Part shown: positions 1-64,000 of the stretch, in pieces
How the letters are laid out: each line of letters starts with the position of its first letter
How positions within the stretch are numbered: position 1 is the stretch's first letter
The notes under the pieces: generated by a model
The model's database searches: none
Told to the model about the DNA's origin: nothing
The model's input: the letters and a program-made list of their open reading frames with translations, nothing else
Translations under genes and position numbers: made by a program
Assembly: GCA_963736115.1 (NCBI GenBank)
Contig: CAVTNR010000019.1
Coordinates: forward strand, 14,914 to 78,913
Length of the DNA stretch: 64,000 nucleotides
Direction: 5' to 3'
From: an uncultured bacterium
Lineage (GTDB): Bacteria > Zhuqueibacterota > QNDG01 > DTFT01

Positions 1-6
1 CATCCG

Positions 7-528
7 ATGCGTTCAATTGAAGACTGGAAGTCACGCATGACACAGGAAGAAAAATTCCGCAATGACCTGGCGGCGCGTTTCCCCGAACTGGCGGACAAAA
101 TCATCCTCCAGAGGGTCCGCCGCATCTGGGTCGACGTGCCGGCCGGCCGGTTCCGCGAGGTCTTTGACTTCTGCACGGAATCGCTCGGCGTCACCATTCT
201 GCTCATTCTGACCGGCCTGGACGAGGTTGAATCGGGTACGTTCGGCGTCCTCTACCACATGGCCCGTCCCGACGGCGTGGTGATCAACCTCCGCATCCAC
301 CTGCCGAAGGACAAGCCGGTCATGCGGAGCGTCACGGACCGGTTCCCGTCCGCCGAGGCGTACGAGCGCGAACTGGTCGATCTGCTCGGCATCGTCGTGA
401 CCGGACTGCCGGAAGGCTCCCGCTACCCGCTTCCGGACAGCTGGCCGGAAGGGCAGTACCCGCTCCGCAAGGACTGGAAGCCCGCGGACGCCGCGCCGGC
501 TCCGGAGGAAGGAAAGAGCCATGCCTGA
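7..528 (+). CDS. NuoC/EchD-type (30-kDa family) subunit of a membrane-bound group-4 [NiFe]-hydrogenase
   Basis: 173-aa ORF from ATG 7. Family-like core (GVLYHMARPDGVVINLRIHLPKDKP ... SAEAYERELVDLLGI). Its stop overlaps the start of the large-subunit gene (ATG 521). Gene order is C-like / large / H-like / ferredoxin / protease. Confidence 0.7.
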   Translation: MRSIEDWKSRMTQEEKFRNDLAARFPELADKIILQRVRRIWVDVPAGRFREVFDFCTESLGVTILLILTGLDEVESGTFGVLYHMARPDGVVINLRIHLPKDKPVMRSVTDRFPSAEAYERELVDLLGIVVTGLPEGSRYPLPDSWPEGQYPLRKDWKPADAAPAPEEGKSHA

Positions 529-1761
529 TTTCGGAAGCGTGCAGATCCCGGTCGGGCCCCAGCATCCGGCCCTGAAGGAGCCCGAAAGCTTTCTCATCAC
601 CCTGCGCGGCGAGAAGATCACGGCCGCGAGCGTGCGCATGGGATACAACCACCGCGGCGTCGAAAAGGGCGCGGAAGACCGCACTTACATCCAGGACATC
701 TACCTTGTCGAGCGCATCTGCGGCATCTGCTCGCATTCGCACGCCACCGCCTTCGTCCAGGCCGTGGAGGAAATCGCCGGGCTCCAGGTGCCCCGCCGCG
801 CCCAGTACATCCGCATGCTGGTCGGCGAACTGGAGCGCATGCACAGCCACCTGCTCTGGCTCGGCGTGGCCGGGCACGAGATCGGTTTCGACACCCTGCT
901 CATGTACTCCTGGCGCGACCGCGAGGTGGTCATGGACCTGCTGGCCGCGATCAGCGGCAACCGGGTCAATTACGGCATGAACACCATCGGCGGCGTGCGG
1001 CGCGACGTGGACGCGGCACTGGCCGGAACGATCCTCAAGGGAGTGGACCGGCTGGAGGAACAGACGAAGTACTACATCCAGGTCTGCTCCGAGGAGACCA
1101 CGCTGATCAAGCGTCTCTCCGGGGTCGGCGTGGCTGACGTACGAGGACGCGCTCCGGCTCCTGGTGGTCGGCCCGACCGGCCGCGCGTCGGGCGTGGCCC
1201 GCGACATCCGGAAGGACGACCCGTACGCTCGCGTACGACGAGCTGGATTTCAAGGTCGTGACCAGCGACCACTGCGACGTCTACGGCCGGACCCTGGTGC
1301 GCGTCGGCGAGCTGATGGAAAGCTACTCGCTGATCCGGCAGATCCTGAAGAAACTGCCTGACGGCCCGATCACGGTCAAGGCGCCGCGCAAGATCCCGGC
1401 CGGCGAGGCCCTCAGCCGGTACGAGGCGCCCCGCGGCGAGGACGTGCATTACGTGAAGGCGAACGGCACAGAGAAACCCGAACGCGTGAAGGTGCGCGCC
1501 CCCACGCTGGCCAACCTCCAGGCCGTTTCGCACATGCTCGAGGACAACAACCTGGCCGACATGCCCATCGTCATCGCGGCCATCGACCCCTGCTTCTCCT
1601 GCACCGACCGGGCCGTGGAACTCAAACGGGCGGATTCGGGCCTGCGGGACCGCATGGACTGGGGCCGCCTCCGGAAGCACGGCATCGATTTCTACCGGAG
1701 CCGGGGCGTTGATTTCACGGAACTGAACCGGTCACTCACCCGGAGGATGAAGAATTCCTAA
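521..1761 (+). pseudogene. [NiFe]-hydrogenase large subunit (EchE/HycE/NuoD-like), interrupted by two +1 frameshifts
   Basis: Three reading-frame pieces: 521 to about 1132; about 1134-1232 (visible in ORF 1164..1361 as VGPTGRASGVARDIRKDDPYA); and 1234-1761. N-terminal Ni-ligand motif RICGICSHSH and C-terminal DPCFSCTDR are both present. The continuous reading ...RLSGVGV/LTYEDALRLLVVGPTGRASGVARDIRKDDPYAR/YDELDFKVVTSDHCDVYGRT... requires deleting one G near 1133 and one G near 1233. A roughly 49-aa tail after DPCFSCTDR fits a protease-processed precursor. Confidence 0.85.
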
Positions 1762-2703
1762 ATGGGCACCGCACTGATTCAGATACTCGTATTCCCGGGT
1801 CTGCTGTTCCTGGCGGTCGCGGGCCTGGCCGGAGAGTTTATCGACCGGAGGCTGTACGCCCGGTTCCAGAACCGGATGGGACCGCCGTGGTTCCAGCCCC
1901 TGGCCGATTTCATCAAGCTCCTGTCCAAGGAGGAGCTCGTACCGGACGGCGTGGACCGCGGCCTATTCCGGCTCATGCCGGTGTTCGCGCTGACCGCCGT
2001 GGTGACCGCTTTCTTCTATATTCCGCTCTGGAAACCGGCCGCGCTGGCCTCGTTCAGCGGGGACGCGATCGTCGTGCTGTACCTGCTGACCATTCCGACG
2101 TTCACCTATTTTCTCGGCGGGTACACGTCGAACTCCGTGTACGCCCTGCTCGGGTCGGCCCGCACGCTGACCCAGCTCTACGCGTATGAGGTTCCGCTTT
2201 TCCTGGCCGTGCTCGGACCCTGCCTGCTCGCGGGCACGTGGTCTCTGTCGGAGTTGACGGTTTTCTTCCAGGCGCGTCCCTGGGCCCTGGCCGCGAACGC
2301 CGCCGGATTCGGCATTGCCCTGATCGCCCTGCTCGGCAAGCTGGAAAAGGTTCCTTTCGACATCCCGGAGGCCGAGACGGAAATCGTCGGCGGCGCTTTC
2401 ACCGAGTACAGCGGCCGCTTTCTCGCGTGGTTCCGGCTCTCCTTCGACATTGAGATGATCACGGGCGCGTCCCTCCTGGCCGCGGTGTTCATGCCCTTCG
2501 GCCTGGGGTTCGGGTTCGCGGCCGGATTCGGGCTGTACCTCGTTAAAATTCTGTTCCTCATCGCGCTGATCGCCCTGATCCGCTCGCTCGTGGCGAGATT
2601 GCGCATCGACCAGATGATCGGCTTCTGCTGGAAGGTGCTCGCGCCGATCGCCTTCCTGCAGGTGATCGTGAACCTGGTGCTGAAAGGGATTTTCTTTTCA
2701 TGA
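1762..2703 (+). CDS. NuoH/EchB/HycD-like polytopic membrane subunit of the hydrogenase
   Basis: 313-aa hydrophobic ORF. N-terminus ...GEFIDRRLYARFQNRMGPPWFQPLADFIKLLSKEE is the NuoH/HycD family signature region. Start abuts the large-subunit stop. Confidence 0.85.
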   Translation: MGTALIQILVFPGLLFLAVAGLAGEFIDRRLYARFQNRMGPPWFQPLADFIKLLSKEELVPDGVDRGLFRLMPVFALTAVVTAFFYIPLWKPAALASFSGDAIVVLYLLTIPTFTYFLGGYTSNSVYALLGSARTLTQLYAYEVPLFLAVLGPCLLAGTWSLSELTVFFQARPWALAANAAGFGIALIALLGKLEKVPFDIPEAETEIVGGAFTEYSGRFLAWFRLSFDIEMITGASLLAAVFMPFGLGFGFAAGFGLYLVKILFLIALIALIRSLVARLRIDQMIGFCWKVLAPIAFLQVIVNLVLKGIFFS

Positions 2704-3140
2704 TCAGACCCGGTGCCATGTTCAGTACGCTGATCGCCTCCGTTTTCCGGAAGCCGGCCACCCATCGGTACCCGGCCGCCCCGTTCGAGATGCCGGCGCA
2801 TTTCCGCGGCCAGATCCGTTTCATCGCCAAAAACTGCATCGGGTGCCGCATGTGCATGCGCGACTGCCCCGCGGACGCGGTTGAAATCCGCAAGGTGGGG
2901 GAGAAGCGTTTCGAGGCGCGTTTCGACCTCGGCCGCTGCATTTACTGCGCCCAGTGCGTCGACTCCTGCCCCAAGAGCGCTCTTGAAGCGACTGACCGCT
3001 ACGAGCTCGCGGGATACAAACAGGACCAGCTCAAGGCGTTTTTCGAGGCCGCGCCCGCGCCGCCGGCGGCCCCGGCCACTCCTCAGGCGGAAGAGACGCC
3101 TTCCACGGAACCCGCCCCTGCCCCAGACGCTGGAAAATAA
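2700..3140 (+). CDS. 2x[4Fe-4S] ferredoxin-type subunit (NuoI/EchF/HycF-like) with Pro/Ala-rich tail
   Basis: Two CxxCxxCxxxCP motifs (CIGCRMCMRDCP, CIYCAQCVDSCP). ATGA overlap with the upstream gene. Low-complexity C-terminus AAPAPPAAPATPQAEETPSTEPAPAPD. Confidence 0.8.
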   Translation: MIRPGAMFSTLIASVFRKPATHRYPAAPFEMPAHFRGQIRFIAKNCIGCRMCMRDCPADAVEIRKVGEKRFEARFDLGRCIYCAQCVDSCPKSALEATDRYELAGYKQDQLKAFFEAAPAPPAAPATPQAEETPSTEPAPAPDAGK

Positions 3141-3186
3141 GCTTCCCCCTTTTTTAAAGGACGTCCGGTCGCTTGCCATTCTGGGC

Positions 3187-3651
3187 GTGGGATCGGACCT
3201 GCGGGGCGACGATGCCGCGGGCCTGATTCTGTGCCGCAGGCTGGAGGCGCGTTTTGCGTCCCTTCCGGATCCGTCCCGGTTCCGCGCCTTCATGGGCGAA
3301 ACCGCGCCTGAAAACCTCACCGGAGAAATCCGGCGGTTTGCGCCCTCCCACCTCATCATTGTCGATAGCGCTGATTTCGGACGCGAGCCCGGAACCATCG
3401 TTGCCGCGGATCCCGTCGAGATTACCGGCATTTCTTTCTCAACGCATCGCCTGCCTCTTTTCGTGCTCACGGATTACATCGAGCGGGAAATGCCGTGCCG
3501 GATTCTCATTATCGGCATGCAGCCGCTGACGCTCGGGCTGTTCCGCGAGGTTTCCGAATCCGTTGCATCCGCGCTTGACGCACTCTCCGAAACGCTGATC
3601 AAGGCCATCGAAATCCTGCCGGGGTTTTCGTCCGCGTCTTCCAATCCCTGA
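3187..3651 (+). CDS. Hydrogenase maturation endopeptidase (HycI/HyaD family); start codon unresolved
   Basis: LAILGVGSDLRGDDAAGLIL ... HLIIVDSADFG ... THRLPLFVLTDY ... ILIIGMQP matches the maturation protease family. Similarity extends upstream to about 3157 (KDVRSLAILGVG), where no ATG/GTG/TTG is in frame. GTG 3187 is the first canonical start. Confidence 0.7.
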   Translation: MGSDLRGDDAAGLILCRRLEARFASLPDPSRFRAFMGETAPENLTGEIRRFAPSHLIIVDSADFGREPGTIVAADPVEITGISFSTHRLPLFVLTDYIEREMPCRILIIGMQPLTLGLFREVSESVASALDALSETLIKAIEILPGFSSASSNP

Positions 3652-3670
3652 AATCCGCAGTAATAACTTA

Positions 3671-3776
3671 CGCATAGCGCATAGGGCATAGCGCAGAGCG
3701 CAACAGCGCAAAGTGGTATTTATTCGCTATGCGCTGTGCCCTGTGCATTTTTAGCGCTTTGCGCGATGCACGATGC
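3671..3776. repeat. 7-nt-periodic imperfect inverted repeat (CGCATAG-type heptads)
   Basis: Left arm cgcatag cgcatag ggcatag cgcagag cgcaaca (3671-3712). Right arm cgctatg cgctgtg ccctgtg ca (3725-3747). The reverse complement of the right arm matches GCATAGGGCATAGCGCAGAGCG at 19/22 positions. Confidence 0.5.
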
Positions 3777-3956
3777 CATGTTTTGGCCCCCGGTTTGCCT
3801 GTATTCAGGATGGGAGTATTGGATCCGGACTGTATCATTTGATATAACAGATTGAAAATACTTGGATAAGGATTAGTGATAATTTCGCGGAATCCGGCTT
3901 GATTCTCCGGCTAAAGGGGAAATAGTTACCCTTTTCCCGGCCGAAGGAGGAAAACC

Positions 3957-4478
3957 TTGCGTCACGTGATACTGCTTTGCCTGGCTCTGACCCTTGTCGC
4001 ATGCGAGCATTTTCCGAGCAATCCCGAGCTCAAGCCGGATCTGCGTTTTGTCCGGATCGACCACCTGAGCACCCGGTATGTTCCAATCGATCCCCCGGCC
4101 GAGAGTCTGGTGGCGCGCAGGGTCAACATTCTTGAATTCCGGGTTCGCGCCGAGAACCTGGTCACCGCGGCACTGGAGTTCCGCGGAAAAGCGGCGCTTT
4201 CCGGTCCTCCGGAAACCAAGACGCATGCCTTCCGCTTCCGCACGGACCGACTGGATCCCGTGGTCCCGCAGGCGGGCTTTCCTTTCGATGTCTTCGCCTC
4301 CATCGACACCGGAAAAGCCTATGTTTTTTACCGCTTCCACATCCCCATGAACGAGTACTCCCCGTTCGCGGACGGCCAGGGCATGGTCACGGCCCTGACC
4401 ATAGACGAGGTTCTCGCGATCGACGAACAGGGCGAGTCCTGCCGTGTCGCCTTTTCCAGCGGGGAAACCCAGCCTTAA
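3957..4478 (+). CDS. Hypothetical lipoprotein
   Basis: TTG start 7 nt after GGAGG. Lipobox-type signal MRHVILLCLALTLVAC. No recognisable family. Confidence 0.55.
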   Translation: MRHVILLCLALTLVACEHFPSNPELKPDLRFVRIDHLSTRYVPIDPPAESLVARRVNILEFRVRAENLVTAALEFRGKAALSGPPETKTHAFRFRTDRLDPVVPQAGFPFDVFASIDTGKAYVFYRFHIPMNEYSPFADGQGMVTALTIDEVLAIDEQGESCRVAFSSGETQP

Positions 4479-4548
4479 ATTCGCTTTGCATTCTGAAAAA
4501 GGTTGCCTAAATTATCCCCGTCCAATGGTTCACGAATCGGGGGTGATC

Positions 4549-5298
4549 ATGAACGCAACCGGCCAAACCGGAGTTCTGGAGCGATGCATCCGCCTGGAAC
4601 ATACGGCTGTGGCATTCTATGTCCGGCTCGCCGAGCATTTTCCGGCTGATGGGCTGAAGCCGTTCTGGTTGGACATGGCGGAACAGGAACGAACCCATGT
4701 CCGGATGTGGGAGAAGCTCCTCGAATCGCAGAAGGAGGGCGGCCTCCCGGGTCTTTTCGACAAGCCGGAATCCGTCATCCGCGAGTTGGAGAACCTGAAC
4801 CAGAAGCTGGAATCCAGGCTGAAACAGGGCCTGCCTTCCGATCCCCTGGACGCATTTCTGCTCGCCTACCAGGTCGAATGGCTGATGCTGCATCCGGCTT
4901 TTCCCGCCTTTTTTCTCGTGTACGCCCGCAAGACGAAGGACGCCTCGCAGGAGGAAGCCTACCGCCGCCATCTGGACGGCCTTATCCGGGAAGCGAGAAA
5001 GCTCGGCGTGGAGGATCCTTCCCTCGACCTCATCGCGGATATCATTGAGCGGCACTGGAACGTCCATCGGGACCTGGCAGCCGCCCTATCCGATGTCCGG
5101 GAGCTCCGGGACCTCATTCCCATGTGTTCGTACTGCAAGAATGTCCGGAACGACAGGGGATACTGGGAGAAGGTGGAGGCGTACGTGGAGACGCGGATTC
5201 CCGCGACCTTCTCTCACGGCATATGCCCGGACTGCATCCGGAAGCATTTTCCGGATTTCGCGGAAGACATCATCAATGATATGAACAAAAAACGGTGA
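4549..5298 (+). CDS. Ferritin/rubrerythrin-like four-helix domain protein with C-terminal CxxC...HGICPxC module
   Basis: N-terminal region has E...ExxH-type helices ([31 protein letters not shown]). C-terminus is [43 protein letters not shown]. The start may be ATG 4525 or 4549. Confidence 0.6.
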
Positions 5299-5344
5299 CG
5301 CGGCCCGTTCCGGAACGCTGCGTCCCGCGGACGGAGACGCTGAC

Positions 5345-5659
5345 ATGGTGATCACTTTCGTGCACGCGGCCGTGAAACCGGACCGCGTCGAAGATTTCAG
5401 GCGCGCGACTCTGGAGAACGCGTCGAACAGCGCCCGGGAGCCGGGCGTGATCCGGTTCGACGTGTTCCAGGACAAGGCGGATCCGTCGCGTTTCGTCCTG
5501 GTGGAAATATACCGGACCGTTGAGGATCCGGCCCGGCACAAGGAAACCGCGCACTACAAGTCCTGGCGCGACGCGGTGGCGGACTGGATGGCCGAACCAC
5601 GGAAGGCCGTGCACTACGATCCCGTGTTCCCGGATGAAGTCGGGTGGGTCCGGGCGTGA
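5345..5659 (+). CDS. Antibiotic-biosynthesis-monooxygenase (ABM) family protein (YgiN-like)
   Basis: 104 aa, a typical ABM length. Pattern: [20 protein letters not shown] ... [10 protein letters not shown] ... [27 protein letters not shown]. Confidence 0.7.
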
Positions 5660-5849
5660 GTTTTTTTGAAAGAAAACCGCGAAAACGCACGGAAGTGCAA
5701 GGAAAAATAAAGGTTTGAATAGTTATTCAAAATAATCCCTCTACAATCAAATCCGTGTTTCTCCGTGATCTTCCGTGGCGATTCTTTTACCACGGAGACA
5801 CACGGAAGAGCGGGGAAAAAAGAGAGTATATTATTTTCAAGAAGTTTAC

Positions 5850-7058
5850 ATGAAAGGAGACTCCCCGCGGACCGGTCCGATCGGCGTGTCCGGATCTCAT
5901 TTCGAATCTTTTGATTTCATCGCGCCCGGAACCGTACGCTTCGGAATCGGGCGGTTCGTTGAACTGGGACCGGAGGCGTCCAGGCTCGGCAGGTCCGTCC
6001 TGCTTGTATCCGGAGCGCCCGAGTCCGTTGAATCCGCGGCGGTTTCCGGCCTGACCGGATCCGGACTGCGGGTCTCCGTTTTCCGGATTTCCGATGAGCC
6101 GTCCGTCTCCGCAGTGATGGAAGCGGTGCGGTTGGCGAAAGCGTCGGAGTGCGATGCGGCGGTCGGCATCGGCGGCGGCAGCGCGATGGACTGCGCCAAG
6201 GCCGCGGCCGTGCTGGCCGCGCATCCGGCCGACCCGGTCGATTACCTTGAAGTTGTGGGCCGCGGCAGACCTCTGGAGATGCCCGGCCTGCCGGTCATTG
6301 CCGTGCCGACCACGGCCGGAACCGGCGCGGAAGCAACATACAACGCGGTTCTGTCGTCTCCGGAGCACCGGGTGAAAGTCAGCCTCCGAAGCCCGATGAT
6401 GATGCCGCGTCTCGCGATTGTGGATCCGGCTTTGACCCTGACCTGTTCTCCGGCCGTGACCGCCGCGTCCGGGCTGGACGCGCTCACCCAGCTCATCGAA
6501 CCATTCACCTGTATCAGACCGCATGCGCTGGTCGACGGCCTTTGCCGCGAGGGCATGCGCCGCGCCGCGGCCTCGCTCGGCCGGGCGGTCGAAGACGGGA
6601 AGGACATCACGGCCCGGCAGGACATGTCCATTGCCGCCCTGTTTTCCGGCATGGCCCTGGCCAACGCGAAACTCGGAGCCGTGCACGGCATTGCCGCCCC
6701 CCTCGGCGGACTCACGTCCGCTCCGCACGGCGCGGCCTGCGCCAGGCTCCTCCCGGAGGTCATGGCCGTGAACATCCGTCTGCTCCGGAAAGGTCCGGAT
6801 CCGGCCGGTTCCCTCAGGCGTTACACGGAGGCTGCGCGCCTTCTGACGGGCGATCCGTCCGCTGAGGCCGAGTCCGGAACCGAATGGGCGCGGAGTCTGG
6901 TGGAATCGTTCCGAATCCCGCGCCTGTCCGCCTGGGGCCTGAAACCCTCCGATTACCCGGGTCTGGCGGAAAAAGCCGGACGCGCGAACAGCATGAAAGG
7001 CAATCCCGTGCCGCTCGCGCCGGATGCAATCACTGAGATACTGACCCGTGCGTTCTGA
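5850..7058 (+). CDS. Iron-containing alcohol dehydrogenase family protein
   Basis: GIGGGSAMDCAKAAAV glycine-rich NAD motif, VPTTAGTGAE, and conserved His region (AVHGIAAPLG ... PHGAACA). I use ATG 5850 rather than the upstream ORF-track start at 5775. Confidence 0.85.
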   Translation: MKGDSPRTGPIGVSGSHFESFDFIAPGTVRFGIGRFVELGPEASRLGRSVLLVSGAPESVESAAVSGLTGSGLRVSVFRISDEPSVSAVMEAVRLAKASECDAAVGIGGGSAMDCAKAAAVLAAHPADPVDYLEVVGRGRPLEMPGLPVIAVPTTAGTGAEATYNAVLSSPEHRVKVSLRSPMMMPRLAIVDPALTLTCSPAVTAASGLDALTQLIEPFTCIRPHALVDGLCREGMRRAAASLGRAVEDGKDITARQDMSIAALFSGMALANAKLGAVHGIAAPLGGLTSAPHGAACARLLPEVMAVNIRLLRKGPDPAGSLRRYTEAARLLTGDPSAEAESGTEWARSLVESFRIPRLSAWGLKPSDYPGLAEKAGRANSMKGNPVPLAPDAITEILTRAF

Positions 7059-7112
7059 TGGCGGCGCTTCCCGTGCCGCATTCGTCCGGCGCGGCAGGGC
7101 ATTCGAGGACGC

Positions 7113-7997
7113 ATGTCTGTCCTGATCGGGCCCGGCACGAAAGTGATGGTCCAGGGTATCACCGGGAAACAGGGTTCTTTCCATAGCCGCAGGATGCGTG
7201 CAACCGGTACGACCGTGGTCGCGGGCACCTGTCCGCGGCATGCCGCGGCCGGTCCGGACGGAATACCGGTATTTACATCGGTGCGGGAAGCGGTGATGGA
7301 AACGGGCGCGGACGTGTCCGTTGTTTTCGTGCCGCCTGCCGCGGCCGGCGCGGCGATCATCGAAGCCGCTGAAGCGGGCATCCGTCTCGTGATCTGCATC
7401 ACCGAGGGTGTTCCCCTGCACGACATGTTGAAAGTCCGGGAAGCCCTTTCCGGTCTGACTATCCGCCTTATCGGACCGAACAGCCCGGGCATTCACGTTC
7501 CATCCGTCTGCACCATGGGCATCATTCCGTCCTGCGTCGGTTCTCCGGGGCCGGTCGGCGTGCTGTCCAGGAGCGGCACTCTGCTCTATGAAGCCGTCGA
7601 CCAGATGACAGCCGCGGGCGCCGGACAGTCCGCCTGCATCGGGCTGGGCGGGGATCCGATGCCGGGAACTCGGCTCGCGGAAGGGCTCACTCTTTTCGCG
7701 GAGGATCCCGACACGGAAGCCGTGCTGATGCTCGGGGAAATCGGCGGGTCCCAGGAGGAAGAGGCGGCGGACCTGATCCGCTCCGGCTTCCCCAAGCCGG
7801 TTCTCGCATTTGTGGCAGGCGTGTCCGCGCCTCCGGGCAGGCGCATGGGCCATGCCGGCGCGTTCATCGACCGGGGCAGGGGAGACGCCCGGTCCAAGAT
7901 GAAAGCTCTGTCTGACGCGGGCGCAACCGTGATCGATTCGCCCGCGGCCATCGGGGAGGCGGTTCGGGCGTGCATCGGGGAAGGGGAGTCCGTATGA
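7113..7997 (+). CDS. sucD: Succinyl-CoA synthetase alpha-subunit-like protein (CoA-binding, phosphohistidine loop)
   Basis: VMVQGITGKQGSFH, LIGPNSPGI, SRSGTLLYEAV, GEIGGSQEE and the catalytic-His loop MGHAGAF. No beta subunit is adjacent. Confidence 0.8.
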   Translation: MSVLIGPGTKVMVQGITGKQGSFHSRRMRATGTTVVAGTCPRHAAAGPDGIPVFTSVREAVMETGADVSVVFVPPAAAGAAIIEAAEAGIRLVICITEGVPLHDMLKVREALSGLTIRLIGPNSPGIHVPSVCTMGIIPSCVGSPGPVGVLSRSGTLLYEAVDQMTAAGAGQSACIGLGGDPMPGTRLAEGLTLFAEDPDTEAVLMLGEIGGSQEEEAADLIRSGFPKPVLAFVAGVSAPPGRRMGHAGAFIDRGRGDARSKMKALSDAGATVIDSPAAIGEAVRACIGEGESV

Positions 7998-9007
7998 GGG
8001 GCTGTTACCGGTCCGTTCTCTTTCTCCTCACGATGATCCTCCTGACCGGGTGCGGACGCGAAGGCGTGAACGGGCCGGAGGAGCCCGCACGGAAGGACGG
8101 CGCCGTCCGACTCAACCCGCCCGTGTCCGGCAGTCTTCAGAATCCGGCCTGGTCGCCGGACGGAAAATCCTTGCTGTTCACGCGTTTCAGAAACGGATAC
8201 AATCGCGGCCCTGCGGACATTCTGATCTACACGCTTCCGGAGAGGGACGTTCAGGGCCGCGATTCGGCAGGCGGCGAGATCCGATTTCTGGTCCGGGACG
8301 GATCGGAGAATGTCAATGCGCCCGGCTCTTGCTGGAGCCCTGCCGGCCGGTTCATTGTTTTTTCATCGTCCCGCGACCCGCGAGACGAGATTTTCCGGAT
8401 CGGCGAAAACGGCGCGCCCGGGGACGAACGGCGGATCACGGACCGGGAGGGGAAGGCGGGTTATGAACCGACGCTGTCCGCCGACGGACTTTGGGCGGTA
8501 TTCGAGTCGCACGTGCAGGACGTCGAAGGGAATGGGGTTCTTGTGAAAATCAGAATGGACGGGACGGAACCGGCCCGCGAACTCACGCCGTCCATGGAGG
8601 ACTGCCGTCAGCCGAACTGGTCTCCGGCAGGCGGCCTGATCGCGTATCAGAAGTTCGAATACGGACAATGGGACATCTGGACCTGCGACGAAGCCGGGGG
8701 CAGTCACAGGCGGCTGACGGCCGGCGCAGGGGACAAGACGGACGCGTCCTTCTCGCCGGACGGCGCTCGGATCATATGCAGTGTCGAGAGTCCGCAGGAG
8801 GCGGGTGCCGCTCTGACCGCATTTCCGGTATCAGGGGGCGCGGCTGCGGCCGTTACATCCCCCGGATGGTCGGACGGAGCGCCGTCCTGGTCTCCGGACG
8901 GCGGGAAAGTGGCGTTCGAATCGAGAGCCGGGGATCCGGACGGATCTCCCGGGACCGCGTTGTATCTGATCGACGTGAGCACTCGTTTTCCGCAACCGGA
9001 ACGGTAG
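7994..9007 (+). CDS. PD40/TolB-like beta-propeller lipoprotein
   Basis: ATGA overlap with sucD. Lipobox LLTGCG. Repeated W/SPDG...F.S motifs (AWSPDGKSLLFT, CWSPAGRFIVFSSSR, NWSPAGGLIAYQ, SFSPDGARIICS, SWSPDGGKVAFES). Confidence 0.7.
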   Translation: MRGCYRSVLFLLTMILLTGCGREGVNGPEEPARKDGAVRLNPPVSGSLQNPAWSPDGKSLLFTRFRNGYNRGPADILIYTLPERDVQGRDSAGGEIRFLVRDGSENVNAPGSCWSPAGRFIVFSSSRDPRDEIFRIGENGAPGDERRITDREGKAGYEPTLSADGLWAVFESHVQDVEGNGVLVKIRMDGTEPARELTPSMEDCRQPNWSPAGGLIAYQKFEYGQWDIWTCDEAGGSHRRLTAGAGDKTDASFSPDGARIICSVESPQEAGAALTAFPVSGGAAAAVTSPGWSDGAPSWSPDGGKVAFESRAGDPDGSPGTALYLIDVSTRFPQPER

Positions 9008-9072
9008 GATCGCCCGGGCCGAAGGTCCGTACCGGGCGGTGGTGAAAACAGGACTGGGCATGAAAGGCCGGC

Positions 9073-9507
9073 ATGAACGAATCGAAACCTCCGAAACCCG
9101 AACCCGAATACCGCGGCTGTTTCGCGTGCGGAAGCGACAATCCGCGGGGGATCCATCTGGAACCGCGGGATGAAAACAGCGAAGCGGTCGCGGTTTTCAT
9201 CCCGGACGCCGCGCTCGAAGGGTATCACGGCGTCACGCACGGCGGCTTGATCGCCACGGTGCTGGACGAAATCATGGTCTGGTCCGCCCGATTCGCGGCG
9301 GATACCGCGGCTGTCACAGGGGAGATGACGGTACGGTATCTCAAGCCGGTATCCACGGGTGTACGCTACACGGCCAGGGGCAGAGTCACGGAAAACAAGG
9401 GCCGGCTTATACGGACTGAAGGCACACTTGCGAATGAAGCCGGGGTGATCGTTGCCCGGGCGCAGGCAAAACTGTTCGCAGTCAAACAGAAACCCGGAGA
9501 ACAGTAA
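9073..9507 (+). CDS. PaaI/hotdog-fold acyl-CoA thioesterase
   Basis: CFACGSDNPRGIHLE ... VTHGGLIATVLDEIM ... typical PaaI-family core. 144 aa. Confidence 0.75.
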   Translation: MNESKPPKPEPEYRGCFACGSDNPRGIHLEPRDENSEAVAVFIPDAALEGYHGVTHGGLIATVLDEIMVWSARFAADTAAVTGEMTVRYLKPVSTGVRYTARGRVTENKGRLIRTEGTLANEAGVIVARAQAKLFAVKQKPGEQ

Positions 9508-9725
9508 CAATAGAGAATTAGAACACCACGGAATCACACGAGATAAAAAAGATTATATTCAATCAACCATTATCTTCATCCGTGTTCTTTCGTGACGCCC
9601 AGCGGTGATCTTATACTGACTTGGACAAAGACGGATAATCGGACCGACTTGGTCATTTGGAGAGAATGTCAAACATTCCACGGTATTTAAGTGTTTGATT
9701 TTTATAGATCAATTGTGGTTCCTGC

Positions 9726-9754
9726 TTGATTTTTATCATAATTTTTCATAATAT
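9726..9754 (+). promoter_or_regulatory. Sigma70-like promoter candidate upstream of the fumarase genes
   Basis: TTGATT (9726-9731), 17-nt spacer, TAATAT (9749-9754), 26 nt before ATG 9780, inside an AT-rich island. Confidence 0.4.
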
Positions 9755-9779
9755 GCACCCTTTGTTTTATGGGAATCGA

Positions 9780-10628
9780 ATGAATATTCGAGAACTGTCC
9801 ATTCAGACCGTGACCGACACTGTGGCACGGTTATGCATGGAAGCCAATTTTTTTCTCGGCGAGGATATACTCGCGAAACTCAGGGAATGCCTGGAACGGG
9901 AAGAATCCCCCCTGGGTAAAAGTGTATTGGAGCAGGTTCTCCGGAATGCGGCTGTCGCCTGCGAGAATAAAGTGGCCATGTGTCAGGACACCGGTTACAC
10001 CGTCCTGTTTATCGAGATCGGCCAGGACGTTCATTTCACGGGCGGCGGACTCATGGAAGCGGTTCAGGAAGGCGTACGCCGGGCCACCCAATCCGGCCCG
10101 CTCCGCAAATCCGTGGTCCGCGACCCTTTGCGCAGGGTCAATACCGGGGACAACACACCGGCAATCGTGCACACGGACATCGTCCCGGGTGATCGTGTCC
10201 GTCTGATCGTCGCGCCCAAGGGCGGCGGCAGTGAAAACATGAGTGAAGTGAAAATGATGGCCCCATCCGCAGGAAGGGAAGGAGTCATGGATTTCGTCAC
10301 GGACCGGGTGAGGCGGTCCGGTCCGAATCCGTGCCCGCCCGTGATCGTGGGCGTGGGACTGGGCGGGACATTCGAGAAATGCGCATTTCTCGCCAAGAAG
10401 TCCCTGCTCCGAACGCTCGGAGAACCGAATCCGGATCCCTATTATGCGGAGATGGAATCGGAACTGCTGGAGCGCATCAACGCCCTCGGAATCGGCCCCA
10501 TGGGATACGGGGGCCGCTGTACGGCTCTGGCCGTTCATATTGAGGCGCATCCGTGCCACATCGCCAGCCTGCCCGCGGCCGTGAACATTCAATGCCACGC
10601 GGCCCGGCACAAGGAGGCCGTGCTGTGA
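9780..10628 (+). CDS. Class I (Fe-S) fumarate/tartrate hydratase, alpha subunit
   Basis: ...KVAMCQDTGYTVLFIEIGQDV ... TPAIVHTDIVPG ... APKGGGSENMS ... GVGLGGTFE... matches the Fe-S hydro-lyase alpha domain. ATG 9780 chosen. Confidence 0.85.
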   Translation: MNIRELSIQTVTDTVARLCMEANFFLGEDILAKLRECLEREESPLGKSVLEQVLRNAAVACENKVAMCQDTGYTVLFIEIGQDVHFTGGGLMEAVQEGVRRATQSGPLRKSVVRDPLRRVNTGDNTPAIVHTDIVPGDRVRLIVAPKGGGSENMSEVKMMAPSAGREGVMDFVTDRVRRSGPNPCPPVIVGVGLGGTFEKCAFLAKKSLLRTLGEPNPDPYYAEMESELLERINALGIGPMGYGGRCTALAVHIEAHPCHIASLPAAVNIQCHAARHKEAVL

Positions 10629-11191
10629 GCGGTCTTTCCAAGCGGATCCGCACGCCGCTGGGAGAGTCCGAAACAGCGGGCCTGCGGAGCGGGGACCTCG
10701 TCCTGCTCTCGGGCACGGTGTACACGGCCCGCGACGCCGCGCATCAGCGCATGGCTGAAAAGATCCGGCTGGACGAGCCCCTGCCGTTCGGACTGGCCGG
10801 ACAGGTGCTGTTCTACGCGGGTCCCGTACCCGCGGCCCCGGGCCGCGTCATCGGATCCATCGGCCCCACGTCGAGCTACCGTATGGATCCGTACACCCTT
10901 CCCCTGCTCGAGCGCGGGCTGAAAGGCATGATCGGAAAGGGCAACCGGTCCCCCGAGATCGTGGAGGCGATGAGGCGCTGCGGCGCTGTGTATTTCGCCG
11001 CAACCGGGGGAGCCGCGGCGCTTTACGCCGGAACCGTGAAGCGGTCCGTGCTGATCGCGTTCGACGACCTCGGGCCCGAGGCCGTGTACAGGCTCGAGGT
11101 GGAAAACATGCCGCTGGTCGTTGTCAATGACTGCCAGGGCGGGGATTTGTATCGGGAAGGGGTGGAGAAATATAAAGTTCATAGTTCATAG
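10625..11191 (+). CDS. Class I fumarate/tartrate hydratase, beta subunit
   Basis: GTGA overlap with the alpha gene. LLSGTVYTARDAAHQRM ... FYAGPVP ... GPTSSYRMDPY ... GMIGKGNRS ... YFAATGGAAAL. The last codons (KVHSS*) run into a GTTCATA heptad array. Confidence 0.85.
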   Translation: MSGLSKRIRTPLGESETAGLRSGDLVLLSGTVYTARDAAHQRMAEKIRLDEPLPFGLAGQVLFYAGPVPAAPGRVIGSIGPTSSYRMDPYTLPLLERGLKGMIGKGNRSPEIVEAMRRCGAVYFAATGGAAALYAGTVKRSVLIAFDDLGPEAVYRLEVENMPLVVVNDCQGGDLYREGVEKYKVHSS

Positions 11192-11343
11192 TTCATGGTT
11201 CATAGTTGGAAACAGAAAGCGGGAAATATTTTCAATGAACCATGAACGACGAACTCTATCCTGTCCGAAAGGCCCGCGAAAAGAGGCGGGCCATTTCGGA
11301 CCTACAATGCGCTATGAACTCGAAACCATGAACTATGAACCAT
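11177..11343. repeat. GTTCATR heptad inverted array (left arm 11177-11207; right-arm pieces 11235-11255 and 11312-11343) with a REP hairpin nested in the right arm
   Basis: gttcata gttcata gttcatg gttcata ... atgaac catgaac gacgaac ... [REP] ... ctatgaac tcgaaac catgaac tatgaac. Confidence 0.75.
11263..11305 (+). repeat. REP hairpin copy (GTCCGAAAG...CATTTCGGACCTAC family)
   Basis: GTCCGAAAGGCCCGCgaaaagagGCGGGCCATTTCGGACCTAC. Confidence 0.75.
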
Positions 11344-11351
11344 TGAGACCC

Positions 11352-12200
11352 ATGCCCCAACTGAACGAAATAACACGCAAGCGCGTGCTGGCTCCCCAGG
11401 TGATATGGTTCGAGCTGTACTGCCCGGACATCGCGTCGCACGCGAAACCGGGCCAGTTCGCGGTTGTGCGCAAGGACGAATTCGCGGAGCGAATCCCCCT
11501 GACCCTGGCGGATTTCGACGCGGCCGAAGGCACAATCGTCCTCATCATTCAGGAAGCCGGCCTGTCCACGAAGAAGCTTTGCGGCCTGAACGAAGGGGAG
11601 CGCATCATGGATGTGCTGGGGCCCCTGGGACATCCGTCTGAAATCGAAAATTTCGGCACCGTGGTCTGCATCGGCGGCGGCGTCGGCGCGGCGCCGATGT
11701 ACCCGGTCACGCGCGGCTTGAAAAACGCGGGCAACCGCGTCCTCTCCATACTCGGGGCCCGCTCGAAGGAATTCCTCATTCTCGAGGAGGAGACCCGCAG
11801 GATCAGTGATGAACTGCATCTCTGCACGGACGACGGCTCCTCTGGATTCAAGGGGTTCGTTTCCGGGAAACTGGCGGAGCTCATCGCATCCGGGGAGAAG
11901 ATCGACCGCGTCTGGGCCATCGGTCCGGGCGTCATGATGAAGGCCGTCTGCGACGTGACCCGGCCCGCCGGAATCTCCACCGTGGTCAGCCTGAACACGC
12001 TGATGGTGGACGGAACGGGCATGTGCGGCGGCTGCCGCATCACAGTCGGCGGCAAAGTGAAATTCGTCTGCGTCGACGGTCCGGAATTCGACGGACATCA
12101 GGTGATTTTCGAAGAACTGCTGAAACGGTCGCGCATGTACGCGGACCGGGAGTCCCGGGCCGCAAGCGAGCATGCCTGCAGGCTGGGGCTGAAACCATGA
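11352..12200 (+). CDS. nfnA: NfnA/SudB-like ferredoxin-NADP(+) reductase subunit (FAD/NAD-binding, [2Fe-2S])
   Basis: PGQFAVVR ... ERIPLTLADFD ... VVCIGGGVGAAPMYP ... C-terminal GMCGGCRITVGGKVKFVCVDGPEFDG cluster motif. Start could be ATG 11352 or 11329. Confidence 0.75.
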   Translation: MPQLNEITRKRVLAPQVIWFELYCPDIASHAKPGQFAVVRKDEFAERIPLTLADFDAAEGTIVLIIQEAGLSTKKLCGLNEGERIMDVLGPLGHPSEIENFGTVVCIGGGVGAAPMYPVTRGLKNAGNRVLSILGARSKEFLILEEETRRISDELHLCTDDGSSGFKGFVSGKLAELIASGEKIDRVWAIGPGVMMKAVCDVTRPAGISTVVSLNTLMVDGTGMCGGCRITVGGKVKFVCVDGPEFDGHQVIFEELLKRSRMYADRESRAASEHACRLGLKP

Positions 12201-13627
12201 GCGGTTCCGTGAAAAACGACCGGGTCGAAATGCCCAGACAGCCGGCCGCGGAGCGCATCCGAAACTTCGACGAGGTGGCGCTGGGATACTCGGAGGCGGA
12301 TGCCCGTCGCGAGGCGGACCGGTGCATTCAGTGCAAAAAACCGCTCTGTGTGCAGGGTTGTCCCGTGGACATCGACATACCGCGCTTCATCCTGCAGATC
12401 CGCGAAGGCGACGACGCGGGAGCCGCGGCCACGCTCAAACTGAAAAACAGCCTGCCGGCCGTATGCGGCCGTGTGTGTCCCCAGGAAGAGCAGTGCGAAA
12501 AACTCTGTATCCTCGGCAGGAAGGGCCGGCCTGTGGCCATCGGCAGACTCGAGCGGTATGCCGCGGACCGTGAGACTGAGGCAGGGGAAGTCATTCCAGC
12601 CGTGGCTCCTCGGTCTGCTTCCCGGCCATCCGTGGCTCCGCCGACAGGCAAAAGCGTGGCCGTCATCGGCGCGGGGCCTGCGGGCCTGGCCGCGGCTGGA
12701 GAACTGGCCAAGCTCGGCCACCGCGTGACGGTTTTCGAGGCTTTGCACAAACCCGGCGGCGTGCTCGTCTACGGCATTCCCGAGTTCCGTCTGCCCAAAT
12801 CCATTGTCGAGCAGGAATGCGATTTCATCCGGAGCCTCGGCGTGGAGATCCGGTGCAATTTCGTGATCGGCCGGTCCGGAACGGTGGACGAACTGCTCCG
12901 GTCCGGTTTTAACGCGGTTTTCGTGGGCACCGGGGCCGGTTTGCCCTATTTCATGAACATTCCGGGCGAAAACCTGAACGGCGTCTATTCATCGAACGAA
13001 TTTCTGACCCGGGTCAACCTCATGAAGGCGTACCTTTTCCCGGAATACGACACACCGGTGCATGTGGGCAGAACCGTGGCCGTGATCGGTGGGGGAAATG
13101 TGGCCATGGACGCGGCGCGTTGCAGTCTCAGGCTTGGCGCGGAAACCGTCCACCTGGTGTACAGGCGGAGCAGGGAACAGCTTCCCGCCCGGGAGGAGGA
13201 AATCGAAAACGCGTTTGAAGAGGGTGTCAGGCCCGTTTTTCTGACCGTACCGATCGAAATTCTGGGCGACGAAAACGGCTGGGTGAGGGGCCTGGAATGC
13301 ATCCGGATGGAACTGGGCGAGCCGGACGCATCCGGCAGGCGGAAACCCGTGCCTGTGGCCGGCTCCAACCACATTCTGGAGGCGGATACCGTGATCATGG
13401 CCATTGGCCAGGGCCCGAATCCTCTGCTGACACTGACCACGCCGGGCCTGGAATTGAACAAGTGGGGCTATATTGTGGCGGACGAGGCCACTGGCGCGAC
13501 GTCGAAAAAGGGTGTTTTTGCGGGCGGGGACATTGTGACAGGAGCCGCCACCGTGATCCTGGCCATGGGCGCAGGCAAGAAGGCGGCAATGTCTATCCAC
13601 AAGTATTTACAAGAGGATAAGCCATAA
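12197..13627 (+). CDS. nfnB: NfnB/GltD-like pyridine-nucleotide oxidoreductase (glutamate synthase small-chain family)
   Basis: ATGA overlap with the upstream gene. RCIQCKKPLCVQGCPVDIDIPRFI, CGRVCPQEEQCE, VAVIGAGPAGLAAA, VAVIGGGNVAMDAAR, FAGGDIVTGAATVI. Confidence 0.85.
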   Translation: MSGSVKNDRVEMPRQPAAERIRNFDEVALGYSEADARREADRCIQCKKPLCVQGCPVDIDIPRFILQIREGDDAGAAATLKLKNSLPAVCGRVCPQEEQCEKLCILGRKGRPVAIGRLERYAADRETEAGEVIPAVAPRSASRPSVAPPTGKSVAVIGAGPAGLAAAGELAKLGHRVTVFEALHKPGGVLVYGIPEFRLPKSIVEQECDFIRSLGVEIRCNFVIGRSGTVDELLRSGFNAVFVGTGAGLPYFMNIPGENLNGVYSSNEFLTRVNLMKAYLFPEYDTPVHVGRTVAVIGGGNVAMDAARCSLRLGAETVHLVYRRSREQLPAREEEIENAFEEGVRPVFLTVPIEILGDENGWVRGLECIRMELGEPDASGRRKPVPVAGSNHILEADTVIMAIGQGPNPLLTLTTPGLELNKWGYIVADEATGATSKKGVFAGGDIVTGAATVILAMGAGKKAAMSIHKYLQEDKP

Positions 13628-13691
13628 TATTGACAGGATAGCCCATCCCAATCGATTTTAGACTTGACATAAAACGGAGAAATGACTAAAT

Positions 13692-14222
13692 TTGCGTTCA
13701 CTTGAAATTGGAGAATTACGGATTTCCCTGTCCGACATCCGCCGGGGAATCCAGGATTTCGAGTTCAAATCCAACCGTCCCGAGTTTCAGGTCGGGATAG
13801 CCGGAGAGAAGTCCCGCGAAGTCGGCATCCATGTTCATGTGACTCCGATGGGCGAGGATTTTCTCGTCGAGGTGTCTACTGCGGGCGTCGGCGATTTCAC
13901 CTGTGACCGGTGCGGCGAACCCGTGCGTCAGACGCTTCAGGGACAGGTTAAAACCCTGTTCATCAGCGGCCAGCCGGCTGAGGGATCCGAGGCTTCGGAC
14001 GAGGTCCGCTTCGTCACCCGGGAAAACCAGACGATAGACGTTCTCCAGGACGCGGTGGACGCCCTGCAACTGGCGGTCCCGGTTAAAATTCTGTGCCGGG
14101 AATCGTGCCAGGGTCTTTGTACTTCCTGCGGAAAAAATCTGAACGAGGAGCCGTGCGCATGCAGGCGGGAGAACGGGGACGGCCGCTGGGAAATATTGAA
14201 AAATTTGAATTTCGATAAGTAA
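13692..14222 (+). CDS. yceD: YceD/DUF177 family protein
   Basis: CDRCGEPV ... CRESCQGLCTSCGKNLNEEPCAC cysteine pattern, and the conserved position directly upstream of rpmF. Confidence 0.8.
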   Translation: MRSLEIGELRISLSDIRRGIQDFEFKSNRPEFQVGIAGEKSREVGIHVHVTPMGEDFLVEVSTAGVGDFTCDRCGEPVRQTLQGQVKTLFISGQPAEGSEASDEVRFVTRENQTIDVLQDAVDALQLAVPVKILCRESCQGLCTSCGKNLNEEPCACRRENGDGRWEILKNLNFDK

Positions 14223-14246
14223 AACGGTTCATGAAAGGAGTTTTTT

Positions 14247-14429
14247 GTGCCCCTACCCAAGCACAAACATTCGAAGTCCCGGAGGGACAAACGGCGCACG
14301 CACCAGAAAATCGCCGCGCCCGGCGTCGGCACGTGCTCGCACTGCCACCACCCCAAGCTGACCCATCGCGCCTGCCCGAACTGCGGGTATTACAACGGTA
14401 AAATGGTTACCGTCCCCAGGGAAGTCTGA
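14247..14429 (+). CDS. rpmF: 50S ribosomal protein L32
   Basis: GTG start. PLPKHKHSKSRRDKRRTH ... CSHCHHPKLTHRACPNCGYYNGK. Confidence 0.9.
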   Translation: MPLPKHKHSKSRRDKRRTHQKIAAPGVGTCSHCHHPKLTHRACPNCGYYNGKMVTVPREV

Positions 14430-14460
14430 TCCCGCCCGAGCCTGAGGAGCCCCGACACAC

Positions 14461-15516
14461 ATGATGAAAATCGCCCTGGATGCCATGGGAGGAGACCGCG
14501 CGCCGCACGACATCGTGTCCGGCGGGATCCTGGCTGCCCGTGCATCCAAGGGCAGATACGAGGTCGTTCTGGTCGGGGACGAGAAGACCGTACGGGCGGA
14601 GCTGGACAAGCACCGTTTCATCCGGGATCTCCCGATTTCAGTCGTGCATGCGAGCCAGACCGTGGACATGGACGAGCCTCCGGCGCAGGCCATGCGCCAG
14701 AAGCCCGATTCCTCCATTGCCGTGGCCGTGAAACTGCACAAGGAGGGCCAGGTCAGCGGCGTGGTCAGCGCCGGGAACACAGGCGCCATGCTGGCGGCCA
14801 GCCTGTTCACGCTCAGAACCATCGACGGGATTATACGGCCGGCGATCGGGGCTTTTCTGCCGCGCGGCCGGGGCGATGTCACGCTGCTCATCGACAGCGG
14901 CGCCAATGTCGACTGCAAGCCCGTGCACCTGCTCCAATTCGGCATCATGGGGTCGATCCTGATGAATCTGCTCTTCGAAATCGAAGAGCCCAAAGTCGGA
15001 CTGCTGAGCGTGGGAGAGGAGCCGACCAAGGGGAATGACACGGTGGTCGAGGCGCACAGCCTTCTGGCTTCGGGTCCCATCCGCTTCATCGGCAATGTCG
15101 AGGGCCGCGATGTGCTTCGGGACAAGGCCGATGTGGTGGTGTGCGACGGGTTCACCGGGAATGTGCTTGTCAAATTCGCCGGCGGCCTGGCCAAAGTGCT
15201 GTCCTCGACGCTGAAGCAGAAAATCGGAGGCAATATCGCGGGAAGGGCAGGGGCCTTTCTCATGCGGCACAAGTTCCGAAAGTTCATCAAGGTGTTCGAT
15301 TCTCAGGAGTACGGGGGGGCCCCGCTGCTGGGCGTGAAGGGGACGGTCATCATCTCCCACGGAAGCTCCACCCCCTATGCCATACGCAACGCCGTGGAGG
15401 AGGCCTACAAGCTCGCGCAGAAGGGCATCCCCCAGCGCATTGAGGCGCAGATCAAGCAGTTGAAAGACCCCGCCGCCCGCTTCGCGGGACCAAGCAATTA
15501 TGTGCCTTCTGGTTGA
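14461..15516 (+). CDS. plsX: Phosphate acyltransferase PlsX
   Basis: KIALDAMGGDRAP ... SAGNTGA ... DGFTGNVLVK ... GAPLLGVKGTVIISHGSS. Confidence 0.9.
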   Translation: MMKIALDAMGGDRAPHDIVSGGILAARASKGRYEVVLVGDEKTVRAELDKHRFIRDLPISVVHASQTVDMDEPPAQAMRQKPDSSIAVAVKLHKEGQVSGVVSAGNTGAMLAASLFTLRTIDGIIRPAIGAFLPRGRGDVTLLIDSGANVDCKPVHLLQFGIMGSILMNLLFEIEEPKVGLLSVGEEPTKGNDTVVEAHSLLASGPIRFIGNVEGRDVLRDKADVVVCDGFTGNVLVKFAGGLAKVLSSTLKQKIGGNIAGRAGAFLMRHKFRKFIKVFDSQEYGGAPLLGVKGTVIISHGSSTPYAIRNAVEEAYKLAQKGIPQRIEAQIKQLKDPAARFAGPSNYVPSG

Positions 15517-15572
15517 AGGCAGGCAGTGGGGTATCAAAAGGAATATAAATGATGGGCGCCGCGGGCGGCGGT

Positions 15573-15687
15573 GAATCTGATCGCTCGCGCATTCCCCGCC
15601 GCTTTCGGCGGGGTAAGCGAGCGAATATCAAATATTTTCTTCACTGCAGATAGAAGATCCCCCGCGGCTTGCCGCGGGGAGCTTCAA
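15573..15687 (+). repeat. 115-bp two-hairpin intergenic element, copy 1
   Basis: Hairpins CCCCGCCGCtttcGGCGGGG (15594-15613) and CCCCGCGGCttGCCGCGGGG (15660-15679) flank taagcgagcgaatatcaaatattttcttcactgcagatagaagat. An inverted, longer copy lies at 32790-32948. Confidence 0.75.
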
Positions 15688-15785
15688 TACGACCCGTCGG
15701 AGCGGCCAGAAGCCTGCGCTGGCATCATCCAAGGAAAACAGCACTCGGGAACAAAGGCTTCAGGCCGCCCGATTGAAAGGATAGA

Positions 15786-16781
15786 ATGCATTCTCCCGTT
15801 CAGCCGGGGTCGATGATCGCAGGGCTCGGAACCGCGGTTCCGGAAAGGGTCCTGACGAATTTCGACCTCGAGAAAATGGTAGAGACTTCCGACCAGTGGA
15901 TCCGGGAACGTTCCGGGATCGAAAGGCGCCATATTCTCGGCGCGGATGAAAACAATTCCGATCTTGCGACGGCCGCGGCGAAGCGGGCGCTCGACGAGGC
16001 CGGCCTGGGGCCGGAGGATGTCGAGTGCATCGTGCTCGCGACCATCACGCAGGAGTACCCCTTTCCGGCCACGGCCTGTCTGGTTCAGGCCAAGCTCGGC
16101 GCGACGCAGGCCGCGGCGTTCGACCTGTCGGCCGCCTGTTCCGGATTTGTGTACGCGCTCCAGCTCGGGGACAGCATGATCCGGTCGGGCGTCTATAAAA
16201 ACGTTCTCGTCATCGGGTCCGAGGCTTTGTCGCGGGTCACGGACTGGCAGAACCGGTCCACCTGCGTACTCTTCGGAGACGGCGCCGGAGCGGTTGTCCT
16301 CGTCCCCTCGGACGGGAAACGAGGCATCCTCTCGACCTACGCAAAAAGCGACGGCCGTCTCACCGAACTGCTCTGGATCCCGGCGGGCGGCACCGCCCGG
16401 CCGGCTTCCCATGAGACCGTGGACCAGCGCCTCCACTTCATTCAGATGGAGGGCCGCGAGGTATTCAAGCATGCGGTCCGCACCATGACCGACGCGGCGA
16501 AAAAGGCGGTCAAACTCGCCCGCCTGGAATTCACCGACATCGATTGGCTGATTCCCCACCAGGCCAATATCCGCATCATCGAGGCGATCGCCGAGCGCGT
16601 GCACATTCCGCGCGAGCGCATCGTCGTCAACCTGCAGGAATACGGCAACACATCTTCGGCCTCCATCCCGCTCGCCATGGACGAGGCGAGGCGGGACGGC
16701 CGCATCCAGCCCGGGCACAAGTGCCTGCTCATCGCCTTCGGCGGCGGCTTCACCTGGGCCTCCTCCGTGGTCGTTCTTTAG
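15786..16781 (+). CDS. fabH: 3-oxoacyl-ACP synthase III
   Basis: ...LEKMVETSDQWIRERSGIERR ... AACSGFVYAL ... IPHQANIRII ... YGNTSSASIPLA ... FGGGFTW. Alternative start at ATG 15813. Confidence 0.9.
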   Translation: MHSPVQPGSMIAGLGTAVPERVLTNFDLEKMVETSDQWIRERSGIERRHILGADENNSDLATAAAKRALDEAGLGPEDVECIVLATITQEYPFPATACLVQAKLGATQAAAFDLSAACSGFVYALQLGDSMIRSGVYKNVLVIGSEALSRVTDWQNRSTCVLFGDGAGAVVLVPSDGKRGILSTYAKSDGRLTELLWIPAGGTARPASHETVDQRLHFIQMEGREVFKHAVRTMTDAAKKAVKLARLEFTDIDWLIPHQANIRIIEAIAERVHIPRERIVVNLQEYGNTSSASIPLAMDEARRDGRIQPGHKCLLIAFGGGFTWASSVVVL

Positions 16782-16798
16782 GATCGGAAGGATTCCGG

Positions 16799-17722
16799 AT
16801 GCCGAAGATCGGATTTTTATTTCCCGGGCAGGGCTCACAGGCTGTCGGCATGGGCCGCGATTTCGCCGAATCCCTCGATTGGGCCGCCGGGATGTACCGT
16901 CGGGCGGCCGAACACCTGGGCTTCGACCTCGCGGCCGTCTGCTTCGAAGGACCCGAGGAAACGCTGAGACAGACGCGTTACACACAGCCCGCGCTCATCG
17001 TGCACAGCGCGATCGCGGACCGTCTGCTGCGCGAACGCGGCGTGGTTCCGGACGCGGTGGCGGGGCACAGTCTGGGCGAGTATTCGGCGCTGGTTTCAGC
17101 GGGGGTTCTGTCTTTCGACGGTGCGCTCATTCTGGTCCGCGAGCGTTCGCGTCTCATGTCGGAGGCCGGTTCGAAGCGGCCGGGCGCCATGGCCGCGGTC
17201 ATCGGACTTTCGCCCGGGGACGTCTCCGATCTTTGCCAGAAAGCCTCCGGAGCGGGCATTGTTCAGCCGGCCAATTTCAATTCGCCCGAACAGACTGTGA
17301 TCTCGGGAACCCGCGAGGGCGTGCGGGCCGCGGCTGAAGCGGCGAAGGCGAAGGGCGCCAAAAGGGTGCTGGAACTGCCGGTTTCAGGCGCTTTTCATTC
17401 GCCCCTCATGGAGGAGACCGCCACCGAGTTCGCGCCGGCCGTTGTACGCGCGGCATTCGGCCCGCCTTCCGTGCCCGTGTACACCAACGTGGCGGCTTCG
17501 GCGGCGCTGGACCCGGAGGCGATCCGGGACATGCTGACCCGGCAGATGACCCATCCGGTCCGCTGGGTCGAAACGATACAGTCCATGGTCCGGGACGGCA
17601 TCACGACATTTTACGAGGTGGGACCGGGCAAGGTCCTGGCCGGTCTGGTGAAACGCATCGAACGGGACGCGGAAGTGATTCCCTGCGGCTCGCTCGCGGA
17701 CATCGAGGCTGTACGGGTCTGA
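16799..17722 (+). CDS. fabD: Malonyl-CoA:ACP transacylase
   Basis: FLFPGQGSQAVGMG ... VAGHSLGEYSAL ... SGAFHSPLM. Confidence 0.9.
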   Translation: MPKIGFLFPGQGSQAVGMGRDFAESLDWAAGMYRRAAEHLGFDLAAVCFEGPEETLRQTRYTQPALIVHSAIADRLLRERGVVPDAVAGHSLGEYSALVSAGVLSFDGALILVRERSRLMSEAGSKRPGAMAAVIGLSPGDVSDLCQKASGAGIVQPANFNSPEQTVISGTREGVRAAAEAAKAKGAKRVLELPVSGAFHSPLMEETATEFAPAVVRAAFGPPSVPVYTNVAASAALDPEAIRDMLTRQMTHPVRWVETIQSMVRDGITTFYEVGPGKVLAGLVKRIERDAEVIPCGSLADIEAVRV

Positions 17723-17801
17723 GCGGCCCGGCTTCCGGCGGGATCCCGACGAGGGAATGCGCTCGCTGACAGATTGAAACACAGGAGACGGATTCAGGGA
17801 T

Positions 17802-18548
17802 ATGGGCATTTTGACGGGAAAAATCGCGCTGGTGACCGGCGGGGGCCGGGGGATCGGAAAGGCCATTGTTCTCGAGCTTGCTTCGCAGGGCGCGAATGTG
17901 GTGGTTTCGGACATCGACGCGGATATCGCGGAAAAGACCGCGGCCGAGGCGGCCGGGCTCGGCGTCCGGACGGCCGCCGTGAAGGCGGACGTTTCCCGGG
18001 CGGAGGACGCCGAAGCCATGGTGAAGGCAACGATCGAGGCCATGGGCCGTATCGACATTCTGGTGAACAACGCCGGCGTCACGCGGGACAACCTGCTGAT
18101 GCGCATGGACGAGAAGGACTGGGACCTCGTCCTGCAAGTCAATCTCAAGGGCGCTTTTCTCTGCACCCGGGCCGCGAGCCGTCCCATGATGAAGCAGCGC
18201 GGGGGCAAAATCGTCAACATCGCGTCCGTGGTCGGGCTCATGGGCAACGCAGGCCAGGCCAATTACGCAGCGTCCAAGGCCGGTCTCATCGGGCTGACGA
18301 AAAGCGTGGCCAGGGAGCTGGCCTCGCGCAACGTGCAGGCCAATGCGGTGGCGCCGGGATACATCGAGACCGAGATGACCGCCCACCTGCCGGCCGAGGC
18401 CAGGAATGCTTTTCTGTCCCAGATTCCCATGAAGCGTCCGGGATCGCCGCAGGACGTGGCCCGGGTCGTCGCCTTTCTGGCGTCCCCGGCTTCGGATTAT
18501 ATCACCGGCCAGGTGATCCCGGTGGACGGCGGGATGGTGATGGCTTAA
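17802..18548 (+). CDS. fabG: 3-oxoacyl-ACP reductase
   Basis: [13 protein letters not shown] ... NNAG ... YAASKAG ... full-length SDR, in the fab cluster context. Confidence 0.9.
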
Positions 18549-18646
18549 GCAACAGATGGACGGCGGCGGAACCCGGTCCGGGAACCGTCCGCCGAAAGGT
18601 GAGGAATTCAGGCAAATCGAGCACAAAACAAGGAGGTGCAATCATC

Positions 18647-18889
18647 ATGCTGGACAAAGAGAAATTCAAAGAGATCATCGTGGATCGTTTGGGCGTGGAT
18701 CCGAACGAGATCACACCGCAGGCCTCTTTCGTCGACGACCTGGGCGCCGATTCCCTCGATACCGTGGAACTCGTCATGGCGTTTGAGGAGGAATTCGACA
18801 TCGAGATTCCCGACGAGGACGCCGAGAAGCTCACGTCCGTGGGCAAGGCCATGGAGTACCTGGAAAAGCGGATGGCCGAGAAGAAGTAA
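18647..18889 (+). CDS. acpP: Acyl carrier protein
   Basis: [35 protein letters not shown] with the phosphopantetheine Ser in DSLD. It is the 3' part of ORF 17774..18889, starting at ATG 18647. Confidence 0.9.
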
Positions 18890-19034
18890 TCCGCGTTTTT
18901 GTGTCCGTTTTTTCCATTTGAAGTGATGACAGGGGCCGTCCGAAGGGTCTTCGGCCGCGCCTCCGCGGCGGTTCGCCGGTTCCGCGGGGGATGAGGCCTT
19001 TCCGGACGGCCCCGAACAGTCGGAGGATGGTGCT

Positions 19035-20279
19035 ATGCGACAACGCCGGGTCGTGGTGACCGGTATGGGCGTGGTGACGCCGATCGGGAACACGGTCGAC
19101 GCTTTCTGGAAAGGACTGACCTCAGGCGCGAACGGCGCCGGCCCCCTGACGCGGTTCCCCGTCGAGGGCCACGATACGAAATTCGCGTGCGAGGTCAAGG
19201 GATTCGATGTCTCCGCATGGCTGGACCCGAAGGAGGCGCGGCGGATGGATATATTCGCGCAATACGGGTTCGCCGCCGGATGCCAGGCCGTGGCCGATTC
19301 GGGCCTCGATCCCGCGAATATGGATCCCACACGCGCCGGCGTGATCGTCAGCTCGGGCATCGGCGGCATGTGCACCTACGACACCGAGCACCGCAAGCTC
19401 ATCGAGAAGGGGCCCGGCCGGGTCAGCCCCTTTTTCATCCCCATGCTCATCGGCGACATCGTGACCGGGCACTTGTCCATCCGGTTCGGGTTCCGCGGGC
19501 CGAATTACGCGACGGTCTCCGCCTGCGCCTCGGGCGCCCACGGCATCGGGGCCGCGATGATGCACATCGAACGCGGGGACGCCGACGTGATGGTCGCCGG
19601 GGGCAACGAGGCCGTCATCACGCCTATCGCCATAGCCGGCTTCAACAACATGAAGGCGCTGTCCGTGCGGAACGACGACCCCCTGCACGCCAGCCGGCCC
19701 TTCGACCGGGAGCGGGACGGATTCGTCATGGGCGAGGGCGCGGGCGTCCTGATTCTGGAGGAGCTCGAGCACGCCCGCAGCCGCGGCGCGCGCATTTACG
19801 CGGAGCTCGGCGGCTTCGGGTTCACGGCAGACGCCTATCATATCACCGCGCCGGACGAGAAAGGCACCGGGGCGACGGAGGTCATGCGGGCGGCCCTCCG
19901 GAGCGCGGAGTTGAACCCGGAGGACATCGATTACGTCAACGCCCACGGCACCTCGACGCCGCTGAACGACAAAACGGAAACCCTGGCCGTGAAGAACGTC
20001 TTCGGAGGCCATACGAAGAAGCTCTGGGTCTCGTCGAACAAATCCATGATCGGGCACCTGCTCGGCGCCTCAGGAGCGGTCGAGGCCGTGGCCACGGTGA
20101 TGACGCTCGTGCACGGCACAGTGCCGCCGACCATCAATTATTCGGTTCCGGACCCGGAACTGGATCTGGATTACGTTCCCAATACGGCGCGCGAGCGCAA
20201 GGTGCGCGCGGCCATCTCCAACTCGTTCGGCTTCGGCGGGCACAACGCGTGCCTCTGTCTGAAGGCCTGGAACGGGTGA
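19035..20279 (+). CDS. fabF: 3-oxoacyl-ACP synthase II
   Basis: RRVVVTGMGVVTP ... ATVSACASGAH ... NAHGTSTP ... SNSFGFGGHNA. Confidence 0.9.
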   Translation: MRQRRVVVTGMGVVTPIGNTVDAFWKGLTSGANGAGPLTRFPVEGHDTKFACEVKGFDVSAWLDPKEARRMDIFAQYGFAAGCQAVADSGLDPANMDPTRAGVIVSSGIGGMCTYDTEHRKLIEKGPGRVSPFFIPMLIGDIVTGHLSIRFGFRGPNYATVSACASGAHGIGAAMMHIERGDADVMVAGGNEAVITPIAIAGFNNMKALSVRNDDPLHASRPFDRERDGFVMGEGAGVLILEELEHARSRGARIYAELGGFGFTADAYHITAPDEKGTGATEVMRAALRSAELNPEDIDYVNAHGTSTPLNDKTETLAVKNVFGGHTKKLWVSSNKSMIGHLLGASGAVEAVATVMTLVHGTVPPTINYSVPDPELDLDYVPNTARERKVRAAISNSFGFGGHNACLCLKAWNG

Positions 20280-20310
20280 ACCGTCATCCCCTAAGCGCAT
20301 CGGTCCTGAT

Positions 20311-21126
20311 TTGATCCCTCTGATCCGACGCATACGGGCCGCGTTCCGGAAAAAACCGGCCGGCCCGCCGCCCCCGGGCCGCGTCCCGGACCGGGGACGG
20401 AAACCGCCCGCTCCGGCCGTGTTGCAGCGACGCGGCCCCCTGTCCGCATCCGGCCTGGCATCGCGCCTGGAATACCGGTTCCGCGACCCCTCGCACCTGG
20501 AGCGCGCGCTGTCCCACCGGTCCTGCCTCGCCAAGAACCGCCACACCTCCGCGTCCAACGAGCGGCTCGAATTTCTCGGGGACGCGGTGCTCGGCCTGCT
20601 CATGAGCGAGGAACTGTACCGCCGGTTCCCGGACGGGAGCGAGGGCACTCTGACGCGGGTGAAATCGCACGTCGTGAGCCGCGAGCGGCTCGCCGAGGAG
20701 GCGCTTCGCATCGGACTCGGCGACGCACTCATTCTCGGCCCGGGCGAGGAGCAGTCCGGTGGCCGCAGGAGGCATTCGATTCTCGCGGACGGGTACGAGG
20801 CCCTGCTGGGCGCCATTTATCTGGACGGCGGCATCGAGGCCGCGAGGCGCTTCACGTCGGGCGGGCTTTTCAAACGCATCGGCAAGTTCATGGACTACAA
20901 GCAGCAGCAGAACTACAAGAGCTGGCTGCTCGAGCACGTCCAGGGCGATGGCGGCCGGGCCCCGCTGTACCGGGTGGCGTCCGAGTCCGGGCCGGACCAC
21001 GCGAAGGTTTTCACGATCGACGTGGTCGTCCGGTCGCAGGTGGTGGGGTCGGGCAGCGGGAACAGCAAGAAAAGGGCGGAGCAGGCGGCCGCGAAAAACG
21101 CGCTGGAGCGCATGGGCCTTCTGTAG
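20311..21126 (+). CDS. rnc: Ribonuclease III (N-terminal extent uncertain)
   Basis: NERLEFLGDAVLGLLMSEELY signature and C-terminal dsRBD (GPDHAKVFTIDVVV ... GNSKKRAEQAAAKNALE). A Pro/Arg-rich leader suggests the real start may be GTG 20419. Confidence 0.85.
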   Translation: MIPLIRRIRAAFRKKPAGPPPPGRVPDRGRKPPAPAVLQRRGPLSASGLASRLEYRFRDPSHLERALSHRSCLAKNRHTSASNERLEFLGDAVLGLLMSEELYRRFPDGSEGTLTRVKSHVVSRERLAEEALRIGLGDALILGPGEEQSGGRRRHSILADGYEALLGAIYLDGGIEAARRFTSGGLFKRIGKFMDYKQQQNYKSWLLEHVQGDGGRAPLYRVASESGPDHAKVFTIDVVVRSQVVGSGSGNSKKRAEQAAAKNALERMGLL

Positions 21127-21214
21127 GTCCGCGGCTTCCGCCGCGCAAATCCCCTCCCGCGCGCTCGCGCCCGAGGGAAGACGGGCATCCGAATACAACA
21201 CAGGAGGCGTTTGA

Positions 21215-22375
<1,161 letters not shown>

Positions 22376-22405
22376 TCCGTTCGGTCTGAAGGCGCCGGGG
22401 TTCAC

Positions 22406-22441
22406 GTGCGACGCACCTTCAGGTGCGTCGCACCTTTTTTA
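22406..22441 (+). terminator. Rho-independent terminator after the acyl-CoA dehydrogenase gene
   Basis: GTGCGACGCACC-ttca-GGTGCGTCGCAC followed by CTTTTTTAT. Confidence 0.75.
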
Positions 22442-22638
22442 TCATGCGGATCCGATTGCCGGCGCGGTCACGAACGGAGTTCAGTCCGGCGTATGAGACA
22501 GCCGTTTATTCCTGTTGCCTTTGCCGCCTCTGTTTATTATATTTTTGGAAAATGCGGGGTTCCGGGCCGGACCGGCGCCGGGAATCCCGGAACGGTTTCC
22601 AGTCCGGCACTCCATTATCCTTCGAACGGAAACGACAC

Positions 22639-24204
22639 TTGAAAAAGAAATCCATTCTTCTCATCCTTGTTCCTGTTCTGCTGCACGGCCAATCCGCGAA
22701 CCTCCCGTTGGGCCACTGGGCGTACGGATTCATCGAGCGCATGGAGGCGAAGGGCCTGGTCTCGGATTTTCACGCCGGCACCCGGCCCTACAGCCGAAGC
22801 CGGGCGGCCGCGATTGCGGTCGAACTCTCCAGTGCCGCGGCCGCGGATCCCGGTGTGTTGTCGTCCACGGAAGAGGCTTACCTCGAGCGGTTGAAGGGGG
22901 AACTTGCGGACGAGCTCTCGGGGACCGGCGTCAGGATCGAGGCATCCGAGCGGGAGCCGCATCTGGCTTCGTGGCACTGGGAAGATTCCCGCCTCCATCT
23001 CGACGCTCTGGCCGGCGGCGGCGTGTGGCTCCGGTCCGGCGGCGCGGCCGAGGCCGAGCGGCGTGTGGTTCAGCCGTATTACGGCGCGGCCGCCAGGGGC
23101 CGGATCGGGGGCGTCGCATTCTATTCCGACAACCGCATCTTCGCGGAATGGGGGAGCGGACAGTACGGGCAGAATTACGACGCTTCGCTCGGGTATCCCA
23201 GGAACGCGGAACTGGATTCGAGCCGGGCCACCTGGGACAAATCGGAAAGTTATTTCACTCTCGGGATAAGGGGCATCGGATTCGAATACGGAAGGGGCAA
23301 TACCGCCTGGGGTCCGTGCCCGGACGGCGGACTCATGTTCTCCGGCCTGGCGCCGGCCATGGACATGCTCCGGCTCACATACGACGCGGGTCCGGTGTTC
23401 CTCACGTGGTTCCACGGACAGGTCCGCGGCCAGCCGGACCGCAAATGGGTATCCGGTCACCGCGTCGAGTTTTCGCCGTTCCGGGGCGCGTCCTTCGGCC
23501 TGCATGACGCCGTGGTGTACGCGGACCGCGGGCTCGAGCCCGCTTATCTCAATCCGGTCATGCCCTTCGTGTTTTCCCAGCATTCCCTGGGCGACCGCGA
23601 CAATGTGGTTTTCGGCCTGGACGCGGCCTATAGCCGGATCCGCGGCCTGAAGCTGTACGGTGAAATGCTCGTGGATGATTTCACCTCGCCGTGGGGTCTG
23701 TTTTCCGACACCTGGTCGAACAAGATCGCGTTCACGGCAGGCGGCCTGTGGGCGGATCCGGCCGGTGTGCGGGACAGCCAGCTCAGGCTGGAATACACGC
23801 GCATCGATCCATTCGTCTACACCCATCGTTTTCCGTCCAACGTGTTCGAGAATTACGACAGCGGCCTGGGTTCGGACCTTCAGCCGAATTCCGACCGTCT
23901 GAAGCTCCGATGGGAGCACTGGTTCGGCATTTGCGTGCGGGCCGGAGCGTCCGGGCGTATCGAGCGGCACGGGAACGGCGATCGACGGACATCGCATACC
24001 GAAGCGGACGGGGACGTGAAGCGGTTTCTGAAGGGCACGGTGGAGCGCAAGGCCGCGGCATCCGTCCATATGGAGTTGGAGCCGATGCGCGATATGGTGT
24101 TCCGGCTCGAGGCCGGGAAGGTCGGCGTATGGAACCGCGGACTTGCCGAAGGTTCCGACGCATCCTGGAACGAACTGGTCCTGCGGGCGGCCTGGAATTG
24201 GTGA
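22639..24204 (+). CDS. Outer-membrane protein, capsule-assembly Wzi-like (tentative)
   Basis: TTG 22639 gives signal-like KKKSILLILVPVLLHGQ. LPLGHWAYGFIERMEAKGLV ... RPYSRSRAA resembles the N-terminal motif I recall for Wzi-family proteins. The rest is beta-rich and ends in aromatic residues (AAWNW). Confidence 0.45.
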   Translation: MKKKSILLILVPVLLHGQSANLPLGHWAYGFIERMEAKGLVSDFHAGTRPYSRSRAAAIAVELSSAAAADPGVLSSTEEAYLERLKGELADELSGTGVRIEASEREPHLASWHWEDSRLHLDALAGGGVWLRSGGAAEAERRVVQPYYGAAARGRIGGVAFYSDNRIFAEWGSGQYGQNYDASLGYPRNAELDSSRATWDKSESYFTLGIRGIGFEYGRGNTAWGPCPDGGLMFSGLAPAMDMLRLTYDAGPVFLTWFHGQVRGQPDRKWVSGHRVEFSPFRGASFGLHDAVVYADRGLEPAYLNPVMPFVFSQHSLGDRDNVVFGLDAAYSRIRGLKLYGEMLVDDFTSPWGLFSDTWSNKIAFTAGGLWADPAGVRDSQLRLEYTRIDPFVYTHRFPSNVFENYDSGLGSDLQPNSDRLKLRWEHWFGICVRAGASGRIERHGNGDRRTSHTEADGDVKRFLKGTVERKAAASVHMELEPMRDMVFRLEAGKVGVWNRGLAEGSDASWNELVLRAAWNW

Positions 24205-24273
24205 TCGCGGATCTGCGGCGCCGAAGCCGTACGTCGTACGATCACTGGGGATCCGGATAAGGACAACCCATCG

Positions 24274-25002
24274 ATGCGGATTTCACCCCACATCCACGCT
24301 GTGACCGGTCTGGGCTTTATTCCTCCCTGGTCGGTGAACGCGGGATTCATCGTGGGAGCGGAACGGACCCTGGTTGTGGACACCGGGCCCTCCGCCAACG
24401 CGGCCCGGACCATACTGGGGTATGCCCGGGCAGTCCGTCCGTCGAACACCCTCCTCGCGGTCAATACGGAACGCCATACGGATCACATGCTCGGCAACGG
24501 TTTCTTCCGGGCAAACGGGATAGACGTGTACGGCCATCCTGCCATACACCGGACGGCCGCGGACCTCGCCGCGGAAATCGAGGAGCTGAACCGCTGCATA
24601 CCCCAGCCATTCCGCAGGGAGAGAGGCGAGGCGGCCGTGTTCTTCAACGGCACGACCGTCGAGAATCCGAACCGGCCCGTCGAAGCGGAAACGCTTCTGG
24701 ATCTCGGCGCCTGTGAGGCGCGGCTCATCCCCACGCCCGGGCATACAGCCTCGAATCTGTCGGTGTTCTGTCCGGCGGACGGCGTCCTTTTCTCGGGCGA
24801 CTGTGTGGTCGCGGGTTACGCCCCGAACCTGGACGATCCCGGAATGGACCGGCAGGCCTGGCTGGATTCACTGAACCTTCTGTCCGCGCTCCATGCGGCC
24901 GTGTTGATACCCGGCCACGGCGATGTCCTGACCGGAGACGCGGTGCTGGAGGGCATTGACCGGATGAAGAGGGAGATCGACGATCGTCTGAACCGGTCGT
25001 AA
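24274..25002 (+). CDS. MBL-fold metallo-hydrolase
   Basis: Variant HxHxDH (ERHTDHMLGN), TPGHTASN, GDCV, PGHGD. Confidence 0.8.
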   Translation: MRISPHIHAVTGLGFIPPWSVNAGFIVGAERTLVVDTGPSANAARTILGYARAVRPSNTLLAVNTERHTDHMLGNGFFRANGIDVYGHPAIHRTAADLAAEIEELNRCIPQPFRRERGEAAVFFNGTTVENPNRPVEAETLLDLGACEARLIPTPGHTASNLSVFCPADGVLFSGDCVVAGYAPNLDDPGMDRQAWLDSLNLLSALHAAVLIPGHGDVLTGDAVLEGIDRMKREIDDRLNRS

Positions 25003-25056
25003 GCGCCGGACACCTTCAAGTTGCCTGGCACCTGCGCCTGGCGTTTAAAAATTCCC

Positions 25057-25085
25057 TTGAGATCACATCGATTCCTTCGTACATT
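25057..25085 (+). promoter_or_regulatory. Sigma70-like promoter candidate upstream of ndk-like gene
   Basis: TTGAGA, 17-nt spacer, TACATT, 46 nt before ATG 25132. Confidence 0.3.
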
Positions 25086-25131
25086 GTGGCCGTTGATTTG
25101 AAATTATCCGGATCATTGAAAGGAACAAGGA

Positions 25132-25866
25132 ATGCAGGAGAAAGAGCTGGAGCAGACACTGGTGCTCATCAAGCCCGACGCATTGAAGAACTCTTTGACC
25201 GGATACGTGCTTTCGCAATTGTCCGAGTTCCACACCGGCCTGCGCTTCGCGGGAGCGAAAATCGTGCAGGTGAGCAAAATGCTCGCTGAGGAGCATTATG
25301 CCGAGCACCGCGGCAAGTTGTTCTTCCCCGCGCTCCTTGAATACCTCACGGGATGCGTCCACTACCCGGATGCGCCGGCCCTCAGGCGCGTCGTCGCGTT
25401 CGTGTATCAGGGGCCGGGCGCGATCCAGAAGATCCGGGACCTCGCGGGCCCGACCAATCCGCACGTCGCGCGCGAGAAGAAACCCGGGTGCGTCCGGGCG
25501 CTGGGCACCCTGGTACCCCTCAAGTCCACGGACGGACAGACCATCGGCGAGCGCATGGACAACCTGATCCACGCCTCGGCAACGGCGCCCGAGGCCGAGC
25601 GGGAGATCAAGCTGTGGTTCAAGCCCAACGACATACCGCCGCCCATGCGTGAATACAAGTCCGTACAGTGTGATGAGCATTTCTATTTCAGGGACGGCCG
25701 ACTGTACCGGAAACACGAAACGGGTTCCGTCTGCCTGCTCGCGCCCGGAGACGCGGTGTGGACCTCGGATCTGGAGGCACTGCACAAAATCGCCGAAGGC
25801 CGTGAGGCGCACTGCACACTGCAGGCCGTTGCCGCGAAGTATCTCATCAATGAGACGAGGGAATAG
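25132..25866 (+). CDS. ndk: Divergent nucleoside-diphosphate kinase-like protein with C-terminal extension
   Basis: TLVLIKPDAL ... AEEHYAEHRGKLFFPALLEYLTG ... IRDLAGPTNP ... NLIHASA (canonical N-x-x-H-G-S-D altered to HASA). 244 aa versus the usual roughly 140-150. Confidence 0.65.
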   Translation: MQEKELEQTLVLIKPDALKNSLTGYVLSQLSEFHTGLRFAGAKIVQVSKMLAEEHYAEHRGKLFFPALLEYLTGCVHYPDAPALRRVVAFVYQGPGAIQKIRDLAGPTNPHVAREKKPGCVRALGTLVPLKSTDGQTIGERMDNLIHASATAPEAEREIKLWFKPNDIPPPMREYKSVQCDEHFYFRDGRLYRKHETGSVCLLAPGDAVWTSDLEALHKIAEGREAHCTLQAVAAKYLINETRE

Positions 25867-25873
25867 AATAACA

Positions 25874-26008
25874 GTTCATGGTTCATAGTTCATAGTTCAT
25901 AAAAAAAGCTTCCGGGAATCTGAAATATCCGGGAGCTTTTTCTGTTTTTCTTATGAACCATGAACTATGAACTATGAAATATGAACTATGAACTATGAAC
26001 TATGAACT
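25874..26008. repeat. GTTCATR heptad inverted array bracketing a terminator hairpin
   Basis: Left arm gttcatg gttcata gttcata gttcat (25874-25900). Right arm has eight units tatgaac catgaac tatgaac tatgaaa tatgaac x4 (25953-26008). Confidence 0.8.
25901..25949. terminator. Bidirectional rho-independent terminator between convergent ndk-like and DinB genes
   Basis: AAAAAAAGCTTCCGG-gaatctgaaatat-CCGGGAGCTTTTTCTGTTTTT. Confidence 0.6.
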
Positions 26009-26015
26009 TCTCTCC

Positions 26016-26543
26016 TCACCTCCCCGCAATCCTTTCCGCAGCCTGCTCGAGATGCATTTTCTGATGAGAAACGTACGCGGGGATCAGTTCCCTGAGCGTC
26101 ACCGGAGATTCCGAGCCTTCGGTCCATGCGTGATTCAGGGCATCCGGCCGCACCCGTCGGAGCAAACGCACGATGTGCAGGTTCAATGCGGACCACAGGT
26201 CAATGAGACGGATCCAGTCCCCGTCCCGGTACCCTTGAATCGCCACCCATTCCTCATTGTGCCGGGTGTAGTCCGGAAAAGACAGTTCTTTGGCATATTG
26301 AAGGCGGACGAAGCGCTGGATGTTGTTCCCAGCCGAGTCCGTGAGATGGCCGATGATTTCCTTGACGGACCACCGTTCCTCGCTCTCCTTCGCGGAGACG
26401 CCGCTATCGGGCCATCCGTACAGGACCGGCCGCCAATGACCGACCAGTTCCTCGAGTTCATCCGCGGTTTTCAGCACGTTGTCCATTTTTACGCGAATCC
26501 TCCGATGATCGGACGCATCACGGCCTGAGCAGTAGGTCCGCAA
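26016..26543 (-). CDS. DinB-family (DinB_2) protein
   Basis: ...WSVKEIIGHLTDSAGNNIQRF ... SHQKMHLEQA. A four-helix His-triad style pattern. 175 aa. Confidence 0.65.
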   Translation of the reverse strand: MRTYCSGRDASDHRRIRVKMDNVLKTADELEELVGHWRPVLYGWPDSGVSAKESEERWSVKEIIGHLTDSAGNNIQRFVRLQYAKELSFPDYTRHNEEWVAIQGYRDGDWIRLIDLWSALNLHIVRLLRRVRPDALNHAWTEGSESPVTLRELIPAYVSHQKMHLEQAAERIAGR

Positions 26544-26868
26544 CGAGGGCCGCGAACAACAGACCGAATCCCAGGCCGGCCATCCAGAATATGGCTTTCT
26601 GCCGCGCCGCCATGATCCGGACCGTCAACGTGAGGGCCTCCACCTGTTCAGCGAGTTGTTTGACCAGTTCCGCGTCCCTGCGGTCATGCGCCTCCAGCGC
26701 GGAAATCCGTTCCCGGAGCGAGGCGGTCTCATCCGAGGCCGATCCGTCCTTCCGGCCGCGCGTCGTACCCAGGAGAAGCGCTTCCGCCATCTGGACCAGC
26801 AGGGGCGCGCGCTTGAGCAGAGCCGGCCAGGGGATGGACACGAGCGTTTTGAACAGGGGAAGAGACAT
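26518..26868 (-). CDS. Hypothetical coiled-coil protein with C-terminal transmembrane anchor
   Basis: I use internal Met (MSLPLFKTL...) because the ORF-track N-terminus is encoded by a REP hairpin. Contains LRERISALEAHDRRDAELVKQLAEQVEALTLTV, then AIFWMAGLGFGLLFAALVADLLL. Overlaps the DinB gene by 26 nt. Confidence 0.4.
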   Translation of the reverse strand: MSLPLFKTLVSIPWPALLKRAPLLVQMAEALLLGTTRGRKDGSASDETASLRERISALEAHDRRDAELVKQLAEQVEALTLTVRIMAARQKAIFWMAGLGFGLLFAALVADLLLRP

Positions 26869-26918
26869 TGAAATCAAACCTCCATGCGGGGCGGCCGTTC
26901 TTTTAGGCCCGACGCATT

Positions 26919-26966
26919 GTCCGAAAGCCTCGCCCCGCAAAGCGGGGCTCGGCATTTCGGATCTGC
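26919..26966 (+). repeat. REP hairpin copy
   Basis: GTCCGAAAGCCTCGCCCCgcaaagcGGGGCTCGGCATTTCGGATCTGC. Confidence 0.75.
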
Positions 26967-27025
26967 ATTCCTTAACGGTTGCATTGTCCTGTAATCCGCC
27001 GCTCCCGGGATAAGGGCGTCCGGGC

Positions 27026-28525
27026 TCAGCGCCGTCTGCTACGGCCGTCGCGCCTTCCGTCTCGGCTGTCCCTCCGGGGTCCCCGTCCGGCCGGCTTCAC
27101 TTCTGTCTGGTATGACTTTTCCGCGGCCGGTGTATCCGACGGACGCGGAACGGGCGCATGGAGCAGCTGCTGATAATAATCGTCGAGCAGCATGGCGACC
27201 ACCGCCGATTCCTCCTCGTTCTCGGCCAGGCTGCGGGCGAGCGGCACGAAACGCAGGCTGCGTTCCGCCTGCAGTTTGTCCCGGTCGCGAAGCCGCGCCT
27301 CGAGCAGGGCCGTCAGCCGCTCGGCCACGATGTTCTCGACGTCCGCGTCTGTCGGAAGCGGACGCTCATTCATCTCGATGCCGTACCGCTTCGCGATCCG
27401 GTCGAGGTCGAACCGCTCGAGCGTCGTGACGAACGAAACGGCCGTGCCGGCCGCGCCCGCCCGTCCGGTTCTTCCGGAACGGTGGATGTATCCCTCCGGA
27501 TCCTCAGGCGGCTCGTAATGAATGACGTGCGAGAGGTCCGGGATATCGAGGCCCCGGGCGGCGACGTCCGTGGCCACCAGGAAGCGGAGCGTACCGCCGC
27601 GCACGCGGTCCAGGACGCGTTCGCGGTCGTTCTGCGAGAGGTCGGCGCTCAGCTCGTCCGCGTCATAGCCGTACCGCTGGAGCAACACGGACACGAAATG
27701 GACGCGGGTCTTGGTGTTGCAGAACACGATGGCGGAGGTGGGATTCTCGATTTCGATGAAACGGACCAGACTGCGCTCCTTGTCCATCGGCGGAACCGTG
27801 TAGAATACGTGCTCGGTGTCGGTGACGTGGACGTGGTCGCGGCTCAGACTGAGGAATTCGGGCTGGTGCAGGAATTCGGCCGCGGTGTGGATCACGTCCG
27901 AAGGGAAAGTGGCCGAGAACATGCAGGTGTGCACGGGCCGGTTCGGAAGGTGGCTCTGCACCTTCCGCATGTCCGGGTAGAAACCCATGGACAGCATGCG
28001 GTCGGCTTCGTCGAAAACCAGCATTTCCAGACGGTCCAGGGAGAAGGTCCGTCGGAGCAGGTGGTCGAGCACCCGGCCCGGGGTTCCGACCACGATATGC
28101 GCGCCTTTCTTCAGAGCGTCCGTCTGACTGCCGTACCCGACACCGCCGTACACGGCCACTGACCTAAGGCCCGCGGGCACGCACAGGGTCTCGGTTTCCC
28201 GGAACACCTGGACGGCCAGCTCGCGCGTGGGAACCATAATCAGGGCCTGGCAGCGGTCCTTGGAGGCGTCGAGCCGCTCGAGCATGGGAAGCAGAAAGGC
28301 GCCGGTCTTGCCGCTGCCGGTGCGTGCCTGTATCATCATGTCCTTCCGGGCCAGGAGATAGGGGATGCCTCGGGCCTGCACGGGCATGAGGGTGGTCCAT
28401 CCCGCGCGGCTCGCCGCTTCCCGGAGCAGGCTGGGAAGGGTTTCCACTGTCAGCTCAGGCAGGGATTCGGACGGTTCCATGCCTGTTGTTTGAGTCGTTT
28501 CGTTCAATGAATCCTCTCTTGTCAT
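27026..28525 (-). CDS. DEAD-box ATP-dependent RNA helicase with Arg-rich C-terminal tail
   Basis: Q-motif region, ARTGSGKTGAF, PTRELA, VFDEADRMLSMGF, SAT, HRSGRTGRAG. The tail ends RGPRRDSRDGRRDGRSRRR. Start taken at Met45 of the ORF-track product (MTREDSL). Confidence 0.9.
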   Translation of the reverse strand: MTREDSLNETTQTTGMEPSESLPELTVETLPSLLREAASRAGWTTLMPVQARGIPYLLARKDMMIQARTGSGKTGAFLLPMLERLDASKDRCQALIMVPTRELAVQVFRETETLCVPAGLRSVAVYGGVGYGSQTDALKKGAHIVVGTPGRVLDHLLRRTFSLDRLEMLVFDEADRMLSMGFYPDMRKVQSHLPNRPVHTCMFSATFPSDVIHTAAEFLHQPEFLSLSRDHVHVTDTEHVFYTVPPMDKERSLVRFIEIENPTSAIVFCNTKTRVHFVSVLLQRYGYDADELSADLSQNDRERVLDRVRGGTLRFLVATDVAARGLDIPDLSHVIHYEPPEDPEGYIHRSGRTGRAGAAGTAVSFVTTLERFDLDRIAKRYGIEMNERPLPTDADVENIVAERLTALLEARLRDRDKLQAERSLRFVPLARSLAENEEESAVVAMLLDDYYQQLLHAPVPRPSDTPAAEKSYQTEVKPAGRGPRRDSRDGRRDGRSRRR

Positions 28526-28710
28526 TGTATCGGGTTCGGCCTGCCGGGGCTCAACGGCCCAGTCAGAATTGTCGCCTATCTGGACAATATAAAGAAAGCA
28601 CGATGAAAGGTCAAATGAATATTCAATTTGCAGCGATATAGAGAGGGCCGGAGACAAGGCCTGCGGATTATGAAGATTTCGTCATAGATGTAAAATGAGT
28701 TTCGGTCATG

Positions 28711-28739
28711 TTGACTTTTCAGGCAGGATATATTATATT
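28711..28739 (+). promoter_or_regulatory. Near-consensus sigma70-like promoter upstream of the prepilin gene
   Basis: TTGACT (28711-28716), 17 nt, TATATT (28734-28739). The 5' leader contains hairpin CGGATCGGGctggctaCCCGATCCG. Confidence 0.5.
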
Positions 28740-28809
28740 TTTCACCATGCAATACCGGATCGGGCTGGCTACCCGATCCGCAGCACCGGGGAAAAGGAAA
28801 GGAATTCAC

Positions 28810-29151
28810 ATGAACCGCTCGATTTCCGAGCGCGGTTTCACCGTGCTCGAATTGGCCGTTGTCATCACCATTATCGGTGTGATGGCGGCTATCGCTGTGC
28901 CCAGGTTTGTGGGTTTGAACGAGAACGCCGAAGCTGCGGCCTGCAGGCAGAACCAGGGGACGATCGAAAGCGCCTGCGTCATGTACGTTCTGGACGAAGC
29001 GAACCCGAATCCCGGGCATTATCCGTCGCAGGTCGGCGACCTGGTGCCGCGCTACTTCGACGCGGAGCCGGAATGTCCGGCGGCAGGCGGATATGGATAC
29101 GATCCGGTCATGGGGAACGTTTTCTGCGACGAAGCCGGACACGGCGCCTGA
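28810..29151 (+). CDS. Prepilin-type N-terminal cleavage/methylation domain protein (pseudopilin-like), orphan
   Basis: MNRSISERGFTVLELAVVITIIGVMAAIAVPRF is a class III signal (G/FT.LE). No pilus or T2SS assembly genes are nearby. Confidence 0.8.
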   Translation: MNRSISERGFTVLELAVVITIIGVMAAIAVPRFVGLNENAEAAACRQNQGTIESACVMYVLDEANPNPGHYPSQVGDLVPRYFDAEPECPAAGGYGYDPVMGNVFCDEAGHGA

Positions 29152-29156
29152 ACGAA

Positions 29157-30272
29157 TCAGGGTTCGAAGGGGAAACGGATCTCCGTCAGTTTCAGTTCAT
29201 CCCGCACTTTCAGAAATTCCCTGCACAGGGGCGCGTCCATGGACACGCCCTTTTCTTTTCTCTCCAGCCAGGCCAGGTATTCCTTCTCTCCAGCCGTAAA
29301 AATGCGGTCCCGGCCCGGGATTTTGGCGGATGCGCGCAACTCCCGCAGGATGTCCCCCGCGTGCCTTCGGAACGATGCCGGATCCGTGAATGACGCGACA
29401 TCGACGGCGATGAAGAAATGGCCGAGCCCGAGAGGCGACGGTTCTCCGTTTTCCGCCGAACCGGAGAGTCCGGACAGAAACGCACCGCCCGCCAGGGCGG
29501 AGGAGAGGATTTCCACAACCGTCGCGTACCCGTATCCCTTGTGCCCGCCCGTGGTTTCCCCTTTGCCGCCCAGCGGCAGGAGTGAGGCGGTTCCCGCATT
29601 CAGGTCTTTCAGCAGGGCAGCCGCGTCGTGAACGTCATTTCCACGGCTGTCCACGGCCCAGCCGTCCGGAACCGGTCGGCCGGTTCTTGCGGCCACCTCG
29701 ATTTTTCCCCTCTGCGATGCGGATGTGGCGCAATCCAGGATGAAGGGGAAGTCCTCGTCCGTCGGAATCCCGAACGCGAGCGGATTCGTGCCCAGCATGG
29801 GTTCGGATCCGAAAGTCGGCGCCACGGAGGGCCTGGCGTTGGTGCCGGTGATGCCGATCAGCCCCCCGGAAGCGGCCATGGAGACGTAATACCCCGCGAT
29901 GCCGTAATGATTGGAGTTCTTCACGACGACCATGCCCATGCCCGTATTGCGGGCCATTTCCATGGCCGCGGACATGGCCGTTTTTGAAATCACCTGACCC
30001 ATCCCGTTATGGCCGTCGATGACCGCGGTCGATGGACCGCGGCGGACGAATTCCGGCACCGCACGTGGATCCACCTGTCCTGCGGCGATGCGGTCCACGT
30101 AAATGGATTTGAATCGGCTGACGCCGTGCGTGTCAATGCCCTGCTTGTCCGCTGTGATCAGCACATCGGCCGAGATTGCGGAATCCGCCTCGGACATCCC
30201 GAGCCTGCGGAAGGCGTCCGACATGAAGCGTTCGAGCAGTTCAAAGGGTACGCGGATCTCCTGATCGGACAT
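29157..30272 (-). CDS. Ldh2-family (malate/L-lactate/sulfolactate-type) dehydrogenase
   Basis: ...ITADKQGIDTHGVSRF ... NSNHYGIAGYY ... TNARPSVAPTFG ... KGYGYATVVEILS. Start at Met42 (MSDQEI). Confidence 0.8.
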   Translation of the reverse strand: MSDQEIRVPFELLERFMSDAFRRLGMSEADSAISADVLITADKQGIDTHGVSRFKSIYVDRIAAGQVDPRAVPEFVRRGPSTAVIDGHNGMGQVISKTAMSAAMEMARNTGMGMVVVKNSNHYGIAGYYVSMAASGGLIGITGTNARPSVAPTFGSEPMLGTNPLAFGIPTDEDFPFILDCATSASQRGKIEVAARTGRPVPDGWAVDSRGNDVHDAAALLKDLNAGTASLLPLGGKGETTGGHKGYGYATVVEILSSALAGGAFLSGLSGSAENGEPSPLGLGHFFIAVDVASFTDPASFRRHAGDILRELRASAKIPGRDRIFTAGEKEYLAWLERKEKGVSMDAPLCREFLKVRDELKLTEIRFPFEP

Positions 30273-30727
30273 GGAATCTCCTGCATGGATGGGGTGCGGC
30301 TGGTCTTGGATTGCAGCGGCCGGGTTGGCGCCTCGGATTTCGGGCAGAACCCGGCCCGGAGCGGGCATAAACCGATGTAAATTTAAGGAAAACAATTTTC
30401 AATATCAACCGTAAAAGAGAAAAAAGAGTTGGCTTTTGGCGGTTCATTAATTAAATTAAAGTTCTTTCGATCGGGCTGTCAGAAGCCCGCTTACCATTAA
30501 TAAAATAACGCTCATAAGTCGGTTGATGCGGGCTTCTGGCAGCTCCGACGAGTCTGATTCACCGCCGCTCGCGGCGCCCGGTATTGAATTTTCCTGTAAA
30601 CCTCCGCCGTTTGCGGCGGGATCATGTATTTTCCTGAAATCATAAAATCCGTCTGATGTGACTCAGAACCACGGGCCGATTTGCGGATACGGTTTCCGAT
30701 CTCCGGCCTGAATATAAAGGAAGCGCA

Positions 30728-32002
30728 ATGAGTTTTCAGTCTCCCAAAGGCACCAAGGACGTTCTTCCGGACGAACAGCCGTACTGGGAAAGGGTCGAAA
30801 CGGCCGCCCGCCGCATCGCCCGGCTGTACGGGTATGAACGGATCGATCTCCCGGTTTTCGAGGACACCGGCCTGTACAAGCGGGGCGTGGGCGCGGGCAC
30901 GGACATCGTGGAAAAGGAAATGTACACGTTCGAGGACAAGGGCGGTTCGTCCATCACGCTCCGGCCCGAATTCACCGCAGGCGTCATGCGGGCCTATCTC
31001 GAGAACGGCCTCGCCAGCTGGCCGAAGCCCGTCAAGGTCTGGTCGATCGGCCCGGTTTTCCGCTACGAAAGGCCCCAGGCCGGCCGGTTCCGCCAGCACA
31101 CCCAGTTCAACGTCGAGGCCATCGGAGAGTCCGACCCGGCCCTCGATTTCGAGATCATGTCCGTCGCCTTTCACCTGTACGAGGAACTGGGATTTCGGAA
31201 CCTGTCCTTTCAGATCAACAGCATCGGATGCCCGAAATGCAGGCCGGCCTATCTCGAGAAACTGTCCGGTTACTACCGTTCCCGTGAAGCCGGTCTCTGT
31301 TCCGATTGCGGCCAGCGGCTTCTCCGGAATCCTCTCCGTCTCCTGGACTGCAAGAATCCCGCCTGCCAGGCCGGGATTGCGGCCGCTCCGGCCATATCCG
31401 ATTCCCTATGCGGCGAATGTGAAGCCCATTTCAGGACGCTCCGTTCCTTTTTGGACGACCGGAAGCGGCCGTACACGCTCAACCACAGGCTTGTCCGGGG
31501 TCTGGATTACTACACCAAGACGGTTTTCGAAGTGTGGGCCGAGGGCATCGGATCGCAGAACGCGGTGTGCGGAGGCGGCCGTTACGACGGACTGGCCGAG
31601 GCCGTGGGCGGGCCCGCCACTCCCGGCGTCGGGTTCGCTTCCGGCATCGAGCGGATCGTGCTCACGCTGAAACAGCAGACCGCCGGTGAAGGGACGCTGG
31701 CCAGGCCGAAGCCGGCCGTATATTTCGTCCACTTGGGCGAAGCCGCCGGCCGTCAGGCCGTGGCCCTGCTCACCGAATGCCGCGCCGCCGGAATTGAAGC
31801 GGTCATGGGATTCGGCGAACGGAGCCTCAAGTCCCAGATGCGCGAGGCGAACACGCGCGGTGCGGCCCGGGTGGCCGTGATCGGCGAATCCGAAATCGCG
31901 GGCCGCATCGTGCAGTTGAAATCCATGGAAGACGGCGGACAGGTCGCCGTGCAGTGGGCGGAACTGATCGCAACACTGAAGGCGAAGGAGGCCGGCCTAT
32001 GA
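30728..32002 (+). CDS. hisS: Histidine--tRNA ligase
   Basis: PKGTKDVLP ... LRPEFTAGVMRAY ... FRYERPQAGRFRQHTQF ... RGLDYYTKTVFE ... GGGRYDGL. Confidence 0.92.
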   Translation: MSFQSPKGTKDVLPDEQPYWERVETAARRIARLYGYERIDLPVFEDTGLYKRGVGAGTDIVEKEMYTFEDKGGSSITLRPEFTAGVMRAYLENGLASWPKPVKVWSIGPVFRYERPQAGRFRQHTQFNVEAIGESDPALDFEIMSVAFHLYEELGFRNLSFQINSIGCPKCRPAYLEKLSGYYRSREAGLCSDCGQRLLRNPLRLLDCKNPACQAGIAAAPAISDSLCGECEAHFRTLRSFLDDRKRPYTLNHRLVRGLDYYTKTVFEVWAEGIGSQNAVCGGGRYDGLAEAVGGPATPGVGFASGIERIVLTLKQQTAGEGTLARPKPAVYFVHLGEAAGRQAVALLTECRAAGIEAVMGFGERSLKSQMREANTRGAARVAVIGESEIAGRIVQLKSMEDGGQVAVQWAELIATLKAKEAGL

Positions 32003-32793
32003 CCGCAGGGCCGGGACGTTTTCCTCGGAGCCGTGACGTTTTCGCCGTGGTGACGGCGACCTTTCTGCTTTACATCGGCTTTACGCTGGCATTCGGCGGA
32101 TCGGAAAACAAGCCGATCATACTGCTGATGGAGTTTTCCCTGATCGTGCCGGCCCTCCTGTTCATCATCCTGGGGCGCTACCCGTTCCGCCCGGCGTTCC
32201 GGCTCTCTCCCGTGAAACCCGGCCTGCTCGCCGCTTCCGTGCCCCTCGGCCTGGGGCTGGGCATACTCGGGGACGAGCTCGACCGCATGGTGCAGTCCGT
32301 GGTCCCGATGCCCGAGCACATCCTTCGTGCGTTGAAGGAGTTCATGACGGTCGACAGTTTCGCCGAGGCTGCGCTGGTTGTCGGAATGGCCGTGGTCGTC
32401 GCCGGCGTCGTGGAGGAGATGCTGTTCCGGGGATTCCTGCAGGCGTCGCTCGAGCGCAACGGCCCGCCGGGCAAGGCGATCGGCGTGACCGCGGCCGTGT
32501 TCGCCTTTCTGCATTTCAATCCCTGGTGGACTTTTCAGATTTTCGCGCTCGGTGTCGTGCTGGGCATTCTGGCCTGGCGCAGCCGGAGCATCTGGCCGGC
32601 TGTGGTGATCCACGCGCTCAACAACGCGGTTTCCATGCTCTTCATCAATCTCGACGAATCCAGGCTCCAGTGGTATGTGTACCGCGATCATGTGTCGCCC
32701 GTCTGCTTCATCTCGGGGCTGGTTCTGACTTACGCCGGACTGCGCCTGTTTTTCCGGCTCACCGGGCCTGCCGCCGGAACGGCGTCTAATTGA
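31999..32793 (+). CDS. CPBP-family intramembrane glutamic endopeptidase (CAAX protease-like)
   Basis: ATGA overlap with hisS. EEMLFRGFLQ, FAFLHF, VVIHALNN motifs within a polytopic protein. Confidence 0.8.
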   Translation: MTAGPGRFPRSRDVFAVVTATFLLYIGFTLAFGGSENKPIILLMEFSLIVPALLFIILGRYPFRPAFRLSPVKPGLLAASVPLGLGLGILGDELDRMVQSVVPMPEHILRALKEFMTVDSFAEAALVVGMAVVVAGVVEEMLFRGFLQASLERNGPPGKAIGVTAAVFAFLHFNPWWTFQIFALGVVLGILAWRSRSIWPAVVIHALNNAVSMLFINLDESRLQWYVYRDHVSPVCFISGLVLTYAGLRLFFRLTGPAAGTASN

Positions 32794-32948
32794 AGCTCCC
32801 CGCCGCAAGCGGCGGGGAATCTTCTATCTGTAAAGAAAGGACATCTTATATTCGCTCGCTTACCCCGGGGCCCGTTGCGCGGGATCTATCTATTATATTT
32901 ACGAATTATCGAAGACAAGCCCCGGGGAATCCGCTCGCTGACAGATTC
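32790..32948 (-). repeat. Two/three-hairpin intergenic element, copy 2 (inverted, expanded)
   Basis: The reverse complement reads ...GGGGtaagcgagcgaatataagatgtcctttctttacagatagaagattCCCCGCCGCttGCGGCGGGGagcttcaa. The terminal hairpin differs from copy 1 by a compensatory G:C to C:G swap. It carries an extra internal module (atagatagatCCCGCGCAACGGG). Confidence 0.75.
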
Positions 32949-34583
32949 ATGAAGGGGGGAATCATGAAAGGGACATTGATTCGGATCTGGAGCGCGGCCG
33001 CGTTGTTTCTGGCGGGAGCCGCAATCGGCGGCCAGGCCGTTCTTGAAAATGCGGTACAGGAATCACGTGCGATGAGGGCCGAAGGCAGGTTCAAGGAGGC
33101 GGTTTTCGTTCTCCGGCAGGCCGTTGCGGCTCTGCCGGACAACGCGGACGCCCATTACCGGCTGGCCGAATCCCTCGGAGAATTCTCGGGGAAACAGGCC
33201 GAAGCCGGTGATTTTTCCGGCGCCATGGCGAACGTCATCGAGGCATTCGCGGAGTTGGACCGCGCGACCACGCTGGATCCGGGTCACTTTGACGCTCACT
33301 TGTATTACGGCGTGTACGCGGTCAGTGTGCCTCCTCTGTTCGGAAAACAGCAGGACGGTCTCATGCACCTGGAAACCGCGAAGTCGCTGGCCGAGCAGAA
33401 TACCGGGAACCGGCCCGCGGCCCAGACGGCTGTGCTGTACCGCTTTCTCGGGCAGGCCTATCTGGCGGCCGGACGCTCGGAAGAGGCGCGGGTTGCCTGG
33501 GAAAGGACCCTGTCCCTCGAACCCGATGGCGAAAACGCGGCGGCCGCGAAAAAAGGACTGGCCGGCCTGAAAGCGACGCCGGCTTCAACCGGGAAAACCG
33601 CTCCAGTGGAGACCGTAGACACCGCGTCCCTGAAGGCCGGGGGAAAGGCGGCTGTTGCGGCGGGTCATTGGGCCGAAGCCGCCGATCTGCTGCGTCGGGC
33701 CGTTCTGCTGGACACGACGGACGTGGAATCCATCCTGCTGCTCGCCCGTGCGCTCGGGGTGGAGGCGGATCTCGGGTATGACAAGCGGATTTACGCGGAC
33801 CAGAACTGGCGGACCAACCTGGCTTTCGAAGTCGCTCGCGTGCTGGAAACCGCGCACCGGCGCATTCCGGATGATCCGAACATACAGCTCACCTACGCGA
33901 GCGTGTGCGTCGGTATGCCGTTTTTCGTCGGTAAGATCGACGAGGGGCTGGCCATTCTCGAAAAACTGACGAAGAACCCGAACCTGCCCGATTCCCTGCA
34001 GGCCGAAGCCGCCTATCAGCTGGGTTTCGGATACCGGAAGAAGGGGAGGGGCGTGTGGGCCGGCCTTGCAAAAAACAGCCCGGATGCGCCCCAGGTCGCT
34101 TCCGTATACCGGGAATTCGGATTGCGGGAAAATAAAAAACCTGCGGCCGCGGGCGAGCGGGTCGAGGTTTCCTTCCATCTCGGTTTTCAGGACGAACTCG
34201 AACCCCAGACCGCGGTCTGGGTGGAGGATGCCTCGGGACGGCACATCCGGACACTGTACGTGTCCGGTTTCTCGGGATTCGCGAAGGAAAAGCAGGTGGT
34301 GCTCCCCGAATTCGCGGAACGCACCCGGTTTGAGGATACGGACGGGGTCACGGGCGCGAGCCTCGACTGGGGAAAGCATTCGGTTTCCTGGAATCTGCTC
34401 GACCGGCAGGGGAAACGCGTCCCGTCCGGCCGCTATGCCATCCGGATCGAGGTGTCGTATTGGCCGAGCATGCGGTACGAGACGTCCGCGGCGGACATAC
34501 AGGTGGGCGGCAAGCCCGCCGAGGCATCGGCGCAGAAGGAGCCGCTGATTCCGTTCTATCACGTCCGGTATCTGAAAAAATAA
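32949..34583 (+). CDS. Secreted TPR-repeat protein with uncharacterised beta-rich C-terminal domain
   Basis: ATG 32949 gives signal peptide MKGGIMKGTLIRIWSAAALFLAGAAIG. Several TPR-like helices (DADAHYRLAESLG, YRFLGQAYLAAGRSEEARVAWERTLSLEP). The C-terminal roughly 130 aa is non-TPR. Confidence 0.55.
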   Translation: MKGGIMKGTLIRIWSAAALFLAGAAIGGQAVLENAVQESRAMRAEGRFKEAVFVLRQAVAALPDNADAHYRLAESLGEFSGKQAEAGDFSGAMANVIEAFAELDRATTLDPGHFDAHLYYGVYAVSVPPLFGKQQDGLMHLETAKSLAEQNTGNRPAAQTAVLYRFLGQAYLAAGRSEEARVAWERTLSLEPDGENAAAAKKGLAGLKATPASTGKTAPVETVDTASLKAGGKAAVAAGHWAEAADLLRRAVLLDTTDVESILLLARALGVEADLGYDKRIYADQNWRTNLAFEVARVLETAHRRIPDDPNIQLTYASVCVGMPFFVGKIDEGLAILEKLTKNPNLPDSLQAEAAYQLGFGYRKKGRGVWAGLAKNSPDAPQVASVYREFGLRENKKPAAAGERVEVSFHLGFQDELEPQTAVWVEDASGRHIRTLYVSGFSGFAKEKQVVLPEFAERTRFEDTDGVTGASLDWGKHSVSWNLLDRQGKRVPSGRYAIRIEVSYWPSMRYETSAADIQVGGKPAEASAQKEPLIPFYHVRYLKK

Positions 34584-34743
34584 CAATGGAACACGGATCG
34601 CGCGGATTTGCGCGGATAAAGAGGTTGGAATAGGGTATTTCACTGATTGGAATTGCCGGTGGGTCCGCATGAGGCGGTTCCCCTGACGGACTCCGTGTTC
34701 AGGGTCTAACAGACTCCCATCGTTCTTATGATATTTTTCAACA

Positions 34744-34791
34744 CGGAACCCGGAACTCGGAACCCGGAACTTCCTGAACCATGAACCATGA
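34744..34791. repeat. 7-nt-periodic array (CGGAACY heptads merging into CATGAAC heptads)
   Basis: cggaacc cggaact cggaacc cggaact tcctgaac catgaac catga, directly upstream of etfB. Confidence 0.6.
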
Positions 34792-34803
34792 TCTGAGGCA
34801 TCC

Positions 34804-35595
34804 ATGAACCTGATCGTCTGCGTCAAGCAGGTCCCGGACACCACGGACGTTAAAATCGACCCCGAGACCAACACGCTCGTGCGCCAGGGCGTGGCTGCCG
34901 TTCTCAATCCCTTTGACGCGTATGCGGTCGAAGAGGCGGTGCGCATCCGTGAAAAACACGGTGGAAAGGTGACGGCGCTCACCATGGGGCCTCCCCAGGC
35001 CGTCCAGGTCCTCCGCGACGCGATCGCGGTGGGCGCGGACGAGGGCATTCTGCTGTCCGACCGCGCTTTCGCGGGAGCCGACACGCTCGCCACTTCGAAC
35101 ACCCTGGCCCAGGCCATACGTAAAATCGGCGCCTTCGACCTGATCCTGTGCGGCAAGCAGGCCGTGGACGGGGACACCGCGCAGGTGGGGCCGGGCATCG
35201 CGGCTCTGCTCGACATCCCCCAGATCATTTTCGTGCGCGCGATACGCGAGCTGACGGCGGATAAAATCGTCGCTGAGCGGATGACCGAAGACGGCTTCGA
35301 CGTGGTGGAGTCGTCCCTGCCCTGCCTGATTTCCGTGGTCAAGGGCATCAATGAACCCCGCCTGCCCTCCCTGCGGGGCGTCATGACCTCCAAGAAAGCC
35401 GTCATCCCCACCTGGACCGTTCAGGACACGGGTGCGGATCCGGAACGCATCGGGCTCAAGGGTTCGCCGACTTACGTCCATAAAATATTCACGCCCCCGG
35501 CCCGGCCCGGCGGTCGCAGATTCGAGGGTGAAACCGCCCAGGTCGTCGAGGCTTTCGTGAAGGCGGCGGTCGAGGACCAGCTGTTCGCGCCCTGA
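34804..35595 (+). CDS. etfB: Electron transfer flavoprotein beta subunit
   Basis: MNLIVCVKQVPDTTDVKID ... NPFDAYAVEEAVR ... ILCGKQAVDGDTAQVGP. Confidence 0.9.
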   Translation: MNLIVCVKQVPDTTDVKIDPETNTLVRQGVAAVLNPFDAYAVEEAVRIREKHGGKVTALTMGPPQAVQVLRDAIAVGADEGILLSDRAFAGADTLATSNTLAQAIRKIGAFDLILCGKQAVDGDTAQVGPGIAALLDIPQIIFVRAIRELTADKIVAERMTEDGFDVVESSLPCLISVVKGINEPRLPSLRGVMTSKKAVIPTWTVQDTGADPERIGLKGSPTYVHKIFTPPARPGGRRFEGETAQVVEAFVKAAVEDQLFAP

Positions 35596-35629
35596 GGCGC
35601 GCCGGCCGGATCCCCAAGGAGTTGAGACC

Positions 35630-36115
35630 TTGCGCCGAAAGGACAGGGAAATCACCGATCCCGCGGAATGGCGGGAGGTCCTGGACAAGGCGGATTCGTG
35701 CCGGATCGGTTTCGCGGTCGGGGACGAGTCCTATGTTGTGGCCATGAATTTCGGGTACCGGTGGACGGATGAACGGCTGTTGCTGTATTTTCACTGTGCC
35801 CGCGAGGGCAGAAAGCTCGAATTCCTGTCAAAGAATGACCGCGTCAGCTTTCAGCTGGATACGGACCGGAAAATCGTAGCCGGGGAGGAGGCCTGCCGGT
35901 GGAGCATGGAATACCGGAGCCTGGCCGGGACGGGGCGGCTAATCCGGGTTTCGGAACCCGGGGAGAGAATCGAAGGGCTGAACCGCATTCTCGCGCATTA
36001 CGGCGGTGCGGGGCAGGCCGAATACGAAGCAGGCGCGCTCGAGGCCGTTCTGATTCTGCGCCTCGACGTGGAAACCTTGAGCGGAAAAAGGCAACCGGGT
36101 CGTCTCACGGCGTGA
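35630..36115 (+). CDS. Pyridoxamine-5'-phosphate-oxidase-like FMN-binding split-barrel protein
   Basis: TTG start. MRRKDREITDPAEWREVLDKADSCRIGFAV... is typical of the PNPOx/Nim-like family. It sits between etfB and etfA. Confidence 0.65.
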   Translation: MRRKDREITDPAEWREVLDKADSCRIGFAVGDESYVVAMNFGYRWTDERLLLYFHCAREGRKLEFLSKNDRVSFQLDTDRKIVAGEEACRWSMEYRSLAGTGRLIRVSEPGERIEGLNRILAHYGGAGQAEYEAGALEAVLILRLDVETLSGKRQPGRLTA

Positions 36116-36163
36116 CGCAGCCGTCCGCGTACCCGACACCCATTGATTCGAGGAGAAGCATCC

Positions 36164-37366
36164 GTGGCCCCCATTCAGGTTATCGGAGACAAGTGCATCG
36201 GTTGTAAAAAATGCGTGAAAGCCTGTCCGTTCGGCGCCATTGAGATGCAGGGCAGGCTGGCGGTGATCGATCTTTCCAAATGCACCCTGTGCGGCGCGTG
36301 CGTGGAACCCTGCCCGGTCGAGGCCATCGTCCTGGACCGCGGCGGCCGGTCGGCCGGTGCCGCGGACGGCAGCCGCGGCGTCTGGGTATTCGCGGAACAG
36401 CGCGGCGGCGAGATTCAGTCCGTGGTGTTCGAGCTCCTGGGCGCGGGCCGCATGCTGGCAACCGCCCGCGGATGCGAGCTCGCGGCCGTGCTGATCGGTT
36501 CCGGGGTGGAGGAGAAGGCCGGCGTCCTGTTCCGGCGCGGCGCGGACAAGGTCTATTTGGCGGACCATCCCGGACTCCGCGACTACCGGGACGAGCCGTA
36601 CGCCCGTCTCCTGACGCGGATGATCCGGGAATACAAGCCGGAAATCGTGCTCACCGGCGCTACTTCGATCGGCCGATCGCTCATCCCGCGGACAGCCGTC
36701 CAGGTCCCGACCGGACTTACGGCCGACTGCACGGGTCTGGAAATCGATCCATCCACCGGACTCCTCCTGCAGACGCGCCCCGCATTCGGCGGTAATATCA
36801 TGGCCACCATTAAATGCGAGCATCACCGCCCCCAGATGGCCACGGTGCGGCACAAAGTGATGGAGGAGGCGCCGGAAGATCCGAGCCGGCCGGCCGGCTC
36901 GCTGGTCCGGGTACCCGTCACGGACGCGGATCTCGCGTCCCGGACGACCGTGCTGGAAACCGTCAAGGAACTCGAGGAAACGGTGAACATCGTCGAGGCG
37001 GATGTCATCGTGGCCGGGGGCCGGGGCGTGAAAGGTCCCGAGCACTTCGCCATGCTCGGCGAACTGGCCAAAACGCTGGGCGGCGCGGTGGGCGCGTCCC
37101 GCGCGGCCGTGGACGCCGGATGGGTTCCCTACTCGCATCAGGTCGGACAGACGGGCAAGACGGTGAAGCCCAAGATCTATTTCGCCTGCGGCATTTCAGG
37201 CGCCATCCAGCACCTGGTCGGCATGTCGTCCTCGGACATCATTGTCGCCATCAACAAGAATCCGGACGCGCCTATTTTCAACGTGGCGACGTATGGACTG
37301 GTCGGCGACCTGTTCGAAATCGTTCCGGAACTGACCCGGCGGTTCAAGGAAACGATCCGCCGCTGA
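36164..37366 (+). CDS. etfA: Electron transfer flavoprotein alpha subunit fused to an N-terminal 2x[4Fe-4S] ferredoxin domain
   Basis: GTG 36164 after [18 protein letters not shown] and [12 protein letters not shown], then the EtfA body, ending ...[27 protein letters not shown]. Confidence 0.88.
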
Positions 37367-37409
37367 GCCATCCGGATGCCGGAACCGCGTCGGATCCCGG
37401 AGGAATATA

Positions 37410-38501
37410 ATGAAGATGCGGACGGCCGCCCTGCGCCGACCGATTCTGCCTCCCGCCGTTGCGGTACTGCTTCTTCTGCTGACCCGCTGCGGCTCGGACC
37501 GATCTCCGTCAGCTCCGTCCGGAATCCGGACCGTTCCGCTGAACAGCGGTCCGCCCGCCGTGACCGTCTGCCGATGGCCGATGGACAAAGCCGCGGCCTA
37601 TACGATCGGATTCGACGATTTCCGCGCCAGCCATTTCGATGTGGCCCGGCCCGAGCTGAACCGGGTCGGAATCCGCGGCACCTTCTACATTCAAACGCAC
37701 TCGGTGACCCGGTGGAACAGCCTCAGGCGGTTGGCCGAAGAGGGCCACGAGGTCGCGTCCCACACATGGTCCCACGCGCGCTGCACCCGGATCGGGGAAA
37801 ACGAATTGCGGCGGGAAATCGAGCGCGCGATCGAGGACATCCGCAACCACCTGCCCGCCGTACAAAAGGTCCCCAGTTTTTCCTATCCCTTCGGACTTCT
37901 GGATGAATCCGGCAAGGCCGTAGTATCCCGCTACCATCTCTGCGCACGATCCGGGATTGAGGGCATCGAAACGGGAGACGCGGAACACACGGATTTCCAG
38001 GCGCTGAAAGCCGTCGGCGTTTATCCTCCCTATGCGATCGACCGGTTGAACGCTTTCGTGATGGAAGCAATCGGATCCAGCGGATGGATCATCGTCTATT
38101 TCCATTCCGTATCGGACCGGAACCGGAGCGGTCCGACGACCATTCCCCTCGATTTGTTCAGGCAGCACCTGTCTTTCGTCCGCGGCCGCGGGGAAGATTT
38201 ATGGATCGCAACACTAGGACAGGCGGCCAGCTATATCCTCATGAGACAGACGGCTTTTGTGTCCGCATTGGTGAAGAACGGGGACCGCATCGAGGTGCGC
38301 CTGGAAGGGAAAGTGCCGAAACTCGGCCTCCCGATTCCGCTCTGCGTCGCTATAAACAGGCCTCCTGAATGGATCGGCCGAGAGATCATCGCGGAAATGG
38401 ACGGCAGTGGCCGCAGGATTCAGGTTCACGAACCGGACCCGTCCCGTCTCCTGCTCGACATGCCGGTTCCATCGACCTGCAGGTTATATGCGGTGCAATG
38501 A
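37410..38501 (+). CDS. Polysaccharide deacetylase (NodB-homology) lipoprotein
   Basis: Lipobox LLLLTRCG. NodB motifs TIGFDDF and ASHTWSH. C-terminal extra domain. Confidence 0.75.
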
Positions 38502-38733
38502 TGCGGACCCGATTGGATGGCGGGTGCCGCTGAATCCGAGCGTGATACGGACCGGACCTGCGGGACGGCCGGTGGGGGAGGTCAGGCGGATCGAGCCGAT
38601 TAAGGACAAATCAATAATATGGAAAATTTTACCTACAAAAATGTCATTGTCGCAAGAGGAAAGATTTTTTTGTAGAGATTATATATCGGTTATATGATAT
38701 GTCAACAAAATAATTTTATTTTTACAAGCCCTT

Positions 38734-38833
38734 TTGACTTGACATTCGGCTTTCATTTCGCTTAATTACGCTCCGATCCGTCAGCCTTTACGGTAGGGCG
38801 ACTCTGTAAATCTCCCTACCGTTTTCCTTTTTA
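38734..38833 (+). ncRNA. Candidate orphan promoter-terminator unit (about 60-nt small RNA), speculative
   Basis: TTGACA (38739-38744), 17 nt, TTAATT (38762-38767). Downstream hairpin ACGGTAGGG-N15-CCCTACCGT (38790-38822) followed by TTTCCTTTTT. No ORF. Lies in an AT-rich island. Confidence 0.25.
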
Positions 38834-38893
38834 TGGAATTAGGCACAATTATCACGAATTCGATCCTAAGCTCAGTCATAATAAATAGTTATT

Positions 38894-38927
38894 AAAAAAG
38901 GACGGGAATACAACCCCGTCCTTTTTT
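38894..38927. terminator. Bidirectional rho-independent terminator downstream of the 1151-aa minus-strand gene
   Basis: AAAAAAGGACGGGaatacaaCCCCGTCCTTTTTT. Confidence 0.65.
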
Positions 38928-38966
38928 AATAAAACTGAAGAGTTTGTGACGTCGATCCGAGCCTGA

Positions 38967-41900
38967 TCAGGCCCCCGCCTTCATAAACACATCCAATCTT
39001 CTGATACCGCCTGTCCTTTCGAAAACAGCCTCGCTCCATTTGCGCTCCAGAACCAGGCCGGGTGTCTCGATTTCCCGTTCGTCCCTCATCTTCATCCGGA
39101 TTTTTTCCAGGCGCGACCGGTGCAGAACCACAGGCACCTGGCAGAACGTGTAAGCCAGAGTCCCGGCTTCCAATGCGATCTGCTCTGTTCCGCCGTCCGC
39201 TCCGATGCATTCGAAAATTTCCGGCTTTTTCAGGAATTCCGCGAAGTCCAGCAGTTCCGCGCCGAATGAAAGCTTTCCGTCCGCGATCCGAATCCCGAGT
39301 TCCGCGAGACGGATGAGAATGTCCTCCTTCACCTGGCCGGTCATGCCGGGCTGCTGCACGCCCGCGAATCCCGGCGTATGGGAATAGGGGTCCGTGGGAA
39401 ATGCGCCGTACCGGTCGGGCTGCTTGTGCACGCCGATGCCTTCCCGTATTTCGCGTGTGCGCTTCTTCAGCCGCCGGATGACGGCCGGGTCCGCGCCGGA
39501 ACGCAGGGCTTCGAGAACCGCCTCCTGGCCGGCCAGGCAGAGCTTGGACACCATGTGCCAGTAAATGCAGCCGAGTCCCTCGTACTTGTAGAATGTTCCC
39601 GAACGGCCGGTGAATGACTTGTGGTCGAACATCCGCTCATACAGACCGAGCAGGAACGGCGCTTCCTTCTGCGCCGCTTCCCGCCATTCCGGGTCTTCCA
39701 GGTTTTGAAGAGCCTTCAGAAGGTGTCCGGCGTTCCGGAAATCGGCGTTGAAGTGCAGAACGCCACTGGAGTCGGCCGTCACGATGCGGCGGTCGTTTTC
39801 AGCCGCGCATTTCCGGAGGAAGACCGATTCCCGCACTGCTTCGGCCGGGATGATGTTCTTTTCCGTGAAACGGGGGAGCCTGCGGTCCGGATACAGGAGG
39901 TAGCTGTTCTGGTCCTTGCGGTGGAGGCGGCTCGACCGGAGCGCATCCAGCACATCCGCGCATTCCTCCGCTTTGAGCAGGCCGGAGCTGAGGACCGCGA
40001 CCTGGCCCTCCAGCATTTCGTACAGCCTGCGGATGGAGATCCCGCCGTCCGGCTCCACGGTCATCAGGTTATAGGCGTGGTAAAGTCCGTCCGGCCTCCG
40101 GTTGGCCCGAAGGGTGCTGTCCGCGGCCCGGAGCGCGAGGCCGCAGAAAGCGGAAAGGTCCGCGAGGCTTGTCTCCCGTTTTTCCCCGGACAGGCCTTCC
40201 GCATACAGCTTCGAACGGAATTTGCCTGCCGCTTCTCCGAACCGGTCCAGCGCTTTCCGTCTCCGGACGTCCGTCATCGGTTCATCCGGTCCGGACACGA
40301 GCGATTCGAGCGCGGACCGCGTCGCGTCGAGCCAGTCCGAGACCTCGGCCGCGAGCGGAACCGGGTCCGGGCCGGAACGGTCGAGCAGGTCCCGGAAAAA
40401 GGACAGGTACCGCCGCATGTGGCACAGGGTGACCACGGATACGCCCGATCCGACCAGGGCGTTGTTGGCGTCATTCCATTCAGGCCTCTGGGTGTTCATC
40501 CAGATGCCGGCTTCGGGCATGAAATTCGCGAGCTTGGCGAGAAGGGGAACCAGCATTTTTTCCGCCAGGCCGGCCCGCACCCGGACGCCGTCCGGCCGTG
40601 TGAGGAATTTCCCGTCCTCTCCGATCCCGCGAACACGCTCCCGGACCCGGCCGTCCTGTTCCGCGTCGAAGCGGATGGTGTCGGCTGGATCGCGGATCAG
40701 GTCCGCGTAGGGCCGGATCCGGTAGGGCACGTCCGCATACGTGAAGAAATCACGCCGGAACAGGCCGGACAGCATGCCCGGATGATACCGGTCCGACCAT
40801 TCCAGCAGGCGGAGCAGGTAGACGATCTGGTGATCGCCCCAGTACCCGATGTAGGACCAGGGATCGGCCGGATCGAGAACCTCCCAGTCGAATCCGTCGC
40901 GGGTCACGCGGTAGGGATTGTACCCGTCGGCAGTCGAGGCGTCGACGAATTTGGCGATCATGCTCTCGATGAACCCCGGGAAGCTCTGGGCCAGCGCTTC
41001 CCAGTTCTGGAACAGGTCGCGCCAGTTGCCCTGATAGTTCAGGACCTTGCGGCCGAACCTGTCCTTGATGCCGATGGAAAACAGATTCCAGGGCCTGCTG
41101 GGATCGCCGTGCCTGCGGCTGAAGGTGAGCGGAAGATACTCGAAAGCCAGGCGTTCGAGATCGGGATCCCCTGCGGACGCGGCACGGGAGAGGAGCTCCC
41201 CGTGCGGGAGCGTGACGGGAAGCGAACGGAGCCATTCCGCCTGTGTCCGGGCCAGCGGCCGGTTCGCTTTTTCGACAAAGTCGCGGAAGTCGGATGCGGT
41301 GATGGCGGTTCCGTTGTCCGGGATGCCGCCGCGCATGACATTGAACAGCACGTTTGAAAAGTGCCTGGACGCGCTGAGCCGGTCTGCCGTGGCCTGCCGG
41401 CCGTCCGCGGCCGCCACTACGGCCTCGATGCCGGCCGTGCCGGCGGCGATATCCTCCAGAATGAGCTCCTGCAGGTCCCCGGGACGATGGAGTGTCCCGG
41501 ACAGGTCCGCCACGGCGGCCGAGTCCAGGCCGACGTCGGCCGCGAAAAACCATTCCCGGCCCGTGGACGGCTTGAGCAGGAAGCCGGTCGCGGCGAAATA
41601 AGCGCCCCGAACGCCGCGCATGTCTTTTTCCGGACGCAGCGGTCGGCCGCTCCTGAAGGCTTCCAGTTGCAGGGATGAAAGGATGTGTGTCGGCCGGACC
41701 AGGCCCGCGCACCAGACCGCTGTCGCGCGAAGGGATTCGCTCGGTTCGGCTTTGTCCGTGGGCACCGAACTCAGGGTGAACAGCCCGAGCCCCGTGTCCT
41801 CCAGCAGTTCGTTCTTCTTGTATCCGTCGGCAAGCGTGCTGTATTCGAGCTGAAACCGCCGCTGGATGCCGTCCGGCAGCAGGTTCTGCATCCCGTCCAT

Positions 41901-42422
41901 AATTTCGACGCGGGCTTCGCGGCGGCCGATATTGACCAGGAACGAGTGCTTGATAAATCCGAACCGTTCGCCCGTCATCCAGGCGGTGCGGAAAACGAGC
42001 CCGAGATCACGGTTGACTTCCTCGAACATCAGCTTGTTGCCGGTGGCGTTCTTGTACAGATTCCGCTCCGTCCGGAATGCGGCAGCATCCCGAGCGGAAA
42101 AGGGCTCCCACACCCGGATCCGGGAACCGGACTTCAGACGGACGATGGTTTTGGAACCGGTTATTTCCGCGGAATCGTGGATCTTATCGTCGGTCACGTA
42201 GGGGAAGAGAGCGTGGTCCGGGTCCCGGCGGCCCGCGGTCAACCCGCCGTTGCTCGAAATGAACATCCAGTGGTCGGACCCGCTGACCAGACTCACGAGA
42301 AAAGGCGGCATGCGGTCGACGTTCGAAATCCGGTACCAGGATTCACCGTCGATCGTGACGAAACCGCCGGTCACGGCTTCGGCTTTTTTTGTGCTTTTTG
42401 AGGCGTTTCGGACAGACCGCAT
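38967..42422 (-). CDS. Large cytoplasmic GH94-clan-like putative glycan (beta-1,3-glucan?) phosphorylase
   Basis: 1151 aa from Met20 of the ORF-track product (the upstream 19 codons are REP-encoded). No signal peptide. ...YIGYWGDHQIVYLLRLLE ... NTQRPEWNDANNALVG resembles the (D/E)WND catalytic-region motif of GH94-type phosphorylases. Same strand and locus as GH17 and a GPH transporter. Confidence 0.45.
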   Translation of the reverse strand: MRSVRNASKSTKKAEAVTGGFVTIDGESWYRISNVDRMPPFLVSLVSGSDHWMFISSNGGLTAGRRDPDHALFPYVTDDKIHDSAEITGSKTIVRLKSGSRIRVWEPFSARDAAAFRTERNLYKNATGNKLMFEEVNRDLGLVFRTAWMTGERFGFIKHSFLVNIGRREARVEIMDGMQNLLPDGIQRRFQLEYSTLADGYKKNELLEDTGLGLFTLSSVPTDKAEPSESLRATAVWCAGLVRPTHILSSLQLEAFRSGRPLRPEKDMRGVRGAYFAATGFLLKPSTGREWFFAADVGLDSAAVADLSGTLHRPGDLQELILEDIAAGTAGIEAVVAAADGRQATADRLSASRHFSNVLFNVMRGGIPDNGTAITASDFRDFVEKANRPLARTQAEWLRSLPVTLPHGELLSRAASAGDPDLERLAFEYLPLTFSRRHGDPSRPWNLFSIGIKDRFGRKVLNYQGNWRDLFQNWEALAQSFPGFIESMIAKFVDASTADGYNPYRVTRDGFDWEVLDPADPWSYIGYWGDHQIVYLLRLLEWSDRYHPGMLSGLFRRDFFTYADVPYRIRPYADLIRDPADTIRFDAEQDGRVRERVRGIGEDGKFLTRPDGVRVRAGLAEKMLVPLLAKLANFMPEAGIWMNTQRPEWNDANNALVGSGVSVVTLCHMRRYLSFFRDLLDRSGPDPVPLAAEVSDWLDATRSALESLVSGPDEPMTDVRRRKALDRFGEAAGKFRSKLYAEGLSGEKRETSLADLSAFCGLALRAADSTLRANRRPDGLYHAYNLMTVEPDGGISIRRLYEMLEGQVAVLSSGLLKAEECADVLDALRSSRLHRKDQNSYLLYPDRRLPRFTEKNIIPAEAVRESVFLRKCAAENDRRIVTADSSGVLHFNADFRNAGHLLKALQNLEDPEWREAAQKEAPFLLGLYERMFDHKSFTGRSGTFYKYEGLGCIYWHMVSKLCLAGQEAVLEALRSGADPAVIRRLKKRTREIREGIGVHKQPDRYGAFPTDPYSHTPGFAGVQQPGMTGQVKEDILIRLAELGIRIADGKLSFGAELLDFAEFLKKPEIFECIGADGGTEQIALEAGTLAYTFCQVPVVLHRSRLEKIRMKMRDEREIETPGLVLERKWSEAVFERTGGIRRLDVFMKAGA

Positions 42423-42436
42423 TAGTATTCCCTCAT

Positions 42437-42474
42437 GTAGGTCCGATATGCCGAGCGTAGCGAGGCTATCGGAC
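42437..42474 (-). repeat. REP hairpin copy (inverted orientation, begins GTAG)
   Basis: GTAGGTCCGATATGCCGAGCGtaGCGAGGCTATCGGAC. Its reverse complement differs from the copy at 43139-43176 at 3 positions, two of which form a compensatory A/T pair. Confidence 0.8.
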
Positions 42475-42479
42475 ATCAA

Positions 42480-42989
42480 TTATTCCGGATTCATCCCGCG
42501 TATGCCGGGGATTTCCTTCCAACCCCATCCGAACTCGTAATGACCTTGCTTCACGAAATCAATATAACTGGAATGGGGCCATCGCTCCGGTTTGTCTGTC
42601 AATCCGTGTTTGACCGGGTTGAAATGAATGTAATCCAGATGTCTGTTTATGTCTTCATGATTTCGGATCACATGGTCGTAGAAACGATGTTGGGCGAGAG
42701 TCACGGGAGTCCTGATCTGATGATGACTCTTGAAATTGCATGTAAAATTTCGGCGAAGAGATTGAATGATAACGGAGAGTGCGGATTGTTCCGGTTCCAA
42801 AAGAAAGTGAAAATGATCAGGCAGAATGACATAGGCATATAACCGGTGGGGATAATGTTTGCGGACTCTGGAGAGGGTGTCCATCAGGATGCCCGAATTG
42901 ACCGGATCGGAGAAGATGGGTTGTCGATCATGGTTGACGCACGTTATGAAATACACCGCTCCGATTATATGGTAACGGCGAATATCCAT
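42480..42989 (-). CDS. REP-associated tyrosine transposase (RAYT; IS200/IS605 TnpA-like, Y1 HUH)
   Basis: 169 aa. HUH motif in ILPDHFHFLLEP. Catalytic-Tyr region RHLDYIHFNPVKHGL. RFYDHVIRN. Immediately flanked by REP hairpins. Confidence 0.85.
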   Translation of the reverse strand: MDIRRYHIIGAVYFITCVNHDRQPIFSDPVNSGILMDTLSRVRKHYPHRLYAYVILPDHFHFLLEPEQSALSVIIQSLRRNFTCNFKSHHQIRTPVTLAQHRFYDHVIRNHEDINRHLDYIHFNPVKHGLTDKPERWPHSSYIDFVKQGHYEFGWGWKEIPGIRGMNPE

Positions 42990-43002
42990 GTGTCTTTCTA
43001 TT

Positions 43003-43046
43003 GTCCGAAAGCCTCGCCCCTGCGGGGCTCGGCATTTCGGACCTAG
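43003..43046 (+). repeat. REP hairpin copy
   Basis: GTCCGAAAGCCTCGCCCCtgcGGGGCTCGGCATTTCGGACCTAG. Confidence 0.8.
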
Positions 43047-43074
43047 AAATTATTTAATGATAAACGTTCTTTTT

Positions 43075-43121
43075 GTAGGTCCGATATGCCCGGCATGTCT
43101 TTTCATGCCGGGCTATCGGAC
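43075..43121 (-). repeat. REP hairpin copy (inverted orientation)
   Basis: GTAGGTCCGATATGCCCGGCATGtcttttCATGCCGGGCTATCGGAC. Forms a REPIN-like doublet with 43139-43176. Confidence 0.8.
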
Positions 43122-43138
43122 GTTTATTTCGGGGATTT

Positions 43139-43176
43139 GTCCGAAAGCCTCGCTTCGCTCGGCATTTCGGACCTAC
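43139..43176 (+). repeat. REP hairpin copy
   Basis: GTCCGAAAGCCTCGCttcGCTCGGCATTTCGGACCTAC. Overlaps the GH17 stop codon. Confidence 0.8.
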
Positions 43177-44180
43177 ATTTCATAGGACGGGGACGTCGGT
43201 TCGTCCGTGACCCTCTCCGGATACCACTCCCGCATCGCCTTCTTGGCCTTGCGGTCCTCGGAAAAAAGGCCCCAGTGCCCCTCGGTGCCAGTGCCCTTCC
43301 ATGGCTCGTCGAATGCCTCGAAATAGAAAACATGGACTCCGTTCGCCTTCGCCCATTCGTTGAGTTCGCGGAAGTACCGCTCCTGCTTGTCCTCGTCCCC
43401 GGCTTTCGGCGCGTGCGCCGGCCCCACCGTGTAGGTCGCCCAGCCCGCCTCGCCGATGACGAGCGTTATTCCCGGGAGCGCTTTTTGGACGCTTTTCACG
43501 TGGCGCACGGTGTGGGTCAGGGCGCTGTCGATGTCCGATCCGCCCCACATCGGGTAGGTGTGCACGGCCACGAAATCCACATGCTGCGCCAGCGACGCTC
43601 CGTCCGGCTCACGCCAGAACGTGAAATCGTCGTCCACGGTCACGGGAACGGAAACCGAATCGCGGACGCGATCCACGGCCCGGATCGCGTCCGTTAGCGT
43701 CATCCGGTGGTCCGACCAGGAAACCAGGATTTCATTGCCCACGCTGACCGCGGCGACGACATCCGGGTATTGATTGGCGAGCCGGATGCAGTTTTGGATC
43801 TGCTCCTCATTTTCTATTTCCTTGCCTGCGGACCCGCTCAGCCAGGCGCCGAGCATGACCCGGATCGGGATTTTATTTGTCCGTATCACCTGCAGGACAT
43901 CCTCACTGTGGCGGTCCGAACCATAGGTCCGGATCATCCGCCAGTGACGCTCAAGAATGCGCATGTCCTCCAATATTTCCGCCTGAGACGGATATGTCTG
44001 CGTCTGCGGGCTCTGGCCGGCGCGGTATCCTGAATAGCAGATCATGTGGCCGGCCCATTTCTGGGCGGTGAGGTCGATGTTCCGGGGACGCGGTCCGCAG
44101 CCCGCACCGACGAGGCCGAGCAGTAGCAAGCCGACCGCGGCGTAGGCCCGGCTGTGGAAGGATGTCCGTTCTTGGGTCAT
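43173..44180 (-). CDS. Glycoside hydrolase family 17-like beta-1,3-glucanase/transglycosylase lipoprotein
   Basis: Lipobox LVGAGCG. (beta/alpha)8 pattern with AVSVGNEILV (acid/base Glu region) and VIGEAGWAT (nucleophile Glu region). FYFEAFDEPWK. Confidence 0.75.
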   Translation of the reverse strand: MTQERTSFHSRAYAAVGLLLLGLVGAGCGPRPRNIDLTAQKWAGHMICYSGYRAGQSPQTQTYPSQAEILEDMRILERHWRMIRTYGSDRHSEDVLQVIRTNKIPIRVMLGAWLSGSAGKEIENEEQIQNCIRLANQYPDVVAAVSVGNEILVSWSDHRMTLTDAIRAVDRVRDSVSVPVTVDDDFTFWREPDGASLAQHVDFVAVHTYPMWGGSDIDSALTHTVRHVKSVQKALPGITLVIGEAGWATYTVGPAHAPKAGDEDKQERYFRELNEWAKANGVHVFYFEAFDEPWKGTGTEGHWGLFSEDRKAKKAMREWYPERVTDEPTSPSYEM

Positions 44181-44207
44181 GACCCGCTCCTATTCTCGTG
44201 TCCGTTT

Positions 44208-44253
44208 GTCCGAAAGCCTCGCCCCGTTCCGGGGCTCGGCATTTCGGACCTGC
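44208..44253 (+). repeat. REP hairpin copy
   Basis: GTCCGAAAGCCTCGCCCCgttccGGGGCTCGGCATTTCGGACCTGC, between the GH17 and transporter genes. Confidence 0.8.
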
Positions 44254-44259
44254 AACCGG

Positions 44260-45609
44260 TTAAGACGCGCGCCGTTTGGCGAGATCCGCCTCGATCCGCT
44301 TCATGAACGGCTCGTCCAGCGTGTAGAAGCAGGCCGCGGCCGCGGCCAGGGCGCTGCCCACAGCCGGGATCACGCTGATGAGGAGCCGGATGCCGTTCTG
44401 CGTCGCCTCGGTCTGGACCACGTTCGCCTTGAACCCGAAATACGCGAGCAGCCAGCCCGCCAGCGCGCCGCCGATCGTGTATCCCATTTTCTGCGCGAAA
44501 CTGGCCGCGGAAAACACCAGGCCGGTGGCCCGGCGGTTCCACTTCCATTCCGAGTAGTCCGCGGTGTCCGCGTACATGGCCCAGATCAGGGGAGCGGTCG
44601 GGGCCAGGAAGAACGAGATCGCGATGTGCAGGCCGAACACGGCGACGATGTTCTCCCGGGGGACGAAGTAGAACAGCGTCGTCAGCACGGTCGTGACTCC
44701 CATCAGCGCGATGTAGAGGTTCCGTTTGCCGAACCGGGAGGCGAAGAAATTGGTGAGCATGATGCCGACGATCACGGCCGCGGTGCCGGCCATCATGAAC
44801 GCCGAGGTCAGGGACTCCCGGCCCACGTAGTACTTGAAGTAATAGATGACGGCCCCGCTGCGGATGCAGTTGTACGTCAGCGCGAAAATGCCGATGAGGA
44901 ACATGACGAGCCAGGGCCCGTTGTGCGACAGGTCGCGGAGGTCGTTTCGAAGGGGCGTCTTTTGCGCCTGCGGCGGCCGGACGCGTTCCTTCGTCAGGCG
45001 GAAGGTCAGGTAGAACAGGGCGACGGCCGCGACGGAGTAGATCATGAGCGTGCGCTGGAACCCGGCCGCCTGGCTTTCGCCGCCCAGGGCTTTGACCAGG
45101 GGGAGGGTCGCGCCCTGCACGACGAAGGTCGCGGCCATGGCCAGCACGAAACGGTAGGAGGACAGGCTGGTTCTTTCCATCGAATCCGGGGTCATCACGC
45201 CCATCAGCGCGGAATAGGGAATATTGACCACTGTGTAGGCCATGATCATCAGGGAGTACGTGATATAGGCATACACGAGCTTGCCGGTCATTCCGAAACC
45301 CGGCGTGGTGAACGTGAGCACGCCGATGATCCCGATGGGAAGCGCGCCCCAGATCAGCCAGGGCCGGAACTTTCCCCATCGGCTCTCCGTCCGGTCCGCG
45401 ATCAGGCCCATGAGCGGATCGTTGGCCGTGTCCCATATGCGGACGACGAGGAACATGGTGCCGGCCGCGGCCGCGGAAATGCCGAACACGTCCGTGTAGA
45501 AGAAGAGGAGGAAATTCATGAACATCTGCCAGTAGAAATTGGAGGCGGCGTCTCCCAGGCCGTACCCGATTTTTTCCTTGACTGAGAGCCGGTTGGAGCG
45601 GGTTTCCAT
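44260..45609 (-). CDS. MFS transporter, glycoside-pentoside-hexuronide (GPH):cation symporter family
   Basis: LSVKEKIGYGLGDAASNFYWQMFMNFLLFFYTDVFGI ... RTESRWGKFRPWLIWGALP is the MelB/YicJ-type N-terminal signature. 12-TM-like hydrophobicity. Confidence 0.85.
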   Translation of the reverse strand: METRSNRLSVKEKIGYGLGDAASNFYWQMFMNFLLFFYTDVFGISAAAAGTMFLVVRIWDTANDPLMGLIADRTESRWGKFRPWLIWGALPIGIIGVLTFTTPGFGMTGKLVYAYITYSLMIMAYTVVNIPYSALMGVMTPDSMERTSLSSYRFVLAMAATFVVQGATLPLVKALGGESQAAGFQRTLMIYSVAAVALFYLTFRLTKERVRPPQAQKTPLRNDLRDLSHNGPWLVMFLIGIFALTYNCIRSGAVIYYFKYYVGRESLTSAFMMAGTAAVIVGIMLTNFFASRFGKRNLYIALMGVTTVLTTLFYFVPRENIVAVFGLHIAISFFLAPTAPLIWAMYADTADYSEWKWNRRATGLVFSAASFAQKMGYTIGGALAGWLLAYFGFKANVVQTEATQNGIRLLISVIPAVGSALAAAAACFYTLDEPFMKRIEADLAKRRAS

Positions 45610-45769
45610 GAGGACCTCCAGAGTCGGAGATGAGCGGAAAGGGCGGGCGGAAGTCCGCCCCGGGGTCGTCCTTCTGCCTCCGGAAAATGGCCCGGAGGCG
45701 GCCGGACGCTTCGGATTAAAGTAGAGATTTTTAAACGGATTGTCAAGGGAGAGGTTGGCCGGAGTGTCC

Positions 45770-45798
45770 GACCCCGGGGTTCACCCAGGGGTCGGAAT
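45770..45798. repeat. GACCCCGGGGT palindrome doublet, copy 1
   Basis: GACCCCGGGGTtcACCCAGGGGTCGGAAT. Confidence 0.6.
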
Positions 45799-45903
45799 GT
45801 AAGACAACAGTTCTGACAATATAATACTTGATTTTTTCCCGTATCCCGGTTATACTGAAATAACCATCCGTTCTGCACATTGAACTACTGGAGGAAGCCG
45901 GTC

Positions 45904-47112
45904 ATGAGCGATTCATCGCAGAACCGCAGGGATTTTCTGAAAACCGGACTGGCCGGCGCGGCCGGGTTTGCGCTTCTGGGGCGCCGCGATCTGTCCGCCG
46001 GGGCGTTGAAAACGGGAGACCGGAAACCGGCCGTCCGGACGCTGGGTCGGACCGGTATCCGTCTGCCGGTTGTGAGCATGGGCGCAGGGGACACCCAGGA
46101 CCCGGCCTTGGTGACGGCCGCCCTGAACGCGGGCATCGTTCTGATCGCCACATCCGCGTACTACTACAACGGCCAGAACGAAAAGATGATCGGCCAAATC
46201 ATGAAGGGCCGGAAACGCGATTCCGCGGTGATCATGACCAGCGCCATGGCCGACGGTTTCGACCACAAGGCCGGTAACTGGACCGCGTCGACCAAGGCCG
46301 AACCCTTTGTGCAAAAGTTCGAGGGCTGCCTGAAGCGGCTTGAAATGGAAACCGTGGACATCTTCCTGCTGCCTTTCGTGGCACGGCGGGAATCCGTATT
46401 TTTCGAACCGCTGCTGAAAGCGATGGAGAAGATCAAACGGGAAGGGAAGGCCCGTTTCATCGGCGTGGCCACGCACCAGTTCGAAGATGAGGCGATTCGC
46501 GCGGCTGCTGAAACCGGAATTTACGACGTGGTCATGACGGCGCTTAATTTCCGGAAGGACAACCGTCTGGAGATTCTGGCGGCAGCGGAGGCGGCTTCGA
46601 AAGCCGGCATGGGCGTCATTGCCATGAAGACCATGGCCGGCGCATTCTGGGATAAGGAAAAGACCAGGCCGATCAACGCGGGGGCCGCGCTGAAATGGGC
46701 GGTCCAGAACCCCAGCGTAACCACGGCCGTTCCGGGAATGACCACCTATGAACAGCTCACCGCGGACGTTGCCGTGATGCGCGATCCGTCCCTGACGGCC
46801 GGGGAGAAGGCGGAACTCCAGCTCACGCACGGCGCTCCGGCGGACGGACCCTTCTGCCAGCAATGCGGGAAATGCGTCGGCCAGTGTCGTGACGGGCTCG
46901 ATATTCCCACGATGATGCGGAGTTACATGTATGCGTACGGGTACGGCAATCTGGACCATGCCCGTCAGACGCTTCGCCTGGCTGAAAGACCTGAGAAAAT
47001 CTGCGGGGAATGCAAGACGTGCGCCGTCCGATGCCCCATGCAAGCGGACGTGCGGGGCAAGATCAGGGACATCGTGCGGCTGGAGAGCCAGGATTTGAAT
47101 CGGATGGCATAG
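45904..47112 (+). CDS. Tat-exported aldo/keto reductase with C-terminal Fe-S (Cys-cluster) domain
   Basis: Twin-arginine signal SQNRRDFLKTGLAGAAGFALLG. AKR body. C-terminal CQQCGKCVGQC ... CGECKTCAVRCP. Confidence 0.75.
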   Translation: MSDSSQNRRDFLKTGLAGAAGFALLGRRDLSAGALKTGDRKPAVRTLGRTGIRLPVVSMGAGDTQDPALVTAALNAGIVLIATSAYYYNGQNEKMIGQIMKGRKRDSAVIMTSAMADGFDHKAGNWTASTKAEPFVQKFEGCLKRLEMETVDIFLLPFVARRESVFFEPLLKAMEKIKREGKARFIGVATHQFEDEAIRAAAETGIYDVVMTALNFRKDNRLEILAAAEAASKAGMGVIAMKTMAGAFWDKEKTRPINAGAALKWAVQNPSVTTAVPGMTTYEQLTADVAVMRDPSLTAGEKAELQLTHGAPADGPFCQQCGKCVGQCRDGLDIPTMMRSYMYAYGYGNLDHARQTLRLAERPEKICGECKTCAVRCPMQADVRGKIRDIVRLESQDLNRMA

Positions 47113-47115
47113 AAG

Positions 47116-47164
47116 AAAAAAACCTCCCGCGGGCTCCTGAAGTCCGCGGGAGGATGAAAATTTT
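47116..47164. terminator. Terminator hairpin between convergent AKR and blaR1-like genes
   Basis: AAAAAAA-CCTCCCGCGG-gctcctgaagt-CCGCGGGAGG-atgaaaatttt. Read on the minus strand, the stem is followed by T7. Confidence 0.6.
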
Positions 47165-47193
47165 GTCATCCCCGCGTTCTTCAGGCGGGGATC
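47164..47193. repeat. TGTCATCCCCG hairpin repeat, copy 1
   Basis: TGTCATCCCCGCgttcttcagGCGGGGATC. A related copy lies at 60137-60167. Confidence 0.55.
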
Positions 47194-47212
47194 TTGATAC
47201 GGTTGCACTCAG

Positions 47213-47241
47213 GACCCCGGGGTCAACCCCGGGGTCGCCGG
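47213..47241. repeat. GACCCCGGGGT palindrome doublet, copy 2
   Basis: GACCCCGGGGTcaACCCCGGGGTCGCCGG. Confidence 0.6.
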
Positions 47242-47254
47242 CTACGGAATCCGG

Positions 47255-50200
47255 TCACCGGTTCACCGCCCACAGGAGTTCCACCTTCCACGAGCCATCC
47301 GCCTGTCTTTCCCGCATCGCCTTGCGGGGGTAACCCGTGGCCGTGTATCCGTTCATGGTGAAATTCAGGCTGTAGCTCCACCAGAAGGGCACGGGGATAT
47401 CCAGATGATCGCCGGTATAATGGGCGCACGCCCACTGGCGGCCGTGCCTCCATTCGATCCGGTACGGATCTTCCACCTTCACTTCGTTTTTAATCTGCAC
47501 GCCCACGTCCCAGACCAGGTCCTCGGCGGGCGTAATCTCCGGACTGTAGTGGTACTGGATGAACACGTCGCCGAGCGTTTCGATTCCCCTCTTTCGGAGG
47601 TAGGATTCGAGCCTGCGGATCGCCTCGTCCTCTCCTTTCCAGTCCCCCTTGCAGGGGAGGATCAGTTCAAGACATTCCTTATCGGAACGGAAGAACACCT
47701 CGACTGGCGGGTACGGATCTTTCATGCGCTCCACGGGCAGTTCCGCCACGAGGCGTTCCGGTTCGCGGTTCATTTCCGGAATACCGCCGGTCCAGATCAG
47801 AACCTGCGGATGCAGGATGCGGTACTGGTTGTGGTAGGCCCATGCCGCCATTTGCATTGAGAACGTCTTCTGATCGAACCCTTTCCGGTACTGGATGCGG
47901 ACCACGTTCCGGACGGGAACCCGTTCGCACTTGAACGGCGGCTTTACGGCTGCGCTGTCCGCGACGGGAAAGCCCGCTTCCCACTGCAGCTCAGTCTGGT
48001 TCACCGTCTCAACGCTGTAATACTGCCGGGTAAACGGCGTTCCGGCCGGCTGGATGCCGAGAGCCTTCAGGGTATTCAACAGCTTCTCGAACACCACCGG
48101 ATGCTGGGCCAGGGATCCGCTGACCGGGAGGAGGACCGCCCAGTAGGGATTCGTCGATTCGACCCGGAAGAGAGGTTTTGAGTCGTCCGTGGCCGAAAAG
48201 CCGGAGAAAAATCCGGAAAGCCTTTCCTTCCAGCCGGGCGCGGAATCGGTAGCCTCCGCATTCCCCGTGCTGGAAACAAACGAGCCGGCCACGTCGGAAT
48301 TGACGATCAGCGCCTCCGTGAATCCGCATTGCACCGCTTGCTTTTTCAGAAGTTCGGCCTCCGCAAGGGTCCGGCAGTCCCCGATACGGATCATGCGGTT
48401 CGGCGGTTCGAATATCAGGTAAACCGGCGTTTTCAATTTCGACATCGCATCGTCCCATGTCTTCCGTGCGATTTTTTCTTCGGTCGTGGAGACGAGCTGG
48501 ACGCGGTATCCCCGGAGCGCCGTGGTGCGGTTGTCAGGACCGGTGGACTCTTCAGAGAATCGGTTTCTGCCGGACGGTGTCCCGGAAGAATAGTCGGCCG
48601 GAAATCGTCTGCCCCGCGCGGCCACTGCTTCTCCGTACGCCTGCATGCCTTCGGCGAATTCCCCGACTGAAACCACAGGCATGAACCATTCGGTTTTGCG
48701 TATCCGGCCTGCGTTCCGGCGAGGGCCGTCCTCCCAGGCCTGGCCGACCGGACCGGCGATCAGAAAACCGCTCATTAACGTCCGGGTGATAAAGGCCGCG
48801 GCCGGGAATTCCTGATCCGGCGGATACTTGAAATCCACGGCAGCGATGGTGTCCTTCTCGAAATACCGGAGGACAAACGGCGGATCCACTCGGAGATCCG
48901 TTCCCGGTGGATTCAGTTCGCATGCGATTTCCCACTGCAGTTGGTCGGGAGTCACCTCGGACGGATTGCTGTAAAAGAGCCGGAACCACCGGTTCGTCGC
49001 CGGAAGTCCCTTCTCGCGGATGATCCGCTTCATCCGTGACCGCGCGTCGTCCAACCGGGAAAGCGGACCGGTCACCGGTAGAGTCAGGGCCAGGACGGCC
49101 TCGGTTTCCCGGAATTGAACGTCCAGTCCCGGGTAACCTTCACCCGGCCTGAATGCCTGAATCCGCATCTCAGTGTTCTGCCAGAAAGGTTTCGACCCGT
49201 CCCAGTTACGAAACACTTCCACTGCGGGCGGGAAGGCGGGAACCAGGCCCTCGGCCTGAACTGCTTCCACGAAGGCTTTCCAGGTTCCAACCGTGGTCAG
49301 CATCCCCTGAACATCCGTCACGGCCTCCCGGAGTTCTGGGATGCGGGCGATTTCGAGCGGCGGTTTCGCTTCGGCGTCCGGGGATACCGGGACTCCCACT
49401 TCCCATATGCTCCGCTCGTCCGGCACTTGCTGGCCGTCCGTCCATACGCGGAAGAAGAAGTCCCCGCGGGGCTTGAGGCCCTGCTTCTGCATGCGTTCCT
49501 TCAATTCCGTCAGAGCCCCTTCGAGCTGGGCATTGATGCGTCCGAAGCGGGTCAGCAGGACCACCGTCCGCGGCTCCGTGGTCTCCAGCCGAATGCGGAA
49601 GTCCGCGGGTTCGGCCTGGCCGCCTTCCGTGACGTTCAGAACGACGGGCCCCTCGGTGCTGAATTGAATGGTTCGGACCGGATCGTCCGGCAGGAGGGAC
49701 ACGGAGCGGGGCGACATGGGCAGGAACGCGGCCGCGACGAAGAGACTCGCGCCGGCGGACGCCGCTGGAATCCACCGGCGCCGCTTCCAGACATCCTTCT
49801 CCAGCCATTTCAGCCGCGACACCAGCCGGAACGGCTCCTCGAACACGCCGAGCAGGCCGAGTCCGGGTTCGACGTTCTCGGTCAGGAGGTCCTTGGCGGT
49901 ATTCAGCAGGGTGTCGCGGTATCCGCGGGTTTTTTCGCGCAGGACGCCGGCCACGCTGAGGTCGCAGCAGATTTCACGAACGTGCTTCATCTGGCGGCGC
50001 GCCCAGATCAGCAGGGGATTGAACCAGTAGACCACATGGAGCACCAGGTACAGGCCGTGCATCCACAGGTCGCCCCGCTTGAGATGGCTGAGCTCGTGCA
50101 GGAGCACATGACGGGCCTCGTCACGCGACAGATTTTTCAGATAGCCCGATGGGAGCAGCAGCACGGGCCTGAACATACCGTACACGGCGGGTGTGGCCGC

Positions 50201-50794
50201 GTCCGGAGCGAATACGATGGCCGGGACGCGGCCCAGCCGCAGGGTTTTTGCGGTTTCGACCAGCATCCGGTAAAACCAGTCCGGAACACGGTCGTCGCGG
50301 TGCAGGCGGTGCCAGCGTCTCAGGCGCGCCATTTTCAGAATCAGCAGGAAGGCGAACATGGCCATACCGCCGATCCAGACGAGAAAAACCATGGTTTTCG
50401 CGGTCAGGCCCGCGGCCGCGCTGTCCCCGGCCGGGACCGATGACGTTCCGAACACGCCGGAGAGCGGCATCCGGTCCGGGCGTCGTGCGGTTTCCGGTTC
50501 CAGCCGTACGGATGAAGCGGCAGGTACGAGCTTTTCAACCGCGGTTCCGGTCACCGCGGACCGGAGCTCCGGTTCGACGCGGGAGAATACGCTGAATGGA
50601 GAGGCCAGGGTCGGGGGCAGGAGCAGTTTCAGGAGCACCAGCAGCCACACCGCGTACCGCACCTGCGGCCACACCCAGCGCCGGCCGGCCCAGTCCAGAA
50701 CTCCGATCAGAACAATGAGCAGGCTGACCTGCCAGAACATCGGCGCCATCCAGGCCCACCAGATTCCGGCCCAGTTATTGAGTGTCGCGGCCAT
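47255..50794 (-). CDS. BlaR1/MecR1-family M56 metalloprotease signal transducer with a non-canonical ectodomain of about 815 aa (4 GyrI-like modules + SPOR-like domain)
   Basis: HELSH zinc motif at aa 233-237 inside a polytopic N-terminal region. Last TM about aa 343-360. Four internally repeated modules each contain an F-x-x-x-Y...P-x-x-L-x-WE/D-x-G-x-P/Q-V/I block. SPOR-like segment at about aa 760-833. The start overlaps the blaI-like gene by 20 nt. Confidence 0.8.
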   Translation of the reverse strand: MAATLNNWAGIWWAWMAPMFWQVSLLIVLIGVLDWAGRRWVWPQVRYAVWLLVLLKLLLPPTLASPFSVFSRVEPELRSAVTGTAVEKLVPAASSVRLEPETARRPDRMPLSGVFGTSSVPAGDSAAAGLTAKTMVFLVWIGGMAMFAFLLILKMARLRRWHRLHRDDRVPDWFYRMLVETAKTLRLGRVPAIVFAPDAATPAVYGMFRPVLLLPSGYLKNLSRDEARHVLLHELSHLKRGDLWMHGLYLVLHVVYWFNPLLIWARRQMKHVREICCDLSVAGVLREKTRGYRDTLLNTAKDLLTENVEPGLGLLGVFEEPFRLVSRLKWLEKDVWKRRRWIPAASAGASLFVAAAFLPMSPRSVSLLPDDPVRTIQFSTEGPVVLNVTEGGQAEPADFRIRLETTEPRTVVLLTRFGRINAQLEGALTELKERMQKQGLKPRGDFFFRVWTDGQQVPDERSIWEVGVPVSPDAEAKPPLEIARIPELREAVTDVQGMLTTVGTWKAFVEAVQAEGLVPAFPPAVEVFRNWDGSKPFWQNTEMRIQAFRPGEGYPGLDVQFRETEAVLALTLPVTGPLSRLDDARSRMKRIIREKGLPATNRWFRLFYSNPSEVTPDQLQWEIACELNPPGTDLRVDPPFVLRYFEKDTIAAVDFKYPPDQEFPAAAFITRTLMSGFLIAGPVGQAWEDGPRRNAGRIRKTEWFMPVVSVGEFAEGMQAYGEAVAARGRRFPADYSSGTPSGRNRFSEESTGPDNRTTALRGYRVQLVSTTEEKIARKTWDDAMSKLKTPVYLIFEPPNRMIRIGDCRTLAEAELLKKQAVQCGFTEALIVNSDVAGSFVSSTGNAEATDSAPGWKERLSGFFSGFSATDDSKPLFRVESTNPYWAVLLPVSGSLAQHPVVFEKLLNTLKALGIQPAGTPFTRQYYSVETVNQTELQWEAGFPVADSAAVKPPFKCERVPVRNVVRIQYRKGFDQKTFSMQMAAWAYHNQYRILHPQVLIWTGGIPEMNREPERLVAELPVERMKDPYPPVEVFFRSDKECLELILPCKGDWKGEDEAIRRLESYLRKRGIETLGDVFIQYHYSPEITPAEDLVWDVGVQIKNEVKVEDPYRIEWRHGRQWACAHYTGDHLDIPVPFWWSYSLNFTMNGYTATGYPRKAMRERQADGSWKVELLWAVNR

Positions 50795-51167
50795 CCGATT
50801 CTCCTTTCTTGTCCGCGTCGCGGAGCATGCGGATCAATTCTTTGCGCTCCCGGTCGGACAGCCTGCGGTCTTCGATGAGAAAACTCATCAGCGGCGCCAC
50901 GGCCCCGTCCAGCATGCGGTCGACGACGTTCTGAAGCGCGCTTCTGCGCGTGATCTGCTGATCCACCAGTGGCGTGTAGAAGCTGGTGTTCCCGCGCTTG
51001 GTTTCTGCCACGGCTTTCTTCACGGCCAGGCGGGTCAGCATGGTCTTGACCGTGGTGTACGCCCAGCGGACGTTCCCGTCCAGGGAATCGATGATCTCCC
51101 TGGCCGTGGCCGGATTCTTCTTCCACAGGGCGTTCATGATCTGCCATTCGGCTTCGGACAGTTTCAT
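50775..51167 (-). CDS. BlaI/MecI/CopY-family winged-helix transcriptional repressor
   Basis: MKLSEAEWQIMNALWKKNPATAREIIDSL ... WAYTTVKTMLTRLAVKKAV ... C-terminal dimerisation helices. 130 aa. Confidence 0.88.
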   Translation of the reverse strand: MKLSEAEWQIMNALWKKNPATAREIIDSLDGNVRWAYTTVKTMLTRLAVKKAVAETKRGNTSFYTPLVDQQITRRSALQNVVDRMLDGAVAPLMSFLIEDRRLSDRERKELIRMLRDADKKGESDGRDTQ

Positions 51168-51186
51168 AGGGGCTCTCCTTGTTTTC

Positions 51187-51247
51187 TACAACCGTAAAAA
51201 ATATACTACATCCGTAGAAGATTGTCAAGCGATATTTTACATTTGTA
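51187..51247. promoter_or_regulatory. Three BlaI/CopY-type operator boxes (TACA-N2-(T/C)GTA)
   Basis: TACAacCGTA (51187-51196), TACAtcCGTA (51207-51216), TACAttTGTA (51238-51247). Each box is embedded in tTCTACA...GTAGAAg-like extended dyads. Confidence 0.55.
51200..51228 (-). promoter_or_regulatory. Consensus sigma70-like promoter of the blaI-blaR1-like operon
   Basis: The minus strand reads TTGACA, 17 nt, TATATT. Operator box 2 lies in the spacer, box 1 just downstream of -10, and box 3 upstream of -35. Confidence 0.55.
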
Positions 51248-51260
51248 GAAGATCGCCCCG

Positions 51261-51317
51261 GACCCCGGGGCCGCAGGTCGCACAAGCAACCCCGGGGTTG
51301 ACCCCGGGGTCGGAATT
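51261..51317. repeat. GACCCCGGGGT palindrome repeats, copy 3 (one single + one doublet)
   Basis: GACCCCGGGGcc ... AACCCCGGGGTtgACCCCGGGGTCGGAAT. Confidence 0.6.
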
Positions 51318-51332
51318 CCGTATTTTATCCGC

Positions 51333-52151
51333 ATGAACGCAGTTCATGAAATCACATGCAAATCGCTCCTGAACAAGTCCGGCATTCCGGGAATCGACTA
51401 TTCGGTCAATCCGTACACGGGTTGCCTGCACGCCTGCTCCTATTGCTATGCCCGGTTCATGGCCAGGCACACGGCGCACGGGATGGAATGGGGGACTTTC
51501 TGCGATCCCAAAATCAACGCGGCCGCCGTGCTCGAAAAGGAAATCCGCAAACGGCCGCCCGGACTGGTTTCCCTGTCCACGGTCACGGATCCCTATCAGG
51601 CCGCTGAAGAAAAGTACGGCTTGACGCGTGAAATCCTCGTCCGGCTTGCGGATTCCGATTTTACGGTTTCCATACTTACGAAATCCGGACGGGTGCTCCG
51701 CGACCTCGACATCCTGAAACGATTCGGGAAGGGCCGGATCGAAGCGGGTTTCAGCATCAATACCGCGGACGAGGCTGTGCGTCAGGCTTTTGAGCCGGGC
51801 GCACCGCCGGTTTCCGATCGCCTTGAGGCGCTCTCCGTACTGCATGATGCCGGCATTGCCACCTGGGTGTTCATCGCTCCGGTTCTACCCGGATTGACGC
51901 TCCGTTCCATCGAAGTCCTCCTGCCGGTTCTGGAGAAACATGCGGACCGTGTGCTGATTGACGGGCTCAATGTCAAAGCCGGGAACTGGAACGGAATCGT
52001 GCTGGCCGCGGGGCGGTTGGACCCCGCGCTCGCCGCCGTATGGAAAGACCCGCATTCCGCGGAGGCCGGAAGACGGAAAGGACTGGATGGCATCGCCGGG
52101 ATGCTTTCAGACCGGTTGGGCCGGGATGTCGTATCATCGGTTGGAGAGTAA
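51333..52151 (+). CDS. Radical SAM protein (SPL/Rv2578c-like subgroup)
   Basis: NPYTGCLHACSYCYARF contains the CxxxCxxC cluster motif. About 270 aa, TIM-barrel-like length. Confidence 0.8.
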   Translation: MNAVHEITCKSLLNKSGIPGIDYSVNPYTGCLHACSYCYARFMARHTAHGMEWGTFCDPKINAAAVLEKEIRKRPPGLVSLSTVTDPYQAAEEKYGLTREILVRLADSDFTVSILTKSGRVLRDLDILKRFGKGRIEAGFSINTADEAVRQAFEPGAPPVSDRLEALSVLHDAGIATWVFIAPVLPGLTLRSIEVLLPVLEKHADRVLIDGLNVKAGNWNGIVLAAGRLDPALAAVWKDPHSAEAGRRKGLDGIAGMLSDRLGRDVVSSVGE

Positions 52152-52503
52152 GAAGGAGTCGGGTGGACCGGGATCGGTTGACGGCGTGTTGTGGGTCAGA
52201 CCGCCTTTGATGATTCCTGAGCAGCAGAACGCGGGATTGCATGACGATCTCAGAACCGAAGGTCCGGAGGCGGGATTTTGGGAATTTGCGCAAATTGGTT
52301 AAAGAATTGCAATTTTTGGCTTTCTTTTCTGGTTCCTGTGTTTTATTTTAAAACCGAATCAATCATTCCTCATTCCCGGTGACTCATTGTAACTCATTTT
52401 CTCTGCACAGGATTTCAAAGCAGAGAATAGTAATTTGTTGTTATATTTGATAGCGTTTAAGTAATCCATTACTTTGGCGTTTAATTTCTACAAGGAGGCA
52501 GTC

Positions 52504-55466
52504 ATGCGGGCGCAAGGATTTTTGGATCGTCTCCAATGGAGCGGTCTGTGCCTGGTTTTTGCCGCGACCATGGCATTCGCAGGCAACACGGGAAAGATCT
52601 CCGGTGTTGTTTCGGATGCCGGCGGTCGCACCGGGCTTCCCGGAGCAAACGTCATTATTGAAGGCACCGCGATCGGGGCCGTGGCCGACCTGGATGGTCG
52701 TTTCGCCATTCTGAACGTCCCGCCCGGCATCTACCGGGTCAAGGCCAGCATGATCGGTTATCGGACGATGATCGTCCAGAATGTCCGCGTCTCCGCCGAT
52801 CTCACTACCGCGCTCGACGCAGCGCTTCAACCCACCACTCTCGAGTCAGGCGAGACTGTGACCATCACGGCCGAGAGGCCGCTGATCCAGATGGACAAGA
52901 CCTCGTCGCTCGTCTCCGTGAGCAGCGAAGAGATCAGGAACCTCCCGGTTCAGAGCATGAACGATGTTCTGGAACTGCAGGCCGGAGTCGTGCGGAGCGG
53001 AAACGATTTCCATATCCGCGGCGGCCGGGCAGGGAGGTGTCCTACTGGGTGGACGGCGTCGCCACCAACGAAGTGTACGGCGGCGGAAACGCCGTCACGG
53101 TCGAGCGGTCGGCGGTTCAGGAGATGCAGGTGGTCAGCGGCACGTTCAATGCCGAATACGGCAACGCCATGTCGGGCATCGTCAACCTGATCACCAAGGA
53201 GGGCGGTCCGAAATGGGAGGGACAGCTGAACGTCTATACCGGCGATTATCTGAGCGACGACAAGGTGTATTCCGTGCTGAAGGGGGTCGGGACGCGATGG
53301 GACGCGGCGGAACAGAAAACGACGGCTGTGGAGCGTCTCGAAAATCCGCTTCGGAATTTCAACCCGACGATGAACGCCGAACTCAACCTGAGCGGACCGG
53401 TTCCCCTCACCAACCGGAAACTCTCACTGCTCGTGAACGGACGCTTTTTTTCGCAGGAGGGATACCTCTACGGACGGCGATGGTACTACCCCCAGGGGAT
53501 CCGCGGCGACAGCGCGCTGGTCCCGCTGAGTCCGTACGAATCCTCCTCCGGCATGGGAAAGCTGAGCTACCGGTTGAGTTCCGGAATCAAGGCCAGTTAC
53601 AGTTTGTTTCTCAACCGAAGCCGTTCGGAACACTACTACAATCACGCCTTCAAATACAATCCGGACGGGACCGCCGGCGGGAGGGGCTGGGGGAACACCC
53701 ACCTGTTTTCCTGGAACCATGTGCTGTCATCCAAAACCTTCTACGAGGCCCGTGTTTCCCGCGTGCAGAGCAGTTATCGCAACTACCTCTACGAAAACGC
53801 GACCCTGTCGCCGACGTACCGCATCTATGTGATCGGCAATGAAACCCAGCCGGCGCAGATTCTGCCCTATGATCTCAATTCGGCCGCCGCGGACTCGGCG
53901 CTCGAGGCCCTGGCAATTGAGGGAAGGTCGTTCACCTACGTTCCTGATGCCGGGACCCGCGACGGGTATGTACACCCCGATTCGCTGAGGGATCCCGCGT
54001 CCTACAGCTTCTGGCGCGCGGGCACTCAGGGAGGCCGGTCGAATCGGACCACGTCTTACTGGATCGCCAAAATCGATCTGACCAGTCAGCTCAATCCCAT
54101 CCATCAGTTCAAAGCCGGTTTGGAAGCGCGGCTGCACGAGCTGAAATATGACAATTACACGCTGCAGCCGGCCCGGAAGGAGGGCAAGGACGAACCCATC
54201 GTGCCCTATCAGCCCTGGGTGCCGCCGTCATCCAACATCTATCACGATCTTTACACCCGCCGGCCGCGCGAGTTCTCGGCCTACATCCAGGACAAGATCG
54301 AGCTGAAGGACATGATCGTGAACATCGGACTGCGGTTCGACTACTTCGACGCCAACGCCTCGATGCCGGTCGATCCGCGGGATCCCAGCATCTATTCGCC
54401 GTTTCAGGATCAGTTCCTGTACGTCAATCCCGCCGCTGATTCACTCGTGGAATATACCCCCGACCAGCGACGGGCCTTCATGCAGGAAAAGGTGGGCGGT
54501 AAAACCCATTTGTCTCCCAGGCTCGGGGTCGCCTACCCGATCACGGACCGCGGCGTGGTCCATTTTTCCTACGGGCACTTCTTCCAGATCCCCGAATTCC
54601 AATACCTGTACGCGAATCCCGACTTCAAGCTGATCGTCGGCGGCGGGCGGAACATACTCGGCAACGCCGCGCTGAATCCCCAGAGGACCGTGGAGTATGA
54701 AATCGGATTTCAGCAGCAGCTGTCCGACCAGGTCGCCGTCGACATGACTCTTTTCTACAAGGACATCCGGGACTGGGTGGGCACGGGTCCCGTGATTGAG
54801 ACGCTGAAACCCAGCGTATCCTACGCGTTGTACGAGAACAAGGATTATGCGAACGTGTACGGTCTGACGCTGAACCTGGACAGGCGGTTCCAGGGCCATT
54901 TCGGGGCCGGACTCGCGTACGCCTTCCAGATCGCGGAGGGGACCTATTCCAATCCCACCGACGCCTTCAACGCCCTTCAGAACCTGCAGGAACCCCGGCT
55001 GGCGATGATCCCCCTGAACTGGGACCAGCGTCACACGCTCACCGGCATGGGGACGACCGGATTCGCGGGCTGGATCGCCACCCTCCAGTACAAACTGAGG
55101 TCGGGGCGTCCCTACACGCCGTCGTACGCGAGCGGATCGTTGGTCGGAGAGTCCACTTACAGCGGGCTCCGGGACAACAGCGGCCGCCTTCCGAACACCA
55201 GTCAGTTTGACCTGATGCTCCACAAGCGGTTCAGCGTCGGAACCGCGAACGTCGGATTCCTGGTCACCGTGTACAATCTATTCGACCAGAAGGGCGAAAC
55301 CTACGTCTACACCGAGACCGGTTCGGCCCGTTACAGCGCCAATATCGATCCGCAGACCATTCCGTACGACGCAGCGCGGGTGGGAACGGTGGAGGATTAC
55401 CTGCGCCAGCCGACCTGGTTCATCCCGCCGAGGCATATCCAGGCCGGTTTCACGGTTGAATTCTAA
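52504..55466 (+). pseudogene. TonB-dependent receptor with N-terminal carboxypeptidase-regulatory-like domain; one -1 frameshift
   Basis: ATG 52504 after AAGGAGG. Signal peptide. CarbopepD_reg-like GKISGVVSDAGG ... GIYRVKASMIGY. The plug ...NDFHIRGGRAG continues in another frame as EVSYWVDGVATNEVYGG. The junction is at GGG run 53032-53034 (one G apparently missing). The barrel ends ...IQAGFTVEF. Confidence 0.85.
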
Positions 55467-55490
55467 TCGTCCGCGGAGAAGGAGTACGAC

Positions 55491-58400
55491 ATGAAAAAGA
55501 CCACAATCGGCTGGATCGCGGCCCTCTTCCTGGGTGTCGCCGTCCGGGCCGTCGCTCAGGACTCAATGGCCCGGCTGCATGGTGATGAAGACAACAGCGT
55601 CAGCGGCCTGCACTCGGGCAACCAGATCAAGGCCAGCTTTTACAATGACGGACTGCTCGGCAAGCGGTACGTGGCCGTCACCGACATCGGCGGCGAATGG
55701 CCGATCAATTCAGGCCATGTCTACATCAACCAGCAGGTCATGTTTGTCGGGGCCGAGGTCAAGAACGACGAAGGCAGCACCATCCATATCGTTTCCGAGG
55801 GGAACGGATGCTCGGCAGGCAACTCCAACAACGCCGACTCGGGGGATTCGGGCCCCAACGGCGAATGGTATTCCATGACGCCGCTTCCGGGATTCCACAA
55901 TCCCCAGCCGCCGGCGGAAAAGAGCGCCAAACCCCGCATCGCCATGAGCCATTGGGAATGGTCCTGGCCGTCCAGCTGGCCCGACAAGACCGAGGACGTC
56001 ACGGACCCGGGATGGCCGGGTTCCTGGAACGGGTATTTCGGCAAGGGCGTGATGAACGCGGACCAGGAAAGCATGTATTACATGGATGACTACAACAACC
56101 GGGAATTTTCATACTATCCCGATTCCACGGACACCCAGCGGCGCGGTCTGGGGCTCCGCGGGCAGGTGCGCGGTTTTCAGTGGTCCAACGTCCTGGTGGA
56201 GGACATTCTGTTCCTCCTGTACGACGTGAAGAACATCGGCACCCGGGACCTGACCAAGATGAATTTCGGCATCATGTCGGGGCCGATCATGGGCAACACG
56301 GCGACCGGGGGCGGAAGCGAGGGCTCGGACGACGGCGGCGCTTACGACCTCGAGATGGAGATCGGCTACCACCTCGACCAGGACAACCTCGGGTACGGCG
56401 GATGGAACGTGGGATTCCTGGGGCAGGCCTTCTTTGAGAGTCCGGGCAACCCCTATGACGGCATCGACAATGACGGGGACGGGATGAACGGCCCCGGTCC
56501 GGTCATCACCCAGAGTCTGTTCGACCCCCGTCCGGTTCAAGCCGGCGACAACGTGATCGTGATCGACTATGTGACGTTTGCCCGAATCCATCGCGCAGAT
56601 GCCCGCCGCGGGTGCTGGACATTCCGTTCCAGGGCCGCATCGCTTCACATCGACGCGGGACAGGATCTTGTCGAGATCGCCGAACAACCTGTTCGACGAC
56701 AACCTGAACGGCATCATCGACGAAAACAACGGCTCCACATTCGGCGAGGGCGACGCACGCCGTTGTCGCGGTTCCTGTACGAGGGCCTGAAATACATCGA
56801 CTACTTCACGGGCGCCGGAAGCACAACAGCCTCGTTGACGAGCGGCGTGACGACGGCATCGACAACGACGGCGACTGGGACATCCTCACCGATGACGTGG
56901 GCATGGACGGCGTCGCGCGGTCCGGTGATGCCGGCGAAAAGGACGGTGTGCCCACGTCCGGAAGGGGCACGCTCTTCCGGGCGAACCGCATATCGACGTC
57001 ACCGACATCAACGAGTCCGACCAGATCGGCCTCGACAGCCTTCAATATCTACACGCCCTGGACGCTCTATCCGCTGTCGGATGACGAGAAACTCTGGACC
57101 GCCATCGCGCCCGGCTACCTGAACGCGATCGGGCAGATCGGCGACACCGACATCCTCGTCGGTTCCGGGTATTTTCCGCTCAAGGTCGAACAGACCGAGC
57201 GGTTCTCCGTCGGCGTGATATTTTCCAGCAGTCTGGAAGATCTGTACCGGAACAAGCGTTACGCGCAGAAGACCTATGTGGAGAACTACAATTTCTCCAA
57301 GGCTCCGATCATCCCGACCTGACCGCCGTGGCCGGCGACGAGCGGGTGACGCTGTACTGGGACGACGTGGCGGAAGGGTCCATCGATCCCATCACCGGAA
57401 AGGATTTCCAGGGTTACCGGATCTACCGGTCCACGGATCCCGGATTCAACGATATGACGTCGATCACCGACGGATTCGGATCCGCATCGTACCGGAAACC
57501 GGTCGCCCAGTTCGATCTCGAGGACGGGATCACTGGGATTCTCGGGAATACATGTCCGCGGGGTTCATTTCTGGCTGGGCGAGGACACCGGTCTCCAGCA
57601 TGTCTGGACGGATGAATCGGTCCGGAACGGTCAGAAATACTATTATGCCGTGACATCCTACGACAGTGGATCCGATTCCCTGGGCATCGCGCCGACGGAA
57701 TGCTCGAAATATATCTCCATTTCACAGGACGGCGCGATTGACAAAGGGAAGAACGTGGCCATCGTGCGGCCCGAGGCGCCCTCCGCCGGATATCGGGCCA
57801 GCGGACCGGACCTCGTGCGGCTGCTGCCCGGCGGGGCGACGAGCGGAACCGTCGAAATGCAGGTGATCGATCCCGCGCTGGTCAAGGGCGGCCATCTCTA
57901 TCGCATTACCTTCGAGGAAAGCCTCAAAGTGGTCAAGAGCTTCGCGGACACGCTGTATACGAAACGGCTGACGTTCACGGACGTCACGGCCGGGTCCGTT
58001 CTATACGGTCCCGAGGACTGGACGGGACTGGACCTGACGCTTCCCGTGGTCGACGGTTTCGAACTCACGCTTCGAAACGAGGCTTCGCTGGCGTTCGATT
58101 CGGCTTCGAGCGGCTGGAGCCGGCAGGGGCTCTACGCCTTCACCGTGACGCCCTACGCCTATCGGGAGGAGAAGGAAGGGCCGCTGGCCCGCGACTTCGA
58201 TGTGGTGTTCGGCGGGTTTGCCGGTTTCGATTCCTCCCGTACGTTTTTCAGGAGGGGGAGGGACCTGGCGGGAAAACCGGTCAATTTCACGGTCCTGGAC
58301 GCGGAGACGCATGAGCGCATGCCGTTCGGCTTCTACGAGGCGGACGGGAACGACGGCGTTTTCAGCGGATACACCGTGAAAACCACGACGGACGAGATCA

Positions 58401-58920
58401 CGGTTCTGAACAGGGGCTCGGACGGCGCCCTCCTGCCAAGCTGGGTCATCAAGCTCGCAACCAGCGCGGACGATTCGGTCCGCTCGAATCCGGCGGAAGG
58501 GATACCCTGGCCGTGCGCCTCAGCAAGCCTTTCCTGGCGGCGGATATTTTCGAATTCACCATGAAGAGCGAATCGATTGACGCGGAGGCGGTGAAGGATG
58601 CGATGGGCCGCATCCAGGTGGTGCCGAATCCGTACATCGTGGCCAACTCCTGGGAAGCCCAGAATCCCTACGCGAACGGACGCGGGCCGAGGGAAATACA
58701 CTTCACTCACCTTCCGGCGGTTTGCACGATCAAGATCTTCAATCTGCGCGGCCAGATGATCCGAACCCTCGAGCACGACTCGCCGGCCATCGCGGACGGC
58801 ACCGAGATCTGGGACATGCAGACGAAGGACAACCTCGACGTCGCCTACGGTGTGTACATCTATCACATCAACGCCGGGAAGACCGGGCAGAAGATCGGGA
58901 AGTTCGCGATCGTCAAATAA
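55491..58920 (+). pseudogene. About 1140-aa secreted Asp-rich/FN3-like protein with T9SS-type C-terminal sorting domain; about 10 frameshifts
   Basis: Signal peptide MKKTTIGWIAALFLGVAVRAVAQD. The coherent sequence hops between frames (ORFs 55491, 56578, 56897, 57328, 57650, 58513 and unlisted pieces). Ca-binding-like DDNLNGIIDENNG and DDGIDNDGDWDILTDDVGMDG. RVTLYWDDVAEGS ... GYRIYRS. C-terminus IQVVPNPY ... CTIKIFNLRGQMIRTL ... GVYIYHINAG ... FAIVK. Confidence 0.7.
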
Positions 58921-58925
58921 AAAAA

Positions 58926-59037
58926 GTTCATAGTTCATGGTTCATAGTTCATAGTTGGAAGAGAATTAAGAACAGTTATTAAATGAAGCGACAAAACACC
59001 TTTTTTGACTATGAACTATGAACTATCAACCATGAAC
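58926..59037. repeat. GTTCATR heptad inverted array
   Basis: Left arm gttcata gttcatg gttcata gttcata gtt (58926-58956). Right arm ctatgaac tatgaac tatcaac catgaac (59009-59037). Confidence 0.8.
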
Positions 59038-59059
59038 TGCCAATAAAAGGAGACCCGAA

Positions 59060-60115
59060 ATGAAGAAACTTTTACTGATAGGGATGGCCGTGCTCCTGTC
59101 CTTCCCGGCATACGGCCGGGAGGTGACGAAGGCGGGGACGACGTCGGCGGCGTTTCTGAACATCGACCAGGGCGCTCGTGGGGTCGGGATGGGGAGCGCG
59201 TTCGTGTCGGTGGTGGACGACATCAGCGGGGTGTACTGGAATCCGGCTGGGATCGCCCGGATGAAGGGCGGCCAGGCGTCGTTCAGCAACACGCAGTGGA
59301 TCGCGGACATCGCGTACAACCACGCGGCGGTAGCGGTTCCGGTGGGTGGCGTGGGGGTTCTGGGCGTGAGCGCTCAGTTCCTGACGATGGGGGACATGGA
59401 CCGGACGACGACGATGGAGCCGGAGGGGACCGGGGAGACGTTTTCGGCCGGGAGCTACGCGTTCGCGCTGAGCTACGCCCGGAATCTGACGGACCGGTTT
59501 TCGATCGGGTTCAACGCGAAGTACGTTCAGGAGAAGATCTTTCACATGAACGCGCGGGGCATGGCGTTCGACGTGGGGACGCTGTTCGACACCCAGCTGG
59601 AGGGACTTCGTCTGGGGATGAGCATATCGAATTACGGAACGAAGATGCAGATGGGCGGCCAGGACGCGCTGGTTCAGAAGGACATCGACGCGACGGTGTC
59701 TGGGAACAACCCGAACATCAACGCGAATCTTCAGACGGACAAGTGGGACATGCCGCTTTTGTTCCGTGTGGGGATGAGCGTGGACGTTCTGAAGGGTCTG
59801 TACGACAGCAATCTGACGCTGGCGGTGGACGCGCTTCATCCGAACGACGACGTGGAGAGCGTGAACGTGGGCGCGGAGTACGTGTTTCACCGGATGGTGG
59901 CTCTGCGGGCGGGATACAAGTCGATGTTCGCGAAGGACAGCGAGGAGGGTCTGACGTTCGGCGGGGGCCTGCAGTACCGGATGTTCGGAACATCGTCCCT
60001 GATGCTGGACTACGCGTGGGCGGATTTCGGGGTGCTGAAGGAGATCCAGAAGTTCTCGATCGGGATGACTTCTGAAAAGTTCATAGTTGATAGTTCATGG
60101 TTCATAGAAAAATGA
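59060..60115 (+). CDS. PorV/PorQ-family outer-membrane beta-barrel protein
   Basis: Signal peptide. TTSAAFLNIDQGARGVGMGSAFVSVVDDISGVYWNPAGIA N-terminal signature. Alternating beta-strand pattern. The last 10 codons (IVDSSWFIEK) are encoded by a heptad array. Confidence 0.7.
   Translation: MKKLLLIGMAVLLSFPAYGREVTKAGTTSAAFLNIDQGARGVGMGSAFVSVVDDISGVYWNPAGIARMKGGQASFSNTQWIADIAYNHAAVAVPVGGVGVLGVSAQFLTMGDMDRTTTMEPEGTGETFSAGSYAFALSYARNLTDRFSIGFNAKYVQEKIFHMNARGMAFDVGTLFDTQLEGLRLGMSISNYGTKMQMGGQDALVQKDIDATVSGNNPNINANLQTDKWDMPLLFRVGMSVDVLKGLYDSNLTLAVDALHPNDDVESVNVGAEYVFHRMVALRAGYKSMFAKDSEEGLTFGGGLQYRMFGTSSLMLDYAWADFGVLKEIQKFSIGMTSEKFIVDSSWFIEK
60079..60107. repeat. GTTCATR heptad array, single arm
   Basis: gttcata gttgata gttcatg gttcata g. 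This is an inverted copy of 59009-59037 and shares the rare tatCaac/gttGata unit. Confidence 0.75.
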
Positions 60116-60136
60116 GTGTTTCGGGATAAGGGCTGG

Positions 60137-60167
60137 GTGTCATCCCCGAGCTGTTCTATCGGGGATC
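60137..60167. repeat. TGTCATCCCCG hairpin repeat, copy 2
   Basis: TGTCATCCCCGAgctgttctaTCGGGGATCC. Confidence 0.55.
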
Positions 60168-60201
60168 CAGGGTGGGGTGGACAATCCCGTGATGGGTTAT
60201 C

Positions 60202-60242
60202 AAAAAGACCTGAAAGGTTCGGAAGACCTTTCAGGTCTTTTT
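60202..60242. terminator. Bidirectional rho-independent terminator after the PorV-like gene
   Basis: AAAAAGACCTGAAAGGT-tcggaag-ACCTTTCAGGTCTTTTT. Confidence 0.75.
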
Positions 60243-60599
60243 CGAAGCGCCGATAGGACGATGAGAGAAAATGATTGATGGAAATGAGGGACGGATTCGT
60301 GGTATTTACATTAATAAAAATTAAGTACCTTCATAGTGATTCGCAAAATTTATTCATGATTGTAGCAATTGTTTAAGCAAAAAAATATCATGCGTTTAGG
60401 GCGTTTTATGTGATTTCATCTCAATCCGGCATCAGGGTCTCAGGAAAATCTATACTCAGGAACCCTGGACGATAAAAGCAGTAAAATTAGATAGAATATC
60501 GCTTAAAAAGTTGTTACATTGGTTTGCTTCCGGTAACAATTCCGAAAAGAACAGTCTATATTCAACCTGATCAATCATTTAACAGCAACGGGAAAAACC

Positions 60600-62078
60600 A
60601 TGCGATTCAATCGTTCAGCGGTTCTTTTCACGATCCCGGCCGTCCTCCTTCTGATCGCCGCGGGATGCTCCAGGAAGTCCAATGAAGATCCGGTTCTGGC
60701 CCGCATCGGCGACAGAACCATCACCAAAAAACAGTACCAGTACCGGACCGAGCTGACGATCCGTCCCCGGTATCCCGGCCTAAAAAGCGACTGCACGAAA
60801 GTCGAACTTCTCGACAATCTGATGATGGAAAAACTGTTCGCCATCGAGGCGGGAGATGATTACTCCCTTCTGAAACGCCGGTCCTTCCGCGATCACATCC
60901 GCGGCATCCGGGAACAGAGCATGCGGGAGGAACTGTACGGGGAAGTCGCAACGAAAAAAGTGAACGTGGACACGTCGGATCTGAAACAGCGGTATCGTCT
61001 GGCAGCCCGCGAATACGAGGTCCAGTTCTATACGATACGGAACAAAGAGACAGCCAGAAAAATTCAGGAACAGATACTGCTGAATCCGCAAAAGGCCGGT
61101 CCCATCTTCGACGGGCTGGGGCCGGAGGGATCGTCCATCCCGAAACACGCGGTGAAGTGGAAAGATCCTGAAAACGATCTGGTGCACGAGGCCCTGTTCC
61201 GCAGGCCCGTGCCCGTGGACACGGTCATCGGCCCCATCCGCATCGGCCCGAACGAGCACCTGATCATGAAGGTGGCCGGGTGGACGGATTTCCCGGTCAT
61301 CGGCGGGGAAGAGGTCCAGATGCGGTGGAACGAGGTGAAGGAGAAAACCGTCCAGCGCAAGGCGCGCGCCGAATGGGAGCGGTACATGGGGCGCCTGCTG
61401 GGCGGAAAGGCCATCAAGTTCAACCCCCCCGTTTTCCGCCGGATGGCCGACATGGCCTGGATGATGTACGGCGCCGCGTCCGATTCGCAGATTCAGGAGA
61501 TCAACAAGAATTTCTTCAACGCCCTGAAGGATTCCGCTACGGTCGATCCGTACGGGAACGAAGAAGCTTTCCTCAAAGCGTCGTTTTTTGAGGTGGAAGG
61601 CAGGACCTGGACTGTCGATCAGTTCAAGCGCGAGCTCGCCGCGCATCCCCTGGTGTACCGGAGAAAGAACATCCCGAAAGAGGCTTTCCGCGCGGAATTC
61701 AAGAACGCGGTGACCGATTTCATGCGGGACCAGTTCCTGAACCGGGAGGCCTACAAACGGGGTCTCGACAAGCGGGATTTCGTGCGCTCGAACGCCGCCG
61801 AATGGCAGGATGCGCTGGTCGCGGTTCATTTCAGGAACGAGACGCTGAACCGGCTGGCGGAGAAGCACGGCCTGGAGGGACAACCGACGCTCCTGAAGCC
61901 GGTATATGAGGCTTACGTGGACAGCCTGTGGACGGCCAACCGGAGCCGGATTTCCTGGGATGCGGAAATACTGAAGACGATTCGGCTGTCCAGCATCGAC
62001 TTCTACGCGTACAAGCCGGGCGTGCCGTTCCCGGCCGCGACGCCCCCGTTTCCGACTCTCATCACGAAATCGCACTGA
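60600..62078 (+). CDS. Hypothetical lipoprotein (possible SurA/PpiD-like chaperone N-terminal region)
   Basis: Lipobox LLIAAGCS. No catalytic motif recognised. Early segment ARIGDRTITKKQYQYRTEL is reminiscent of SurA_N-type chaperones (weak). Confidence 0.45.
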   Translation: MRFNRSAVLFTIPAVLLLIAAGCSRKSNEDPVLARIGDRTITKKQYQYRTELTIRPRYPGLKSDCTKVELLDNLMMEKLFAIEAGDDYSLLKRRSFRDHIRGIREQSMREELYGEVATKKVNVDTSDLKQRYRLAAREYEVQFYTIRNKETARKIQEQILLNPQKAGPIFDGLGPEGSSIPKHAVKWKDPENDLVHEALFRRPVPVDTVIGPIRIGPNEHLIMKVAGWTDFPVIGGEEVQMRWNEVKEKTVQRKARAEWERYMGRLLGGKAIKFNPPVFRRMADMAWMMYGAASDSQIQEINKNFFNALKDSATVDPYGNEEAFLKASFFEVEGRTWTVDQFKRELAAHPLVYRRKNIPKEAFRAEFKNAVTDFMRDQFLNREAYKRGLDKRDFVRSNAAEWQDALVAVHFRNETLNRLAEKHGLEGQPTLLKPVYEAYVDSLWTANRSRISWDAEILKTIRLSSIDFYAYKPGVPFPAATPPFPTLITKSH

Positions 62079-62079
62079 C

Positions 62080-62718
62080 ATGGCGGCTGCCGCGCGGCGG
62101 GCCTGGATCGCGGGCGTGACCGGGGGCATCGGGAGCGGGAAGACCGTTTTCAGCCGCCGGCTCGCGGGCCGCTCCGGTCGTGTCGTGGATGCGGACCGGA
62201 TTGCGGCGCGGCTGACGGATTCGGACCGGGCCGTCAGGGAAAAACTGGCGGACGCTTTCGGGGAGCGGATTTTCAAGGCCTCCGGACGTCTGGACCGCGG
62301 CCTTGTCGCCTCGATCGTCTTCGACAGTCCCGCCGCGCTCCGCGCATTGAACCGTATCGTCTGGCCGGTCCTGGTGCGGGCGATACGCGCCGAAATCCGC
62401 CGCCTGCATCAGGAAGCACCCGGCATTCCTCTGGTTCTGGACATGGCCGTTCTTTTCGAAACCGGCTGTGATCGTCTCTGCGATACGGTGGTGACCGTGC
62501 GCGCGCCGATCAAGGCGCGCATCCGACGACTGCGGGAGTCGCGCGGATGGGACGAAGCCCACATCCGGCTGAGGATGGCCGCGCAGATGAGTGACGAGGA
62601 CCGCGTGGAACGCTCGGATTTCATCGTGAACAATGATGGAACCCCGTCCGAACTCGCCGGGAAGGCGCGTCATTTCAGACAGCGCCTGAACGCGGCCTTT
62701 CCCGGAGAACCGGCGTAA
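62080..62718 (+). CDS. coaE: Dephospho-CoA kinase
   Basis: IAGVTGGIGSGKTVFS P-loop. About 200 aa. ...VVTVRAPIKARIRRL... Confidence 0.85.
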   Translation: MAAAARRAWIAGVTGGIGSGKTVFSRRLAGRSGRVVDADRIAARLTDSDRAVREKLADAFGERIFKASGRLDRGLVASIVFDSPAALRALNRIVWPVLVRAIRAEIRRLHQEAPGIPLVLDMAVLFETGCDRLCDTVVTVRAPIKARIRRLRESRGWDEAHIRLRMAAQMSDEDRVERSDFIVNNDGTPSELAGKARHFRQRLNAAFPGEPA

Positions 62719-62752
62719 AACCCGACCCGGCCGAATCAGGACGGAAGAGTGT

Positions 62753-62783
62753 AGCGCATTTCCGAAATGCGCTTGATTTTCTG
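62753..62783 (+). terminator. Terminator-like hairpin after coaE
   Basis: AGCGCATTTccgAAATGCGCT followed by TGATTTTCTG. Confidence 0.45.
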
Positions 62784-63062
62784 ATAAATTCTTTTTACTA
62801 TACGATGTTACCCCGTTCGTTCTCCGGCATGATTCAGCGGTTCCGGCCTCCCGGCCTGGACCGCCTATCGACAGGCGGATCGTATCACTCGAATCTGGTT
62901 CCAAACGCACACTCCAATTGAGGCCTTACGGCCCTTCGCCCGGTTTCTGATCCGTATCCGGGGAGCGGCCCATCCGGCAATTTCATTTGCGGATCAGAAA
63001 TCGGCCGTCGGCGGAAGGCTTCGGCCGCCGCTCTCTTTACGGCCGGGGATCGGAGGTCCGTT

Positions 63063-64000
63063 TTGTACGCCGTGATCATGGCCGGCGGTTCCGGGACGCG
63101 ATTCTGGCCCAGGAGCCGCGAATCGAAATCCAAACAGTTTCTGAACATCATCGGCAGAAAAACGCTTTTCGAACAAACCCTCGACCGCTTCGCTCCCCTG
63201 GTCGGCCGGGACAATCTGTATGTGGTCGCAAAAGCCGGCCAGAAATCCCAGTTCCGTCCATTCTCCAGCCGAATTCCCAGGTCCCATTTTATCTGGGAGC
63301 CGATGGGCAAGGACACGGCCCCGTGTATCGGTCTCGCCGCCGTGGTTCTGGACCGTTCGGAACCGGACGCCGTCATGGCGGTCACGCCGGCCGATCACCT
63401 CATTCTGGATCTTCCGAGATTCCGAAAATCGATACTGGCGGCCGCCCAGCTGGCCCGGGAACAGGACAGTTTCGTGACGCTGGGCATCGTGCCGGACCGG
63501 CCGGCGACCGGTTACGGGTACATCCAGATCGACGGGAGCCAGGGATCCTTCTACGGCGTGGAGGCCTTCAAGGTGAAGACATTCGCCGAGAAGCCCAACG
63601 CCGAAACCGCGGCCATGTTTCTCGCCAGCGGCGATTTTGTCTGGAACAGCGGCATATTCGTGTTCCGGACCTCGGTCTATCTCAAGGCCGTGGAGGAGTT
63701 CCTTCCGGACCTGTATGACGGGCTTTGCGAGATCCGGGGCGCGCTCGACAAGCGCGGCTACGTCCGGGCGGTCCAGCGTGTGTACCGGCAGATCCGGAGC
63801 ATCTCGATCGATTTCGGCATCATGGAGAAGGTCTCCAACGTGCTCTGCGTGCGGGGCGATTTCCGCTGGAGCGACCTTGGCAGCTGGGAGCAGGTGCACA
63901 AGCTCAGCGAAAAAGACGGGAAGGGGAACGTCGTGTCGGGAGACGCGGTGCTCGTCGATACGACGCAGTCGTACGTGCACACGGACGGGGGCGTCGTGGC
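63063..64000 (+). CDS. manC: Mannose-1-phosphate guanylyltransferase (partial; runs off the window end)
   Basis: Not in the ORF track because it has no stop in the window. TTG 63063 lies 5 nt after GGAGG. My own translation: (M)YAVIMAGGSGTRFWPRSRESKSKQFL ... EPMGKDTAPCIGLAA ... GIVPDRPATGYGYI ... FAEKPN ... FVWNSGIFVF ... SIDFGIMEK. No stop codon through 64000. Confidence 0.85.
   Translation, partial: MYAVIMAGGSGTRFWPRSRESKSKQFLNIIGRKTLFEQTLDRFAPLVGRDNLYVVAKAGQKSQFRPFSSRIPRSHFIWEPMGKDTAPCIGLAAVVLDRSEPDAVMAVTPADHLILDLPRFRKSILAAAQLAREQDSFVTLGIVPDRPATGYGYIQIDGSQGSFYGVEAFKVKTFAEKPNAETAAMFLASGDFVWNSGIFVFRTSVYLKAVEEFLPDLYDGLCEIRGALDKRGYVRAVQRVYRQIRSISIDFGIMEKVSNVLCVRGDFRWSDLGSWEQVHKLSEKDGKGNVVSGDAVLVDTTQSYVHTDGGVV

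Follow-up and report, generated by a model that had tools for sequence, protein, structure and literature searches.

What are the arrays of seven-nucleotide units that face each other at the ends of genes in this genome, and how do they come to be there? The window analysed here is a stretch of 64,000 nucleotides (contig C19:14914-78913) of a 31-contig, 3.34-Mb assembly with roughly 60% G+C, which we call G000. A sequence-only reading of the window had reported four phased arrays of GTTCATR and YATGAAC units and two arrays of variant sequence. From the recurrence of the same unit, with the same R/Y position, it had supposed a family that might be mobile or protein-bound, or a slippery hairpin able to shift register. 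We located the four arrays at 11177, 25874, 58926 and 60079, and both variants proved real.

The element at 25874-26008 lies between two convergent genes. An NDK-domain gene (25132-25866, plus strand) ends in a TAG stop at 25864-25866, and the first unit of the left arm (GTTCATG GTTCATA GTTCATA GTTCATA, four units; 25874-25901, plus strand) is found 7 nt past it. The right arm (25952-26007, minus strand) has eight YATGAAC units, one of them degenerate (TATGAAA), and ends 8 nt short of the stop codon (26016-26018) of a DinB_2-family gene (26016-26543, minus strand). The 50-nt spacer between the arms (25902-25951) consists of an A-tract, a GC-rich hairpin (gcttccggg...cccgggagc) and a T-tract. 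By its predicted fold it is a bidirectional intrinsic terminator between the convergent genes, in line with the earlier suggestion that one array brackets an ordinary terminator hairpin.

The other copies of the window show how closely the arrays are entangled with coding sequences. The left arm at 11177-11204 (four units, plus strand) holds the stop of a fumarase C-terminal-domain ORF (10553-11191), which ends in KVHSS. Its right arm (11241-11340, minus strand), directly 5' of an nfnA-like ORF, is split into two pieces, CATGAAC GACGAAC (11241-11254, minus strand) and TATGAAC TCGAAAC CATGAAC TATGAAC (11313-11340, minus strand), which are parted by an inserted REP of the GTAGGTCC family (about 11262-11309); REPs are sometimes found inside heptad elements, as they are here. 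At 58926-58953 (plus strand), a left arm of four units lies 5 nt past the stop of the ORF at 58513-58920. It is followed by an AT-rich spacer unique to this copy (58954-59009; gttggaagag...ccttttttgac), whose only homologues are spacers beside a paralogous PorV-like locus on contig C27, and by a right arm of four units (59010-59037, minus strand; TATGAAC TATGAAC TATCAAC CATGAAC) placed 22 nt 5' of the start (59060) of a PorV-like ORF. This ORF (59060-60115, plus strand; stop at 60113-60115), whose matches to the PorV and FadL profiles are weak, reads through a solo left arm (60079-60106, plus strand; GTTCATA GTTGATA GTTCATG GTTCATA), so that the array is translated as its C-terminal tail and the protein ends in KFIVDSSWFIEK. 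We found no partner arm for this array before the next gene (60600).

The overlap of arrays with gene ends that had been read from the sequence is thus real for both the fumarase and the PorV-like ORFs, and annotators should treat with caution the stop codons, C-terminal tails and false ATG starts that lie inside arrays. Among the variants, the one at 34743-34793 (minus strand) is a solo right arm of a nested, two-dialect kind: units of the CGGAACY type (ACGGAAC CCGGAAC TCGGAAC CCGGAAC) merge into remnants of the first type (CCTGAAC CATGAAC CATGATC), and the array stops 10 nt ahead of an ATG at 34804. The pair at 3671-3776, 3' of an ORF ending near 3652, has CGCATAG units facing units of the CTATGCG type and belongs to a minor family without the GTTC core. 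Such minor heptad families are also present in G000 as a whole.

To count the arrays genome-wide, as the sequence-only reading had proposed, we defined a chain as at least three GTTC (or GAAC) cores at exact 7-nt spacing. G000 has 268 such chains (135 on the plus and 133 on the minus strand), against 0-5 for unrelated control 4-mers, and they fall into 161 loci. Period-7 arrays number 196 and period-8 arrays 3. Of the 31 contigs, 21 carry arrays, as do three further species-level assemblies from the genus, so the arrays are confined neither to the window nor to a single assembly. They are unevenly spread over the contigs of G000 (chi-square p = 9e-8) and are densest on contig C5. The unit counts (GTTCATA 392, GTTCATG 212, GTTCCGG 106, GTTCCGA 85, GTTCATT 48, GTTCAAA 30) indicate a conserved block, RGTTC, followed by a variable dinucleotide that is AT, CG or AA. 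The three types with the GTTC core and R at position 7, hereafter ATR, CGR and AAR, make up 838 of about 1,080 units. The family is therefore recurrent, with a fixed unit and a fixed position for the R/Y wobble.

The elements share a strict anatomy. Neighbouring arrays are in the order (GTTCNNR)n then (YNNGAAC)n 87 times ('+-') and in the reverse order ('-+') twice. Arms have three to five units, four being the commonest, and the mode of the spacer length is 41-43 nt. The consensus reads, from left to right: a stop codon, 0-10 nt, about four GTTCNNR units, a spacer that starts with GTTAAAARARAA and finishes with TTYTTTTTYAAC round a centre that is unique to each copy (38% G+C), and about four YNNGAAC units. 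The dinucleotide type is identical on both arms in 85 of 87 pairs. Placed in register, the arms are 86% Watson-Crick paired (1156/1344 positions), with mismatches mainly at the R/Y position. Complementarity at this wobble position is not kept in register: in left arms the series is mostly AGAA, in right arms variously TCTT, TTCT or TTTC. Degenerate units are located at the edges of the arrays. The expectation that the two arms can pair is borne out by the predicted folds of the window element RNAs (-44 to -62 kcal/mol, z -8.5 to -12). A CRISPR array, which would have direct repeats of 24-48 nt with several unique spacers among them, can be rejected, since the arms are inverted, the units are 7 nt long and there is one spacer per locus. 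The sequence-only reading had come to the same conclusion on the ground that there are no unique spacers; a single spacer between inverted arms, without direct repeats, is indeed what we see, but every pair has its own unique spacer centre.

We then related the arrays to genes, using our own ORF-based gene calls, which are crude, yet reliable for stop codons. The 161 loci include 107 co-directional, 30 convergent and 12 divergent junctions, and 11 loci called intragenic, mostly because of ORF miscalls. For arms facing a stop codon, the median distance to it is 6 nt; 86 of the 129 such arms lie no more than 10 nt away, and about 19 have the stop within their first units. The arms that face a start codon are at a median distance of 40 nt. 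Among the 34 arms at co-directional junctions that leave 30 nt or more of slack, 18 were within 10 nt of the stop, while uniform placement would give 4.9. The elements are thus mainly intergenic, near gene ends, and obey a sense-strand rule after stops, as do heptanucleotide repeats. This anchoring to stops is the rule reported for the GGGAATC repeats of Xanthomonas (PMC4692102). Genes bracketed by elements are in excess (14 vs 3.1 expected), an excess confounded by the regional clustering of the elements, and for this reason we rejected the idea that bracketing serves to pair the 5' and 3' ends of mRNAs.

A position directly after genes, an excess of convergent junctions (30, more than their expected share), a very stable predicted hairpin and the A- and T-rich flanks of many copies are features one would expect if the outer heptad hairpin were itself a bidirectional intrinsic terminator or attenuator. 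The details of the flanks are at odds with this. At co-directional junctions the A-run lies upstream, in the gap that separates the stop from the arm; a T-rich right flank is found at 4 of 25 '++' junctions and an A-rich left flank at 7 of 27 '--' junctions. Convergent genes have instead a separate, classical terminator within the spacer: such bidirectional terminators are found in about 8-10 of the 67 short spacers, mostly at convergent junctions. A plain intrinsic terminator, whose stem runs straight into a U-tract on the transcript, was rejected because such a tract is rare here, and we regard any terminator or attenuator role of the outer hairpin as very improbable.

The elements could also be cognates of repeats with a known partner gene. 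Three Y1_Tnp/RAYT genes, of which one lies in the window (42480-42989; NF047646, 133.9 bits), are flanked by REPs of the GTAGGTCC, GGTAGCCGCAGCC and GGGAGTGCCGCG types, each gene by its own classical family, and there are no heptad arrays within 3 kb of any of the three. We thus rejected a RAYT-linked REP, in agreement with the earlier statement that the arrays are not REP-like in sequence. A scan of the window with Rfam gave no family at the gathering score; the element itself, under permissive settings, matched nothing but hairpins of miRNA precursors, all below threshold.

The four sister species of the genus allow the history of these loci to be followed. We counted exact triple units on both strands, for ATR, CGR and, within the genus only, AAR. 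The counts for ATR, CGR and AAR are, respectively, 182, 33 and 11 in G000; 56, 157 and 17 in G001; 13, 34 and 158 in G002; and 0, 38 and 113 in G003. Each species thus has its own dominant 'dialect'. Across the 27 genomes of other genera of the order, we found no ATR triple and a single CGR triple, in the sister genus; the other 26 have neither. The search of other genomes of the lineage that had been suggested at the outset therefore places the arrays in three further species of one genus. At the level of strains, a look-up of exact proteins gave no other contig; the relatives of the NDK-domain gene in metagenomes are 66-80% identical, belong to other lineages and nearly all lack heptads.

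We compared 25 junctions of G000 (24 plus that of the window element) with those of G001 and G003. About 19-21 of the first 24 retain an element in G001 and in G003; at some junctions, one of the species has none. At about 20 of the 25, at least two species use different unit types. Over G000, G001 and G003 together, the two arms are nonetheless of matching type in 43 of 43 readable pairs, and the number of units at a shared junction varies by species (e.g., 3 vs 4, 4 vs 7). The window element illustrates these changes, its arms being ATR in G000, AAA in G003, CGR in G001 and CGG in G002. Spacer homology tracks arm type: between species with one type at a junction it is strong (z 14-113), and where the types differ there is usually none. 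Some junctions kept their interior beneath switched arms. The signal is clear at junctions 5 (z 27) and 11 (z 9.8) and weaker at that of the window element (z 4.4), where G003 has a terminator-like hairpin in the equivalent position between arms of another type. Remnants with two dialects were found in the window (34743-34793), at C30:35460 and C14:51453 in G000, and at junctions 14 and 16 in G003. These comparisons show that both types of change occur, i.e., the replacement of whole elements and the rewriting of both arms in place.

These patterns bear on the question of mobility. If the elements were a MITE or REPIN family whose copies are moved whole by a transposase from another locus of the genome, be it of the RAYT (IS200-like) or another type, this would account for the terminal inverted arms, for a copy number that varies widely among sister species, for the nested and two-dialect remnants, for the clustering on certain contigs and for the junctions that are empty in one species. 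It would leave unexplained that target-site duplications are absent in 72 of 76 elements, a proportion equal to that of the shuffled control, that spacer centres are specific to each copy and share no 8-mers beyond paralogues, that the three RAYT genes have REP families of their own, and that most junctions are occupied in all species examined. Above all, at some junctions the arms changed round a vertically inherited interior, and the insertion of whole elements cannot yield that. We rejected a MITE given the lack of target-site duplications and of an interior common to the copies, and we see a slim chance for any scheme in which a transposase moves the element as a unit. The suggestion of a mobile element thus holds as far as copy number and unit type vary among sister species and nested remnants exist; it does not fit the lack of target-site duplications, the unique spacers and the sharing of most sites.

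The other suggestion, that of a protein-bound element, would mean that an oligomerising protein binds the arrays as double-stranded DNA and that they act as operators or architectural sites. The omega protein of pSM19035, of the ribbon-helix-helix type, binds runs of direct and inverted heptads, and one could think of such a protein or of a nucleoid-associated one. The conserved 5-nt core (RGTTC) with its 2-nt variable gap and strict 7-bp period, the strict head-to-head orientation and the arms of about four units would suit this role, and the dialects of the species could mirror co-evolution with the binding protein. A protein that reads only the core needs, however, no uniform and arm-complementary dinucleotide, such as is found in 85 of 87 pairs within G000 and in 43 of 43 across species. 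Moreover, the arrays are placed after stops and not at promoters, divergent junctions being only 12 of the 161 loci, and no candidate for the binding protein was identified. We give this explanation little credence.

One element of G000 encloses a gene. On contig C5, a gene matching PF05635, here called IVP (127908-128225), sits exactly between the arrays at 127815-127842 and 128309-128336, which are 466 nt apart. The protein matches PF05635 with 121 bits and TIGR02436 with 116 bits, and its closest solved structure is PDB 2GSC (from Xanthomonas, with five chains deposited). The element has GTTCATR arms and the same inner borders (GTTAAAG...TTCCAAC) as other elements. PF05635 is found in the loop of this element and of its orthologues; it is absent from the copies in the window and from the other roughly 160 loci. 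To our knowledge, IVP is not a known recombinase or nuclease. Its match to Avd is of 33 bits, below the cut-off of 80 bits, and we found no PF00078 in any of the genus's four genomes; we thus rejected a retroelement of the DGR type (Avd plus reverse transcriptase).

The association of IVP with heptads recurs beyond this locus. We found at least 117 loci with (GTTCATR)3 outside the lineage, in Cyanobacteria, Bacteroidota and other phyla (one genome per species). They were chosen solely for their GTTCATR arrays, and three of the 117 have an IVP gene exactly between facing GTTCATR arms (in MAGs of Chitinophagales, Flavitalea and Mucilaginibacter). Most of these loci are one-way arrays among many other heptamer units, and some are facing pairs. 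Within the order, every one of the 31 genomes has PF05635 genes. Of some 26 IVP loci examined in other genera, about 14 have an ORF immediately flanked by 7- or 8-nt arrays, each with its own unit. G000 has a second PF05635 paralogue (C9:146352-146885) that lacks such arms and is followed 3' by an octamer array, (ACGTTNNN)9. Only one heptad-armed IVP was found per genome.

The enclosed gene evolves fast, and its arms follow the dialects in part. Identity between G003 and G000 is 58.6% for the IVP protein, against 89% and 95% for the genes on either side. The syntenic IVP elements of G003 and G001 have CGR arms. In G000, a divergent IVP with ATR arms resides in an ATR-dominant genome, and in G001, another allele with CGR arms resides in a CGR-dominant one. 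The match between arm type and dominant dialect does not extend to G003, where AAR dominates and the IVP element is CGR-armed. An ATR-armed IVP was not found in the assembly of G001, although ATR elements are present there. Furthermore, 27 of the 31 genomes with PF05635 are essentially devoid of ATR and CGR arrays, so the gene alone does not cause the expansion. A literature search found no paper that describes GTTCATR arrays or connects PF05635 to dispersed heptamers. As far as such searches show, there is also no earlier description of dialects that switch at fixed junctions, of arms matched in type or of an enclosed IVP gene that diverges so fast.

These observations raise the hypothesis that IVP genes and heptad-armed foldbacks form a replicator of 'one gene plus many miniature copies', akin to RAYT-REPIN and chemically different from it. 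The IVP allele would set the dialect that is copied or kept, and an undescribed mechanism would rewrite, in place, the two arms that flank an existing intergenic segment. We advance this reading tentatively, as possible.

Alternatively, the elements could be passive arrays of the microsatellite kind, made by replication slippage and template switching at quasi-palindromes, with no trans-acting factor, mobility or function. This is consistent with the interspecific differences in unit number at one junction (3 vs 4, 4 vs 7), the uniform arms with degenerate units at their edges, the lack of target-site duplications and the finding of many-unit heptamer arrays across phyla. It is also consistent with the pairing of the arms: on the sense strand of co-directional junctions there are 56 G.U and 56 A.C pairs, an equality expected from a symmetric process at the level of DNA, and which indicates no strand-specific signature of selection on RNA pairing. 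Independent drift predicts many types of units, however, and three account for 838 of about 1,080. Nor does slippage predict that each species has its own dominant type over more than 100 loci, the '+-' orientation (87:2), the anchoring to stops or the recurring association with PF05635. We therefore consider purely passive arrays unlikely.

To the explanation we favour we assign a probability of about 50%. The elements would be foldbacks with heptanucleotide arms, a lineage-specific expansion of the known bacterial class of heptamer repeats with a build like that of the S23p/IVP intervening sequences (IVSs). They would be essentially selfish or neutral DNA that persists at gene junctions. In read-through transcripts, RNase III, which is encoded by G000, would cut the 28-38-bp duplex formed by the arms, by analogy with the stems of IVSs, so that the insert would do little harm. 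Arms would stay uniform through slippage inside each array and through inter-arm templating, and a trans-acting factor, for which the enclosed IVP protein is the obvious candidate, would bias the dialect that spreads in a genome. RNase III needs roughly 22 bp, and the fewest whole heptads above this minimum amount to 28 bp; this is a possible reason for the preference for four units across heptamer families. Since the present unit cannot form G-quadruplexes, the preference is not based on them here. Some observations count against this explanation. Among them are, from the results above, the equal numbers of G.U and A.C pairs, the single heptad-armed IVP per genome, the CGR-armed IVP of the AAR-dominant G003 and the wide occurrence of PF05635 in genomes with no such expansion. 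Solo arms exist (60079-60106 and 34743-34793), and the switching of both arms in situ round a conserved interior has no demonstrated mechanism. In addition, where a terminator lies inside the spacer at convergent junctions, most transcripts would hold one arm only.

How do these elements compare with known systems? Heptanucleotide repeats have been recorded since 1990, when the STRR repeats of Cyanobacteria were reportedly described by Mazel and colleagues, and we know of no mechanism or function for them. The present elements are built alike, with 7-nt units placed head to tail, at least three per array, in dispersed intergenic arrays at many loci, with a preference for about four units and an abundance specific to lineages. 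The occurrence of GTTCATR arrays in other phyla also places the family in this class, which includes the GGGAATC/GGGGAYT repeats of Xanthomonas and Nostoc (PMC4692102) and the TAACTGA repeats of Beggiatoaceae, Cyanobacteria and some Bacteroidetes (PMC4679880). The sequence-only reading had recognised no named element; the arrays do belong to a described class, that of bacterial heptanucleotide tandem repeats, and hence are not categorically new. They differ from the rest of the class in being strictly facing, complementary pairs round a unique spacer, and in having three GTTC-core dialects that take one another's place at junctions common to sister species. They also lack the potential for G-quadruplexes, which were proposed to explain the preference for four units in GGGAATC repeats.

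The second relative is the S23p/IVP type of IVS, which in Coxiella burnetii has a 28-bp terminal stem, tandem heptamers that vary between strains, and excision by RNase III, and which is also found in Leptospira and Salmonella (PMC4990558). The terminal inverted repeats of our elements, about 4 x 7 nt, match this stem of ~28 bp; tandem heptamers are common to both, and so, for the C5 element and its orthologues, is a PF05635 ORF in the loop. The IVSs are held to be selfish elements with no known means of moving. They reside in helix 25 or 45 of the 23S rRNA, whereas all copies described here lie between, or at the ends of, protein-coding ORFs, and more than 150 of them have no ORF. Excision by RNase III was demonstrated for the IVSs; for the heptad elements we infer it.

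The likeness to REP/BIME and REPIN-RAYT systems is one of ecology: extragenic palindromes just past stops and in operon junctions, which persist for long at extragenic sites and have species-specific master sequences. The organisation as one gene plus many miniature copies may be shared with REPIN-RAYT. The arms are nevertheless tandem heptads and not imperfect palindromes of 20-40 nt, and the candidate partner is a four-helix-bundle protein in place of an HUH tyrosine transposase. Uptake sequences (DUS/USS) are single 10-12-mers with a conserved core, often in inverted pairs behind genes, and with dialects between species. The heptad elements resemble them in their short conserved-core motif, in the inverted pairs behind genes and in the dialects of sister species; they differ in being tandem arrays, and nothing here bears on competence.

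The genus thus offers an unusually clean comparison, with four sister species, shared junctions, differing dialects and co-varying arms, and it has allowed us to argue against reverse transcription, RAYT transposition and target-duplicating transposition as sources of the elements. If the replicator reading is true, a 35-year-old puzzle, that of the heptamer repeats (STRR and relatives), gains a gene and a tractable comparison of four species. If the link to IVP holds, these would be a new kind of selfish element; if it does not, they are still a useful marker for fast concerted evolution. The comparison connects the heptamer repeats with the intervening sequences of 23S rRNA, which are no better explained, and makes an old question testable.

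The duplication of the PorV-like gene region (window 58926-60243) on contig C27 (C27:129207-130594 and C27:138921-139033) takes in the gene, the flanking heptad elements, the spacer and the downstream terminator. Spacers resemble one another only among these paralogous PorV-like loci, in the window and on C27. Heptad units also intrude on the reading of gene ends: ORF callers take in-frame ATG codons within YATGAAC units as starts (window 11329-11346, and start-facing arms genome-wide, with recorded distances of -6 and -13), and GTTCATAG contributes TAG stops. Automated calls of gene ends beside heptad arrays are thus unreliable.

A direct double array of CGR units is present in two copies on contig C22 (C22:60632-60701 and C22:61163-61232). 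Each consists of 4 + 4 units separated by a 14-nt gap and is followed by the motif gaaaatgattcgggggg.gtgtcat.cccgtt.aaacg; by our own gene calling, the surrounding region is a single long ORF. At the junction C8:238726, the orthologous position in the sister species G001 and G003 carries an insert of ~500 nt with a small ORF, bordered by inverted GCTCCCCGAGCGGAGTCGAGGGG repeats and adjoining the left heptad arm, that is absent from the genome under study.

The second PF05635 paralogue (C9:146150-146885; orthologues L239, L240 and L241 in sister genomes) is kept in all four species of the genus compared. Short repeats rich in RNE/RND form its N-terminal extension, and ~150 nt downstream lies an octamer array of ACGTTNNN (~9 units), which precedes an ABC-transporter-like gene. 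A third PF05635 gene, L242 in G001 (G001:C127:100-720), is divergent and is flanked by facing arrays of a different heptad family, ATTGNNG/GATCAAC-like ('gagatctcagatcaacgattgcagattgaag'). Fragments of this family occur in spacers of G003.

The RAYT gene of the window (42480-42989, minus strand; NF047646, 133.9 bits) has copies of the classical REP/REPIN family GTAGGTCCGAWATGCC...GGCATWTCGGACCTAC on either side (region 42438-43190); genome-wide, the family's 10-mer core is present 56 times. Inserted copies of the family sometimes interrupt heptad elements. Outside the window, two Y1_Tnp/RAYT-like genes (C2:71517-71777 and C17:75072-75362) are flanked by REP families of their own, GGTAGCCGCAGCCTTTAGGCTGCG and GGGAGTGCCGCGCCCCAxCGCGGC, respectively. 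With three RAYT-type genes, each flanked by a different REP family, the genome thus holds three parallel REP-RAYT systems.

Follow-up and report, generated by a model that had tools for sequence, protein, structure and literature searches.

The region from 42437 to 44253 of the window (the whole 64-kb stretch of DNA analysed here) is very probably a REPtron: a single-copy, domesticated HUH/Y1 transposase of the REP-associated type (RAYT, or TnpAREP) bracketed by its cognate REPs, at an old locus where the REPs have turned over. The gene and the REP family have been inherited together, vertically, at the same site between a GH17 and a GH149 gene since before at least four species split, and while the RAYT locus stayed put, single REPs appeared, disappeared or multiplied locally. 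As to whether the RAYT is active, what the sequences offer is limited to purifying selection on the protein and turnover of the REPs between species. The features of the locus and the two dispersed copies are the following.

11263..11305 (-): dispersed REP, AAA subfamily, GCCCGC-type upper stem; pattern match and fold
26919..26966 (-): dispersed REP, AAA subfamily, GCAG head, one lower-stem mismatch; fold
38967..42422 (-): GH149 beta-1,3-glucan phosphorylase gene; NCBIfam NF058639, 1572.6 bits (cut-off 1150); PDB 6HQ6, E = 0
42437..42474 (+): REP, ATA subfamily, GTAG head at 42437-42440; fold -10.2 kcal/mol, z = -4.0
42480..42989 (-): RAYT (TnpAREP) gene, 169 aa, own ATG and own stop
43003..43046 (-): REP, AAA subfamily, CTAG head; fold -16.1 kcal/mol, z = -5.5
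43075..43121 (+): REP, ATA subfamily, GTAG head, left half of the doublet; fold -21.3 kcal/mol, z = -10.2
43139..43176 (-): REP, AAA subfamily, GTAG head, right half of the doublet; pattern match and fold
43173..44180 (-): GH17 beta-1,3-glucanase gene; Pfam PF00332, 31.5 bits
44208..44253 (-): REP, AAA subfamily, GCAG head, in the MFS_2-GH17 spacer; pattern match and fold
44260..45609 (-): MFS_2 sugar transporter, first gene of the laminarin operon; Pfam PF13347, 351.6 bits

The transposase

Judged by its sequence, the 169-aa ORF is a RAYT (TnpAREP), in agreement with the earlier note on this DNA, which had assigned it to the RAYT-type Y1 HUH enzymes. The protein matches the NCBIfam model NF047646 (REP_Tyr_transpos) with 133.9 bits (cut-off 80), has no match at E <= 0.01 to NF033573 (transpos_IS200), and reaches 25.7 bits against Pfam Y1_Tnp. 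Its best relative in the PDB is TnpAREP of Escherichia coli (4ER8_A; E = 1.9e-17), with residues 2-156 aligned to residues 3-151 of the latter. A PGAP-type annotation that includes NF047646 should therefore name the gene correctly, since the protein passes the model. The translation of 42480-42989 (-) includes VILPDHFHFLLEP and HLDYIHFNPVKHGL; the HUH motif is H59/H61 (DHFH) and the catalytic tyrosine is Y120 in YIHFNP, i.e., in the Y---NP context (Y120-IHF-N124-P125). In alignment A1, to which the E. coli protein belongs, the columns of the HUH motif and of the catalytic tyrosine do not vary, and N124, Q100, H106 and R109 are likewise kept. The same alignment shows an alanine in the genus clade of this RAYT at the position of Trp94 of E. 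coli TnpAREP, and YD in place of the WE motif; Trp94 is strongly conserved across REP-associated subclasses.

The gene evolves under purifying selection, with dN/dS of 0.11-0.17 (dS 0.9-1.6) against three orthologues. It is present in one copy: tblastn against the 3.34-Mb assembly, a MAG that is 87% complete, returned a single 100% match and no near-identical duplicates, and the next-best matches were paralogues on contigs C2 and C17 with 25-29% identity. Its GC content is 46.5%, whereas the window as a whole has 61%. As a separate observation, 97% of the RAYT genes of the same clade, at 75 loci from several phyla, have a higher AT content than the DNA on either side, a pattern that selection for a scarce enzyme could produce.

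The REP family

The pattern GTCCGAWAG-N(10-40)-CATWTCGGAC has six exact matches in the window, where 100 shuffles, used as a control, give an expectation of 0.00. They start at 11263, 42441, 43003, 43079, 43139 and 44208; those at 42441 and 43079 are the copies 42437 and 43075, whose lower figures are counted from the GTAG head. A seventh copy lies at 26919-26966 and departs from the pattern at one position (ATCCGAAATG), so that the seven hairpins of one family described earlier are all recovered, and reading them on the correct strand confirms their GTAG, GCAG or CTAG heads. The two copies closest to the RAYT bracket it with heads outward, one of each subtype: the AAA copy at 43003-43046 (-) on the 5' side, oriented like the gene and 13 nt upstream of its start codon, and the ATA copy at 42437-42474 (+) on the 3' side, 5 nt past its stop and with its head directed away from it. 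The same AAA/ATA bracketing is found in the relatives L001 and L002. The copies 43075-43121 and 43139-43176 are an inverted doublet, as had been proposed, with GTAG heads outward and a spacer of 17 nt. The comparison with REPINs did not hold: the region 43075-43176 folds into two independent hairpins (-31.6 kcal/mol) with different upper stems and not into the one long hairpin of a REPIN, which makes the doublet closer to a BIME heterodimer. Rfam had no matches in 42000-44600 at E <= 1, the sigma-70 promoter scan gave zero sites, and the terminator scan gave six sites against 2.4 expected, the sole one overlapping a REP being 43083-43099, inside the copy 43075-43121.

On the correct strand, a REP has a GTAG head and a lower stem of 8 bp; a bulged T separates this from an upper stem that varies in sequence but remains self-complementary. 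The lower stem is invariant (GTCCGA[A/T]A / T[A/T]TCGGAC), and above the bulge comes a GCC/GGC stem, which is short and frequently has a tandem G.A mismatch after it. Folded as single-stranded DNA, all seven copies of the window form a stem of 8 bp below a bulge of 1 nt and an upper stem-loop, and leave a head of 4 nt free, their z-scores lying between -4 and -10; the GTAG-type head is unpaired in every fold. The palindrome of the family has been kept through compensatory change. At position 7 of the stem, the 63 copies of the genome have A-T in 32 cases, T-A in 29, and a mismatch in 2 (Fisher p = 6e-16), and this one compensatory base pair is the difference between the AAA and ATA subfamilies. 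The earlier note was thus right to call the A/T difference compensatory; its two orientation classes are in fact subfamilies, each of which occurs on both strands genome-wide. For the upper stem, a first measure (0.63 of the core bases paired, 0.55 in shuffles) was non-discriminating in such GC-rich sequence, and a pair-count test on the 19 copies of equal length was used instead. It found 98.6% of the cells paired and double-sided changes in five pairs, as many as were reached in only 1 of 500 shuffles, with a covariation score of 0.212 against 0.060 in shuffles. A core that varies and stays self-complementary, as was first noticed in the window, is thereby corroborated.

The family is not limited to the window, since the genome-wide motif count gives about 63 copies over many contigs. 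The head is GTAG in 50 of them, GCAG in five, and one of eight other tetranucleotides, once each, in the rest. Most copies lie outside long ORFs: an ORF with 60 codons or more to each side spans only 2 of the 63, compared with 74% of random windows, leaving 61 unspanned (26% of random windows). All 11 head-outward doublets pair an AAA with an ATA unit, with spacers of 14-31 nt. There are 62 distinct sequences among the 63 copies, and the lone identical pair is an assembly duplicate, the site at 41260-41303 of C7 being repeated with its flanks at 18393-18436 of C16, which reveals some redundancy in the MAG. There is no abundant identical master sequence of the kind that marks REPINs. Hence, a recent burst of REPs in this genome is not supported, and the description of the system as apparently active is too strong. 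Classical REP families typically exceed 100 copies, so that about 63 is on the lower side. The commonest 16-mer flanking the RAYT, GTAGGTCCGATATGCC, occurs 23 times in the genome, where the criterion of Bertels 2017 gives about 5 for the flanks of housekeeping genes and for random genomes (PMC5581495).

The locus in the laminarin operon and in relatives

The RAYT lies between the GH17 gene and the gene first taken for a putative phosphorylase, now identified as GH149, and it is co-directional with both in at least four species. The order MFS_2 - GH17 - RAYT - GH149 is kept in L002 and in the P0003 contig, and RAYT and GH149 are adjacent in L001, whose contig begins just upstream of the RAYT. 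The position is therefore old and vertically inherited. The earlier note had the location right in speaking of an element inserted in an operon; a recent insertion is at odds with a site common to at least three other genomes. The REP family follows the gene: the 13-mer TAGGTCCGAWATG has 56, 41, 100 and 40 copies in the four genomes with a RAYT orthologue (40-100 REPs in the three congeners); 33 of the 37 remaining relatives lack it, and its reversed version, used as a control, occurs 0-1 times. A RAYT of another lineage, 62% identical and at a different locus, has this REP family on its flanks too, with heterodimers of the same make-up. We also considered whether the 35%-identical RAYT of G011 goes with these REPs and rejected the idea, because its flanks carry a different repeat, GGTGGGATAGAATCCCACC.

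Every spacer of the laminarin operon contains REP hairpins, and their number per spacer varies among relatives that share the locus and the REP family. The GCAG-headed copy at 44208 has an orthologue with the same head in the same MFS_2-GH17 spacer of L002 (genome G003), and a copy with the same core but a GTAG head is found in a short contig of G002 (L084). Among relatives, near-full-length copies of the RAYT-adjacent doublet occur nowhere but at the RAYT loci, a pattern in keeping with tandem amplification on the spot rather than dispersal. REP DNA also reaches into the ORF calls next to the RAYT. The stop codon of GH17 is the TAG (43173-43175) of the GTAG head at 43173-43176 of the copy 43139..43176, so that the hairpin begins directly after the stop, and the ATG-TAG-GTCCGAAAT junction at the end of GH17 recurs in L002. 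A RAYT cassette embedded in frame in a host gene was considered and rejected, since GH17 terminates at this TAG upstream of the RAYT, which has an ATG and a stop of its own. On the other side, the longest ORF call for GH149 extends to a TTG at 42479 through REP DNA, which accounts for its first 19 or so codons; these are probably spurious, as had been suspected of N-terminal codons derived from REPs, and the true start is likely the ATG at 42422. One may ask if the REPtron is by now a working part of the laminarin operon rather than a passive lodger. We regard this as doubtful; if it were true, how strongly the transporter, the glucanase and the phosphorylase are expressed relative to one another would be set by the REPs, via mRNA stability or ribosome stalling, and the expression of the RAYT, hence the mobility of the REPs, would be coupled to the availability of beta-glucan.

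Known systems and alternative readings

The closest known system is the REPtron of E. coli, made of TnpAREP (RayT/YafM, 4ER8) and the Y and Z REPs with their BIMEs (Nunvar 2010, PMC2817692; Messing 2012, PMC3479197; Corneloup 2021, PMC8266576). Common to both are 1) a small HUH/Y1 protein of the monomer type (165-169 aa), extended at its C-terminus and present in single copy; 2) flanking inverted REPs of two subtypes, and vertical inheritance; 3) REPs with a GTAG head, an imperfect palindrome of the "long with bulge" kind, a conserved foot and a free upper stem-loop; and 4) heterotypic dimers of the two subtypes, AAA and ATA here, Y and Z in E. coli. The differences are that the proteins share only 32% identity and Trp94 is replaced by Ala, that the REPs number about 63 rather than hundreds, that a single bulged T and a tandem G.A mismatch stand in place of the A12A13-G26C27 mismatch, and that the host is an uncultured KSB1-like bacterium and not a proteobacterium. 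The latter assignment is tentative at the phylum level because the named relatives, by SecA comparison, are labelled only "candidate division KSB1"; rpoB was not found in the MAG by a motif scan or a TIGR02013 search. The E. coli protein belongs to group 2 of Bertels, or subclass 2.2 of Quentin, which is characterised by DHLH, WE and YIHYNP motifs, about 165 aa, a C-terminal tail with SS, and REPs "long with bulge". By comparison with the motif table only, our protein has DHFH, YD and YIHFNP, departing from the consensus of the subclass, together with 169 aa, a WPHSSY tail, and REPs "long with bulge".

Other systems are more distant. The REPINs of Pseudomonas fluorescens SBW25, which go with group 3 RAYTs (Bertels and Rainey 2011, PMC3116915), also consist of inverted REP doublets inherited as a unit with their spacer, next to a single-copy, vertically inherited RAYT. 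Unlike them, the doublets described here have halves that differ in the upper stem and form two hairpins, not one long one, no abundant master exists, and the protein seems nearer to group 2. The GTAG super-family of REPs (Di Nocera et al. 2013, PMC3733652), listed there as 24 families and reported from Proteobacteria, Cyanobacteria, Chloroflexi and PVC bacteria, resembles our repeats, whose stem reads GTCCGAWATG...CTWTCGGAC, in architecture: a GTAG tail, a stem-loop body, and mostly dimers with GTAG outside ("HH"), including heterodimers of units with different stems. The host lineage lies outside the phyla named for GTAG repeats in that work (PMC3733652). Nevertheless, GTAG REPs have already been catalogued in at least eight phyla, and REPs and RAYTs beyond Proteobacteria are known (PMC3733652, PMC6006769), so the novelty first claimed for a system outside that phylum was overstated, as was that of the design of the hairpin, which published work predicts (PMC8266576).

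This design suggests how the system may work. TnpAREP of E. coli requires the GTAG motif, positions of the lower stem and the unpaired bulge, whereas the upper stem-loop must be present with a free sequence (PMC8266576). SELEX on that protein predicts a conserved foot and a variable tip (PMC8266576), and our REPs match these recognition rules published for group-2 TnpAREP. By analogy, the RAYT would bind the folded single-stranded hairpin and recognise it by its head, its lower stem and the bulge left unpaired, with the upper stem serving only as non-specific structure, and would then cleave and rejoin REP DNA. Over evolutionary time, this could have seeded the roughly 63 copies between genes, as singletons and as head-outward AAA+ATA heterodimers of BIME-like type.

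Could the RAYT be real and the system immobile? The REPs would then be old relics kept as structural or regulatory hairpins of the host (protecting mRNA 3' ends, attenuating translation next to stop codons, or segmenting operons), their number would change only via local duplication, deletion and recombination, and the RAYT would be kept for another function. That 62 of 63 copies are distinct, that the RAYT-adjacent doublet was amplified only locally, that single REPs such as the GCAG-headed copy of the MFS_2-GH17 spacer are orthologous between species, that upper stems remain paired despite sequence change, and that a REP head supplies the GH17 stop in two species would all suit such relics. 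We nevertheless find it improbable, because the congeners range from 40 to 100 copies and members of both subfamilies lie scattered across many contigs, because a strict GTAG head and lower stem are what a RAYT reads and not what a terminator needs, and because the catalytic residues are under purifying selection.

Two further readings deserve almost no credence. An ordinary autonomous element of the IS200/IS605 family, with subterminal hairpins repeated by chance, would explain the Y1_Tnp match and the inverted hairpins on both sides of the gene, and the likeness to the TnpA of IS608 and ISDra2 appears to extend to an HUH/Y1-type protein, folded ssDNA hairpins and a tetranucleotide guide at the hairpin foot. 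Such an element is hardly conceivable here: the transpos_IS200 model has no match, the gene is not a multi-copy IS (one genomic copy, with paralogues of only 25-29% identity), its neighbours are GH17 and GH149 with neither TnpB nor IS ends, some 60 hairpins stand without the gene and thus far outnumber it, and the position is syntenic in several species. Absence of the hairpins from the rest of the genome, which the earlier note would have counted against its reading along with a TnpB or IS ends, is likewise contradicted by their genome-wide presence. As for chance palindromes or an assembly artefact, the MAG is indeed partly redundant, as seen at the REP site shared with its flanks by C7 and C16; yet shuffles predict zero matches and the same REP family recurs in four genomes that were assembled independently, as well as in metagenome contigs, which makes this scarcely worth entertaining.

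The REPtron of this bacterium is thus a real but ordinary addition to the well-described REP/RAYT systems, and the current picture of these systems is unchanged. With it, a clean REP/RAYT pair, mapped in full, becomes available from an uncultured lineage of the FCB group near candidate division KSB1, and the example makes clear that, beyond Proteobacteria too, such systems stay at a single locus in different species. Its two REP subtypes, which always pair with each other and are one compensatory base pair apart, are a natural experiment on how a group-2-like RAYT reads its substrate.

The transposase gene and its operon

The protein encoded within this glycan-utilisation locus is a REP-associated tyrosine transposase (RAYT), as an earlier note on this DNA had proposed in preference to IS200: in the NCBIfam profile search it matches NF047646 (REP-associated tyrosine transposase) with 133.9 bits (cut-off 80) and does not match the IS200 model. 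Its reading frame and both of its motifs are as the note described (sequence 42200-44500 and ORF list).

Features of the locus (window coordinates)
42480-42989, minus strand: RAYT gene, 169 aa, containing VILPDHFHFLLEP and HLDYIHFNPVKHGL
38967-45609: co-directional laminarin-utilisation operon (MFS_2 transporter, GH17 glucanase, GH149 phosphorylase)
43075-43176: doublet of hairpin repeats (REPs)
43173-43176: GTAG head of a REP, whose TAG is the GH17 stop codon

The only Pfam match is a weak one to Y1_Tnp (25.7 bits), and the nearest solved structure, over almost the full length, is E. coli TnpAREP (4ER8, E = 1.9e-17). An alignment with three close homologues (71-77% identity), more distant ones and E. 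coli TnpAREP shows no variation in the two HUH histidines, the catalytic tyrosine, the asparagine matching N119 or the residues matching Q95, H101 and R104; Trp94 of E. coli TnpAREP is replaced by alanine, and the 'WE' motif by YD or FD, in the close-homologue clade (62-77% identical). Judged by motifs only (table in PMC6006769), it appears closest to Quentin subclass 2.2, or Bertels group 2, the points compared being DHFH, YIHFNP, the 169-aa length, a C-terminal HSS tail and REPs 'long with bulge'. Its closest homologues beyond its own genus are found in Chloroflexota, Zixibacteria and Proteobacteria.

The large gene beside RAYT encodes a GH149 beta-1,3-glucan phosphorylase (NF058639, 1572.6 bits; 6HQ6, E = 0). 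The full order of MFS_2, GH17, RAYT and a gene of about 1150-1160 aa recurs in a relative (L002) and in a JGI contig with a 71%-identical RAYT (P0003); in a further locus, L001, the contig begins just upstream of RAYT, which is followed by a 1155-aa gene, and the short G002 contig does not reach the neighbouring genes. This gene order and the identity of GH149 place the REPtron (RAYT and its cognate REPs) inside an operon of laminarin type, a position older than the divergence of these species. The operon itself is kept in L002 and the JGI contig, as is its RAYT-GH149 side in L001; a polysaccharide deacetylase lies past GH149 on the opposite strand in the window and the JGI contig.

The RAYT gene has 46.5% GC (GC3 52%) against 62-63% (GC3 79-89%) in its neighbours, and the same AT-richness is seen in its orthologues, although they have long been inherited vertically. 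Across many phyla, RAYT is lower in GC than its flanks at 97% of 75 homologous loci (L001-L080), by a mean of 7 points, a trait of which word searches of two RAYT papers found no mention. On the GH17 side, the hairpin starts immediately 3' of the stop codon, because that stop is the TAG of the REP head, and the same junction occurs in L002 (7507-7510). Across the genome, 52 REPs have a TAG head, and 9 of these terminate an upstream open frame of 100 or more codons, versus 3-6 in control frames.

A covarying hairpin family in two subfamilies

The pattern GTCCGAWAG-N-CATWTCGGAC, put forward in the earlier note, occurs six times without mismatch in the window, where 100 dinucleotide-preserving shuffles give an expectation of 0.00, and a seventh copy, at 26919, is one base off; the coordinates in the note are all correct. 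Read on the strand with the conserved tetranucleotide first, every copy opens with a (gtt)GTAG head that stays unpaired. The lower stem, of 8 bp, pairs GTCCGA[A/T]A with a 3'-terminal T[A/T]TCGGAC; next come a T bulge and a short GCC stem pairing with GGC, often followed by a tandem G.A mismatch, and the upper stem and loop are variable. All seven window copies adopt this fold as single-stranded DNA (z-scores -4 to -10). The A/T difference in the lower stem, rightly called compensatory in the note, reflects covariation between the two paired bases (Fisher p = 6e-16). Among 19 equal-length copies, 98.6% of cells are paired, with double-sided changes at five pairs; shuffles reached the covariation score in 0/500 cases and the pair count in 1/500, and sliding the structure by one to three columns drops pairing to 22-46%.

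The genome-wide count that the note had suggested as a check gives 63 copies in the assembly (3.34 Mb, 31 contigs), of which the window is C19:14914-78913, with 50 GTAG and 5 GCAG heads and with 32 copies of an AAA kind, 29 ATA and 2 mixed. An ORF that extends 60 codons or more to both sides covers just 2 of the 63 copies, versus 74% of random 43-bp windows, and the commonest 16-mer flanking RAYT occurs 23 times in the genome, against about 5 for housekeeping-gene flanks (Bertels et al., PMC5581495). Neighbouring REPs form 14 pairs within 200 bp, 11 of them with GTAG heads outward and spacers of 14-31 nt. Because each of the 11 joins an AAA unit to an ATA unit, these are two subfamilies and not the 'orientation classes' previously supposed; their behaviour is that of the Y and Z units in E. 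coli BIMEs, and their pairs resemble the 'heterodimers' of Di Nocera et al. (PMC3733652). RAYT itself has an AAA unit as its 5' neighbour and an ATA unit as its 3' neighbour, both with the head facing outward. The 43075-43176 doublet, described as 'REPIN-like', is indeed such a head-outward pair, but it folds into two separate hairpins, since its halves differ in the upper stem. Together with the finding that 62 of the 63 copies are distinct sequences, this departs from the single long hairpin and abundant master sequence of a REPIN. C7:41260-44879 and C16:14818-18436 are one and the same sequence in opposite orientations, a sign of redundancy in the MAG assembly, and this is the source of the only identical pair.

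In nine copies (C1:111722, C5:16481, C5:47732, C8:172907, C8:177624, C12:259082, C14:15425, C17:97294, C30:88045) the upper stem-loop encloses another conserved palindrome, CCCCGGATCAAGTCCGGGG plus GCAAGCTT, the units measuring 60-72 nt with the head; they are either a composite subfamily or the product of a small element targeting REP loops.

Two further Y1 paralogues lie outside the window. One belongs to a second REPtron (C2:71302-72100; 164 aa from the first Met, 25-28% identical, NF047646 88.2 bits) and is bracketed by nine copies of a distinct GTAG repeat, GGTAGCCGCA-NNCTTYAGNN-TGCG, with about 25 hairpin-forming copies genome-wide; both REP families stand side by side on C9:229367-229540. 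The other (C17:75021-75425, NHCH and YIEENP motifs, NF047646 90.9 bits) looks like Quentin subclass 2.1, and GCCGCGYTGGGGCGCGGCACTCCC, present in two copies just downstream, is not dispersed (2 copies in the genome).

Co-inheritance and turnover

Among 40 relatives, only three genomes, all of the same genus, carry a RAYT orthologue (70-77% identity). The four genomes with the gene hold 56, 41, 100 and 40 copies of TAGGTCCGAWATG; 33 of the 37 other relatives hold none, three hold 1-4 and G011, from another family of the same order, holds 11 (reversed control pattern, 0-1 per genome). The RAYT gene and its REPs are thus co-inherited, and the gene is under purifying selection (dS 0.9-1.6 and dN/dS 0.11-0.17 between species). 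The REPs turn over between species, and the content of each spacer varies: that between MFS_2 and GH17 holds one REP in the window versus five in L002, and by gene coordinates alone is only 17 nt long in the JGI contig. The lone window copy there, GCAG-headed, has an orthologue in L002. Near-full-length copies of the RAYT-adjacent doublet are confined to RAYT loci of relatives, which suggests local amplification.

In another lineage, metagenome contigs carry a 62%-identical RAYT whose locus has no relation to the laminarin operon; on its flanks are REPs of the same family, the same AAA+ATA heterodimers and a similar spacer, and these doublets match those of G011. The comparison covered L087 (G011:C78:1-1260), L088, L089 and L090. 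G011 itself has a few near-identical AAA+ATA doublets of this family, the cognate RAYT being absent from the MAG, and the repeat flanking its own RAYT (L085, 35% identical) is a different one, GGTGGGATAGAATCCCACC.

Place among known systems and likely mechanism

In the uncultured host, SecA shares 93% identity with proteins whose sole label is 'bacterium', and the only named relatives are from candidate division KSB1 (about 70% identity over 60% of the protein). According to Di Nocera et al. (PMC3733652), GTAG REPs occur in Proteobacteria, Cyanobacteria, Chloroflexi and PVC bacteria, and a total of eight phyla have tagged REPs; Quentin et al. (PMC6006769) report tnpAREP-like genes in more than 25% of species. 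The window REPtron is a further case of these already described systems.

The analysis establishes the identity of the protein and, for the REPs, their fold, copy number, extragenic location and covariation. By analogy with work in E. coli, RAYT would bind the folded single-stranded REP, then cleave and rejoin the strand. E. coli TnpAREP tolerates no change in the GTAG motif and requires lower-stem positions and the unpaired bulge; the loop and upper stem can be replaced by their complement without loss of activity, but not deleted (PMC8266576). The conserved-flank, variable-core design pointed out in the earlier note is present, but has a published explanation in that enzyme: a TnpAREP-like enzyme would select for REPs whose foot is conserved and whose tip is paired but otherwise free.

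Follow-up and report, generated by a model that had tools for sequence, protein, structure and literature searches.

The blaR-like gene of the 64,000-nucleotide stretch of DNA analysed here (the window) encodes a protein which, judged by its sequence, is a BlaR1-type M56 sensor-protease, a class of membrane protein that turns on resistance to penicillin, whose beta-lactam receptor has been exchanged for another periplasmic input. In its 1179-residue product the M56 domain is followed by two GyrI-like modules, a SPOR domain and two further GyrI-like modules, and the region beyond the fourth transmembrane (TM) helix, some 820 residues which are predicted to be periplasmic, was resolved by Pfam, a family HMM and an AlphaFold2 (AF2) model into two tandem pairs of GyrI-like domains. 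The domain coordinates proposed in an earlier note on this DNA agree with the family HMM boundaries to within a few residues (Table 1). By analogy with known systems we think it probable that the protein operates in a self-repressed BlaI/BlaR-type relay, in which a periplasmic ligand would act through the GyrI-like modules on the protease and thereby on cleavage of the repressor.

Table 1. Features of the blaI-blaR locus, with positions in the window and residue numbers of the encoded proteins.
Feature	Position	Strand	Evidence or remark
REP-like GC palindrome GACCCCGGGGTCAACCCCGGGGTCG	47213..47237	+	directly downstream of blaR
blaR-like gene	47255..50794	-	intact ORF, 1179 aa; Pfam M56 and GyrI-like; AF2 mean pLDDT 80.8
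GyrI-like module G4, aa 1032-1177	47264..47701	-	Pfam 1.1e-6; family HMM 3e-45
GyrI-like module G3, aa 875-1021	47732..48172	-	family HMM 5e-45; pLDDT >90
SPOR domain, aa 762-835	48290..48511	-	in disordered linker between module pairs (G2/G3)
GyrI-like module G2, aa 558-707	48674..49123	-	Pfam 6.8e-4; family HMM 3e-38
GyrI-like module G1, aa 400-547	49154..49597	-	Pfam 3e-6; family HMM 8e-45; pLDDT >90
M56 gluzincin domain, four TM helices, aa 1-360	49715..50794	-	Peptidase_M56 E=1.8e-39; Foldseek BlaR1 cryo-EM matches
HELSH zinc-binding motif, aa 233-237	50084..50098	-	sequence; conserved in homologue alignment
Predicted periplasmic TM2-TM3 loop, aa 64-131	50402..50605	-	mostly disordered, fast-evolving
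blaI/mecI-type winged-helix repressor gene, 130 aa	50775..51167	-	Penicillinase_R 6.3e-32
Three BlaI/MecI-type operator dyads TACnnnnGTA	51186-51196, 51206-51216, 51238-51248	-	motif search
Sigma-70-type promoter of blaI-blaR, TTGACA-17-TATATT	51200..51228	-	11/12 consensus matches
Inverted copy of REP-like palindrome GACCCCGGGGTCAACCCCGGGGTCG	51288..51312	-	upstream of operon promoter

The N-terminal part of the protein was matched by Pfam Peptidase_M56 (PF05569) over aa 22-303 with 136.1 bits (cut-off 31), while the NCBIfam model blaR1_generic scored 111 bits (cut-off 400) and aligned at model positions 22-270 of 585 only. The residues H233, E234, H237 and E274 are invariant among 73 aligned homologues, and the distance of 37 between H237 and E274 is that between H205 and E242 of Staphylococcus aureus BlaR1. 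Foldseek matched the N-terminal model with the cryo-EM structures of S. aureus BlaR1 (8exr, 8ext and 8exp). The protein shares with BlaR1/MecR1 of S. aureus and Bacillus licheniformis the four-TM M56 gluzincin with an HExxH motif and downstream glutamate, the extracytoplasmic C-terminal sensor after TM4 and the adjoining repressor gene; it differs in having no PBP/transpeptidase sensor, its input being four GyrI-like modules and a SPOR domain, in that the sensor would lie in the periplasm of what looks like a diderm organism, and in that no beta-lactamase or PBP2a target gene adjoins the locus. Across the 1179 residues Pfam returned no PF00905 or beta-lactamase match, a motif search found no KTG or KSG, and no PBP-like fold was among the Foldseek matches of the predicted model, all of which bears out the claim, made in the earlier note, of an M56 BlaR1-type protease with HELSH at aa 233-237 and devoid of a PBP sensor.

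Four hydrophobic helices (at about aa 15-33, 45-63, 135-153 and 342-360), which would enclose a cytoplasmic protease core at aa 154-341, predict a protease in the cytoplasm and a C-terminus outside it, as do the counts of lysine and arginine, 7 and 8 beside the protease domain but 0-2 on the segments predicted to face outward. The cryo-EM comparison, with the published BlaR1 topology, points the same way, and together with the positive-inside rule and the secreted relatives of the modules described below it supports the predicted placement of the modules on the outer face. The TM2-TM3 loop has pLDDT values below 50 for aa 83-126, and its identity to the four close orthologues of full length (P0001-P0004) is 51-84%. 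The pTM of the AF2 model is 0.42, such that its inter-domain geometry is unreliable.

The identity of the four modules was confirmed by profile searches, AF2 and Foldseek. Modules match Pfam PF06445 and PF14526, and the whole protein scored 64.9 bits against the Pfam GyrI-like cut-off of 26 (E=1.3e-17, in three stretches). Taken singly, G1 (28.0 bits) and G4 (29.5 bits) exceed this cut-off, G2 falls below it with 20.4 bits, and G3 has no Pfam match; the latter two were assigned on the basis of pairwise similarity and the family HMM, G3 being 33% identical to G1 over 85 aa (E=2e-11). G2 is the most divergent module, its identity to the orthologues nowhere exceeding 59%. The nearly invariant W-[E/D] strand motif of the family and the glutamate of the last strand are kept in all four modules, and the AF2 model folds them with pLDDT above 90 into repeated E-E-H-E-E/E-E-H-E-E elements, the double SHS2 fold. 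Foldseek matched the modules with SbmC (1jyh), CTR107, STM3175, CtaZ, BmrR, SOUL and the hydrolase Lin2189, the TM-scores to SbmC, CTR107 and CtaZ being 0.70-0.78, and CTR107 and SbmC were also matched at the sequence level. Among solved structures the nearest ones are of small-molecule binders, namely CTR107 with rhodamine, STM3175 with albicidin, CtaZ with closthioamide, BmrR and SbmC. The double SHS2 fold is shared with SbmC/GyrI, BmrR, Rob, EcmrR, BrlR, CTR107, SAV2435, STM3175/YgiV, CtaZ, Cass2 and SOUL, but the GyrI-like proteins that have been characterised are stand-alone binders or effector domains of the cytoplasm, whereas here the modules are predicted to be extracytoplasmic and occur in four tandem copies. 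Protein binding is likewise on record for GyrI-like folds (ExiB, PMC12744356; SbmC with gyrase), as is enzymatic activity.

The SPOR domain that had been suspected between the second and third modules is supported by its orthologues and by profile and fold comparisons; the window copy itself, with 14.1 bits (E=0.061), lies below the Pfam SPOR (PF05036) cut-off of 21. Pfam SPOR matched all six orthologues (best 7.2e-5), a profile search with the mid-domain retrieved only SPOR-annotated proteins (P0121 at E=5.7e-9), and hhalign aligned it to P0121 with 98.8% probability (E=7e-17); P0121 and P0122 themselves pass the Pfam cut-off with 28 and 32.6 bits. A competing match to TYW3 was weak (best 1.3e-4, over 57 of 211 profile positions). 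In both predicted models aa 762-835 form a beta-alpha-beta-beta-alpha-beta fold (DSSP E-H-E-E-H-E), which is common to generic ferredoxin-like proteins and not in itself specific for SPOR, and Foldseek matched them with FtsN (1uta; TM 0.67/0.71, rmsd 2.6) and CwlC (1x60, E=1.1e-2). Compared by eye with Escherichia coli FtsN, the window copy is without the aromatic/basic pair at the W283/R285 positions, a pair which some orthologues keep. The glutamine of strand beta1, within GYRVQL, is invariant in all six orthologues; in SPOR domains this residue (FtsN Q251, RlpA Q270) is the only glycan-binding residue of high conservation and contacts MurNAc/GlcNAc (PMC6895207). The RNP-like fold and the beta1 glutamine are features of the SPOR domains of FtsN, DamX, DedD, RlpA and CwlC, but in those division and lytic proteins the domain is C-terminal, whereas here it is embedded midway along a sensor ectodomain. 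The insertion is rare, being found in only six closely related protein clusters, and the other four-module orthologues have a low-complexity linker of 40-93 aa in its place; the probable role of SPOR is to anchor the long ectodomain to denuded glycan strands or to fix its position there, as an accessory of a small clade.

The repressor gene precedes the sensor gene and overlaps its start by 20 nt, the reverse of the order in BlaR1/MecR1-BlaI/MecI loci. Its product matched Penicillinase_R (PF03965) with 110.8 bits and aligns end to end with the MecI/BlaI structures 1sd6, 1okr and 1sd4 (MecI residues 7-120, BlaI residues 7-126), and the PLMS|FLIED region of its C-terminal helix is aligned to MecI LVLN-FVEKE, which contains the published N-F cleavage site. 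Three dyads of the BlaI/MecI operator type, where 0.14 matches would be expected, lie upstream of the -35 element, within the spacer and directly past the -10 element, and no other TACnnnnGTA dyad occurs in the 64-kb window. The promoter, a strong one of sigma-70 type, is conserved in two related metagenome-assembled genomes (MAGs; L002 and L004), as are the dyads with the exception of one spacer substitution in L004, and in the distant family members L005 and L006 blaI also lies directly upstream of the sensor gene. Dyads over the promoter and a repressor alignable through the cleavage helix are likewise found in BlaI/MecI systems, and sequence and analogy together point to blaI-blaR being a self-repressed two-gene operon. 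The earlier proposal of an intact ORF coupled to an intact BlaI gene is sustained by an unbroken reading frame of 1179 codons and the overlap with the Penicillinase_R gene, and autoregulation is supported by the dyads on the operon's own promoter.

In the relay that we favour, one or more of the GyrI-like modules would bind a ligand in the periplasm, most probably a small molecule of hydrophobic or aromatic character (a xenobiotic or a natural product, for example), and binding would alter the ectodomain and the way in which it touches the membrane domain. The M56 protease on the cytoplasmic side would then be activated and cut the repressor in the PLMS|FLIED region of its C-terminal helix, and the blaI-blaR operon would be derepressed along with regulon members elsewhere in the genome. 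Each of these steps beyond the architecture is drawn by analogy from the likeness to BlaR1/MecR1. The same relay could instead serve a proteinaceous signal, the modules recognising a peptide or protein such as a bacteriocin, toxin, envelope protein or partner lipoprotein. GyrI-like folds do bind proteins via the same cleft, as ExiB binds the glycine zipper of a toxin (PMC12744356), SbmC (the 1jyh match) is a gyrase inhibitor, and rapid mosaic change in the modules is what an arms race against a changeable protein ligand might produce; however, the nearest relatives in both sequence and structure are small-molecule binders and the neighbourhood holds no candidate partner gene, and we regard a protein signal as unlikely. 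That the protein primarily senses the status of the cell wall, with amidase activity or wall damage reported to the protease through SPOR bound to denuded glycans and perhaps through muropeptides or glycans bound by the GyrI-like modules, is improbable in our estimation: the SPOR domain does sit mid-ectodomain, but since it is confined to six clusters and replaced by a linker elsewhere it is ruled out as the family's core input, and binding of peptidoglycan is not known for any GyrI-like protein. Other M56 proteins do carry wall-related domains, for example M23 and Amidase_3 (PMC13492132), which speaks for such a sensor.

A role for the ectodomain as a periplasmic sponge or enzyme against a toxic compound, with M56 serving mainly as an anchor, is suggested by the Foldseek matches to the resistance-by-binding proteins STM3175 and CtaZ (compare also AlbA-type binders) and to the cyclopropanoid hydrolase Lin2189, and by the fusion of module relatives to secreted beta-lactamase-family serine hydrolases (P0170). 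We consider it quite improbable, and favour signalling, because the catalytic M56 residues are invariant, the autoregulated BlaI repressor gene invariably adjoins and the modules also serve as input to anti-sigma factors and histidine kinases. An assembly artefact, decaying or chimeric and without function, could be argued for from the metagenome-assembled contig and the mosaic identity patterns among the modules, but the exact protein occurs on independent contigs, intact full-length orthologues (65-80% identical) with the same four modules and SPOR domain lie in syntenic context in no fewer than four further MAGs or metagenomes, and all domains are confidently folded in the AF2 model, which leaves hardly any room for it.

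Loss of the beta-lactam sensor, implicitly treated as exceptional in the earlier note, is the rule for M56: of 254 recognised architectures, a transpeptidase domain is present in only about 6% (PMC13492132). CenIR of Clostridioides difficile, Rv1845c/Rv1846c of mycobacteria and the M56-TonB_C proteins likewise pair an M56 protein having a non-beta-lactam C-terminus with a BlaI-like repressor, but their C-termini are short, disordered, TonB_C, M23, Plug or amidase, as against GyrI-like and SPOR here. As to earlier description of the architecture, no paper among those searched names GyrI-like together with BlaR1, and GyrI-like is not among the M56 architectures with at least 100 entries (PMC13492132), but M56 plus GyrI-like proteins have already been catalogued as such by automated annotation (JGI names). 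Proteins of this kind, having 2-6 modules, occur commonly in KSB1, in Calditrichota and in unclassified MAGs. The novelty is thus smaller than first thought, sensor loss being usual, M56 plus GyrI-like common and the modules members of a secreted clade.

An exhaustive profile search placed the modules in a largely secreted GyrI-like clade, which corrects the view that GyrI-like domains are mostly cytoplasmic; signal-peptide-like N-termini were present in 64 of 77 short complete relatives, stand-alone proteins that would be secreted or lipoproteins. A published secreted GyrI-like protein, XAC1230 of Xanthomonas citri, is described without a ligand (PMC11786466). The clade also supplies the periplasmic domain of an anti-sigma-like protein, the gene of which overlaps an ECF sigma gene, and, in LytS-type histidine kinases, the periplasmic domain at the N-terminus; behind the gene for one of these kinases lies a LytTR regulator gene. 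Three unrelated signalling chassis therefore have the input domain in common, and this supports its role as a ligand sensor. Among the family loci compared, neighbouring genes are not conserved and no effector gene hints at the signal. We tentatively propose that the modules represent a widespread and hitherto unrecognised extracytoplasmic input class swapped among M56/BlaI, ECF sigma/anti-sigma and LytS/LytTR systems, with fast-evolving pair types A (G1-G2) and B (G3-G4) being shuffled and with SPOR as a wall tether in the present clade; if so, uncultured KSB1/Calditrichota-like bacteria would possess a diversifying repertoire of periplasmic receptors for xenobiotics or natural products. Sequences of the sensor modules form a mosaic, and their divergence far outpaces that of the protease domain and of the genes on either side.

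The blaR-like gene is intact and very likely functional. An intact repressor gene overlaps its start by 20 nt; the earlier note had taken the intact reading frame and its translational coupling to the repressor as an argument that it works. Its 1179-aa product combines an M56 protease of the BlaR1 type with GyrI-like modules; a Pfam scan assigned Peptidase_M56 to aa 22-303 (E=1.8e-39) and GyrI-like to three stretches of the whole protein (E=1.3e-17). As had been proposed from the sequence, a PBP-like sensor is missing: the same scan found no transpeptidase/PBP domain, and the KTG motif was also absent. The N-terminal domain of the structural model matched Staphylococcus aureus BlaR1 cryo-EM structures in a Foldseek search of the PDB. 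The NCBIfam BlaR1 model was matched in its N-terminal half only (positions 22-270 of 585; 111 bits as compared to a cut-off of 400), and the protein, being without a PBP sensor, lacks what defines BlaR1 proper; it belongs clearly to the wider M56/BlaI family, as an uncharacterised variant. A 2026 study of the Clostridioides difficile CenIR system surveyed approximately 15,000 M56 proteins and distinguished 254 architectures; a transpeptidase sensor was present in only about 6% of these proteins and a BlaI-like gene lay near 96% of them, while no architecture with at least 100 entries included GyrI-like (PMC13492132).

Four GyrI-like modules were delimited at aa 400-547, 558-707, 875-1021 and 1032-1177 by a family HMM built from homologues, bounds essentially identical to those of the earlier note, whose anatomy of the protein proved correct in profile and structure searches. 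When scanned singly, modules 1 (3e-6) and 4 (1.1e-6) each passed the Pfam GyrI-like cut-off, module 2 was sub-threshold (6.8e-4) and module 3 gave no Pfam match; in pairwise comparison G1 and G3 share 33% identity over 85 aa (E=2e-11), and G2-G4 and G3-G4 were each matched at E=2e-8. Mean pLDDT of the AlphaFold2 model (73 homologues) was 80.8, and each of the four modules exceeded 90. Foldseek searches of the PDB upheld the suspected GyrI-like/SOUL fold, the matches being CTR107 and its rhodamine-tag derivative, STM3175, SbmC, CtaZ, BrlR, EcmrR, BmrR, SAV2435, Cass2, Lin2189 and SOUL, with target-normalised TM-scores of 0.70-0.78 for the stand-alone proteins SbmC, CTR107 and CtaZ. The module profile matches CTR107 and SbmC at sequence level too.

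The segment between modules 2 and 3 (aa 762-835), with a predicted beta-alpha-beta-beta-alpha-beta order, is by profile and model a predicted SPOR domain, in agreement with the earlier reading. All six orthologous copies matched Pfam SPOR (best 7.2e-5), the window copy at 14.1 bits under the Pfam cut-off of 21; the match emerged only for the domain trimmed to 82 aa and for its orthologues, a Pfam scan of a 181-aa segment of the window protein at E<=10 having returned no SPOR. When the six copies were made into a profile and this was run over 5.8 billion proteins, only two matched, P0121 (E=5.7e-9) and P0122 (9.6e-3), both annotated as SPOR and each above the Pfam SPOR cut-off, and hhalign aligned the profile with P0121 at 98.8% probability. 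Against PDB sequences a profile of the mid domain matched CwlC alone (E=0.97, not significant by itself). FtsN (TM 0.67/0.71) and the CwlC SPOR domain were among the best Foldseek matches of the mid domain, a search that is unspecific on its own because generic ferredoxin-like, PII and ACT folds reach comparable scores. The beta1 glutamine (GYRVQL) is invariant in the SPOR copies, and is the single residue highly conserved across SPOR domains, where it contacts the glycan (PMC6895207). TYW3, suggested by a weak match below cut-off over part of the region, was rejected as the identity of this domain, also because it is a cytoplasmic enzyme of eukaryotes and archaea. Among the orthologues compared, SPOR is borne only by the window protein and P0001-P0005, and the other four-module orthologues have a low-complexity linker of 40-93 aa at its place; the domain is an insertion and a rare feature of the window protein, which suggests a possible way of placing a sensor on the cell wall.

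The published topology of BlaR1 provides the frame for locating these domains. The window protein has four hydrophobic helices, and the segments flanking the protease core hold 7 and 8 K/R residues as compared to 0-2 in the predicted outer segments; this distribution and the match to the BlaR1 cryo-EM structures place aa 361-1179, by prediction, outside the cytoplasmic membrane. Independent support for the modules lying on the outer face, as the earlier note had them, comes from their relatives: an HMM search run exhaustively over 1.84 billion representatives recovered 1255 (385 at E<=1e-10), and among 77 complete short relatives 64 have signal-peptide-like N-termini and 10 lipobox-like motifs. 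XAC1230 is a published example of a secreted GyrI-like protein, for which no ligand was given (PMC11786466); papers of the searched literature in which GyrI-like occurs together with 'periplasmic' or 'signal peptide' contain no sensor of this kind.

The module clade is also found on other signalling proteins. In the anti-sigma-like protein P0168 it forms the periplasmic part, and the gene overlaps an ECF sigma gene; in LytS-type histidine kinases it is N-terminal and periplasmic, and a LytTR regulator gene follows that of kinase P0162. Further fusions are to secreted beta-lactamase-family hydrolases, NTF2-like domains and PD40 propellers. Proteins P0161, P0162 and P0199 (locus L010), P0168 and P0171 (loci L008 and L009), and P0170 and P0160 comprise LytS-type kinases and ECF anti-sigma-like proteins with a module relative as periplasmic domain, as well as secreted serine hydrolases of the beta-lactamase family that have one at the C-terminus.

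The use of one extracytoplasmic domain in three unrelated signalling chassis is the strongest available argument for the module as an input (ligand-binding) domain; what we infer of the mechanism beyond the architecture of the window protein is by analogy. Relays of the BlaR1 type are usually seen as antibiotic (beta-lactam) sensors. The window protein offers an unusually readable clue to its input, as characterised relatives of the modules bind drugs, dyes and natural products, and a rhodamine tag has already been made by engineering CTR107, which is structurally close to them (PDB 9rtm); binding of a protein is also possible for GyrI-like folds, as for ExiB (PMC12744356). As it serves anti-sigma factors and histidine kinases, the secreted GyrI-like clade would rank with four-helix-bundle, Cache and PAS domains as a fold of general use for sensing small molecules in the periplasm, and modular biosensors might be drawn from it; this modular periplasmic input is a more general and more interesting point than the SPOR insertion.

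The 120 best homologues include 68 in which M56 is joined to GyrI-like modules; these stem from MAGs that are unclassified or belong to KSB1 or Calditrichota, and have two modules in most cases and three, four, five or six in others, with NTF2-like or beta-propeller parts added in some. The earlier note had not recognised the architecture as described, and this stands in that no paper with GyrI-like and BlaR1 together was found in the searched literature, although JGI names already pair the two ('beta-lactamase regulating signal transducer.../DNA gyrase inhibitor GyrI'). Modules occur as two pair types, A (G1-G2) and B (G3-G4); 29 two-module proteins have A and 11 have B, and four-module proteins are A+B. 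Neighbourhood comparison, which the earlier note had proposed, located close orthologues in syntenic loci with flanking genes 85-96% identical at the protein level. Their M56 domains are 84-94% identical, and their modules diverge down to 52-59% in a mosaic pattern. The window B pair shares 95% identity with the P0001 pair, and 62-68% with the SPOR-less P0006 and P0007 as compared to 52-59% with the SPOR-bearing P0002-P0005; G1 has the opposite pattern, the M56 domain and G1 being closest to P0002 and P0005, and no orthologue exceeds 59% identity to G2. This mosaic suggests that modules were exchanged, came under diversifying selection, or both.

The repressor product can be aligned over its whole length with structures of MecI and BlaI; the helix carrying the published N-F cleavage site is covered by the alignment and reads PLMS-FLIED in the window protein. 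Upstream of blaI is a near-consensus promoter (TTGACA-17-TATATT) with three TACnnnnGTA dyads of the TTCTACnnnTGTAG type, placed ahead of the -35, inside the spacer and past the -10; these are the only three matches in the 64-kb window, as compared to 0.14 expected. The only further operator-like site in the window, TTTACCGTTGTA (14391-14402, minus strand), has one mismatch to the blaI operator pattern, has no obvious promoter and is probably due to chance. The entire promoter block is kept in two related MAGs, and sequence further upstream is not. Promoter and dyads, together with the divergent radical-SAM gene and the convergent aldo-keto reductase gene on its flanks, indicate that blaI-blaR is a two-gene, autoregulated operon. 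In distant family members blaI is likewise directly upstream; no conserved effector gene was seen in the neighbourhood comparison across family loci, and, as the other neighbours vary, gene context points to neither ligand nor regulon.

Features of the window around the blaI-blaR operon
Feature	Position	Strand	Remarks
1170-aa ORF	38967-42479	-	directly downstream of IS200-like gene; no Pfam match at E<=0.01; kept in L003 at ~65-80% aa identity
IS200-like Y1 transposase ORF	42480-42989	-	169 aa; Pfam Y1_Tnp 1.4e-5; same position in L003, 76% aa identity
REP-like palindrome	45768-45795		degenerate
Aldo/keto reductase gene	45880-47112	+	convergent to blaR; TAT signal; C-terminal 4Fe-4S dicluster domain
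Strong hairpin	47123-47152		end of aldo/keto reductase gene
REP-like palindrome	47213-47237	+	
blaR	47255..50794	-	sensor-protease
blaI	50775..51167	-	BlaI/MecI-type; Penicillinase_R 6e-32
REP-like palindrome	51288-51312	inverted	upstream copy; kept in L002
CarbopepD_reg-like N-terminal ORF and TonB-dependent receptor barrel ORF	52474-55466	+	overlap 53037-53190
543-aa ORF	55491-57122	+	directly after barrel ORF, same frame; no Pfam match

The operon is bracketed by inverted copies of a REP-like, GC-rich double palindrome, GACCCCGGGGTCAACCCCGGGGT[C/T]G, and ACCCCGGGGT occurs 5 times as compared to 0.17 expected, always intergenic and around the operon. These palindromes could represent terminators, REP elements or remnants of mobility. 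From its conserved position in the related MAG locus L003 and the palindromes nearby, the IS200-like ORF looks more like a domesticated RAYT-type gene than like an active IS. The convergent neighbour of blaR is, by its predicted domains, an unusual exported AKR-ferredoxin fusion. The receptor ORFs and the 543-aa ORF may form a SusC/SusD-like pair; read-through from 53037..55466 into 55491..57122, which share a frame and one tblastx HSP, was rejected, as these are two genes parted by a TAA, an RBS and an ATG. Proteins of this region are approximately 95% identical in the related MAG loci L002 and L004.
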